This document shows positions 1-64,000 of a stretch of 64,000 bases of DNA, piece after piece. The notes under the pieces were generated by a model. The model was not told the DNA's origin. It saw nothing but the letters and a program-made list of their open reading frames with translations, and searched no databases. This DNA comes from Malacoraja senta. Its lineage: Eukaryota. The position numbers and the translations under genes are program-made. The stretch lies in NCBI GenBank assembly GCA_038087875.1, contig CM075992.1:3722001-3786000 (forward strand). Direction: 5' to 3'. Each line of letters starts with the position of its first letter. The stretch's first letter is position 1.

Positions 1-3000
1 CTTGAAAGCATCCAGAGAACCTGCCTCCACCGCCCTCTGAGGCAGAGAATTCCACAGACTCGCCACTCTCTGTGAGAAAAAGTGTTTCCTCGTCTCCGTT
101 CTAAATGGCTTACTCCTTATTCTTAAACTGTGTGGCCCCTGGTTCTGGACTCCACCAACATCGGGAACATGTTTCCTGCCTCTAGCGTGTCCAAGCCCTT
201 AACAATCTTATATGTTTCAATGAGATACCCTCTCATCCTTCTAAACTCCAGAGTGTACAAGCCCAGCTGCTCCATTCTCTGCCATTGCCAGGGTGCACTA
301 CACAAGGAGGCAAGGAGAACAATTGTCCTGTTGTCAGTCGCAAACTCCACCACAATTCACTGCTGTTTGCGCACATCTGCAACATCCCTCCCCAGGGAGT
401 TAAACCTGCCCTGCAGTATTCCTGAAAAGCCACCCTGTGCCTTTAGTACAGCAGCTGCAGACCAGCGTTAGACAACAGCCCTGCAAACTGGCTCACTGAA
501 GCCAGACAACAAAATGCTGGAGTAACTCAGCGGGACAGGCAGCATCTCTGGAGAGAAGAAATAGGTGATGTTTCGGGGCGAGACAATAGACAATAGGTGC
601 AGGAGCCAGCACCGCCATTCAATATGATTATGGCTGATCATCCACAATCAGTACCCCGTTCCTGCCTTCTCGCCATATCCCTTGACTCCACTATCAATAA
701 GAGCTCTATCTAACTCTCTCTTGAAAGCATCCAGAGAATTGGCCTCCCTTCTGAAGCAGAGACTTCCACAGACTGACAACTCTCTGGGTGAAAAAGCTAT
801 TCCTCATCTCCGTTCTAAATGGCCGACCTCTAATTCTTAAACTGTGGCCCCTGGTTCTGGATTCTTCTTCAGACTGAGACCCTTCTTCAGACTTAGATTT
901 TGCAGACTTCTTGGAAAGAAAAAATGTTAAAACTACATTATTAACAAGTAACAACTCTATCTCGGCACGCCCGAGATTTCTGCATCTTGGCTTCTGGTTT
1001 CATGTTTGCTCCAAACCTAATCATTCCATCAGAGGTACACATAAATGCTGGAGAAACTCAGCGGGTGCAGCAGCATCTATGGAGCGAAGGAGATAGGCAA
1101 CGTTTCGGCCCGAAACGTTGCCTATCTCCTTCGCTCCATAGATGCAGCTGCACCCGCTGAGTTTCTCCAGCATTTTTTGTGTACCTTCGATTTTCCAGCA
1201 TCTGCAGCTCCTTCTTTAACATTCCATCAGAGGTGCGTGTGTCCATGGCTCTCTAGTCCCCATCCCTCCACTGTGCTCCTTATAATCTTCTATTCTGCCC
1301 TATTATTCCAGCATTAAATTCTATCAGGACATTACTCAGGAGTCAAGAGCGTTTAATTGTCATATATCCCGAAAATGGAACGATTAAATTCTCACTTGCA
1401 GCAGAGGCACAGCAGATTCGTAAACACGTGCTCAATAGATAATATAATAAGCAAAACAAACAAAAAGTCCAATAAATACAAACACTTCCAGATTCAGGGA
1501 CAGTTTCTTCCCAGCTGTGATCAGGCAACTGAATCACTCTACCACAACCAGAGAGCAGTGCCTGAACTACTATCCACCTCATTGGTGACCCACGGACTAT
1601 CTTTGATCAGACTTTACTGGCACGATTCCCTTATCAAGTATCTACACGCTGTAAGTGGCTCGATTTCCAGAACCAGGGGCCACAGTTAAGAATAAGGAGT
1701 AAGCCATTTAGAACGGAGACGAGGAAACACTTTTTCTCACAGAGAGTGGTGAGTCTGTGGAATTCTCTGCCTCAGAGGGTGGTGGAGGCCGGTTCTCTGG
1801 ATGCTTTCAAGAGAGAGCTAGATAGGGCTCTTAAAAATAGTGGAGTCAGGGGATATGGGAGAAGGCAGGAACGGGGTACTGATTGGGGATGATCAGCCAT
1901 GATCACATTGAATGGCAGTGCTGGCTCGAAGGGCCAAATGGCCTACTCCTGCACTATTGTCTATTGTAATCATGTATTGTCTTTCCGCTGACTGGATAGC
2001 ACGCAGCAGAAGTTTTCACTGTAGTTTAGTTTAGAGATACAGCGCGGAAGCAGGCCCTTCGGCCCACCGAGTCCTCACCGACCAGCGATCCCCGCACATA
2101 AACGCTAGCCTACATACACCTAGGGACAATTTACACTTGTATCAAGCCTATTAACCTATTAATCTGTACGTCTTTGGAGTGTGGGAGGAAACCGAAGATC
2201 TCGGAGAAAACCCATGGGGAGAACGTACAAACTCATCCGTAGTCAGGATTGAACCCGGGTCTCCGGCACTGCATGCATTGTGAGGCAGCTACTCTACTGC
2301 CGTGCCGCCAACTGTACCACATTGACAATAAATTAAACTGAACTGAAATAAAAACACTAATATAGTGCAAAAACAAACCAAAGCCCAAGTCCCGAGCGCA
2401 ATCCAGGCATTCGGAGTTTAGTTGGAGTTCATTGTATTCAAATAGCCTGATGGCTATTGGGAAGAAGCTGTTCGTGAACCTGGGCGTTACGGTTTTCAGG
2501 CTCCTGAACCTTCTTCCTGATGGCAGGGGTGAAATGAAAGTGTGGCCAGGGTGGTGTGGGTCTCTGATAATATTGGCTGGCTATTTGAGGCAGCGCCTCT
2601 CTTAGATCCCTTCGATATATGGAGATGTCAGTAGTCCCGATGGACCGGGCAGTGTTCACATTTTGTAATCACATCAACAACTTGCGTCTAAACTGTGTTT
2701 TCAATCATTTTTAATGAAGGAACTATTTGCGAGGTGCCGATCTCAATTGCGCATCCAGAGAGGCAAAAGCTCACGTGATTAACTTAGTGTCAGATCTATT
2801 GGAGCTGGCAGTGTTGGTGCTGTGGGCTGTTGTTCAGCTCCATGCTCCCCGGAGATGCACAAGCTGCAGTTTTTGCGCCCTCACGTGCTAAATGATCAAC
2901 ACATCTCACTTGCACCTGTGACATCGCAGTTCTTCCATGCTTCAACATGGCACTGGAAACCATCAACATGGCACTGGAAACCAGCGGGAGACACAAAATA

Positions 3001-3009
3001 CCGGAGAAA

Positions 3010-3688
3010 CTGGAGTATTGTGCGCAGTTTTGGTCCCCTAATTTGAGGAAGGACATTCTTGCTATTGAGGGAGTGCAGCGTAGGTTTACAAGGTTAATTC
3101 CCGGATGGCGGGACTGTCATATGCTGAGAGAATGGAGCAGCTGGGCTTGTACACACTGGAATTTAGATGGATGAGAGGCTATCTCATTGAAACATATAAG
3201 ATTGTTAAGGTACACAAAAATGCTGGAGAAACTCAGCAGGTGCAGCAGCATCTATGGAGCGAAGGAAATAGGCAACGTTTCAGGCCGAAACCCTTCTTCA
3301 GACTTCTTCATATCCTTCTTCATAAGGTTGTTAACGGTTTGGACACGCTGGAGGCAGGAAACATGTTCCCGATGTTGGGGGAGTCCAGAACCAGGGGCCA
3401 CAGTTTAAGAATAAGGGGTAAGCAATTTAGAACGGAGACGAGGAAACACTTTTTCTCACAGAGAGTTGTGAGTCTGTGGAATTCTATGCCTCAGAGGGCG
3501 GTGGAGGCAGGTTCTCTGGATGCTTTCAAGAGAGAGCTGGATAGGGCTCTTAAAGATAGTGGAGTCAGGGGATATGGGGAGAAGGCAGGAACGGGGTACT
3601 GATTGGGGATGATCAGCCATGATCACTTTGAATGGCGGTGCTAGCTCGAAGGGCCGAATGGCCTACTCCTGCACCTATTGCCTATTGT
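3010..3688 (+). mobile_element. CR1-like LINE 3' fragment with nested Penelope-type terminal repeat (~3208-3325)
   Basis: [32 protein letters not shown]; ataag.ttgttaa duplicated around the nested piece. Confidence 0.88.
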
Positions 3689-4824
3689 AACTCAGCGGGC
3701 CAGGCAGCATCTTTGCAGAAAAGGAAGAGGTGTAGGAAAGAACTGCAGATACTGGTTTACACCGAGGATAGACACAAAAGGCTGGAGTAAACAGAGAGCT
3801 TTAAGGTCTTCATGGTTGGGGATGGACGTGACTGAACGTCCATAGTAAAGATGAGGGAGTGGGGGCCTGGAAAAGGGAAGTCATTGAATAGAAGGGCACG
3901 TAAGGTGTCTTGGACATATGTCGGGAGGGATAGGTGACGTTTTGAGTCGAGAACCTTCACACTGAAGGAGGGGTGGGAGATTGCAACCTTCACGTGGTCA
4001 GCCCTGTTTCAAAAAATGCAATCAACCTGGCGTGCACAATCAAATAAGATCAAATAGAACAAGTTGTCCCGCAACTTTAGGCTGTGCACGCCATACGCAA
4101 GAAGAAGACACTGAAGGAGAAATGATGTCCAAACATTGTTTATGCCCATCACTCCCCAGAGTATTCCTCCGTGTTTCCTCACACACACACACGCAGAAAG
4201 CACAATACAGTACAAGGTTTGCAGGGTAGTGCTGGCAACATCTCCGGGTGGATGCTTGCCCCCACTTTAAGTACACAGCCCCTCGGCACGGCGGGCTGAG
4301 GTTGCATCCCACGGCAACCCACCGCGCGTAAAATGGCGACCGCTCCAATCTCAATGATGCAACCGCGACGCCGTGCCTCTGGACAAACCCTTCCCCGTGC
4401 AGTGCAGTTGCCAAGTGACCCTCTCCTCTGCTTGGTCGGGCAAGAACAATGGCCGACACTCTGGCTCATTGTGCCAGCCTTTAGTGACGAAGGGAGAGAA
4501 ATTCTTTCCAGAGGATTGCAAATCCTCCACATTAGGAGGCTGTGTGGACACTCGGTTGTCGAGTAGATTCTAGACTAATATACAACAATATATTTGGTCG
4601 GAAGGAACTGCAGGTGCTAGTTTACACCAAACTTAAAAGTAACACAAAATGCTGGAGTAACCCAGTGGGTCCTGATGCTGCCTGACGCGCAAGGCTACTC
4701 CATCATTTTGTGTCTATCTTCTGCCCAATATATTTTCGGACATCAAAGGGATCATAGAGCTTAAGACGACACATCATGATGTCCTCATCCTCTGTGCCAC
4801 CTTCCCTCTCCAATCATAAGTACT

Positions 4825-5835
4825 CCCTCTCCCCTTCCCCCTCTCCTCCTCCCCTCTTTCCACCTCCCTCTCCACCATCCCCTCCCTCCCCCTCTTCCTC
4901 CCTTCCATCTCTCCATGCCCTCCTCTCCATCCCTCTGTCCCTCCCTTCCACCTCTCCATCCCCCTCTTCAACTCACCCCTTCCATCCCTCTCTCCATCCC
5001 CATCCCCCTCCCTTCCCTCTCTCCCTACCCCTCCTCTCCATCCCCCTCCTCCCTTCCCTCTCTCCTCCCCTCCATCCCCTCTCCCTCTTCCCCCTCCCTC
5101 TCCATCCCCTCTCCCTCTTTCCCCTCCCCCCATCCCCTACCTCTCCATCCCTCTCTCCCCCCCTCAATCTATCCCTCCCTCCATCCCCCTCTCTCTATCC
5201 CTCCCTCCACCCCCCTCCCTCTCCCTCCATCCCCTACCTCTCCCTTCCCTCTCTATCCTCTCCACCCCCTCCCTCCATCCCCTGCCTCGCTCACTCCCTC
5301 CATCCTCTCCCCTCTTCTCCCTCTCCATACCCCTCTTCCCTTCCATCTCCCTCTCACTCCCTCCCTTCATCTCTCCACCTCCCTCTCCCTCCATCCCCTA
5401 CCTCTCCCTCTTACTCTCTCTCTATCGCCTCCATCCCCTCTCCACCCCCTCCTTCTCTCTATCCCTCTCTCCACCTCTCCCTCACTCCCTCCACCCTCTC
5501 CATCCCTCTCTCCTCTTTCCCATTCCATCCATCCCCTACCTCTCCCTCCCTTCATCCCTCCATCTCTCCACCCCCCTCTCTCCCTCACTCCCTCCATCCC
5601 CTACCTCTCCCTCCATCCTCCCCCCCTCTTCCCTTCCCTTCCCTCATCCCTCCACCTCTCCCTCCATCCTCCCCCCCTCTTCCCTTCCCTTCCCTCATCC
5701 CTCCATCTCTCCATCCCTCTCTCCCTCATTCCCTACCTCTCCCTCCCTTCATCCCTCCATCTCTCCCTCACTCCCTCCATCCCCTACCTCTCCCTCCATC
5801 CCTCCCCCCCTCTTCCCTTCCCTCCATCCCCCTCA
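4825..5835. repeat. ~1-kb polypyrimidine/polypurine low-complexity tract
   Basis: cctccatccc-type degenerate units. Confidence 0.95.
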
Positions 5836-5836
5836 C

Positions 5837-6121
5837 CTCAGCAGGCTCCATCCCCAGCGCTAGGCCCAGCTTGGTGTACAGCTCCCTGACGTTGGTGAAC
5901 CCCTCCACACGCCCGGTGGCGCTGCCGTGGGCCAGCTGCGTGTGGAAGGCGAGTCGCGGCCGGAGAGGCCGGGGTCCGGGGGCTAGAGTAGGCCCGCTGC
6001 CCCCCGGCCCCACCCCCCGCCTCTCCGCCTCCAGCCACCGCTCCCGGGCCTCGGCCTCCACCGCCGCCGCCTCGTCCTGCTCCATCAGCGGCGAAGCCTT
6101 CCTCCAGCGGCCCAGCGGCAT
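5837..6121 (-). CDS. GIPC1: GIPC PDZ adaptor, first coding exon (95 codons); later exons not found in 1-5836
   Basis: [18 protein letters not shown]...[33 protein letters not shown]...PAE resembles the GIPC1 N-terminus (MPLGLGRRKKAPPLVENEEA...[30 protein letters not shown]); ends at GAG|GTGAGG donor; CpG-rich. Confidence 0.85.
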
Positions 6122-6370
6122 CGCACCGCAACCCGGCCCCTGGAGCTACTACACCCGCCTGCCTGCCGGCTCCTGTCAGCGGCCTAGGCCGGCCCACCGC
6201 CGCCTCCTCCTCCTCGCCTAGGCCCACCCACCCACCGCCGCCTCCTCCTCGCCTAGGCCCACCCACCCACCGCCGCCTCCTCCTGCTGCTGCTCCGCCCA
6301 CCGCCCACCGCCCGCCTCCCTCTCCCTCTCCCTCTCCCTCTCCCGGGCCCTCTCCAGCCGCGACTCACAA
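6122..6370 (-). promoter_or_regulatory. GC/CpG-rich 5' region of the GIPC gene with short ~33-bp tandem units
   Basis: CpG-dense sequence directly upstream of the ATG; repeated ctaggcccacccacccaccgccgcctcctcct unit. Confidence 0.5.
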
Positions 6371-6460
6371 GTCACCCATTCCATTCCTCCAGATGCTTTC
6401 TGACCCACTGAGTTACTCCAGCATTTTTGTGTCTACCTTCGAAATATATATATATACATA

Positions 6461-6572
6461 CAGTGGCGGACTGGGTTTAAAAATATTGGTTGCCAGGAGA
6501 CAAAGGGGGCCCACTTGCCATCGGGGGCCCACTTGCCATCGGCAAGCTGACACCCTGGCCAGTCCGCCACTG
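6461..6572. mobile_element. 112-bp hAT-like MITE within a TA/CA microsatellite
   Basis: Perfect 14-bp TIR cagtggcggactgg ... ccagtccgccactg. Confidence 0.8.
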
Positions 6573-7282
6573 TATATACACATACATATATATATACATA
6601 CATTACATATATCATATATATATACCATACTATATACATACATTTATATACACATACATATATATACACATACATTTATATACACATACATTATATACAC
6701 ATACATACATATATATACACATACATATATATACACATACATATATATACACATACATTTATATACACATACATATATATACACATACATACATATATAT
6801 ACACATACATTTATATACACATACATATATATATATACACATACATATATATACACATACATATATATACACATACATATATACACACACACACATATAT
6901 ATATATATATATGCACATACATATATACATACATATATATATATACATACATATATATATATACACATACATATATATATATACATATATATTTCTACAT
7001 ACATATATATACCCACATATATATATACACATACATATATATATATACACACATATATATACACACATACATACATATATATATGCACATATATATACAC
7101 ACATACATATATATATACACACATACATATATATATATACACATACATATATACACATACATACATATATACACATACATATATATATATACACATATAT
7201 ATACACACACATATATATACATTATATATATATACACGTATATATACACATATATATATACACATACCTTATATATACACAT
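6573..7282. repeat. (TA/CA)n compound microsatellite
   Basis: Direct reading. Confidence 0.98.
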
Positions 7283-7482
7283 NNNNNNNNNNNNNNNNNN
7301 NNNNNNNNNNNNNNNNNNNNNNNNNNNNNNNNNNNNNNNNNNNNNNNNNNNNNNNNNNNNNNNNNNNNNNNNNNNNNNNNNNNNNNNNNNNNNNNNNNNN
7401 NNNNNNNNNNNNNNNNNNNNNNNNNNNNNNNNNNNNNNNNNNNNNNNNNNNNNNNNNNNNNNNNNNNNNNNNNNNNNNNNNN
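7283..7482. other. Assembly gap (200 N)
   Basis: N run following a TA/CA microsatellite. Confidence 1.
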
Positions 7483-7727
7483 AAAGCAAACTGATGCTTG
7501 TGACCTTCGGGGACATTCACATTTCGGTTCAGTTTACCGAGGTACAGTGTAAAGCTTTTGTTGCGTGCTAACCAGCCAGCGGAAACACAATACATGATTA
7601 CAATCGAGCCATTCACAGTGTACAGATACACGATAAGGGAATAACGTTTAGTGCACGGTAAAGCCAGCAAAGTCCGATCAAGGATAGTCTGAGGGTCAGA
7701 GAATGGACAGATCTGAGAGGGGTTTAA

Positions 7728-8038
7728 AGGCCCTGTCCCACTTTCCCGAGTTACTCACGAACTCTCCCGAGTTTTCCCCTTGATTCAAACTCGGAGAATT
7801 ACGGTAATAGCCGTTCGTAGGTACTCGGGGCTGTTCTTTTAAACTCGTGGACATTTTTTATCAGGCTGGAAAAACGTCCCGACTTACCTGATGCCCCCGT
7901 GTACCGACGGCTGGCGTAACGAGCCGGTACAAAATATCTACGGACTCCTACGAGCTCGCTACCGACATTCCCCGAGTTTGAATCAAGGGGAAAACTCGGG
8001 AGAATTCGTGAGTAACTCGGGAAAGTGGGACAGGGGCT
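7728..8038. mobile_element. MITE with ~70-bp TIRs and TAA target duplication (Harbinger-like)
   Basis: taa|aggccctgtcccactttcccgagttactcacga ... tcgtgagtaactcgggaaagtgggacaggggct|taa. Confidence 0.85.
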
Positions 8039-8478
8039 TAAGAAATGTTGCTGCAGGAGTAGAGATTTAAGAGTGTGGAGCGATTGTAATATGTGGCTGT
8101 AGATCTGCTTCCGTGGCTAGCAGGCAAATAGTCGCCTGGTTGGGCGGCATCTTGGAAGAGTCAATGGAGATGACATCCATGCCTTAACATCAGAGCACCA
8201 GGTTCAAGAACAGCTGCCTCCCAAATACCATCAAGCAAAGATCTTTGCCATCAAGCTCTTGAACACTAAACTCTAACTAAACTATGAACTATGAACTCCC
8301 TTGGTTGCCCGAAGGATTTGGGGGTTTTTGCGATAGTATTGTTTTTTTTTAATTCATTGCATTTTTGTTTGTTTGTTATGCTACCTGCGAGTATTGTGTG
8401 TACAGGTCAGTTGTGTTACTGCATTTCATTGTTCGATTGTCATTACAAATGACTAATAAATCCCTCCCCCCCCCTCAT

Positions 8479-8790
8479 GGTGGCACAGTGGTAGAGTTGC
8501 TGCCTTACAGCGCCAGAGACCCTGTTTCGATCCTGACTACGGGTGCCGTCTGTACGGAGTTTGTACCTTCTCCCCGTGACCTGCGTGGGTTTTCTCCGGG
8601 TGCTCCATTTTCCTCCCTCACTCCAGAGACGTACAGGTTTGTAGGTTAATTGGCTTGGTGTAAATGTAAAATTGTCCCTCGTGAGTGTAGGATAAGTGTT
8701 AGTGTGCGGGGATTGCTGGTCGGTGCGGACTGGGTGGGCCGAGTGGGCCTGTTTCCGCGCTGTATCTCTAAACTAAACTAAGCTTAAACT
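8479..8790 (+). mobile_element. tRNA-derived V-SINE (HE1-like); representative of over 25 copies or fragments in the window
   Basis: A box tggcacagtgg, B-box-like gtttcgatcc, central gtgggttttctccgggtgctcc core, (ctaaa)n tail. Confidence 0.85.
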
Positions 8791-8928
8791 AAGAGACTCT
8801 CTGCTCTTACCCAATCTATTCCCCTCATGATGTTGCACCCCTCTACAACCACCCCTCATCCTCTTGCGCTCCAAGCAATAGAGTCCTTGCCTGCCCATTC
8901 TCTATAGATCAGGCCCTCGAGTCCTGGT

Positions 8929-9431
8929 GACAATAGACAATAGGTGCAGGAGTAGGCCATTCGGCCCTTCGAGCCAGCACCGCCATTCAATGTGATCATG
9001 GCTGATCATCCCCAATCAGTACCCCGTTCCTGCCTTCTCCCCATATCCCCTGACTCCTTTAACTTTAAGAGCCCTATCTAGCTCTCTCTTGAAAGTATCC
9101 AGAGAACCTGCCTCCACCGCCCTCTGAGGCAGAGAATTCCACAGACTCATCACTCTCTGTGAGAAAATGTGTTTCCTCGTCTCCGTTCTAAATGGCTTAC
9201 CCCTTATTCTTAAACTGTGGCCCCTGGTCCTGGACTCCCCCAACATCGGGAACCATGTTTCCTGCCTCTAGCGTGTCCAAACCCTTAACAATCTTATATG
9301 TTTCAATGAGATTCCCTCTCATCCTTCTAAACTCCAGAGTGTACAAGCCCAGCTGCTCCATTCTCTCAGCATACGACAGTCCCGCCATCCCGGGAATTAA
9401 CCTTGTAAACCTACGCTGCACTCCCTCAATA
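8929..9431 (-). mobile_element. CR1-like LINE 3' fragment (representative; similar pieces at 1-280, 1670-1970, 11215-11527, 21830-22110, 23500-24155, 45045-45765, 46008-46297)
   Basis: Shared ORF2 C-terminus and ctactcctgcacctattgtctattgt tail. Confidence 0.88.
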
Positions 9432-9570
9432 GTAAGTGAGATTGTGTGGTCTTTTATACTTGCCTTCCCCTCTCTCCCCTACTCTGGGTAAAACACTGTG
9501 CATTCACCCTTCCTAGTCCCCTCATGACTTTGTACACCTTTATAAGATCACCCCTCACCACTCATCCTCA

Positions 9571-10014
<444 letters not shown>

Positions 10015-11542
10015 CTATGGGGCGAAGGAATGGGTGACGTTTCGGGTCGAGACCCTTCCTCAGTCTGAAGAAGGGTCTCTCTTGAAAGCATCCAGAGAAC
10101 GTCACCTATTCCTTCGCTCCATAGATGCCGCCTCACCTGCTGAGTTCCTCCAGCATATTTGTCTACCTTCGATTTCTCCAGCATCTGCAGTTCTTTCTTC
10201 AACCTGTGTAGGAAGGAACTGTAGATGCCAGTTTAAACTGAAGCTAGACACAAGCTGGAGTAACTCAGCGGGACAGGCAGTATCTGTGGAGAGAAGGAAT
10301 GGGTGACGTTTCGGGTCGAGGCCCTTCCTCAGTCTGAAGAAGGGTATCGATCAGAAACGTCACCCATTCCTTCTCTCCACAGATGCTGCCTGTCCCGCTG
10401 AGTTACTCCAGCTTATTGTGTCTATCATTGAACTGTTTATCGGGAGTTGGTCCAAGGCTGGGATCGATGGTGGTAGTGACTCCATTACTCTATGATATTC
10501 AATCATGGGTGATCTGTCTTTCCCTCTCAACCCCATTCTCCTGCCTGTAGTTTAGTTTCGAGGTACAGCACGGAAACAGGCCCTTCGGCACCCCCCCCCT
10601 GAGTCCATGCCGACCAGCGATCGCCCCGTATACTAGCACTATTCTGCAACTAGGGACAATTTACAATTTTTTTTGAAGCCAATTATCCTACAAACCTGTA
10701 CGTCTTTGGAGTGTGGGAGGAAACTGGAGCGCCCAGAGAAAACCCACGCAGGTCACGGGGAGAACGTACAAACTCCGTACAGATAGCACCCGTAGTCGGG
10801 ATCGAACCCAGGCGCCTGGCGCTGTAAGACAGCAACTCTACCACTGCGCCACCGTGCTACCCATAGGAACGCAACACGGAAACCCTGGTTCGATCCTGAC
10901 CTGGGGTGCTGCCTGTGTGGAGTTTGCATGTTCTCCCTGTGACCACGTGGGTTTCCTCCGGTTTCTTCCCACATCCCAAAGACGTGCGGGTTTGTAGGTT
11001 AATTGGCTTTGGTAAAGTCCTTCTGCTGGGGAGGCAGTGGATGAGAAAGTGGGATAACACAGAACAAGTCTGAAGGAGTGATTGATGATCAGTGTGGACT
11101 CGGTGGGCCGAAGGGCCTGTTTCCATGATCAATCGATCGATCGATCCACCAACCAATCAATCGAGGGAGAGTTAGATACAGCTCTTAGGGCGAACGGAAT
11201 CACGGTATATCACGGACACGCTAGAGGCAGGAAACATGTTCCCGATGTTGGGGGTGTCCAGAACCAGGGGCCAGAGTTTAAGAATAAGGGGTAGGCCATT
11301 TAGAACGGAGACTTTTTCTCACAGATAGTGGTGAGTCTGTGGAATTCTCTGCCTCAGAGGGCGGTCTGGATACTTTCAAGAGAGAGCTAGATAGGGCTCT
11401 TAAAGATAGCGGAGTCAGGGGATATGGGGAGAAGGCAGGAACGGGGTACTGATTGGGGATGATCAGCCATGATCACATTGAATGGCGGTGCTGGCTCGAA
11501 GGGCCAAATGGCCTACTCCTGCACCTATATGTGCTTGTATCA

Positions 11543-11782
<240 letters not shown>

Positions 11783-11805
11783 TCAGAAAACCCCGAGTGT
11801 GAGCA

Positions 11806-12515
11806 ACATAGAAACATAGAAACATAGACAATAGGTGCAGGAGGAGGCCATTCGGCCCTTCGAGCCAGCACCGCCATTCATTGTGATCATGGCTGATCAT
11901 CCCCTATCAATAACCCGTGCCTGCCTTCTCCCCATATCCCTTGATTCCACCAGCCCCTAGAGCTCCATCTAACTCTCTCTTAAATCCATCCAGTGATTTG
12001 GCCTCCACTGCCCTCTGTGGCAGGGAATTCCATGAATTCACAACTCTCTGGGTGAAAAACGTTTTTTCTCACCTCAGTCTTAAATGGCCTCCCCTTTATT
12101 CTAAGACTGTGGCCCCTGGTTCTGGACTCGCCCAACATTGGGAACATTTTTCCTGCATCTAGCTTGTCCAGTCCTTTTATAATTTTATATGTTTCTATAA
12201 GATCTTCCTCTCATCCTTCTAAACTCCAGTGAATACAAGCCTAGTCTTTCCAATCTTTCCTCATATGACAGTCGCGCCATCCCAGGGATCAATCTCGTGA
12301 ACCTACGCTGCACTGCCTCAATCACAAGGATGTCCTTCCTCAAATTAGGAGACCAAAACTGTACACAATACTCCAGGTGTGGTCTCACCAGAGCCCCATA
12401 CAACTGCAGAAGAACCTCTTTACTCCTATACTGAAATCCTCTTGTTATGAAGGCCAACATTCCATTAGCTTTCTTCACTGCCTGCTGGACCTGCACGCCA
12501 ACTTTCAGTGACCGG
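11806..12515 (-). mobile_element. CR1-like LINE 3' fragment
   Basis: [49 protein letters not shown]; (tctatgtt)n tail. Confidence 0.9.
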
Positions 12516-13003
12516 CAATGATAATGTAGAGCTGGTGTGAACTTGGCGATCGATGGTGGCGTGAAGTGAGTGGGCTGATGAGTCTGTGTTCATGCTGTAT
12601 CTCTCGATCAAAAAAACCCAACAGATCATGGGTCATGAGACAGCGTGGGTTTCCTCCAGGTGCTCCGGTTTCCTCCCACTCTCCAAAGACGTGCAGGTGT
12701 GTAAATTAATTAGTTTGGATAAAAATTGTAAATTGATTCAAGTGTGTGTAGGATAGTGTTAGTGTGCGGGGATCGCTGGTCGGCGCGGACTCAGTGGGAC
12801 GAAGGGCCTGTTTCCGCGCTGTATCTCTAAACTAAACTAATCTAATCTAAACTAAACCAAACTTTCAAAATTCCATACAGACCCTAGTGTGTGTAGGGTA
12901 GTTTTAATGTGCAGGGATCGCTGGTCGGCACGGACTCAGTGGGCCGAAAGGCCTATTACTGCGTTGTATCTCTAAACTAAACTAATCTAATTTAATCTAA
13001 TCA

Positions 13004-13267
<264 letters not shown>

Positions 13268-14384
13268 CTATAGCGTCCATCACCATTCCTGGATCTCCGA
13301 AAGAATTTCACACCACCAATGAATTGCATCACAAACTCTTTGAATCACTTCCCTCTGGAAGGCGACTCCGGACTGTCAAAGCTGCCACAGCCAGACATAA
13401 AAACAGTTTTTATCCACGAGTAGTTGCTCTACTCAACAGCCCAAAATCTGTAGCCTCCCTTTGATCTGGTATTGTGTTGGTTCACATGCTTGATCAATGG
13501 TGTTTTATCATTAATGTCTTATTATTATTAATGTTTAGTGTTTTCTGAGTCATTCGTAACTGTCACTGTATGTCATGTTGTTACTTGTGGGCGGAGCACC
13601 AAGGCAAATTCCTTGTATGTGAATACTTGGCCAATAAACGTACTTACTTACTTACTTAATAGGAGTTTGATCGGACACCATTTGGAGTATTACATACAGT
13701 TCTAGTCGGTCCATTACAGGTAGAATGTGGAGGCTTTGGAAAGGTGCAGAGGAGGTTTACCCGAACAATGCCTGGATTAAGGGGTATTCGCTACAGGGAG
13801 AGGTTGGACAGACTTGGATTGTTTCCTCTGAAACACCAGAGGTTTTGGGGAGGCCTTTGTGGAAGTATATAAAATTATGAGATGTATAGATAAGGTAGAC
13901 AGTCAGAACCTTTTCCCGAGGATGGAAATTTGGTTTAGATTTTAGTTCAGTTTATTCTGGAGATACAGCGCGGAAACCCAGTCCCACCAAGTCAAAGTCA
14001 AAGTCACATTTATGAGTCTGCACCGACCAGCGATCCCCGTACATTAACATGATCCTATACCAGGGACAATTTTATATTTATACCAAGCCAATTAACCTGC
14101 AAACCCGCACGTCTTTGGAGTGTGGGAGGATACCGAAGATCTCGGGCAACCCAAGCAGGTCACGGGGAGAACGTGCAAACTCCGTACAGACAGCACCCGT
14201 AGTCAGGATTGAACCCGAGTCTCTGTAAGAGCTGTAAGGCAGCAACTACACCGCTGCGCACCATACCACCCCTTATCAAAGACAAATATTACAGATAAGT
14301 TGGCCTAGCCTTGAGGACTCCTGTAGGATAGACCCCTTCTCTTGCGGAGGGCCAGTGGAAGTGCCTGGGGCCTGGTCTGATCTA

Positions 14385-14591
<207 letters not shown>

Positions 14592-14714
14592 TCAAAGGCC
14601 AGAGGTCACGGCTTTAAGCTGAAAGGAGATGCACGGGGCAGGTCTTTTTTACAGAGTGTGGTGGTGCCTGGAACACCCTGGCTCCATCCTTCTAAACCTT
14701 GCCCATCCATTAAA

Positions 14715-14960
14715 ACAATAATAGTAATAATAGTAATAATGATAATAGTAGTAATAATAATTACAATAATAATACTACCACCACTAGTAATAATAATGGT
14801 AGCAATAATAGTAATAATCATAGTAATAATAATAGTAATAATGATAATAGTAGTAATAATAATTACAATAATAATGCTACCACCACTAGTAATAATAATA
14901 GTAGCAATAATAGTAATAATCATAGTAATAATAATAGTAATAATAACAACCAATAATAAT
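14715..14960. repeat. (TAA/TAG)n trinucleotide microsatellite with a higher-order duplication
   Basis: Direct reading; ctaccaccactag block occurs twice. Confidence 0.95.
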
Positions 14961-15823
14961 CCTAGATGCGCTGGGACGCATCCTCAGTGATGTGACCTGG
15001 GATCATCGGGTGTTTCGGGTCTCACAACATCAGACCCTCTCGTCCAGGCGACCCAGCCGGGGTTGATCAGGCCCCGACTTGTGTCCCAGCAGCAAGCGTC
15101 CACGGATCAGCCATCTTAATAACTACTCTGCAGGGGTTGGGAGACTCTAGTGCGTGGAGGGTCTGGGCTCTGTGGGGTGAGTCCCAGCCGGGCTCCTCCT
15201 GCGTCTCACCAGGTTCAAGGCCTGTCCATGCGCTGCACCTCTTTCTCCTTCTCCGAGCATTTCATTCTCGCCTGATGGATTTTTAGGCCACGGTGGTTCA
15301 TTAGGCCTTTCCGTAGCTTTGTTGGGTGACTTTCTCACGACAGTCACAGACTGGGGTGCTAACCCAGCCTGTCCCGGGTGCTGTCTTTCCTTGCCGTTAA
15401 CTGTCTCTCCAGTAGTCACCAAACCATTCTTGGTTGTCACCCAGTCTATTCCTAGGAGCCACTGGCTGAGCCAGACTCCAGTGTGAAAAAGATACATCTT
15501 CTAGATGCGCTGGGACGCATCCTCAGTGATGTAATAACAACAACATCAACAACAACAATAGTAATAATAATAATAGCAATAATAATAAAAATGAACATAG
15601 ACACAAAATGCTGGAGTAACTCAGCAGGACAGGCAGCATCACTGGAGAGAAGGAATGGGTGACGTTTTGGGACGAGACCCTTCTTCAGACTGATCTTAGA
15701 TTTAAACCACCATCTGCAGTTCCTTCCTACACATAATACCAAAGATAGACACTAAATGCTGGACTAACTCAAGGCAGCATCTTTGGAGAAGATGGATAGC
15801 AGACGTTTCTGGTGTCTCGACCC

Positions 15824-16017
15824 TAAACGTCACCTATCCATGTTCTCCACAGATGCTGCCTGACCCGCTGAGTTACTCCAGCACTCTGTGAAACGTCACC
15901 TATCCATGTTCTCCACAGATGCTGCCTGACCCGCTGAGTTACTCCAGCACTCTGTGAAACATCACCTATCCATGTTCTCCACAGATGCTGCCTGACCCGC
16001 TGAGTTACTCCAGCACT
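15824..16017 (+). repeat. Three tandem 66-bp units derived from the Penelope-type terminal repeat
   Basis: aaacgtcacctatccatgttctccacagatgctgcctgacccgctgagttactccagcactctgtg x3. Confidence 0.92.
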
Positions 16018-16045
16018 TTATGTGTCTCCGTTTAAAGAGACTTCA

Positions 16046-16285
<240 letters not shown>

Positions 16286-17183
16286 TCAATCCTTTTGCCT
16301 CCTTGTCCTGGCCTTAGAGCATCACGGACCAGTCTCACCCCGATCACTCCCTCTTCGCCCATCTCCCATCAGACTCCATCTACACTTCACGCTGCCTCGG
16401 CAAGGCCAGCAGCATAATCAAGGATGAGCCTCACCCTGCTCGCTCCCTCTTCTCCCCTCTCCCATCGGGTAAGAGTACAGAAGTGTAAAAACGCACACCT
16501 CTAGATTCAGGGACAGTTTCTTTCCAGCTGTTATCAGGCAACTGAACCATCCTCTTACCAACTTGGGACCTCCCATCGACCTCATTGGAGGCACTCTGTC
16601 TATCTTTAATCGGTCTTCACTGGACTTTACCTTGCACTAAACATTATTCACTTCATTCTGTATCTGTACACTGCAGACGGCTTGATTGTGATCAAGTATT
16701 GTCTTTCCACTGATTGGATAGCACGCAACAAAAGATGTTCATCGTACCTCGGTAGACGTGACAATGAACAAAACTATACTAAACTAAACTAATCTAAACT
16801 AAACATAGTACAATACAGCTCAGAAACAGGCCAATGGCCCAAATTATGTATGCCCAAACTGTGACCGCGTGGGTTTCCTCCGGGTGCTCCGGTTTTCAAA
16901 GACGAGCGGGTTAGTCGGTTAATTGGCCCTCTGTAAATTGTCCTTCGTGTGTAGGGAGCGGATGAGAGAGTGGGATAGCGTAGAACTAGCGTGAACGGGC
17001 GATCGATGGCCGGCGTGGACCCGGTGGGCCGAAGGTCCTGTTTCCCTGCTGTATCTCTAAACTAAACTACAAAAAACTAATCATCCACCTCCAGCCAACA
17101 TTTTGTGCCTTCCACCACATTGATGAATGCTGTGGTGGATGTTTGTGTTAAATTTCTATTGTGTTTTTGTGTGTTCTTTTTCA

Positions 17184-17648
<465 letters not shown>

Positions 17649-18871
17649 CTAAGCACCTGACTTCCAAAGAAAAGTCCCAACCCAAGACGTCACTTATGCG
17701 TGCCCTCCAGAGATGCTGCCTGACCCTCTGAGTTATTCCTGCACATTGTGTCCATTTTTGTAAACCAGCATCTGCAGTTCCTCGTATCACCACACCTCAA
17801 CCTCCAACTAAATTTCGTTCAACATTTTCTCTTTCGGTTGTCCTCTCAATTCCTTAAGTCCCAGCTGCAGGCGTTAGTTTTAGTTTTTTAGTTTTTAGTT
17901 TTTAGTTTTAGAGCTAGTGTTGAAACAGGCCCTTCGGCCCCCTGAGTCCACGCTGACCAGTGAACACTAGTGCACTAGTTCCACCGTACACTAGTTCTAT
18001 CTGACACTCTCCGGGGTGATTTACAGAAGCCAATTAACCCACAAACACGCACGTCTTTGGGATGTGGGAGGAAACCGGAGCACTCGGTTTCAGCCCACGC
18101 AGGTCACGGGGAGAACGTACAAACTCCGTACAGACAGCACCCGCGGTCAGGATCAAACCCGGGTCTCTGGCGCTGTAAGGCAACAATTCTACCGCTGTGC
18201 CACCGTACCGCCTATTTCCACCCCTGAAAAACAGGTTCTGACTGTCTACACTATCTATGTCCGAAGTTGAGGAGAGACCTGAGAGAAGTCTGTAAAATGA
18301 CAAATATGAAAAATGTATAAAATATGTAATATTTACAAAATCACAAATTTTACATACATCTATCCGGTCTCTCCACAAACAACATTCCAGAGAACGCAAT
18401 CCAAGTTGGTCCTAGGTAGGCACAAAATGCTGGAGTAGCTCAGCGGGTGAGGCAGCATCTCCGGAGAGAAGGAATGGTCGTCGTTTCGGGTCGAGACCCT
18501 TGTTCAGACTGAAGAAGGGTCTCAACCCGAAACGTCGCCCATTCCTTCTCTCCGGAGATGCTGCCTCACCTGCTGAGTTACTCCAGCATTTTGTGTCTAC
18601 CTTCGATTTAAACCGGCATCTGCAGTTCTTTCCTACCCAAGTGGGTCTGACCTCTCCTTACAGCTAACATGCTCTGATCCAGGCAGCAAGCAGGTAAACT
18701 TCCCCTGTACCCTCTCCACATCCTTCTTAAGTCCCTACATTTTGGAATTCCCTCCCTCTCTTCTTTAAGATGCCCCTTAAAGACCACTTGATCTCTTTGA
18801 CCGAGTTCTGGACCTAGTATCTGCTTACGTGCCAATTTGTGCTTAATATTCTCATGTTTTAGAGGATTCTA

Positions 18872-19099
<228 letters not shown>

Positions 19100-19319
19100 T
19101 CAGGCAGAGTGTCCGCTGGGCTCCGTCACACGGGGAGGGGGGGGGGGCTGTATGGGGGGGGAGATCATGGCAGGTGGGGGCCTGAACGTCATGGACTCTA
19201 CGCACGGGTTCCAGGGAAGAGGGGAAGACACAAAGTGTTGGAGTAACAGCTCTCAATGACACAGACTTGGGGGCATTGGATTTGTCTTTTTGCACTATTA
19301 ATGTTTGTTTGTTTTTTAC

Positions 19320-19580
19320 GTGCATGTATGTGCGTGTGTGTGTATATATATTAAAATAAACGAGAACAAGTTTAGTGTGTGTATATTGTATGTACTTACA
19401 CACATATACATACAAACACACACACACATATATATACAATTGTGTATATATTGTATATATATAATATTGTATATATATAAGATATACTGTGTGTGTGTTA
19501 TATATATTATATATACATTATATGTGTGTGCGTGCAATTATATGTATGTATATAAATGTATGTGTATATATACACACACA
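19320..19580. repeat. TA/TG/CA low-complexity repeat
   Basis: Direct reading. Confidence 0.9.
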
Positions 19581-21263
19581 CTAAACTTTTTTTCTCTTTT
19601 AGTATAGTGTTTACAGAGTTCTATGTTTACATAGTCTGTTGTGCTGCTGCAAGTAAGAATGTCATGGATCTGTCTGGGACATATGACAATAAAACATTCT
19701 TGACTCTTGGGTAAGGCAGCATCTCTGGAGAACATGGACAAGTGACGTTCAGGGTTGAGACCCTTCTTCAGACTGAGTGCGGGGGTGGGAGGAAAGAAGG
19801 CTGGAAGGGTGGACAAATAGGGCGGGCAGGAACACAGGCGAGGGGGGGGGGGGGATCGTGAAGCTGGAGGATTGATGGGGTGCAAATTTACAGGCCGGCA
19901 TCTCTGGAGAACGTGGATAGGTGACGTTTCAGAGTCTGAAGAAGGGTTTCGGCCCGAAACGTTGCCTGTTTCCTTCGCTCCACAGATGCTGCCTCACCCG
20001 CTGAGTTTCTCCAGCATTTTGTGTCTATCTTCTTCAGACCGAGTTACTCCAGCACTTTGTGTCTTTCCTTGGTGAACTACCACCTCTGCAGTTGTTTTTT
20101 TCCTGCGTTTCCAGGGAAGAGGGGTTGCCATGGTGATAGGTTGAGTCAGGTTGGCCAGCCCTCAATAGAAATCAGAACAAATAGATGATCTCATTCAGAG
20201 GTGTTTGGCAAATTGGATGGTGTTTCCTCAGGATAGAGGTCAGTTAATTGGAACATTGAAAATGTGGGCAGAGAAATGGTCTAATGGTGCTGATGGTGTT
20301 GAATGGACAGGTTCATGGACATACAAAAGGTACAGCTTTGGAACAAGCTCTTCGGACCACAATGTCGAACATGATGCCAAGATGACTAACCTCATCTCCT
20401 TGCACATTTTTAATACTAGTTTTAGAGATTACAGTGTGGCAACAGGCCCTTCGGCCCACTGAATCCGTGCCGACCAACGATCACCCTTACACTAGTTCAA
20501 TCCTACACACTGGGCACAATTTTACAGAAGCCAATTGGCTTACAAACCCGCACTTCTTTGGAATGTGGGAGGAAACCGGAGCATGCGGAAAAAACGCATG
20601 CAATCACAGGGAGAACATGCAAACTCCATACAGAAGGCAGACAGAAATGCTGGAGAAACTCAGCGGGTGAGGCAGCATCTACGGAGCGAAGGAAATAGGT
20701 GACGTTTCGGGTCGAGACCCTTCATCAGACCCGAAACGTCACCTATTTCCTTCGCTCCATAGATGCTGCCTCACCCGCTGAGTTTCTCCAGCATTTTTGT
20801 CTACCTTCGATTTCTCCAGCATCTGCAGTTCTTTCTTAAACAAAAACTCCGTACAGACAGCACCCGTAGTCAGGATCGAACCTGTCTCTGATGCTGTAAG
20901 GCAGCAACTCTACCGCTGCGCCACTGTGCCGCCCGATGTGTTCAGTTTGATTTAGTTTAGAGATACAGCGCGGAAACAGGCCCTTCGGCCCACCGAGTCA
21001 GCCCGACCAGCGATCCCCGCACACTAACACTGTCCCACACACACTAGGGACATTTTACAATTTTAACTGAAGCCAATTAACCTACAAACCCGCACGTCTT
21101 TGGAGTGTGGGAGGAAACCGGAGAACCCGGAGAAAAGCCACGCAGGTCACGGGGACGAAGGTACAAACTCTGTGCTTCCATTGGGATTCTCTACCCTGTT
21201 ACAATCAGCATTGTTGGGTTGTAAACTCTGGCCATTCTCTGTCGCCATACTGCTCCAACCCTA

Positions 21264-21422
<159 letters not shown>

Positions 21423-22235
21423 TCACTCTCATAAGGTCCCAAAGGCAGGCGTGGGTTAGGTATAGGTTGCACCTCGCAAGGTCGACGGCAACCATGACAG
21501 AGGCGCCCACGGTAAAGTCAATGTTAATGTACGGAGGAGCAAAAGAACTAAGGGCGGAACAGTGGCGCAGCTGGTAAAGCCGCTACCTCACAGCGCCAGC
21601 GACCCGGGTTCGATCCTGACCTCGGGTGCTGTCTGCATCCGGAGTTTGTACCCTCTCCCTGTGACCAGATTGGGTTTCCTCCAAATGCTCTGATTGTCCT
21701 CCCACATCCCAAAGACGTGAAGGTTTATAGGTTAATTAGCCTGTGTGAACTGCTGCTAGTGTGTGGGGTTTGAATGAGAAAGTTGGATAACATAGAACTA
21801 GTGTGAGCGGATAACCGATGGGTGGCATGGACAATAGGTGCAGGAGTAGGCCATTTGGCCCTTCGAGCCAGCACCGCCATTCAATGTGATCATGGCTGAT
21901 CATCCCCAATCAGTACCCCGTTCCTGCCTTCTCCCCATATCCCCTGACTCCGCTATCTTTAAGAGCCCTATCTAGCTTTCTCTTGAAAGCATCCAGAGAA
22001 CCTGCCTCCACCGCCCTCTGAGGCAGAGAATTCCACAGACTCACCACTCTCTGTGAGAAAAAGTGTTTCTTCGTCTCCGTTCTAAATAGCTTACTCCTTA
22101 TTCTTAAATAACTTGGACTTGGTGGGTGAAAGGGTCTGTTTCCATGCTGTATCTCTATACAAATCTAAACTAAACTAATGGCACCTTGCAAGTTGGACGA
22201 CACAGACGGAAGTGCCTATAGTAAAGTCAGGGTTA

Positions 22236-22565
22236 TGGGCCTGTCCCACTTACGCAACTTTTTCGGCGACTGCCGGCACCCGTCATAGGTCGTTGCAGGT
22301 CGCCGAAAACGTTCAACATGTTGAAAATCCATTGGCGACCAGAAAGACGCTGCGACTCTTTGGGCGACTGAGGAGACGACTCGCGACCATACAGGCGACA
22401 TGTCGCGGGGTGAAGCCTGTATGGTCGTGAGTAGTCGCCCAAAGAGTCGTACCTTGTTCTGGTCGCTGCTGGATTTTCAACATGTTGGAAATTTTCGGCG
22501 GCCTGCTGCGACTATGACGGGTGCCGGCAAGTCGCCGAAAAAGTCCCGTAAGTGGGACAGGCCCT
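22236..22565. mobile_element. MITE with long TIRs, same cctgtcccact termini
   Basis: gggcctgtcccacttacg ... cgtaagtgggacaggccc; internal ttcaacatgttg palindromes. Confidence 0.85.
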
Positions 22566-22914
22566 TAAATGTATGGATCTTAAGATGTTTCCAGATGGCC
22601 ATTTGTGGAATAATTTAGTTAATGAGATCATAAGCCATTCGGCCCATTGAGTTTGCCCTGCCATCTGATTAAGACTGATCTATTTTTCCCTACTCCTGCA
22701 CCTATTGTCTATTGTCTATTAGGAACAGGGTACTGATTGGGGATGATCAGCCATGATCACATTAAATGGCGGTGCTGGCTCCAAGGGCCGAATGGCCTTC
22801 TCCTGCAACTATTGTCTATTGACCCTATTCTCCTGCTTTCTCCCCATAACCATTGACACACTTACTAATCAAGAGTCTATCAATCTCCACCTTGGAAATA
22901 GACTCTAGCGAGTA

Positions 22915-23167
22915 CACTGCCGTACTTTGACAAAAGAACGCAACTGACAGAAAGGCGTTTTCTTGTAAATGAGGAAAACGGGTTTTTCTTTCGGCTCTGT
23001 GATGGAATTTCTTACTTCTCTGGTATAAATATTTTTCAAAATTGTACTCAGAGAAGGACTTATTTTGTTCACCATTGAGTAGAGCATATCTCAAATACCC
23101 CAAAACAAGCAATAACTCAATTTTGACAACATTGTCAGTTGCTTCCATTTGTCAAAGTAGGGCAGTA
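22915..23167. mobile_element. Small MITE with ~35-bp imperfect TIRs
   Basis: actgccgtactttgacaaaagaacgcaactgaca vs reverse complement actgccctactttgacaaatggaagcaactgaca. Confidence 0.75.
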
Positions 23168-24978
23168 CAGGCCCAGCGCTGTCAAACGCTCCTTGTATGT
23201 GAACTCAACCATCCCCGGGGATTATTCTCGTAAACCTCATCTGGACCCTCTCCAGCAGATCCTTTCTACCCCAAGGCCATCACCACTCTGAACTCTGCGC
23301 TGAACACACAGCCCCCATAGCCAATACTGTCACAACACTAGACTGTGGACTATTGCACATTCTGACTTGACAACGTTTTTCTTGCCGTTTCTGTCGTTTC
23401 CATGGTCGTTATTATTTATCTGATACGTTAGAGCTCCACTCGGGCATGAAATGTTGTTGTATGAATTTACAATGACAATAAATTATTAGAATAGAAATAC
23501 CTGGAGTATTGTGTGCCGTTTTGGTCCCCTAATTTGAGGAAGGACATTCTTGCTATTGAGGGAGTGCAGCGTAGGTTTACAAGGTTAATTCCCGGGATGG
23601 CGGGACTATCATATGCTGAGAGAATGGAGCGGTTGGGCTTGTACACTCTGGAGTTTAGAAGTATGAGAGGGGTTCTCATTGAAACATATAAGATTGTTAA
23701 GGGTTTGGACACGCTAGAGGCAGGAAACATTGTATATATTTATAGAATGCCTTGTAGTCAATGCCTACTATGTTCTGTTGTGCTGAAGCAAAGCAAGAAT
23801 TTCATTGTCCTATCAGGGACACATGACAATAAACTCACTTGACTTGACATGTTCCAGATGTTGGGGGAGTCCAGAACCAGGGGCCACACAGTTTAAGAAT
23901 AAGGAGTAAGCCATTTAGAACGGAGACGAGGAAACACTTTTTCTCACAGAGAGTGGTGAGTCTGTGGAATTCTCTGCCTCAGAGGGCGGTGGAGGCAGGT
24001 TCTCTGGATGCTTTCAAGAGAGAGCTAGACAGGGCTCTTAAAAATAGCGGAGTCAGGGGATCTGGGGAGAAGGCAGGAACGGGGTACTGATTGGGGATGA
24101 TCATCCATGATCACATTGAATGGCGGTGCTGGCTCGAAGGGCAAAATGGCCTACTATTATTATTATTATATGGGGCCCAAAACTGCTCGCAACGGCCCAA
24201 ATATGGAGTGTACAGTGCCTTATAAAGCCTCAGCACTACATCCTTTTATATTCTAATCCTCTTGAAATGAATTCTAACATTGCAGTTCTATCACTCTTGC
24301 TGTTAAAAACCCCAATTTAGAATGGGAACACTGGGATTCAGTAATCCAACATGGAACATGTTTGGTTAACTAAAAGCAGAATGTAGTGGAAACTCCCAGC
24401 AAGTCAGGCAGCATCTGTGGGAAGGGAAACAGAGTTAACACTTCAGGGTAAGGACCCTTCATCGGAAATGGGAAGAGGTTTTTCCACCATCTTCTGCTCT
24501 TAGGGTAGATTTCATGCATCTGCCTGCATGGGCGGCATGGTGGTGCAGCGGTAGAGTTGCTGCCTCACAGCGCCTGAAAATAGGGTTCGATCTGTAGAGA
24601 TTGGGTGCTGTCTGTACGGAGTTTGCACGTACGTTCTCCCCGTGACCGTGTGGGTTTTCTCCGAGATCTTCAGTTTCCTCCCACACTCCAAAGACGTACA
24701 GGGTTGTAGGTTAATTGGCTTGGTATTAAATGTAAATTGTCCCTAGTGTGTGTAGGATAGTGTTAGTGTGTGGGGATCGCTGGTCGGCGCGGACTCAGTG
24801 GGCCGAAGGGCCTGTTTCCGCGCTGTAAACCAAACTTAAATCTCTAGTTTTTCTCGCTTTTGATGGGTACAGGGTGGTCAGGAGGGATGCTGTGGGCCGA
24901 AGGGCCTGTGTTTGTGCTCCATCACTCTACAGGCTGTGATAGTGGCCTGCTCCAGGCCAGGCTGCACCAGGTCTGTCA

Positions 24979-25854
<876 letters not shown>

Positions 25855-26358
25855 TTAAGAATTGTATGTTTCTATAAGATCTCCTCTCATCCTTCTAAAT
25901 TCCAGTGAATACAAGCCCTGTCAACCCATTAGCCTTGGCCCAGCTGCCACTGAGCTTTTCCCCTGGTAAGTGTAGCAGGGTAGGGATAGCAGGTGGCAGG
26001 ATGAATTCATCTCCATTCCACCCACAATTGGAGATTTAGGAGCAGGAAGAGGCCACTTGGCCCGTCGAATCTGCACACCATCCTATAGACCATCCAAAGG
26101 TAGAGCTGCTGCCTCCCAGCGCCAGAGACACGGGTTCGATCCTGACCACGGGTGCTGTCTGTAGGGAGTTTGTACCTTCTCCCCGTGACCGCACGGGTTG
26201 TCTCCGGCTGCTCTGGGTTTCCCCCACACTCCAAAGACGTGCAGGTTTGTAAGTCTTTCGGCCCATCAAGTCTACTCCACCATTCGATCATGGCTGATCT
26301 ATCTTTCCCTCTCCCCCTATCCCCTGACACCCGTACTAATCAAGAATCTATCTATCTA

Positions 26359-26964
<606 letters not shown>

Positions 26965-28250
26965 TCAGTGGGGACAGCAGTGGGCCGAAAGGCCTGTTTC
27001 CATGCTGTATCTCTAAAACTAAAAAACTATAACAATAGTGTCCTGGGCTTCCCCCAATGCCAGAGGGAGACCAAGAGGCGCAGTGTATTCCTCTTAGGAA
27101 GCTTACGACCCAAAGATACTCCAGTTTCACCAGATCATGTCAGACCTGACCTCCCCCCACACCCCTTATAACACCAACACCAACACTGACCCATCACAGT
27201 GAAGAAACACGAGCGGCCTAGCTCAGGTGGGCACACAGAGCCTCTTGCCCAGAGTAGGGGAACCGTCACCCAGATGGCATAGGTTTATGGTAAGGGGGGA
27301 AGATTTAATAGGACTCTGAAGGGTAACATTTTCTTACACAAAGGGTGGTGGGCGTATGGAACGAGCTGCCGGAGGAGGTAGTTGAGGCAGGGACAATCCC
27401 AACATTTAGGCAGGTACATGGATAGGGCAGGTTTAGAGGGATATGGGCCAAACGCAGGTAGGTGGGGCTAGTGTAGATGGGACATGTTGGTCAGTTTCAG
27501 CAAGTTGGGTCTGTTTCCGCTCTGTAAGACCCCATGACTCTGAACAAGGAACTGCAGGTGCAAAGTGCTGGAGTAACCCCGCGGGTCAGGCAAAATCCAA
27601 ATATCCTTTTTTCCCCCCCGCACCCATTTCTCCCATAAAGCCACCCCTGTTCCCCTCTTCCCCCTCTCCCCCTCACACATATCTCTCATCATCCCATCCC
27701 CTTTGCCGCCTCTCCCCTTTCAATACATCCCTCCCTCTGGCTTTACGTTTCACTCCTATTTCACTTCTGTCCTCTATTCATCTGACACCCTTTTGTCTCC
27801 TTAGATAGACACAAAATGTCGGAGTAACTCAGCGGGAAAAGGCAGCATCTCTGGAGTGAAGAAATGGGTGACTTTTTGGGTCGAGAACCTCCTTGAGGAA
27901 GGGTTTTGAACCCAAAACATCACCCATTCCTTCTCTCCAGAGATGCTGCCTGTCCCGCTGAGTTACTCCAACATTTGGTGTCTATCATCTGTGTAAACCA
28001 GCATCTGCAGTTCCTTCCTATACATCATTTTGTCTCCTTTTCATCTTGAGCATTTGACTCCACCTATCACTTGCCAGGCCTTGTTCCGCTCCCCCCCTCC
28101 CCCCAACCCAACCCCCACCCTCACTGTTTTGTGTTTTACTCAGGATTCCAGCATCTGCAAATGTGTTTGGAACCATTTGGGAGACCAGTGCAGAAATTTG
28201 TATGGGAAAGGAATGTAGATGGGCTGAATGGCCTCTCCCGGTCAGGTTTA

Positions 28251-28379
<129 letters not shown>

Positions 28380-28678
28380 TTAGTCAAGATATTAGTCAAA
28401 ATATCCACTGACTTGGCCTCCCGCAGCCTTCTGTGGCAATGAATTCCACAGATTCCCCACCCTCTGACTAAAGAAATTCCTCCTCAACTCCATTCTACTT
28501 TAATTGTGAGGCTGTGACCTCTGGTCCTAGACTCTCCCACCAGTGGAAACATCCTCTCCACATCCATCTATCTATGTCTTTCACTATTCCGTAAGTTTCC
28601 ATGAGGTCCCCCCTCAACCTTCTAAACTCCAGCGAGTGCAGGCCAGGTGCCGTCAAACGCACATCATAGGTTAACCTA

Positions 28679-28828
<150 letters not shown>

Positions 28829-28830
28829 CT

Positions 28831-29405
28831 AGACAATAGACAATAGGTGCAGGAGTAGGTCATTCAGCCCTTCGAGCCACCACCGCCATTCATTATAATC
28901 ATGGCTGATCATCCACATTCAGTACCCCGTTCCTGCCTTCTCCCCATTTCCCTTGACTCCCCTATCTTTAAGAGCTCTATCTAACTCTCTCTTGAAAGCA
29001 TCCAGAGAATTGGCCTCCACTGCCTTCTGAGGCAGAGAATTCCACAGACTCACAACTCTCTGGGTAAAAAAGTTTTTCCTCATCTCCGTTCTAAATGGCC
29101 TACCCCTTATTCTTAAACTGTGGCCCCTGGTTCTGGACTCCCCCAACATCGGGAACATGTTTCCTGCCTCTAGCGTGTCCAATCCCTTAATAATCCCTTT
29201 TTATTCGTGAGCTGCAATGGCAAGTCAAATTTCACTACAGTGTATGTGACAATAAATATCCTTTGTATCGTATACGTTTCAATAAGATCCCCTCTCATCC
29301 TTCTAAATCCCAGTGTACGCAAGCCCAGCCGCTCCATTCTTTCAACATATGACAGTCCCGCCCACCCCGGGAATTAACCTGGTGAACCTACGCTGCACTC
29401 CCTCT
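28831..29405 (-). mobile_element. CR1-like LINE 3' fragment abutting the VCP-like exon 6 acceptor
   Basis: LGESRTRGHSLRIRGRPFRTEMRKNFFTQRVVSLWNSLP; (ctattgt)n tail ends at the exon AG. Confidence 0.92.
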
Positions 29406-29524
29406 TCTAATGGGAAAACAATGGAATCATAAGGCAAAGGTGAACTGCCACCCTTGCATCATCTCCAGGCATCCCAGGGCATCTTACAACCCGTGCAGGC
29501 GCGTCTTTAAGTGCAGTCATATAT

Positions 29525-29900
29525 TCATTATTTTTTTTTAATTTTTATTTTTTTTAATTTATTAGAAGCAAATGTACAAGAATGAAACAATCGGCATATA
29601 AAATTATACAGTTATTGTACAGCTTCAATTTTAACTTTTTAACTTGAAAATAGAGGAAACTGGAAAAGAGAAAGAAGAGAGAGAAAAAGTGAGACGTGCA
29701 AAGATAGGACCCCCAGACTACCAAAGTAGTGTGGCCAAAGAGTGGATAAAAGAAAGAAAAGGAAAAAAAGAACAAAAAGAAAAAGAGAGATAAAAGTGGA
29801 GATATACCTGACTCGTCCCCCCCCCCCCCCCACCCACCTCTCCCAACCCATAGTTGGATTTAAATCCAAAGTTGTGTTGTGCCATACTATGAATAACATT
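29525..29900 (-). mobile_element. L1-like 3' UTR and poly(A) remnant
   Basis: T-run, then ttattagaag...atacagttattgtacagcttc resembling the 3' end of the element at 36418. Confidence 0.6.
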
Positions 29901-31252
29901 TGAGGGCGAGTCTGTGGAATTCATTGCCACAGACGGTGGTGGGTGTTTTAAAGGTGTGGAGACACAGGTTCTTGTTTAGTACAGGGTACTCATTGGGTCA
30001 GGCAGCATCTGTGGGGGATAACCAGCAGACGATGTTTCGGGTCGGGATGTTTCTTCCTTCTTATGGTGTTGGGGGGAAGGAGATGGAAGATGGAGGTGTG
30101 GGGTTTGTGCAATGGTTCTTCTACTGTCTCATGTACCAAAGTTCATAAGCGATAGGAGCAGAATTAGGCCACTCGGCCCATCAAGTCTACTCAGCGGGTC
30201 AGGCAGCATCTCTGGAGAAAATGGATAGGTGACGTTTCAGGTCGGGACCCTCCTTCAGACTTAGTTACTAGTATTAGTAATTAGCCTATTTATTACGCAA
30301 GGCGGGGAATGCCTTAACAAGGAACTGCAGGTGCAAGTTTACAAAAAAAAAATACAATGTGCTGGAGTAACTAAGCAGGACAGGCTGCATATCTGGAGAA
30401 CATGGATAGGTGATGTTTCCGATCGGGACCCTTCTTCAGATGGATTGCAGGGGAGAAGAAACCCCCTTTTCCATCTTTCTTCTTCTCACCCCCCGCCCCT
30501 ATAATCAGACAGACGAAGGGCCTTTAATTGATACGTCACCTATTCACGTTCTCCAGAGATGCTACCTGAGCCGCTGAGGTACTCCAGCTCTTGATGAGAG
30601 GAATAGATCGGGTAGACGCACAAAGTCTCTTGCCCAGAGTAGGAGAATCGAGGACCAGTGGATATAGGTTTAAGGTGAAGGGGGAAAAGTTTAATAGGAT
30701 TCTGTGCGGTAACTTTTTCACACAGAGGGTGGTGGGTGTAGGGAACGAGCTGCCAGAGGAGGTAGTTGAGGCTGGGACTATCCCAACGTTTAAGAAACAG
30801 TTAGACAGGTATACGGATAGGACAGGTTTGGAGGGATATGGACCAGACGCGGGAATAGTGTATAAGGAGGAACTGCAGATGCTGGAAAATCGAAGGTAGA
30901 CAAAAGTGCTGGAGAAACTCAGCGGGTGCAGCAGCATCTATGGAGCGAAGGAAATAGGCAACGTTTCGGACTGATGTAGTGTAGAGTGTAGGGAAGAGTG
31001 TAGCTGGGACATGGTGGGCCAGTGCGGGCAAGTTGGCCCGAAGGGCCTGTTTCCACGTTGTATGACTCTATGACACACTGTGCATTAACCAGCATCTGCA
31101 GTTGCTTGTTGCTACGTAAAGCCTGGACGGACGGACGCACTCACCTCTCGTTTGGAGGGATATGGACCAAACGCTGGAAGAGTGTAGCTGGGACATGGTG
31201 GGAAAGTGCGGGCAAGTTGGGCCGAAGGGCCTGTTTCCACGTTGTATGACTA

Positions 31253-31480
<228 letters not shown>

Positions 31481-34197
31481 TTAGTTTAGTTTGAACCGTC
31501 TGGAGAAGGGTCTCGATCCAAACGTCACCCATTCCGTCTCTCCACAGATGTTGCCTGTCTCGCTGAGTTACTCCGGCATCTTAAATCTGCATCTGCAGTT
31601 CCTTCCTACATTTTAGTTTGGTTTACTCTCAAGCCTTTCTTGACGTCCTCTGAGGGAGGGCTATATGTATGTATTTATGTATGTACTTAATCTATGAACC
31701 ACTGTTGTATAACGTTAGTACCTCCACCAATGTAAAGCACTTTGGTCAACGAGAGTTGTTTTGTAAATGTGCTATAGAAATAAAAGTGACTTGACTTGAC
31801 TAGTTTGGAGATACAGTGCGGAAACAGGCCCTTCGGACCACCAAGTCCGCACCGACCAGCGATCCCCGCACATTAACACTATCCCCCACACACTAGGGAC
31901 AATTTACACTTGTACCAAGCCAATTAACCTACAAACCTGTACGTCTTTGGAGTGTGGGAGGAAATCGAAGATCTTGGAGAAAACCCACGCAGGTCAAGGG
32001 GAGAACGTACAAACTCCGTACAGACAGCACCCGTAGTCAGGATCGAACCCGGGTCTCTGGCGCTGCAGAGCGCCGTAAGGCAGCAACTCTACCGCTGCGC
32101 CACCGTGCCCGCCCTGTGCTCCAGTTACTAGTGTGCTCAAGGGCGGCACAGTGGTGCAGCGGGTAGAGCTGCTGCCGTACGGTGTCACAGGGAGAATGTG
32201 CAAACTCCACATAGTCAGCAACCCAAAGTCAGGATCGAACCGGGGTCTCTGTTTCGCATGTTCTCCCTGTAAGCACACGAGTTTCCGTTGGGTGATCCGG
32301 TTTCCTCCCACATCCCAAAGACGTGCAGGTTTGTAGGTTAATTGGCTTCAGTAAATTACCTTCGAGGAGGTAGGAAGTAGATGCAAAAGTGGGATGACAT
32401 AGAAGTAGTGTGAATGGGTTAGACAATAGACAATAGGTGCAGGAGTAGGCCATTCAGCCCTTCGAGCCAGCACCGCATTGAATGTGATCATGGCTGATCA
32501 TCCCCAATCAGTACCCCGTTCCTGCCTTCCCCCCATATCCCCTGACTAGCCCTATCTAGCTCTCTCTTGAAAGCATCCAGAGAACCTGCCTCTGAGGCAG
32601 AGAATTCCACAGACTCACCACTCCTCTCTGTGAGAAAAAGTGTTTCCTCGTCTCCGTTCTAAATGGATTATCAACAGTCGGTCAGGACTTGATGGGCCGA
32701 AGGGCCTGCTGATTCTTTCAATCATTCAAAGCCCCACCCAACCCCTCTTTGGAAGGTCTGTCCATCCCCTGAATTTGCCTGTATAAGGCGAGGAGGTGGA
32801 GGATATTAAGCTCCTCCTCCACCAACAATGGCTGATCCTTTAACATCGACTTTTCCACTCGACATTGCCTTCTTGTCAAGTTGGATTAGTTAGACAGTCA
32901 GAACCTTTTTCCAAGGTTGGAAATGTTAAAGTCTAGAGGGCATGGCTTTAAGGGGCAATGTTTAATGCAGATATACAGGATAAGTTATTTTACACAGAGG
33001 GTGGTGGGTGCCTGGAATGCACTGCCAGGAGTGGTGGTGGAGGCAGATACAATAGAGGCTTTTAAGCATTTAAGCTTGTCAATAAGCATTTAGATATGAA
33101 GGGAATGGATCTGGTGCAGGCAGAGGACATTAGTTCATCTTGGCATCATGTTCAGCACGGACATTGTGGGCCGAAGGGACTATTCTGGTGCTATACCGTT
33201 CTGTGAATGTCCATGGTAATGGGTGAAGGTCCTGTATGACATTGGCGTTCAACATTTTGGTATTTAGTTTCAGTTTTTAGTTTAGAGATACGCCGCGGAC
33301 CAGCGATCCCCGAACCCTCGCACTATCCTACGCACACGAGGGACAATTTTACGATGTTACCAAAGCCAACCAAACCTACAAACCTGTACGTCTTTGGAGT
33401 GTGGGAGGAAACCAGAGAAAAACTTGGGAGAACGTACAAACTCCGTACAGACAGCACCCGTGGTCTCCGGCGCTGTGAGGCAGCAACTCTACCGCTGCGC
33501 CTCCGTGCCGTTCTAGTGAGGCACACGTGCCCATCGATGCATCGTTAAACGTGCTACATGTCTAATCAGGGTGCGTAGGCCCATCTGTGAGTCACGGCGC
33601 CAGGCGGACGAGGGCTGTGCCCCAGCAGGCTGCCTGCCCCTTATCCGGGGTTACGTCCGCGCCCGGGTATTCTTGAGAGAAGGACTACGCACAGTCCACG
33701 GGCGCCCTGGGGGATTTCCGGGACCGCTGGGCACCGCGTGTGGTGAAATATATCCTGAACAAGGATTGCCAAATAGATTTAATATTCAAAAGATAGACAC
33801 AAAATGCTGGAGTAACTCCGCGGGACAGGCGGCATCTCTGGAGAGAAGGAATTCAGTCTGAAGAAGGGTCTCGACACGAAACGTCACCCATTTTATCTTT
33901 GCCTGCTTCGTTGTCAACTTCCCCTAGTTAATAATAATCTATTCTACATTCTCCTTGATCTGCGACCCCTTTGATGTCTCCTATTCACACCTTATCCTTC
34001 CATATCTCTGTGTCTCCCTCTCCCCTGACTCTGACTGTAGAAGGGTCTCAACCCGTTGAGTTACTCCAGCATTTTGTGCCTATCTTCGGTTTAAACCGGC
34101 ATCTGCAATTCCTTCCTACACATTTAATATTCAGTATTTAAGAATATTTACTTGTATTATGGTGGTGGGTTTATTGGTATTGTGTTGTATTGTTTCA

Positions 34198-35256
<1,059 letters not shown>

Positions 35257-36417
35257 TTAGTCCTTAACTACCAGGAGACACCCAGTGCCCAGAGCATTGC
35301 TGCAGGGGGGTCAGAAACTCATCTTCTCAAGGAGTGCACATGAAGTACAATAGAAAATAAGACATAAAATGCTGGAGTAACTCAGCAGATCAGGCAGCAG
35401 CTCTGGAGACCATGGATAGGTGACGTTTCAGGTCCTGTTTTTGCAATTCCCAGACCAAGCAATGAAAGCTTTTCACTGTACCTCGGTACACGTGACAACC
35501 AACCAAACTGAAATGGATATAAAACGTCAGGATACTTCGTAGACCACAGTCCGATCTACAAACATCCAAGTATTACTCCATTCGGCCCATTAAGTCTACT
35601 CCGCCATTCAAACATGGCTGATCTATCTCTCCCTCCGAACCCCATTCTCCTGCCTTCTCCCTATAACCTCTGACACCAGTACTAATCAAGAATCTATCTA
35701 TCTCTGCCTTAAAAATATTCATTGACGGCCTCCACAGCCTTCTGTGGCAATGAATTCCACAGATTCACCACCCTCTGACTAAAGACATTCCTCCTCATCT
35801 CCTTCCTAAAGGTATGTCCTTTAATTCTGAGACTGTGACCTCTGGTCCTAGACTCTCCCACTAGTGGAAACATCCGCTCCATACCCACTCTATCCCAGCC
35901 CCTCGCTATCCAGTAAGACAAGCAGGTGTGGAGGCTAATTGGCTTGGTATAAAGGTAAAAATGATCCCTAGTGTGTGTTGGATAGTGTTGGTGTGTGGGG
36001 ATCGCTGGTCGGCGCGGACTCGGAGGTCCGAAGGGCCTGTTTCCGCACGGTATCTTTAAAGTAAAACTAAATGAAGACCCACTTGGACCACGAGTCCGCG
36101 GCGACCATCGATCCCCGCACACCAACACTATCCAACACACTTCAGTCTGAAGATGGGTTTCGGGCCGAAACGTTGCCTCTTTCCTTCGCTCCATAGATGC
36201 TGCCGCACCCGCTGAGTTTCTCCAGTATTTTTGTCTACCTTCGTAAACTAAATGAAGACCCGCTGTGTTACAATAGACAATAGACAATAGACAATAGGTG
36301 CAGGAGTAGGCCATTTTGCCCTTCGAGCCAGCACCACCATTCAATGTGATCATGGCTGATCATCCCCAATCAGTACCCCGTTCCTGCCTTCTCCCCATAT
36401 CCCCTGACTCCGCTATC

Positions 36418-38397
36418 TTTTTTAATTTTTTTTAATGTTTTTAATTTTTTTAATAGAAGTATTTTACATTACAGTAATCTGCAATAACGTACGTTTATAC
36501 AGTTCTTGTACCACTTCTTATTTTAAACTTTAATAGGAAAAAAGGATAGAAAGAGTTAGTAAAGATAGTCAGTGAGTGAGTGAAAGAGTGGTCCAGGAAC
36601 ACCCATATGAACCTAAACCACAAGAAATAGTTAAAAAAGAAAAGAAAAAAACCAAAAGGCGGAAAAAGAAAAAAGAAAAAAGTAAGATAGGACATTATGA
36701 GAGGGATGTACCTACTTCTTATCTTTACTCACCCCTCGCCAGGTCCTAAAACCATTTATTATCAACATTTTGTTGCACCCTATGTTTGTAATAAGTCGAT
36801 ATATGGAGACCAAATCTTTTGGGATTGGTCTTGTTTACCTGCTAGGAGGAATCTCATATCTTCTAGGTGTAACAATTCTGACATATTAGAAGTCCACATT
36901 TTTATTGTTGGCGTGGGAGCATTTTTCCAAAATTTCAGTATCAGTTTTTTTGCCATTATTAAGCCATAATTAAGAAAACTCCTTTGAAACGTAGTCAGCT
37001 CCAAACTTGCTTCTATTGTTCCAAAAATAATCAATTCTGCATTCGGTTTCAGTTTTATTTTAAATAATTTAGTGAAAATTTCAAACATTTCATACCAAAA
37101 TGTTTGAATTTTTATACAAAAAACAAAAGAATGTGCTATAGTTGATTCTTGGATTAGGCATTTATCACAGATAGCAGAGGTATTTGGGTAAAATTTACTT
37201 AATTTAGCTTTTGAATAGTATAATCTATGTAAAATTTTAAATTGAATCAGAGTATGTCTTACGTTAATCGAGCATTTATGCACATATAATAGGTGTTTAT
37301 CCCAACTCTCTTTCGAGATTTTTATAGCTAGTTCCTGTTCCCATTTTCTTCTAATCCCATCCGATGATGGAATTTCTATGTTTAAAATGGAATTGTATAG
37401 GTATGATATTAAATTAGCTGATTCCGCTTTTATATTCATTATCCCATCTAATAGGTCAGGAGACATATTTTGATATTCTCGTGTATACTTTTTCAAATAG
37501 TCACGTATTTGAAAATATTTGAAATATTGATTACTATTCAGGTTGTATTTAAGTTGTAATTGGTGAAATGTTAAAAAAACTTCCATTATCATACATATCT
37601 CCAAACGTTTTAATTCCTACTCTATCCCAATTTATAAAAGCTCTATCTATCATAGGTTTAAACAAAGGGTTATTCATTTTAACCTTAATTTTATTTGTTT
37701 CCAAATTCTAATTGTACTATGAATAATTGGATTTTTACTATATATTGTATTCTTCATTTTTGTTGGTGAGAGAAGGATCGCTCCTATGTTAAAAGGGGAA
37801 CAGTCCTCTCGCTCCATTACTATCCAATCCACCTGCTGGGCCGAATTGTCCAACAGGTGAATCATATTTTTGACATTTGTGGCCCAATAATTATATTAAA
37901 AATTGGGGAGTGATAATCCACCAAATTCTTTAGGTTTACACAAATGTTTTCTTTGGATTCTGTGGAATTTATAGTCCCATATAAAGTTTGTAATATTCGC
38001 ATCAAATTAAAAAAAAATTTTGGTAAGTATATTGACTGGAATAGATATAAAATTAGTGGTAAAAAGATCATTTTTATAGCATTTATTCGGCCTATAAGAG
38101 ACATCGGGAGGGTTTTCCAGAATTTAATCAGTGTGTTTAGTTTATTGAGTAAGGGCATATAGTTTGCATTAAATAGAGATTTATATTTTCTAGTAATTTC
38201 AATTCCCAAATATTTAAATTTTTCTGAAGCGATTTTAAAAGAGAATTTTAACAGGTGTGTCGGTTCTTGAGGTTTAATCGTCATAATTTCACTTTTATTC
38301 CAATTTATTCTATATCCTGAAAGGATCCAAATTCCTCTATTAAATTTAATGTATTTGGTATACTAGTTTGTGATTTTGTGATATATAGTAGTACATC
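36418..38397 (-). mobile_element. L1/Tx1-clade LINE, 5'-truncated ORF2 with poly(A) tail (copy A)
   Basis: FKYLGIEIT, W..LPMSLIGRINAIKM..LP, QFKILHRLY, CDKC...H...C knuckle; AT-rich; T-run at left end. Confidence 0.9.
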
Positions 38398-38742
38398 AGG
38401 AGCAGGCCATTCGGCCCGTCGAGCCAGCACCGCCATTCAATGTGATCATGGCTGATCATCCCCAATCAGTACCCCGTTCCTGCCTTCTCCCCATATCCCC
38501 TGACTCTGCTATTTTTAAGAGCCCTATCTAGCTCTCTCTTGAAAGCATCCAGAGAACCTGCCTCCACCGCCCTCTAAGGCAGAGAATTCCACAGACTCAC
38601 CACCCTCTGTGAGAAAAAGTGTTTCCTCGTCTCCGTTCTCAATGGCTTACTCCTTATTCTCAAACTCCTGGAACTAAACAAAAACTCAAAACTAAAAAAA
38701 CATTGTTGACAGCGTTAAGGTGGGGGGGGGGAGGGGGGGTCA

Positions 38743-38934
<192 letters not shown>

Positions 38935-39839
38935 TTAGTTTTAGGAAGGAACTGCAGGTGCTGCAGTTTTACACAAAATGCCGGAGTAACTCAGCGGGAC
39001 AGGCGGCATCTCTGGAGAGAGGGGCTATCTAGTATCTTTAGTCAGAGGGTGGTGAATCTGTGGAATTCTTTGCCACACAAGGCTGTAGAGGCCAATTCAC
39101 TGGATAATTTTAAGGCAGAGGTAGATAGATTCTTGATTAATTCAGATGTCAGAGGTTATGGGGAGAAGGCAGGAGAATGGGGTTAGGAGGGAGAGATAGA
39201 TCAGCCATGATACAATGGCGGAGTAGACGTTTTGGGCCAAATGGCCAAATTCTACTCCTATCCCTTATGACCTTATTAATAGGTGATGTTTCGGGTCCCT
39301 AAACGTTACCCATTCCTTCTATCCAGAGATGCTGCCTGTTCCACTGAGTTACTCCAGGTTTAGTTTAGTTTAGAAACACAGTGCGGAAACTGGCTCTTTG
39401 GCCTGCCGAGTCCACACCGACCAGCGATCCCAACACATTAACACACACTAGGGACAATTTACAATTACACCAAGCCAATTAACCTACAAACCTGTGCATC
39501 TATAGAGTGTGGAAGGAAACCGAACATCTCTGCCCAACTTGCCCACACCGGCCAACACATCCCAGCTACACTAGTCCCACCTGCCTGCGCTTGGTCCATA
39601 TCCCTCCAAACTTGTCCTATCCATGTACCTGTCTAACTGTTTCTTAAATGTTGGGATAGTCCCAGCCTCAACTACCTCCTCTGGCAGCTTGTTCCGTACA
39701 CCCACCACCCTTTGATGGGAGACGAGCCCAGCCATCCCAATAAACAATAGACAACAGGTACAGGAGAAGGCCATTCGGCCCTTCAAGCCAGCACCGCCAT
39801 TCAATGTGATCATGGCTGATCATCCCCAATCAGTACCCC

Positions 39840-40039
39840 NNNNNNNNNNNNNNNNNNNNNNNNNNNNNNNNNNNNNNNNNNNNNNNNNNNNNNNNNNNNN
39901 NNNNNNNNNNNNNNNNNNNNNNNNNNNNNNNNNNNNNNNNNNNNNNNNNNNNNNNNNNNNNNNNNNNNNNNNNNNNNNNNNNNNNNNNNNNNNNNNNNNN
40001 NNNNNNNNNNNNNNNNNNNNNNNNNNNNNNNNNNNNNNN
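39840..40039. other. Assembly gap (200 N)
   Basis: N run between two near-identical 5-kb segments. Confidence 1.
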
Positions 40040-41692
40040 CAACGGCCCGTGAGCCCCAGGCCGAGTTCAGCGATCGTTTGCCTGCTTCTGCTGCTGTTGG
40101 AGGTGAGACGTAGCGTCGCGCCAGGGTCTTGTCCCACTTTGATTAGGTTTTTAGATTAGATTAGATTTTATTGTCATTTGAACCTCAAAGAGGTTCAAAC
40201 GAAATTCCATTTCCACAGCCATACAAACAAAACAATTCCTACACGACACACAAACAATTCAATCTACAGAAAAACATCCATCACAGTGAATCTCCTCCTC
40301 ACTGTGATGGAAGGCAAAGTCTTTTCTCTCCGTCTTTTGGCCGTCAGTTACGCGACAGGCCGGTGGCGCGCGAAGATTTCGTGCAGGACAAAGTCCACAC
40401 TCCTCCACGCCACTCCATGCGCCCGTCCCCACGTGCTACCTACACGCTAACAGGTCGCGTAAATGGCGCGCGAAAGACAGCCAAGTGGGACAGGCCCTTT
40501 AGTCCTTAACTACCAGGAGACACCCAGTGCCCAGAGCATTGCTGCAGGGGGGTCAGAAACTCATCTTCTCAAGGAGTGCACATGAAGTACAATAGAAAAT
40601 AAGACATAAAATGCTGGAGTAACTCAGCAGATCAGGCAGCAGCTCTGGAGACCATGGATAGGTGACGTTTCAGGTCCTGTTTTGCAATTCCCAGACCAAG
40701 CAATGAAAGCTTTTCACTGTACCTCGGTACACGTGACAACCAACCAAACTGAAATGGATATAAAACGTCAGGATACTTCGTAGACCACAGTCCGATCTAC
40801 AAACATCCAAGTATTACTCCATTCGGCCCATTAAGTCTACTCCGCCATTCAAACATGGCTGATCTATCTCTCCCTCCGAACCCCATTCTCCTGCCTTCTC
40901 CCTATAACCTCTGACACCAGTACTAATCAAGAATCTATCTATCTCTGCCTTAAAAATATTCATTGACGGCCTCCACAGCCTTCTGTGGCAATGAATTCCA
41001 CTGATTCACCACCCTCTGACTAAAGACATTCCTCCTCATCTCCTTCCTAAAGGTATGTCCTTTAATTCTGAGACTGTGACCTCTGGTCCTAGACTCTCCC
41101 ACTAGTGGAAACATCCTCTCCATACCCACTCTATCCAGCCCCTCGCTATCCAGTAAGACAAGCAGGTGTGGAGGCTAATTGGCTTGGTATAAAGGTAAAA
41201 ATTATCCCTAGTGTGTGTTGGATAGTGTTGGTGTGTGGGGATCGCTGGTCGGCGCGGACTCGGAGGTCCGAAGGGCCTGTTTCCGCACGGTATCTTTAAA
41301 GTAAAACTAAATGAAGACCCACTTGGACCACGAGTCCGCGGCGACCATCGATCCCCGCACACCAACACTATCCAACACACTTCAGTCTGAAGACGGGTTT
41401 CGGGCCAAAACGTTGCCTATTTCCTTCGCTCCATAGATGCTGCCGCACCCGCTGAGTTTCTCCAGTATTTTTGTCTACCTTCGTAAACTAAATGAAGACC
41501 CGCTGTGTTACAATAGACAATAGACAATAGACAATAGGTGCAGGAGTAGGCCATTTTGCCCTTCGAGCCAGCACCGCCATTCAATTGATCATGGCTGATC
41601 ATCCCAAATCAGTACCCCGTTCCTGCCTTCTCCCCATATCCCCTGACTCCGCTAACTTTAAGAGCCCTATCTAGCTCTCTCTTGAAAGCATC

Positions 41693-43683
41693 TTTTTTAA
41701 ATTTTTTTAAATGTTTTTAATTTTTTTAATAGAAGTATTTTTACATTACAGTAATCTGCAATAACGTACGTTTATACAGTTCTTATACCACTTCTTATTT
41801 TAAACTTTAATAGGAAAAAAGGATAGAAAGAGTTAGTAAAGATAGTCAGTGAGTGAGTGAAAGAGTGGTCCAGGAACACCCATATGAACCTAAACCACAA
41901 GAAATAGTTAAAAAAGAAAAGAAAAAAACCAAAAGGCGGAAAAAGAAAAAAGAAAATAAGATAGGACAATATGAGAGATATGTACCTACTTCTTATCTTT
42001 ACTCACCCCTCGCCAGGTCCTAAAACCATTTATTATCAACATTTTGTTGCACCCTATGTTTGTAATAAGTCGGTATATGGAGACCAAATCTTTTGGAATT
42101 GGTCTTGTTTACTCTTCTAGATGTAACAATTCCGACATATTAGAAGTCCACATTTTTATTGTTGGTGTAGGAGCATTTTTCCAGAATTTCAGTATCAGTT
42201 TTTTTGCCGTTATTAAGCCATAATTAAGAAAACTCCTTTGAAACGTAGTCAGCTCCAAACTTGCTTCTATTGTTCCAAAAATAATCAATTCTGCATTCGG
42301 TTTCAGTTTTATTTTAAATAATTTAGTGAAAATTTCAAACATTTCATACCAAAATGTTTGAATTTTTATACAAAAAACAAAAGAATGTGCTATAGTTGAT
42401 TCTTGGATTAGGCATTTATCACAGATAGCAGAGGTATTTGGGTAAAATTTACTTAATTTAGCTTTTGAATAGTAAAATCTATGTAAAATTTTAAATTGAA
42501 TCAGAGTATGTCTTACGTTAATCGAGCATTTATGCACATATAATAGGTGTTTATCCCAACTCTCTTTCGAGATTTTTATAGCTAGTTCCTGTTCCCATTT
42601 TCTTCTAATCCCATCCGATGATGGAATTTCTATGTTTAAAATGGAATTGTATAGGTATGATATTAAATTAGCTGATTCCGCTTTTATATTCATTATCCCA
42701 TCTAATAGGTCAGGAGACATATTTTGATATTCTCGTGTATACTTTTTCAAATAGTCACGTATTTGAAAATATTTGAAATATTGATTACTATTCAGGTTGT
42801 ATTTAAGTTGTAATTGGTGAAATGTTAAAAAAACTTCCATTATCATACATATCTCCAAACGTTTTAATTCGTACTATCCCAATTTATAAAAGCTCTATCT
42901 ATCATAGAAGGTTTAAACGAAGGGTTATTCATTATAGGTGAGAGAAGTTAATTTTAACGTTAATTTTATTTGTTTCCAAATTCTAATTGTACTGTGAATA
43001 ATTGGATTTTTACTATATATTGTATTCTTCATTTTTGTTGGTGAGAGAAGGATCGCTCCTATATTAAAAGGGGAACAGTCCTCTCTCTCCATTACTATCC
43101 AATCCACCTGCTGGGCTGAATTGTCCAACAGGTGAATAATATTTTTGACATTTGTGGCCCAATAATTATATTAAAAATTGGGGAGTGATAATCCACCAAA
43201 TTCTTTAGGGTTACACAAATGTTTTCTTTGGATTCTGTGGAATTTATAGTCCATATAAAGTTTGTAATATTCGCATCAAATTTTTTTTTTTAAATGTTGG
43301 TAAGTATATTGACTGGAATAGATATAAAATTTGTGGTAAAAACATCATTTTTATAGCATTTATTCGGCCTATAAGAGACATCGGGAGGGTTTTCCAGAAT
43401 TTAATCAATGTGTTTAGTTTATTGAGTAAGGGCATATAGTTTGCATTAAATAGAGATTTATATTTTCTAGTAATTTCAATTCCCAAATATTTAAATTTTT
43501 CTGAAGCGATTTTAAAAAGGGAATTTTAACAGGTGTGTCGGTTCTTGAGGTTTAATCGTCATAATTTCACTTTTATTCCAATTTATTCTATATCCTGAAA
43601 AGGATCCAAATTCCTCTATTAAATTTAATGTATTTGGTATACTAGTTTGTGATTTTGTGATTTTGTGATATATAGTAGTACAT
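41693..43683 (-). mobile_element. L1/Tx1-clade LINE (copy B in duplicated segment)
   Basis: Same ORF2 fragments as 36418-38397. Confidence 0.9.
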
Positions 43684-44028
43684 CAGGAGCAGGCCATTCG
43701 GCCCTTCGAGCCAGCACCGCCATTCAATGTGATCATGGCTGATCATCCCAAATCAGTACCCGTTCCTGCCTTCCCCCCATATCCCCTGACTCCGCTATTT
43801 TTAACAGCCCTATCTAGCTCTCTCTTGAAAGCATCCAGAGAACCTGCCTCCACCGCCCTCTGAGGCAGAGAATTCCACAGACTCACCACTCTCTGTGAGA
43901 AAAAGTGTTTCCTCGTCTCCGTTCTAAATGGCTTACTCCTTATTCTTAAACTGTGTGGGAACTAAACAAAACTCAAAACTAAAAAAACATTGTTGACAGC
44001 GTTAAGGGGGGGGGGGGGGGGGTGGTCA

Positions 44029-44220
<192 letters not shown>

Positions 44221-45632
44221 TTAGTTTTAGGAAGGAACTGCAGGTGCTGCAGTTTTACACAAAATGCCGGAGTAACTCAGCGGGACAGGCGGCATCTCTG
44301 GAGAGAGGGGCTAACTAGTATCTTTAGTCAGAGGGTGGTGAATCTGTGGAATTCTTTGCCACACAAGGCTGTAGAGGCCAATTCACTGGTATATTTTAAG
44401 GCAGAGGTAGATAGATTCTTGATTAATTCAGATGTCAGAGGTTATGGGGAGAAGGCAGGAGAATGGGGTTAGGAGGGAGAGATAGATCAGCCATGATACA
44501 ATGGCGGAGTAGAAGTTTTGGGCCAAATGGCCAAATTCTACTCCTATCCCTTATGACCTTATTAATAGGTGACGATTCGGGTCCCTAAACGTTACCCATT
44601 CCTTCTATCCAGAGATGCTGCCTGTTCCACTGAGTTACTCCAGGTTTAGTTTAGTTTAGAAACACAGTGCGGAAACTGGCTCTTTGGCCTGCCGAGTCCA
44701 CACCGACCAGCGTTCCCCACACATTAACACACACTAGGGACAATTTACAATTACACCAAGCCAATTAACCTACAAACCTGTGCATCTATAGAGTGTGGAA
44801 GGAAACCGTACATCTCTGCCCAACTTGCCCACACCGGCCAACACATCCCAGCTACACTAGTCCCACCTGCCTGCACTTGGTCCATATCCCTCCAAACTTG
44901 TCCTATCCATGTACCTGTCTAACTGTTTCTTAAATGTTGGGATAGTCCCATCATCAACTACCTCCTCTGGCAGCTTGTTCCGTACACCCACCATCCTTTG
45001 ATGGGAGACGAGCCCAGCCATCCCAATAAACAATAAACAACAGGTACAGGAGAAGGCCATTCGGCCCTTCAAGCCAGCACCGCCATTCAATGTGATCATG
45101 GCTGATCATCCCCAATCAGTACCCCATTCCTGCCTTCTCCCCATATCCCCTGACTCCGCTATTTTTAAGAGCCCTATCTAGCTCTCTCTTGAAAGCATCC
45201 AGAGAACCTGCCTCCACCGCCCTCTGAGGCAGAGAATTCCACAGACTCACCACTCTCTGTGAGAAAAAGTGTTTCCTCGTCTCCGTTCTAAATTGCTTAC
45301 TCCTTATTCTTAAACTGTATGGCCCTTGGTTCTGGACTCCCCCAACATCAGGAACATGTTTCCTGCCTCTAGTGTGTCCAAGCCCTTAACAATCTTATAT
45401 GTTTCAATGAGATCCCCTCTCATCATTCTAAACTCCAGAGTGTACAAGCCCAGCCGCTCCATTCTCTCAGCATATGACAGTCCCGCCATCCCGGGAATTA
45501 ACCTTGTAAACCTACGCTGCACTCCCTCAATAGCAAGAAGTCTGAAGAAGGGTTTCGGCCCGAAATGTTGCCTATCTCCTTCGCTCCATAGATGCTGCTG
45601 CACCCGCTGAGTTTCTCCAGCATTTTTGTCTA

Positions 45633-46010
<378 letters not shown>

Positions 46011-48019
46011 TTAAGAATAAGGGGTAAGCCATTTAGAACGGAGACGAGGAAACTTTTTCTCACAGAGATTGTGAGTCTGTGGAATTCTCTGCCTCAGAGG
46101 GCGGTGGAGGCAGGTTCTCTGGATACTTTCAAGAGAGAGCTAGATAGGGCTCTTAAAAATAGCAGAGTCAGGGGATATGGGGAGAAGGCAGGAACGGGGT
46201 ACTGATTGGGGATGATCAGCCATAATCACAATGAATGGCGATGCTGGCTCGAAGGGCCAAATGGCCTACTCCTGCACCTATTGTCTATTGTCTATTTCGA
46301 GATATGCCGCAGAAACAGGCCCTTCGGCCCACCGAGTCCATGCCAACCATCTAGAAACATAGACACATAGAAAATAGATGCAGGAGTAGGCCATTCGGCC
46401 CTTTGAGCCAGCACCGCCATTCAATATGATCATGGCTGATCATCCCCAATCAGTACCCGTTCCTGCTTTCCCTTGATTCCGTTAGCCCCGAGAGCTAAAT
46501 CTAACTCTCTCTTGAATACATCCAGTGAATTGTCCTCCACTGCCTTCTGTGGCCGTTCACCCCGTACACTAGTTCTATCCTATACACGAGGGACAATTTA
46601 CAGAAGCCAATTAACCTACAAACCTGCACGTCTTTGGAGTGTGGGAGAAAAGGCCTGTTCTTGTTGTGTACTGTTCTGTGTTCTCTATGTTCCAACTCAG
46701 ACACCGCACAAGGCCACACCAACAGTGTGGGTCCTATATAAGCGATGTCTTAAGCTACAAAGTCTCTAAACAATGAAACGCAATAGATCCCTCAGCATTT
46801 TCTCCTTTATCCTGCATGTTGGCGCAGCGGTAGAGTTGCTGCCTCACAGCGCCAGAGACCCGGGTTCGATCTTGACTACGGGTGCTGTCTGTACAGAGTT
46901 TGTACATTCTCCCCGTGACCTGCGTGGGTTTTCTCCGGGATCTCCGGTTTCCTCCCACACTCCAAAGACGTACAGGTTTGTAGGTTAATTGGCTTTGGAA
47001 AGATTGTAAATTGTCCCTAGTGTGTGTGTAGGATAGTATTAGTGTGCAGGGATCGCTGTGGACTCAGTGGGCCGAAGGGCCTGTTTCCGCGCTGTATCTC
47101 TAAACCTTAAAACCTACGTCTCTGTTTAAGCTTAGTGTTTAGTTTAGTTTACTTACAGCACGGAAACAGGCCCTTCGGCCCACTGAGTACAATCCTCCCC
47201 ACACATTAACACTATCCTACACCAACTAGGGACAATTTTACATTTTATACCAAGCCAATTACGTCTTTGGAGTGTGGAGCAAACCAAATATCTCGGAGAA
47301 AACCCACGCGGGTCACGAGGAGAACGTACAAACCCCGTACAGACAGCACCCGTAGTCAGGATGCAACCCGGGTCTCTGGCGCCGTGAGGCAGCAACTCTA
47401 CCGCTGTGCCACCGTGCCGCCCAGAATCTGGAGCTTTGATTAGCAAAATGCTAATGGGATTTTTGGAGACATTGAAGGCATAGTGTAAATAAATGCACCT
47501 TGTTGTCTATCGTTATAGGTGTAAAATTCTCTACCAGCCTAAGTTGTGCAACAGGCAGGCGGGCAGGCGGCTTGTTCAAGAATAGTTCAGCAGATTGAAG
47601 ATGACATGTCTGAGAAAACCATTTGAGCCCTCCCTCAATTTAAATAGCACGAGGAGGATTAAATAAAGCTCATGAGTTCACTGGTTCCAGGAGCAGAATT
47701 AGGCCATTCGGCCCATCAAGTCTACTCCGCCATTCAATCATGGCTGATCTATCTCTCCCTCCTAACCCCATTCTCCTGCCTTCTCCCCATAACCTCTGAC
47801 CCGTACTAATCAAGAATCTATCTATCTCTGCCCTTAAAAATATCCACTGCCTTAAAAATATCCACAACCTTCTATGGCAATTAATTCCACAGATTCACCA
47901 CCCAAAAGGGATGATAGCGTGTTTCTTACAAGGAAAATGCAAGGACCTTCTGTATTTAATGTCCTTGGCCTTAAAAACAAAAAAATCCTGCATGTCATCT
48001 TAAAAATTAAAATGTCTGC

Positions 48020-48905
48020 TCACTCACACACAGACACACACAGACACAGAGACACACACACACACACACAGACACACACAGAGAGAGAGACACACACACA
48101 GACAGACACACACACAGACACACAACACACACAGACACAGAGACACACACACACACACAGAGACACACACAGAGAGAGAGACACACACACAGAGACACAC
48201 ACACAGACACACAACACACACAGACACAGAGACACACACACACACAGAGACACACACAGACACAGAGACACACACACACAGATATACACACACACACAGA
48301 CACACAGAGGCACACACACACAGAGACACACACAGACATACACACACACAGACACACACAGACTTACACACACACATAGGCACACACACAGACACACACA
48401 GGCACACATACACACACTCACAGACAGACACACACACACACACACAGACAGACACACACGCACACAGACACACGAAACACACACACACACAGAGGCACAC
48501 ACACACAGAGACACAGACAGACACACACACACACAGAGGCACACACAACACAGAGACACACACACAGACACACAACACACACAGGACACAGAGACACACA
48601 CACACACACAGAGACACACGCAGACACAGAGACACACACACACAGATATACACACACACACAGACACAGAGGCACACACACACAGAGACACACACAGACA
48701 TACACACACACAGACACACACAGACTTACACACACACATAGGCACACACACAGGCACACATACACACACTCACAGACAGACACACACACACACACACACA
48801 GACAGACACACACGCACACAGACACACGAAACACACACACACACAGAGGCACACACACACACACACAGACACATGCACATACATACACACACAGAGAGAC
48901 ACACA
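48020..48905. repeat. (CA)n/(CAGA) compound microsatellite
   Basis: Direct reading. Confidence 0.98.
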
Positions 48906-49270
48906 TCCCCTCCCCCTCTGCTTGTGAGCTCAGGGTGGGGAAGGAGAGGGGGGGAGGGGGAATAAATAGCAACTCAGATTACACACAGCATGTGATTCCT
49001 GACCAAGGGTGAAATGGGAGAGAGGCAACTTCATAGCAGGAGCAAACTTGAGACTTGACTGAAGGCCCCATGTTAGTGCAGCAGCCACCCAGCCACAACC
49101 CCCTCGCCTCTCCCCCACCCCACCAATGCAGCAATCCGCAGCTTGATTTCCCCAACAACAACAACTCTCCCCACTCTGGGGCTTTTTTTTTTTTTCTGTT
49201 TACGAGGCGAATCTTTCCCAGATACAAGGAGAAGGGCGACGATAAATAAGCCCCGCGCTGTGATACATAC

Positions 49271-49290
49271 TCGCCTGCTGCTTTGGGCAT
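49271..49290 (-). CDS. VCP/p97-like exon 1 coding part (MPKAAG[D])
   Basis: accatcATG CCC AAA GCA GCA GGC GA|GTATGT; phase 2 fits exon 2 and completes Asp as in VCP MASGAD. Confidence 0.75.
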
Positions 49291-49458
49291 GATGGTGATT
49301 CTCTGCAGTGTCACAGCCAGGGATCCAGATACAGATACAGATACAGATAGTCCTGTGTGTCTGGGTGGGTTGGTGTTGGTGGCTCAGCCTCTCTCCCCCT
49401 CCTGTCTGTCTGTCTGTCTGCAGTCTTGGCTCCGTCTGTCTGTCTGTCCGTCTGATGC

Positions 49459-49491
<33 letters not shown>

Positions 49492-49559
49492 TGACACAGC
49501 TGCTTCACCGCTCTGCATCTTCACCAATGTCATTCACAGCTAGCTTGTTGTGTCAGTCA

Positions 49560-50940
49560 GCCCTACCCCTCCCCCACTCCCTCCCCTTCATCTCTGTTCC
49601 CTCCCCTCCATCTACACACCTCCCCTCCATCTACACTCCCTCCCCTCCATCTATACACCTCCCCTCCATCTACACTCCTCCCCTCCATCTACACACCTCC
49701 CTCCATCTACACACCTCCCCTCCATCTACACTCCTCCCCTCCATCTATACACCTCCCCTCCATCTACACTCCTCCCCTCCATCTACACTCCTCCCCTCCA
49801 TCTCACACCTCCCCTCCATCTACACTCCCTCCCCTCCATCTACACTCCCTCCCCTCCATCTACACACCTCCCTTCATCTACACACCTCCCCTCCATCTAT
49901 ACACCTCCCTCCATCTACACTCCCTCCCTTCATCTACACTCCCTCCCCTTCATCTCTGCTCTGCTCCCCTCCCCTCCATCTACACCCCTCCCCTCCATCT
50001 ACACACCTCCCCTCCAACTACACTCCCTCCCTTCATCTACACTCCCTCCCCTTCATCTCTGCTCTGCTCCCCTCCCCTCCATCTACACCCCTCCCCTCCA
50101 TCTACACTCCCTCCCCTCCATCTACACTCCCTCCCCTTCATCTCTGCTCTGCTCCCCTCCCCTCCATCTACACTCCCTCCCCTCCATCTACACCCCTCCC
50201 CTCCATCTACACTCCCTCCCTTCATCTCTGCTCTGCTCCCCTCCCCTCCATCTACACTCCTCCCCTCCAACTCCACTCCTCCCCTCCATCTACACTCCTC
50301 CCCTCCAACTCCACTCCTCCCCTCCATCTACACTCCTTCCCTCCAACTCCTCCCCTCCAACTCCACTCCTCCCCTCCAACTCCACTCCTCCCCTCCAACT
50401 CCACTCCTCCCCTCCATCTACACTCCTCCCCTCCAACTCCACTCCTCCCCTCCACCTCCCCTCTGCCCATCTCACTCCCTCCCCTCCATCTCCAGTTCCC
50501 CCTTCACCTCCACTTCCTCTCTTCAGCTTCACTCGCATTAATATCCCCTTATCTGCCCCCTCACCATATCCCCTCCCCATCTCCCCTCCCCTCCCCCATC
50601 ACCCACTCCCCTTCCTATCTCACATCCCCTCTCCCCTTCATCACCCCTCCTCATCTCCTCCTCCCCTTTATATCCCCTCCCCAGCCTTCCTATCTCACAT
50701 CCCCTCTCCTCCCCATCTCCCCCTCCCCTCTATTCCTCTCACATCCCCTCTCCCCCCCTCTCCTCCATTCCTATCTCATATCCCCTCTCCTCCCTCTCCT
50801 CCATTGCTATCTCACATCCCCTCTCCTCCCCATCTCCCCCTCTCCTCCATTCCTATCTCACATCCCCTCTCCTTCCCACCTCTAATCCCCTCCCCATCCC
50901 CCCCCTCCCGTCCATTCCTATCTCACATCTCCCTCCGCCT
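49560..50940. repeat. C-rich minisatellite (ctcccctccatctacac-type units) grading into a polypyrimidine tract
   Basis: Direct reading. Confidence 0.95.
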
Positions 50941-51152
50941 ACAGACAGACGCAGAACATAAACAACCTTTAAAAGCCTCGCAGAAAGGAGAAACGAGGAA
51001 TCGCAGGTGCTGTTTCTCCCCCCAAAAAAGACACAAAGTGCTGGAGTAACTCAGCGGGTCTTCATTTTGTTTTACTTAGAGATATAGCGTGGAAACAGGC
51101 TCTTCGGCCCATCGAGTCCGCACCGACCAGCGATTCCCCCGCACACTAACAC

Positions 51153-53315
51153 TATCTGAACTTAAAGAAAGGTAACTTTGAGGGTATGAGACGTGAATTG
51201 GCCAAGATTGACTGGCAATTAGTTCTAAAAGGGTTGACAGTGGATATGCAATGGAAGGCATTTAAAGACTGCATGGATGAACTACAAAAATTGTTCATCC
51301 CAGTATGGCAAAAGAATAAATCAGGGAAGGTAGTGCATCCGTGGATAACAAGGGAAATCAGGGATAGTATCAAAGCAAAAGATGATGCGTACAAATTAGC
51401 CAGAAAAAGCAGCATACCAGAGGACTGGAGAAATTCAGAGACCAGCAGAGGAGGACAAAGGGCTTAATTAGGAAAGGGGAAATAGATTATGAAAGAAAAC
51501 TGGTAGGTAACATAAAAACTGACTGCAAAAGTGTTTATAGATATGTGAAGCGAAAGAGATTAGTTAAAACAAATGTAGGTCCCTTGCAGTCAGAAACAGG
51601 TGAATTGATCATGGGGAACAAGGTTATGGCGGACCAATTGAATAACTACTTTGGTTCCGTCTTCACTAAGGAACACATAAATAATCTGCCGGAAATAGCA
51701 GGGGGCCGCGGGTCAAAGGAGATGGAGGAACTGAGTGAAATCCAGGTTAGTCGGGAAGTGGTGTTGGGTAAATTGAATGGATTAAAGGCCGATAAATCAC
51801 CAGGGCCAGATAGGCTGCATCCCAGAGTACTTAAGGAAGTTGCTCCAGAAATAGTGGATGCATTAGTGATAATTTTTCAAAACTCTTTAGATTCTGGAGT
51901 AGTTCCTGAGGATTGGAGGGTAGCAAACGTAACCCCACTTTTTAAGAAGGGAGGGAGAGAGAAAACGGGGAATTACAGACCAGTTAGTCTAACATCGGTA
52001 GTGGGGAAACTGCTAGAGTCAGTTATTAAAGATGGGATAGCAGCACATTTGTAAAGTGGTGAAATCATTGGACAAAGTCAGCATGGATTTACGAAAGGTA
52101 AATCGTGTCTGACGAATCTTATAGAATTTTTCGAGGATGTAACGAGTAGAGTGGATAGGGGAGAACCAGTGGATGTGTTGTATCTGGACTTTCAGAAGGC
52201 TTTCGACAAGGTACCACATAAGAGATTAGGATACAAACTTAAATCACACGGTATTGGGGGTTCAGTATTGATGTGGATAGAGAACTGGCTGGCAAACAGG
52301 AAGCAAAGAGTAGGAGTAAACGGGTCCCCAGCTATTTACAATTTATATTAATGATCTGGATGAGGGAATTGAAAGCAACATCTCCAAGTTTGCGGATGAC
52401 ACTAAGCTGGGGGGCAGTGTTAGCTGTGAGGAGGATGCTGGGAGACTGCAAGGTGACTTGGATAGGCTGGGTGAGTGGGCAAATGTTTGGCAGATGCAGT
52501 ATAATGTGGATAAATGTGAGGTTATCCACTTTGGTGGCAAAAACGGGAAGGCAGACTATTATCTAAATGTGGCCGATTAGGAAATGGGGAGATGCAGCGA
52601 GACCTGGGTGTCATGGTACACCAGTCATTGAAAGTAGGCATGCAGGTGCAGCAGGCAGTGAAGAAAGCGAATGGTATGTTGGCTTTCATAGCAAGAGGAT
52701 TTGAGTATAGGAGCAGGGAGGTTCTACTGCAGTTGTACAGGGTCTTGGTGAGACCACACCTGGAGTATTGCGTACAGTTTGGTCTCCAAATCTGAGGAAG
52801 GACATTATAGCCATAGAGGGAGTGCAGAGAAGGTTCACCTGACTGATTCCTGGGATGTCAGGACTTTCATATGAAGAAAGACTGGATAGACTTGGCTTAT
52901 ACTCGCTAGAATTTAGGAGATTGAGAGGGGATCTTATAGAAACGTACAAAATTCTTATGGGGTTGGACAGGCTAGATGCAGGAAGATTGTTCCCGATGTT
53001 GGGGAAGTCCAGGACAAGGGGTCACAGCTTAAGGATAAGGGGGAATCCTTTAAGACCGAGATGAGGAAAAACTTTTTCACACAGAGAGTGGTGAATCTCT
53101 GGAACTCTCTGCCACAGAGGGTAGTTGAGGCCAGTTCATTGGCTATATTTAAGAGGGAGTTAGATGTGGCCCTTGTGGCTAAAGGGATCAGGGGGTATGG
53201 AGAGAAGGCAGGTACGGGATACTGAGTTGGATGATCAGCCATGATCATATTGAATGGCGGTGCAGGCTCGAAGGGCCGAATAGCCTACTCCTGCACCTAT
53301 TTTCTATGTTTCTAT
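51153..53315 (+). mobile_element. CR1/HER1-like LINE, 5'-truncated ORF2 (reverse transcriptase) plus 3' tail, degenerate
   Basis: [72 protein letters not shown]; stops, frameshifts and an internal deletion near 52325. Confidence 0.95.
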
Positions 53316-54149
53316 GTATCCTACACACACTAGGGACAATTTACATTTACCAAGCCAATTAACCTTCAAACCTGTACGTCTTTGGAGTGTGGGAGGAAAC
53401 CGAAGATCTCGGAGAAAACCCACGCGGGTCACGAGGAGAACGTGCAAACTCTGCACAGACAGCACCCGTGGCCGGGGTCGAACCCGGGTCTCTGGCGCTG
53501 TGAGGCAGCAACTCTACCGCTGCGCCACCGCGCTGTTCTACCACAACTATGGCTCGTTGCCAATAACCAAACGGAGTTTTGGGTGACCATTCTGGTGTAA
53601 GTACAATTGATAACACACACACTCGAGTTGTGGTTTAACCTGAGCTCCACGGATCACACTTATGTGCAATATCTGTGCATCTCGGTTCCCAGACATGTTT
53701 GGCAATTGGAAACTCATCTCTCTGGATAATATATAAAAGAGTATAAAATTTCCAGAGGGTTAGATAGGGTGTACTATTAGAACCATTTCCCTAGGGTCCA
53801 AATGTCAAACACTAGTGTGGCATGGTGGCGCAGCAGTAGAGTTACAATGCTTACAGACCCGGGTTCGATCCCATCTCCGGGTGCTGTCTGTACAGAGATT
53901 GTACGTTCTCCTCGTGGTCTGCATGAGATTGGCCTTTCCCCTGATTTGTTTTCATCGTTGAATCGCAGCAAGATATTCCTTTAGATCTCCAGCATCTCGG
54001 CCAACGTTCACGTTTGTTCCTCTGCTGGTTAATAAGAAGCAGCTTTTGGAGAGGTATTGGAGCGTAGGGTTGGAGCTTGGCTTGTTGATTTGCCCAACGT
54101 TGGAGCCACTGCGGTGTGATTATTAACTGCACGACTCTCCACGGGTTCC

Positions 54150-54155
54150 TATAAA
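54150..54155 (+). promoter_or_regulatory. TATA box of the beta-defensin-like gene
   Basis: cTATAAAg 50-62 bp upstream of the in-frame ATGs at 54200 and 54212. Confidence 0.65.
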
Positions 54156-54211
54156 GAGGTTTAGTGCGCTGCTCGTCTGATGGATGCTATCTTTGAGGAA
54201 TGCAGCAGAAG

Positions 54212-54307
54212 ATGAGGAAAGCCCTGATCTCCACCCTCGGTGTCCTGCTGCTGCTGCTGCAGATACTCTCTGCCACTGAAAGATCAGGACGCACGCAACG
54301 CACAATG
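54212..54307 (+). CDS. Beta-defensin-like gene exon 1: signal peptide and short pro-piece (alternative in-frame ATG at 54200)
   Basis: MRKALISTLGVLLLLLQILSATERSGRTQRTM then GTCAGT donor; basic n-region, Leu-rich h-region, small-residue cleavage site. Confidence 0.75.
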
Positions 54308-54579
54308 GTCAGTAATGCCTACTATGTTCTGTTGTGCTGAAGCAAAGCAAGAATTTCATTGTCCTATCAGGGACACATGACAATTATCTCTCTTGAACGA
54401 ACTTGAGCTGCACACTCCAAAGACGTACAGGTTTGCAGGATAATTGGCTTGGTGTAAAATGTAAAATTGTCCCTAGTGTGTGTAGGATAGTGTTAATGTG
54501 CGATGATCGCTTGTCAGTGCGGACTGGGTGGGCCGAAGGCCGTTTCCACGCTGTATCTCTAAACTTAAATACAGATAAA

Positions 54580-54972
54580 CGAAACATTCTGGAGCCATTT
54601 ACAGTGTGCAGACACATGATGAAATGAATAACGTTTAGTGCAAGGTAAAGCCAGTAAAGTCTGATCAAAGATTATCCAAGCGTCACCAATGAGGTGGGTA
54701 GTAGTTCAGCACTGCTCTCTGGTTGTGGTAGGATGATTCTGTTCCCTGATAACAGCTGGGAAGAAACTGTCCCTGAATCTGGAGGTGTGTGTTTTCACAC
54801 TTCTATACCTTTTGCCCGATGGGAGAGGGGTGAAGAGGAGTGGCCAAGGGTGCGACTGGTCCTTGATTACGCTGCTGGCCTTGCCGAGGCAGCGTGAGGT
54901 ATAAATGGAGTCAATGGAAGGGAGGTTGGTTTGTGTGGAGGTCTGGGTTACTTCCACAATTCGCTGCGATTT
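54580..54972 (-). mobile_element. Rex1-like LINE 3' fragment in the defensin intron (similar at 1480-1660, 2340-2660, 16375-16770, 60070-60270)
   Basis: SRCLGKASSVIKDQSHP..LFTPLPSGKRYRSVKTHTSRFRDSFFPAVIR C-terminal motif. Confidence 0.75.
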
Positions 54973-55078
54973 CTTGTGGAGTTTTGCAAATTAAACTGGG
55001 TGAACGACCGAGAGGTCGTCGTGGTTACGGGAACTCAGACCCCCCCCCGACCAAAGAACGTTCCCTTTTTTATTTCAG

Positions 55079-55191
55079 GGCAGAAGTGTCGACAGATCGG
55101 GGGACTTGCCGAGCAAAGATGTGTCTGCAAACGGAGACGCCTTTTAAAGATCCCTTGCATCAAACATTACCGGTGCTGCAAAACAAAATGA
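55079..55191 (+). CDS. Beta-defensin-like gene exon 2: mature six-cysteine cationic peptide (acceptor at 55079 or 55084)
   Basis: ttcccttttttatttcag acceptor; QKCRQIGG...C...KIPCIKHYRCCKTK-stop with terminal CC and basic tail; overlapping frame gives GTCRAKMCLQTE. Confidence 0.8.
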
Positions 55192-55299
55192 CCGAGAGAC
55201 CGCCACACTTGCTACTCCCAAGTTCCTAACTTTAACTCAGGCTCCCGTTCCTTAGCTAGGCCCGGTGACCCTGACCCCTGACCTGGCAGACTTGTCAGA

Positions 55300-55305
55300 A
55301 ATAAA
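55300..55305 (+). terminator. Polyadenylation signal of the defensin-like gene
   Basis: AATAAA about 110 nt after the TGA, followed by a T/GT-rich stretch. Confidence 0.65.
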
Positions 55306-55819
55306 ACTTACTGCTTTGATCAAAGACTTGTATTCTTGTCGTCTTTCTCTCGGGGAAACAGCAACAGTAGCCCAGGTAACCATTCACCCACTTTGATCAA
55401 ACACCTTTAGGGATCAGCGTGGTTGGACATTGACTACAGGAAGGTCTCTAGTTAAGGGTGTGAAGACTGAACCATCTTACAAACACCAAACATGGAGGGC
55501 TAACTGAGTCAGATATTGGAGGGCTGCATGTTGGAACTGCGGTAGAGTTGCTGCCTCACAGCGCCGGAGACCCGGGTTCAATCTGACTACGGGTGCTGTC
55601 TGTACGGAGTCTGCACATTGTCCTTGTGTCCACGTGGGTTTTCTCCGGGCGCTCCGGTTTCCTCCCACACTCCAAAGACGTGCGCGTTTTGTAGGTTAAT
55701 TGACCCTCTGTAAATTGTCCCCAATGTGCGGGGAGTGGCTGTGAAAGTGGGATAACATAGTACTAGTGTTGGTCGGCGTGGACCTGGTGAACTGAAGGGC
55801 CTGTTTCCTTGCTGTATCT

Positions 55820-56478
55820 CTAAACCAAACCGAACCTAACCTAACCTAGCCAAACCTAACTTAACCTAACCAAACCTAACCAAACCTAACCTAACCTAAC
55901 CAAACCTAACCTAACCTAGCCAAACCTAACCAAACCTAACCTAACCTAGCAAAACCTAACCAAACCGAACCTAACCTAGCCAAACCTAACTTAACCTAAC
56001 CAAACCTAACCTAACCTAATTTAACCTAACCTAACCTAGCCAAACCTAACCTAACCTAGCCAAACCTAACCTAGCCAAACCTAACCTAACCTAACTTAAG
56101 CTACCTAACCTAACCAAACCTAACCTAACCAAACCTAACCAAACCTATCCAAACCCACTTAACCTAGCAAAACCTAACTTAACCTAACCAAACCGAACCT
56201 AACCTAACCTAACCTAACCAAACCTAACCTAACCTAACCTAACCAAACCTAACCTAACTTAACCTAACCTAACCTAACCAAACCTACCCAAACCTTCCCA
56301 AACCTACCCAAACCTAACCTAACCAAACCTAACCTAACCTAACCTAACCTAACCTAACCTAAACCTAACCTAACCTAACTAACCTAACCTAACTAACCTA
56401 ACCTAACTAACCTAACCTAACTAACCTAACCTAACCTAAACCTAAACCTAAACCTTAAACTAAACTAAACTAAACTAA
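55820..56478. repeat. (CCTAA/CCAAA)n pentamer array
   Basis: Direct reading; continues from a SINE tail. Confidence 0.97.
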
Positions 56479-56516
56479 ATTATGAAGCCAAAATGATAGC
56501 AGGTGTATTGAAGGGG

Positions 56517-56522
56517 TTTATT
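56517..56522 (-). terminator. Polyadenylation signal of PGLYRP2
   Basis: TTTATT on the plus strand, downstream of the candidate stop. Confidence 0.55.
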
Positions 56523-56571
56523 GTGGAGGCATAACGGTGATGTTCTCCCAGTCTGATCTTCACCCGAGGCA

Positions 56572-56622
56572 TTAGATATCGGTGCTTGCTGCCCTGGCCG
56601 TGGGCCTGATGTCTTCGTTCTC
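56572..56622 (-). CDS. PGLYRP2: Probable PGLYRP2 terminal coding exon (ENEDIRPTARAASTDI*)
   Basis: tctctattgttccacatcag acceptor, phase 0 fits previous exon, TAA then AATAAA 50 nt later. Confidence 0.6.
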   Translation of the reverse strand, partial: ENEDIRPTARAASTDI

Positions 56623-57909
56623 CTGATGTGGAACAATAGAGACAGCAGGGTCAGCGTTAATGCGTCCCGTACCCCCCGCTCAGCGATGTCCGCACCAGCC
56701 CTGCCCCACACTTGGCCACTTGGATACACTTGGATAGGACAGGTATGGACCAAACGCAGGCAGGTGGGACTAGTGCAGCTGGGACATCCTACCTTCTATC
56801 TTTGTCCCGCCCCCTCCCCCTGACATCAATCTGAAGAAGGGTCTCGACCCGAAATGTCACCCATTCCTTCTCTCCAGAGATGCTGCCTGTCCCGCCGAGT
56901 TACTCTAGCGTTTTGTAGCTGGGACATGTAGGCCGGTGTGGGCAAGTTGGGCCGACAGGCTGTTTCCACACTGTATCACACTGTGACTATATATATATAT
57001 ATGTGTATTTGTGAGTATGTGCACATATACACGCACTGATTTTTTTCTCTTTCGTTTATTATGTTGCTTGCAGTGTACTATGTTTACATATCCTGTTATG
57101 CTGCTGCAAGTAAGAATTTCATTGTTCTATCTGGGGCATATGACAATAAAACACTTGCCTCTTGACTCTAAACTGGGATGACCTCTCAGGGTGGTGGCAC
57201 AGTGTCGAGGCAGTCAATGTCTCTGACTCTGTGATCCAGTGACCCAGGTTCGATTCCGACCACCGCTGTCAACTCTAGCTGAAAGATACTGAGTCTGGAG
57301 GTGGCTCAGAGGGCGGCACCGTGAGGCAGCAGCTCTACCTGCTGCGCCATTGTCGCCTCCCAACTTTGACTCCAATTTAATGCTAAAATCACCCCCCCCC
57401 CCCCAAGGGAAAGGGCCATATCAAGAACGGGAGTCAAGGGTTATGGGAGAAGGCAGAAAAATGGGAATAGGAGGCAGAGATCAGCCATGATTGAATGGAG
57501 GAATGAACTCGATGGGCTGAATGGCCCAATTCTAACCTGTGAGATCCAAGTGCATGGAACTGCAAATGCTGGTTTAAACCAAAGATAGACACAAAATGCT
57601 GGAGTAACTCAGCGGGACAGGCAGCATCCCTGGGGAGAAGGAATGGGTGATGTTTCGGGTTCTGACGAGGAAGGGTCTCGACCCGAACGTCACCCATTCC
57701 TTCTCTCCAGAGATGCTGCCTGTCCCGCTGAGGTTACTCCAGCACTTTGTGTCTATCTTCAATTTAAACCAGCATCTGCAGTTCCATGCACTTGGATCTC
57801 ATAGGTTATGGGAGTAGAATTTGGGCCATTCAGCCCATCTTAGATCCAACATGGTCATCTAACCATTAACCGCCCATGGTCTAACACTTCCCCGTTGTAA
57901 CGCGGTCAC

Positions 57910-58205
57910 CTTAAAGGCCTCCCAGGTGGTGATTTCACTGAAGAGGGGCGTTGCCGGGGCAACTGGTGACCCTGTGTTGCCGATGTCCCTGGATGGCGTA
58001 GTCGCTGGTGATCTTCCCACCAGCCAATGCACATCTGGTGAAGCTGTCCCTCACCAGCACCAGCGCCGACTGCTCGGGCAGCTCCGAGCTGTAGTTACCG
58101 ATGAAGCCCACGCCGTAGCCCTTGGAGTTCTGGCCTTTGGTGTGGGCCCCCAACCAGTGCCAGCCGCGGCCCTCGTACATGTATCCGTCCGAACCCACCA
58201 GGAAG
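57910..58205 (-). CDS. PGLYRP2: PGLYRP2 amidase-domain exon (one +1 frameshift near 57945-57948)
   Basis: SFLVGSDGYMYEGRGWHWLGAHTKGQNSKGYGVGFIGNYS...GHRQHRVTSCPGNA/LFSEITTWEAFK; AG/GT. Confidence 0.92.
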
Positions 58206-58604
58206 CTGCAGACACCAGGGGACAGTCAATGATGCCCCACCATCACACTCCCCCTCTCTCCCAACACCACATCCGTGCATCTCCTTGTCATCTCCCGCCT
58301 TGATCTACCCATTTGCCAATTATCCCATCTCCCCATCTGTCCGTCCTTCCCTCCCTCCCTCCCTCCCTCCTTCCCTCCATCCCTTTCTCCTTCCCTCCTT
58401 CCATCCCTCCCTCCTCTCTCCCTCCTTCCCTCCCTCCTCTCCCTCCCTCCTCTCCCTCCTCCCTCCTTCCTTCCCTCCCTCCCTCCCTCCCTCCCTCCCT
58501 CCTCCTTCCCTCCCTCCTCCCTCCCTCTCCTCCCTCCTTCCCTCCCTCCTCTCCCTCCCTCCTCCCTCCTTCCTTCCCTCCCTCCCTCCCTCCTCCTTCC
58601 CTTA

Positions 58605-59535
58605 GATGACACTAAGCTGGGGGGCAGTGTTAGCTGTGAGGAGGATGCTAGGAGACTGCAAGGTGACTTGGATAGGCTGGGTGAGTGGGCAAATGTTTGG
58701 CAGATGCAGTATAATGTGGATAAATGTGAGGTTATCCACTTTGGTAGCAAAAACGGGAAGGCAGACTATTATCTAAATGGTGGCCGATTAGGAAATGGGG
58801 AGATGCAGCGAGACCTGGGTGTCATGGTACACCAGTCATTGAAAGTAGGCATGCAGGTGCAGCAGGCAGTGAAGAAAGCGAATGGTATGTTAGCTTTCAT
58901 AGCAAGAGGATTTGAGTATAGGAGCAGGGAGGTTCTACTGCAGTTGTACAGGGTCTTGGTGAGACCACACCTGGAGTATTGCGTACAGTTTGGTCTCCAA
59001 ATCTGAGGAAGGACATTATAGCCATAGAGGGAGTGCAAAGAAGGTTCACCAGACTGATTCCTGGGATGTCAGGACTTTCATATGAAGAAAGACTGGATAG
59101 ACTTGGCTTATACTCGCTAGAATTTAGGAGATTGAGAGGGGATCTTATAGAAACGTACAAAATTCTTATGGGGTTGGACAGGCTAGATGCAGGAAGATTG
59201 TTCCCGATGTTGGGGAAGTCCAGGACAAGGGGTCACAGCTTTAAGGATAAGGGGGAAATCCTTTAAGACCGAGATGAGAAAAAACTTTTTCACACAGAGA
59301 GTGGTGAATCTCTGGAACTCTCTGCCACAGAGGGTAGTGAGGCCAGTTCATTGGCTATATTTAAGAGGGAATTAGATGTGGCCCTTGTGGCTAAAGGATC
59401 AGGGGGTATGGAGAGAAGGCAGGTACGGGATACTGAGTTGGATGATCAGCCATGATCGTATTGAATGGCGGTGCAGGCTCGAAGGGCCGAATGGCCTACT
59501 CCTGCACTATTTTCTATGTATCTATGTATCTATGT
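58605..59535 (+). mobile_element. CR1-like LINE 3' fragment inserted in a CCT-rich tract, near-identical to 52395-53315
   Basis: DDTKLGGSVSCEEDARRLQGDLDRL...RPHLEYCVQ; (tctatgta)n tail. Confidence 0.92.
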
Positions 59536-59820
59536 ATCCCTCCCTCCTCCTTCCCCTCCCTCCCTCCTTCCCTCCCTCCTTCCCTCCCTCCTCCTTCCCT
59601 CCCTCCCTCCTTCCCTCCCTCCTCTCCCTCCCTCCCCTCCCTCCCTTCCTTCCCTCTCTCCTTCCTTCCCTCCCTCTCTCCTTCCCTCCCTCCCTCCTCC
59701 TTCCCTCCCTCCCCTCCTTCCCTCCCTCCACCCTGGTCGCTATGTACTCGATGGGCCGGAAAGGCCTGTATCCAGGCTGTATCTCTAAACTAAACTAAAC
59801 ATGGAGGCCCAGCCACGTAC

Positions 59821-60030
59821 CTGTATCCAATGTCGCTCCATTGCCGATCATCCTGATGGAAGTTCTGGATGCTCCTCATGTCCGCGGCACAGTCTGGGAA
59901 GTTAGTGCAAGGCTGGCTGGGCACGTAGGTGTGGTGGATATAAACAAACCTCAGGGGCAGTGCCAGCTGTACGGGCTCACCCTTGAAGGGACGGGCACCC
60001 CACATACACCGTGGATAATGGCCGGGCAGT
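59821..60030 (-). CDS. PGLYRP2: PGLYRP2 amidase-domain exon (one -1 frameshift near 60013)
   Basis: DCPAII/PRCMWGARPFKGEPVQLALPLRFVYIHHTYVPSQPCTNFPDCAADMRSIQNFHQDDRQWSDIGY; AG/GT. Confidence 0.92.
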
Positions 60031-60700
60031 CTGCGGGGAAAGACACAAATAGAGAACACACACACAACTCCACACAAACCAACATCCCTTCCATTGACTC
60101 CACTACACCTCACGCTGCCTCAGCAAGGCCAGCAGCATAATCAAGGACCAGTCGCACCCTGGCCATTCCCTCTTCTCCCTCTCCCATCGGGCAAAGGTAC
60201 AGAAGTGTGTAAAGCACACCTTCAGATTCAGGGACAGCTTCTTCCCGGCTGTTTACAGGCGACTGAAGCTTTCACTTATACACTAGATACACGTGGCAAT
60301 AAACTAAACTGACCAAAGTGCTGGTGTAACTCAGGCAGCACCTCTGGGGAACATGGATAGGCAATGTTTCGGGTCAGGACCCTTCTCACGTCTGAAGAAA
60401 GGTCCTAACTTGCAGTGTTGTTGGTCAGGGGGAGCGCAGTGGCTCAACTTGTAGAGTAGCTGCCTCACAGCGCAGAGACCCAGCTTTGATTCTGACTAAA
60501 GGCTGCTGTCTGTACGGAGTTTGTACATTCTCCCTGTGACCTGGTGGAGTTTCTCCGGGTGCTCCGTTTCCTCCCACACTCCAAAGCCCCACAGTGTTAA
60601 TTGGCTTTTGTAAAATTGACCCAGTGTGTAGGATAATGCTAGTGTACGGGATGATCGGTGGTCGGGGTGGGCCGAAGGGGGCCTGTTTCCTGCTCTAAGC

Positions 60701-61123
60701 CAGGGGTCGGCAACTTGTTCTGCATAGGGGGCGGACGCACGTCTGTGAGCGGATGGCGGGCCACATCAATCACGTGTACACATGGATCCCCGCCCCGGAT
60801 GGCAGGCATCAAATCACGTGTTCACATCGATCCCTCCACGTCGAGGATGCCCCCGCAGCACTGGCCCCCAGTTACGGGTGCTCACCAACATGGCGTACCC
60901 AGGGACCATTGCCTTGGCTCTGTCCTGAAGGCAGGTGGCTCAAATACTCACACTCACCCGTCCCCGGCCTATTGACCAACCCGATCCCGACCGCCAGCGC
61001 AGGCCTCCTTGCGTCGTTGAGGCCACGGGCCCGGGCGATACCGGAGATGACGGAAATCTGCCGGCCGGATGATTCGGGTTCGGGGCTGCATTCGGCCCGG
61101 GGGCCGTAGGTTGCCGGCCCCTG
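60701..61123. mobile_element. hAT-like non-autonomous transposon inserted in a SINE tail
   Basis: caggggtcggcaac ... gttgccggcccctg; imperfect 8-bp flanks ctctaagc/ctctaaaa. Confidence 0.8.
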
Positions 61124-61159
61124 CTCTAAAACTAAACTGAACTTCGATAGTGTCCTTAC

Positions 61160-62015
61160 CGAGATAATTCTGGTGAAAGAGTTTGACTCCTTGTTCACAC
61201 ATCTTCCTGAAGGTGTTGTGTTCGAGGTCCCCGAGGACCGATTTGTTCCGTAACTGGTCGTAGAGGGAAACGGCGCCCAGGACTTGACCGGTGAAGTTGC
61301 CCAGGTCAAAGGTGGCCTGAAAGTTCGTTCTCCGTGACCTGGCCTTGAGTGGCGGCAGGCCGGGAGCCTGGCTGTAGTAGTCCCTCAGCAGGGCGCTGAG
61401 GCTGGGCAGTGGGGGAGGGTGTTGGGCAAGGTGGTCTCCCAGGATGAAGCCATCCATGCCGCCGTTGATCAAAGCGCTGGTGGCCACGGTCCAGGGGCCA
61501 GACCTGGTGAAAACCCGCGGCAGGTCCACGTTGTCCCAGCAGCCGTCAGATGCCAGCATCTCCTGGCTCTTCTTGGCGCGGTGGGCCAGGAATGCCAGAC
61601 CCAGATCCTTGGCCAACGTCAGGGCACACAGGCTGTCCACCGGAGCCCAGAGGTCTGCATCTGCACCAGACCGAGGCGACCTCACCTCCCTCTTCAGCCC
61701 GGCTTCCATGCCTGCCACCAGGTTCCCCATGGCCACCGTGGTCCCATCCGGGGTGAGGACCACCCCCTCTCTCGACCAGGCGGCCCACCTCGTGGTTCAT
61801 CACCTCCCGGAGGAAGGTCTCCTTGGCGTGAGACAGGAGCCCCGACAGGTCCACGGGCGCCGGGACCTCCCCCAGCAGAAGGCGACGGAAATCCTGGTCA
61901 GAGGTTTGCAGGTTGCGCAGAATGGCTGTAACGTTGAGAATTGTCATCCCGGTATCCTGGCCTTCCAGCTCCTCGATGATGCCGAGAACATTACTCAGGT
62001 GGTAGGTCGGCGTGG
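61160..62015 (-). CDS. PGLYRP2: PGLYRP2 large N-terminal exon (one +1 frameshift near 61763-61772); may extend to the in-frame ATG at 62070
   Basis: HLSNVLGIIEELE...GVVLTPDGTTVAMGNLVAGMEAGLK...DGCWDNVDLPRVFT...ALINGGMDGFILG...LLRDYY...RRTNF typical of PGLYRP2; donor CTCG|GTAAGG. Confidence 0.88.
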
Positions 62016-62084
62016 CTAAGAAGAGAACAGAGATAGTCAGCAGGGGAGGAAATAGCCAGCGCCCAGTCATGTTGCCGTACAGAG

Positions 62085-62693
62085 CAGGCACGGAAATCGC
62101 TTTCAAAATATGGCGGGGACAGGGGGGACAGAATTTCTTGGCGGCCGCGCGCGCATGCGCACACACACACACACACACATGCGAGGCTTCGGAGGCTCAA
62201 TCCAGCGCTAAATGCAGCTCAACTCTGCCTGTCTCACCGGGTTAACTACAGCCCTGCCTGGACTGACGGGACACCAGCGCTGCTTCTCCGCGCTGGCCAT
62301 ATTTCCCGCAAGCCCAGGCAGGTTAACCTGGCGGGACAGGCAGAGTTGAGCTGGGTTTAGTGTTGTTTCTCTGCGCTGGCTGTGGGCCTGGGGGCACAGC
62401 TCCCGTCTGAATCCCGACCTCTCTGGGGGGGGGGGGGGGGAACTCTGGACAGCGCTGGAGACCCATCCCGGGATCGATCCTGCCTGCGGATGAGGCGCAG
62501 GTCTGTGTCACGTCTCCCTCCTCCAATCGCCGCCCTCTATCCTCAGTCCCACCCCCACTGTCTCGCGGCAAGCGGAGATTTCACTGGGTTTTAAATTCCG
62601 GATTACAAAAACTGGGGGGGGGGGGGATCGTCCCCCACCTCTCAAAACAGAGGGGGGCGTGTCCCCCCACCCCCCCTGGATTTCCGCCCCCTG
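62085..62693. mobile_element. hAT-like non-autonomous transposon
   Basis: caggcacggaaatc ... gatttccgccccctg imperfect TIRs; 8-bp flanks gtacagag/gtgcagag. Confidence 0.7.
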
Positions 62694-63362
62694 GTGCAGA
62701 GTAATCAGAGTTAGACACAGAATGCTGGAGCAACTCAGCGGGACAGACAGCATCTCTGGAGAGAAGGCCCGTTGTGTACTATGTTTACATATTCAGTTGT
62801 GCTGCAGCAAGTAAGAATGTCATTGTCCTATCTGGGACACATGACAATAAAACTCTCTTGACTCTTGGGTGACGTTTCTGGTCGAGACCCTTCTTCAGAA
62901 CTCTTTCTCTGCAACATTAAACCTCCTTTCATTTTTCACCCGAACAGAGAAGGGGACAGGACTGGAACAGGCTGTGCTGAACGTTATGCCAAGATAATCT
63001 AATCTCCTCTGCTTGGACATGATACATATCCCTCCCCTCCCTGCATATCCATGCACCTATCCAATAGCCTGTAAAACACCACTGTCGCTTCTGCCTTTAC
63101 TACCACTCCTGGCTTAGTGCAGTTTAGTGTAGTTTAGTTTGGAGATGCAGCATGGAAAGAGGTCCTTCGGCCCATCGAGTCTACTAGTTCTATCTTATCC
63201 CACTTTTGCAACCCACGCACCAGGGGCAATCTACAGAGGCCAATCAACCGACAAACCCGCTGGTCTTTGAGATGCGGGGCGGAACTGCAGCACCCGGGGA
63301 AAGCCCACGCGGTCACAGGGAGAACGTGCAAACTCCGTACAGGCAGCACCCGAGGTCAGATG

Positions 63363-63959
63363 CAACACTTGTCCCTTCACCTCCCCCCTCGACTCCATTC
63401 AGGGACCCAAGCAGTCGTTCCAGGTGCGACAGAGGTTCACCTGCATCTCCTCCAACCTCATCTATTGCATCCGCTGCTCTAGATGCCAGCTGATCTACAT
63501 CGGTGAGACCAAGCGGAGGCTTGGCGATCGTTTCGCCGAACACCTCCGGTCGGTCCGCAATAACCAACCTGACCTCCCGGTGGCTCAGCACTTCAACTCC
63601 CCCTCCCATTCCGTATCTGACCTCTCTGTCCTGGGTCTCCTCCATGGCCACAGCGAGCAACACCGTAAATTGGAGGAAATGCACCTCATATTCCGCTTGG
63701 GCAGTCTACATCCTGGGGGCTTGAACATTGAATTCTCCCAATTCTGCTAGCCCTTGCTGTCCCCTCCCCTTCATCAGCCATCTGGTTGTCTCCTCCCCTC
63801 CCCCAGCCCTCGGGCTCCTCCTCCGCCTTTTTCCTTTTTTCCTTTCTTCTCCCCACCCCCTATCAGTCTGAAGAAGGGTTTCGGCCCGAAACGTTGCCTA
63901 TTTCCTTCGCTCCATAGATGCTGCTGCACCCGCTGAGTTTCTCCAGCATTTTTGTGTAC
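63363..63959 (+). mobile_element. Penelope-like element 3' fragment (GIY-YIG endonuclease plus terminal repeat) nested in a SINE
   Basis: FTCISSNLIYCIRCSRCQLIYIGETKRRLGDRFAEHLRSVR...PVAQHFN; cacccgaggtcag duplicated on both sides. Confidence 0.9.
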
Positions 63960-64000
63960 CACCCGAGGTCAGGATGGAACCCGGGTCTCTGCCGCTGTAA

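Follow-up and report, generated by a model that had tools for sequence, protein, structure and literature searches.

A probably intact two-exon beta-defensin gene behind frame slips in a skate genome assembly, and its dispersed relatives

Layout of the locus

The DNA analysed here, called the window throughout, is a 64-kb stretch of skate contig G000:C16. Two coding exons lie at 54150..55305 on its plus strand, where a TATAAA, a signal-peptide exon, a donor, an acceptor, a Cys-rich exon and an AATAAA were all located in the sequence. The features of the locus and of its surroundings are as follows.

54150..54155, plus strand: putative TATA box (TATAAA), 62 nt upstream of the main ATG
54200..54202, plus strand: optional in-frame upstream ATG, which would add 4 residues
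54212..54307, plus strand: coding exon 1, with the main ATG at 54212, a 21-aa hydrophobic signal peptide and an acidic propiece of ~10 aa (net −2)
54308..55078, plus strand: predicted intron of 771 nt, phase 1, with a GTCAGT donor
55063..55078, plus strand: pyrimidine tract (13 of 14 pyrimidines before CAG) and acceptor AG at 55077-78, 8 nt before Cys1
55079..55191, plus strand: coding exon 2, with a 37-aa six-Cys domain and the stop codon TGA at 55189-91
55300..55305, plus strand: putative polyadenylation signal AATAAA, 109 nt past the stop
57880..62016, minus strand: PGLYRP2-like peptidoglycan amidase gene, convergent with the defensin gene, with at least two and probably three frame slips
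about 9600-45900, minus strand: exons that, from their translations, we take to be those of a VCP/p97-like AAA ATPase; a first exon was not found among them
L062:8481-8870 and L063:66-692 (G000:C16:3.80-3.81 Mb), minus strand: exons of a fatty-acid transport protein, presumably SLC27A-like, beyond the PGLYRP2-like gene

The TATAAA at 54150, the GTCAGT donor, the pyrimidine-rich acceptor and the AATAAA at 55300 had been named in an initial annotation of this DNA, and all are present as described there. The AATAAA is the only copy between 53.0 and 56.5 kb, and a TATAAA is also found ~75-85 nt before the ATG in the paralogues L050, L051 and L097, while L051-type paralogues carry a comparable upstream Met 5 codons ahead. 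The donor departs from the consensus at its +3 position. Most of the intron (about 54314-54980) is high-copy repeat DNA, with depth in the millions across the repeat part; each of the two exons is single-copy in the genome. All six Cys and the stop are encoded within a single 113-nt stretch. A second AG at 55082-83 lies 3 nt before Cys1 and is preceded by 9 pyrimidines in 14 positions.

The initial annotation also named synteny to PGLYRP2 as a check, and a PGLYRP2-like gene does lie beside the defensin gene, with its best matches in the skates Leucoraja erinacea (91%) and Rhinoraja longicauda (84%), followed by rays and sharks. Two innate-immune genes stand tail to tail about 2.6 kb apart. Elsewhere in the window, a stretch of several kb occurs twice (34582-38362 and 39820-42873) with nearly identical ORFs (for instance 34923-35267 and 40165-40509; 36780-37616 and 42109-42873). 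An N gap adjoins it at 39840-40039, and the repeated stretch is either a local duplication or an assembly overlap.

Frame slips in the assembly and the read-supported frame

Translation of exon 2 in all frames revealed the middle of a canonical beta-defensin in the neighbouring frame, which suggested two compensating slips. When words from the exon-2 stretch were looked up in public sequencing runs, 0.68 of 22 were present in one run. Three runs were then compared with 54040-55420, and only run X1 spans the exons, in two contigs of depth 31 and 38; these continue into the intron and are therefore genomic and uninformative on splicing. Outside the repeat-filled intron, X1 differs from the assembly by seven indels and one substitution (54131) in ~810 bases. 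The indels lie at 54179 (−4), 54279 (−1), 54304 (−1), 55065 (+1), 55098 (+1), 55142 (−1) and 55268 (+1), and six of the seven are single bases within one-letter runs. Four of them are coding (54279, 54304, 55098 and 55142), and X1 carries no coding substitution. Exon 1, 96 nt as assembled, is 94 nt in X1, where an A is absent at each of 54279 and 54304, and stops one base into a Gly codon; the assembled exon 2 is one G short in the run 55099-55103 and has one surplus T at 55142-55145.

With the four coding indels applied, exon 1 measures 94 nt, the first AG falls in frame, and the result is a 68-aa precursor with a Cys spacing of 6-4-10-5-0 (C-x6-C-x4-C-x10-C-x5-CC). Among the 32 combinations of four indels and two acceptors, the full X1 set with the first AG gives six Cys at canonical spacing, and the sole other canonical combination uses both exon-2 indels with the second AG. 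The canonical Cys pattern occurs nowhere in the 64-kb window as assembled and once after the two exon-2 indels are applied, compared with two occurrences in 100 locally shuffled 64-kb windows. The predicted mature domain of 37 aa contains 9 Lys/Arg and 1 Glu (~4.2 kDa, net +8, pI 9.6). Hydropathy of the read-supported precursor peaks at 3.1 over residues 11-19, which would place signal cleavage near residue 21.

These results change the gene model that had been proposed. The 67-aa precursor of the initial annotation does correspond to an open frame (54212-54307 joined to 55084), which contains frame slips, and the reads give 68 aa instead. Its choice of the second AG (exon start 55084, phase 0) gives way to the first AG in the X1 frame, and the RTQR convertase site disappears in favour of an acidic 10-residue propiece. 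The propiece sequence it reported, together with 14 residues in the middle of its mature peptide, are products of assembly frame slips, and the assembled frame has a spacing of 10-1-9-5-0 rather than the beta-defensin spacing that was quoted for it.

Each indel is represented by one contig of one run (depth 31-38), where contigs lose rare variants, and X1 may or may not derive from the assembled animal. Seven indels against one substitution would be the opposite of ordinary polymorphism. The PGLYRP2-like neighbour, used as a control, shifts frame within exons at about 61765 and 57950 relative to an intact skate orthologue, and a third slip is visible near 60020. Two further defensin copies, L013 and L057, each have a single frame slip between Cys. 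The four single-base coding slips are probably sequencing or consensus errors in the assembly, and the defensin gene is likely intact in the animal. Homopolymer errors of this sort hide small genes of such a kind from annotation and from HMM scans.

Two observations stand beside this result. Four bases of the window at 54179-54186 are absent from X1, so that one of two out-of-frame upstream ATGs is lost; this deletion lies near the likely transcription start and could be an allele or an assembly error. In L013 (G000:C2883:4167-4238, minus strand), Cys1-3 and Cys4-6 fall in different frames and the spacing resembles that of the window gene, so its frame break is likely a slip of the same kind. 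A hidden middle exon was also considered and rejected, as the intron is nearly all high-copy repeat and none is required once the indels are applied.

Membership in the beta-defensin family

On a profile built from 11 paralogues, without the peptide itself, the read-supported form scores 18.8 bits, a value reached by none of 2000 full shuffles and by 3 of 2000 shuffles with the Cys held fixed, and one that falls inside the leave-one-out range of the paralogues (10.2-44.7). A 16-paralogue profile, again built without it, gives 23.4 bits, a score matched by 2 of 2000 Cys-fixed shuffles. For the assembled form the score is −1.6 bits with either profile, and 1512 of 2000 of its own Cys-fixed shuffles do as well. 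An HMM search had been suggested as a check, and its outcome was divided: the assembled peptide, a peptide read through from Cys2 and an X-bridged peptide matched no Pfam family, PF00711 and PF13841 included, at E<=10, while the profile built from the genome's own beta-defensins does score the read-supported peptide. The 11 paralogues all match PF00711 or PF13841 at E<0.001, and 8 of them lie above the Pfam cut-off, so that these models leave 3 of 11 clear paralogues below it. The link to recognised beta-defensins is thus indirect and runs through Pfam-positive paralogues.

Searched against PDB sequences, a partial window peptide found no defensin and one unrelated match (E 9.3). The paralogue profile matched 17 PDB sequences; mouse BD-7 and human BD-2 ranked first, and avian and crocodile beta-defensins were among the rest. 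A structural model of L051, the closest-scoring paralogue, consists of a helix and three strands (pLDDT 84.6) and overlays crocodile CpoBD13, mallard AvBD3 and human BD-2 at TM 0.79 (Foldseek E 0.026-0.15).

Exon structure points in the same direction. All 16 paralogues compared have an AG at 5, 8 or 14 nt before Cys1 (15 YAG, 1 AAG), distances that require a phase-1 intron and that the phase-0 acceptor of the initial annotation does not share. Phase-1 donors end exon 1 of the paralogues at 73 nt (L002, L003, L022, L058), 91 nt (L050) or 82 nt (L097); for L051, the automated pick was a phase-0 site at 93 nt, and a phase-1 GTACGT is seen by eye at 73 nt. Exon 1 of the window gene shares 11 of 23 residues with the L097 signal peptide, which none of 5000 shuffles equalled, and is the best match to L097 among 950 open ATG windows in the 64-kb window. 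A signal-peptide profile of six other paralogues, without L097, did not pick up exon 1 (<6 bits).

The window peptide is at most 41% identical to any paralogue, and a tree of 17 peptides had no well-supported branch and did not resolve its relation to them. Taken together, the peptide appears to be a divergent member of the beta-defensin family. The view of the initial annotation that this is an easily missed two-exon beta-defensin-like gene is supported by the read-backed frame and by similarity to paralogues.

The wider repertoire of the skate

At E<=10, PF00711 matched the genome 24 times and PF13841 21 times. Both searches missed the window gene, and further copies were collected by protein searches with two paralogues. 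Besides the window gene, 21 distinct intact six-Cys cores were found (100 loci, 470 kb), so that the genome holds at least 22 different beta-defensin-like sequences. The 21 cores occur at 47 positions, or 38 after removal of 9 duplicate places, on 16 contigs; the core count is a lower bound and is biased, as the pattern detects only genes with six Cys in one exon. A genome search with PF17333 gave 13 weak matches with no intact six-Cys core among them. The next copies on the window's contig are 4.7 Mb away, and the window gene lies outside tandem clusters.

Part of this repertoire forms an amplified array, with 30 matches to L051 on contigs C1662, C2867, C3731, C4879, C1545 and C259 (L070-L099). 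One identical peptide of net charge +10 is encoded at 16 of the 20 places fetched. The unit is about 10-12 kb long, 98-99% identical and arranged in both direct and inverted orientations, and the 428-kb contig C1662 alone has 12 L051 matches. Some array places on small unplaced contigs may be the same locus assembled twice, but one 428-kb contig carries 8 intact copies. The array appears to be a recent amplification.

A second group lies on the window's own contig at 8.53-8.57, 10.1, 10.4 and 10.9 Mb (L002-L004, L012, L022, L034, L054-L058), with near-identical first exons. Defects on this contig comprise a five-Cys copy (L012), a frame-slipped copy (L057:4698-4856) and an in-frame TAG in L034, seen also in L035; L072 has an in-frame stop as well.

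Word-based homologue searches with the window peptide and L002 gave no candidate sharing three 5-residue words. A profile search of 1.84 billion representatives gave 9 matches at E<=0.001, and those examined (5 read, 6 looked up) were multi-repeat Cys-rich proteins, with no single vertebrate defensin among them. Both kinds of search are weak for 35-residue peptides, and database absence is not implied. An atlas search with L051 returned beta-defensin clusters as top matches (0.77-0.84), which serves as a lead only.

We lean towards the view that skates, and perhaps cartilaginous fishes generally, possess a large, undescribed beta-defensin repertoire of the mammalian style, made up of two-exon genes for at least 22 distinct peptides. 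These genes would be dispersed over six or more large contigs and be joined by an apparently recent array, built from a 10-12-kb unit, in which one +10 peptide is encoded 16 or more times. The window gene adds one member to a family that is well known; the array and the wider repertoire are the more interesting part, and the part of interest to a specialist.

Proposed function and alternative explanations

We propose, with a probability of roughly 0.68, that the locus is an intact two-exon skate beta-defensin gene encoding a secreted, three-disulfide, cationic host-defence peptide that is likely antimicrobial at body surfaces. The proposal builds on what the sequence shows, namely the elements of the gene, the frame backed by the reads, the spacing of the Cys, the charge and the similarity of both exons to beta-defensins of the same genome. 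Splicing, expression, cleavage, disulfide pairing and killing are extrapolated from the family. Transcription would start from the TATA box, and phase-1 splicing would join exon 1 to exon 2 at the first AG to give the 68-aa precursor, whose signal peptide, cut near residue 21, would direct it into the secretory pathway. The six Cys would pair 1-5, 2-4 and 3-6 into a beta-defensin fold, the pairing given for sea bass defensins in PMC8231796. The acidic propiece may hold the +8 domain in check until it is removed, after which the freed peptide could attach to anionic microbial envelopes and disrupt them.

Among the paralogues, net charge varies between −2 and +10, and membership in the family therefore does not fix function. 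Many amniote beta-defensins act in reproduction or as receptor ligands. An intact gene whose main job is not microbe killing, with a product in the sperm coat, the oviduct or egg-case secretion or one that is a chemoattractant receptor ligand, would accord with the divergence of the window gene and its isolation from tandem clusters, and with a spacing that fits longer-loop paralogues better, the two best local matches coming from the PF13841 search. A teleost example is seabream defb2, which PMC11541337 describes as gonad-expressed and predicted to be non-membrane-inserting. Against this, the net charge of +8, the short basic C-terminus and the lack of a long acidic or glycosylated tail are of the membrane-active type, and we consider such a role unlikely as the main one.

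Still less probable is a silent or decaying copy, in which some of the indels would be real or an intact frame would go without transcription. Beta-defensin clusters turn over fast, and this genome does contain copies with in-frame stops (L034/L035, L072) and one with a lost Cys (L012), but the X1 frame of the window gene is intact with no coding substitution, and none of TATA box, donor, acceptor and AATAAA is missing. A set of four homopolymer indels with no accompanying substitution, moreover, resembles consensus error, and the neighbouring gene is affected likewise. The peptide of the initial annotation, a 67-aa precursor spliced to the second AG, with an RTQR site and a C-x10-C-x1-C-x9-C-x5-CC pattern, has the open frame of the assembly as it stands in its favour. 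It is contradicted by the X1 contigs, scores no better than its own Cys-fixed shuffles and needs a phase-0 acceptor unlike 16 of 16 paralogues, which makes it very improbable.

Comparison with known systems

The literature surveyed (titles and the starts of abstracts, outside subscription journals) gave no description of a cartilaginous-fish defensin. Section 14 of a 2019 review of fish immunity (PMC6795676) has transferrin, squalamine and kenojeinin I as its only antimicrobials of sharks and skates, with no mention of a defensin, and in the portion seen of a shark skin proteome paper (PMC10707392) the word "defensin" occurs only within a reference. Automatic annotations of defensins in shark genomes could exist and have been missed by short-peptide searches. 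The gene and its paralogues offer concrete peptides, open to synthesis, as candidates for a part in defending the skin, gills and egg cases of cartilaginous fishes.

With vertebrate beta-defensins (PF00711, PF13841; human BD-1/BD-2, mouse BD-7, mallard AvBD3, crocodile CpoBD13) the window gene shares a signal peptide, a short propiece, a cationic domain of ~4 kDa, six Cys ending in CC and a GxC motif before Cys2. It also shares two coding exons with the six Cys in exon 2, which is the general or mammalian form according to PMC11541337 and PMC8231796. It differs in being too diverged for Pfam, in a Cys3-Cys4 loop of 10 residues that lacks the usual Gly before Cys4, and in standing alone between VCP-like and PGLYRP2-like genes with no tandem cluster. 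Among its own paralogues, those on C1545, C1662 and C259 (L051, L052, L073-L089, L097, L099) give the best pairwise mature-peptide scores and share a QKMRxAL signal-peptide start, the phase-1 intron and a short basic tail; identity to them is only ~40%, however, and theirs are multi-copy arrays whereas the window gene is single-copy.

Teleost beta-defensins (zebrafish BD1-3, sea bass and seabream defb1/defb2, olive flounder) have precursors of similar size (63-77 aa), and olive flounder forms, like the window gene, have a short proregion (PMC8231796). Teleost genes consist of three exons, the Cys being split 4+2, and a genome contains between 1 and 7 of them (PMC8231796, PMC11541337). The window gene, in contrast, is made up of two coding exons, and at least 22 distinct cores occur in the skate; the teleost-type second intron splitting the Cys 4+2 is absent from the window gene, and the seabream defb2 neighbours spag7 and mepce were not seen around it. 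The skate genes supply a missing outgroup for the evolution of the beta-defensin family and of its exon structure. If the proposed repertoire is real, a big, dispersed family of two-exon genes would likely be ancestral in jawed vertebrates, and the small three-exon set of teleosts would be derived.
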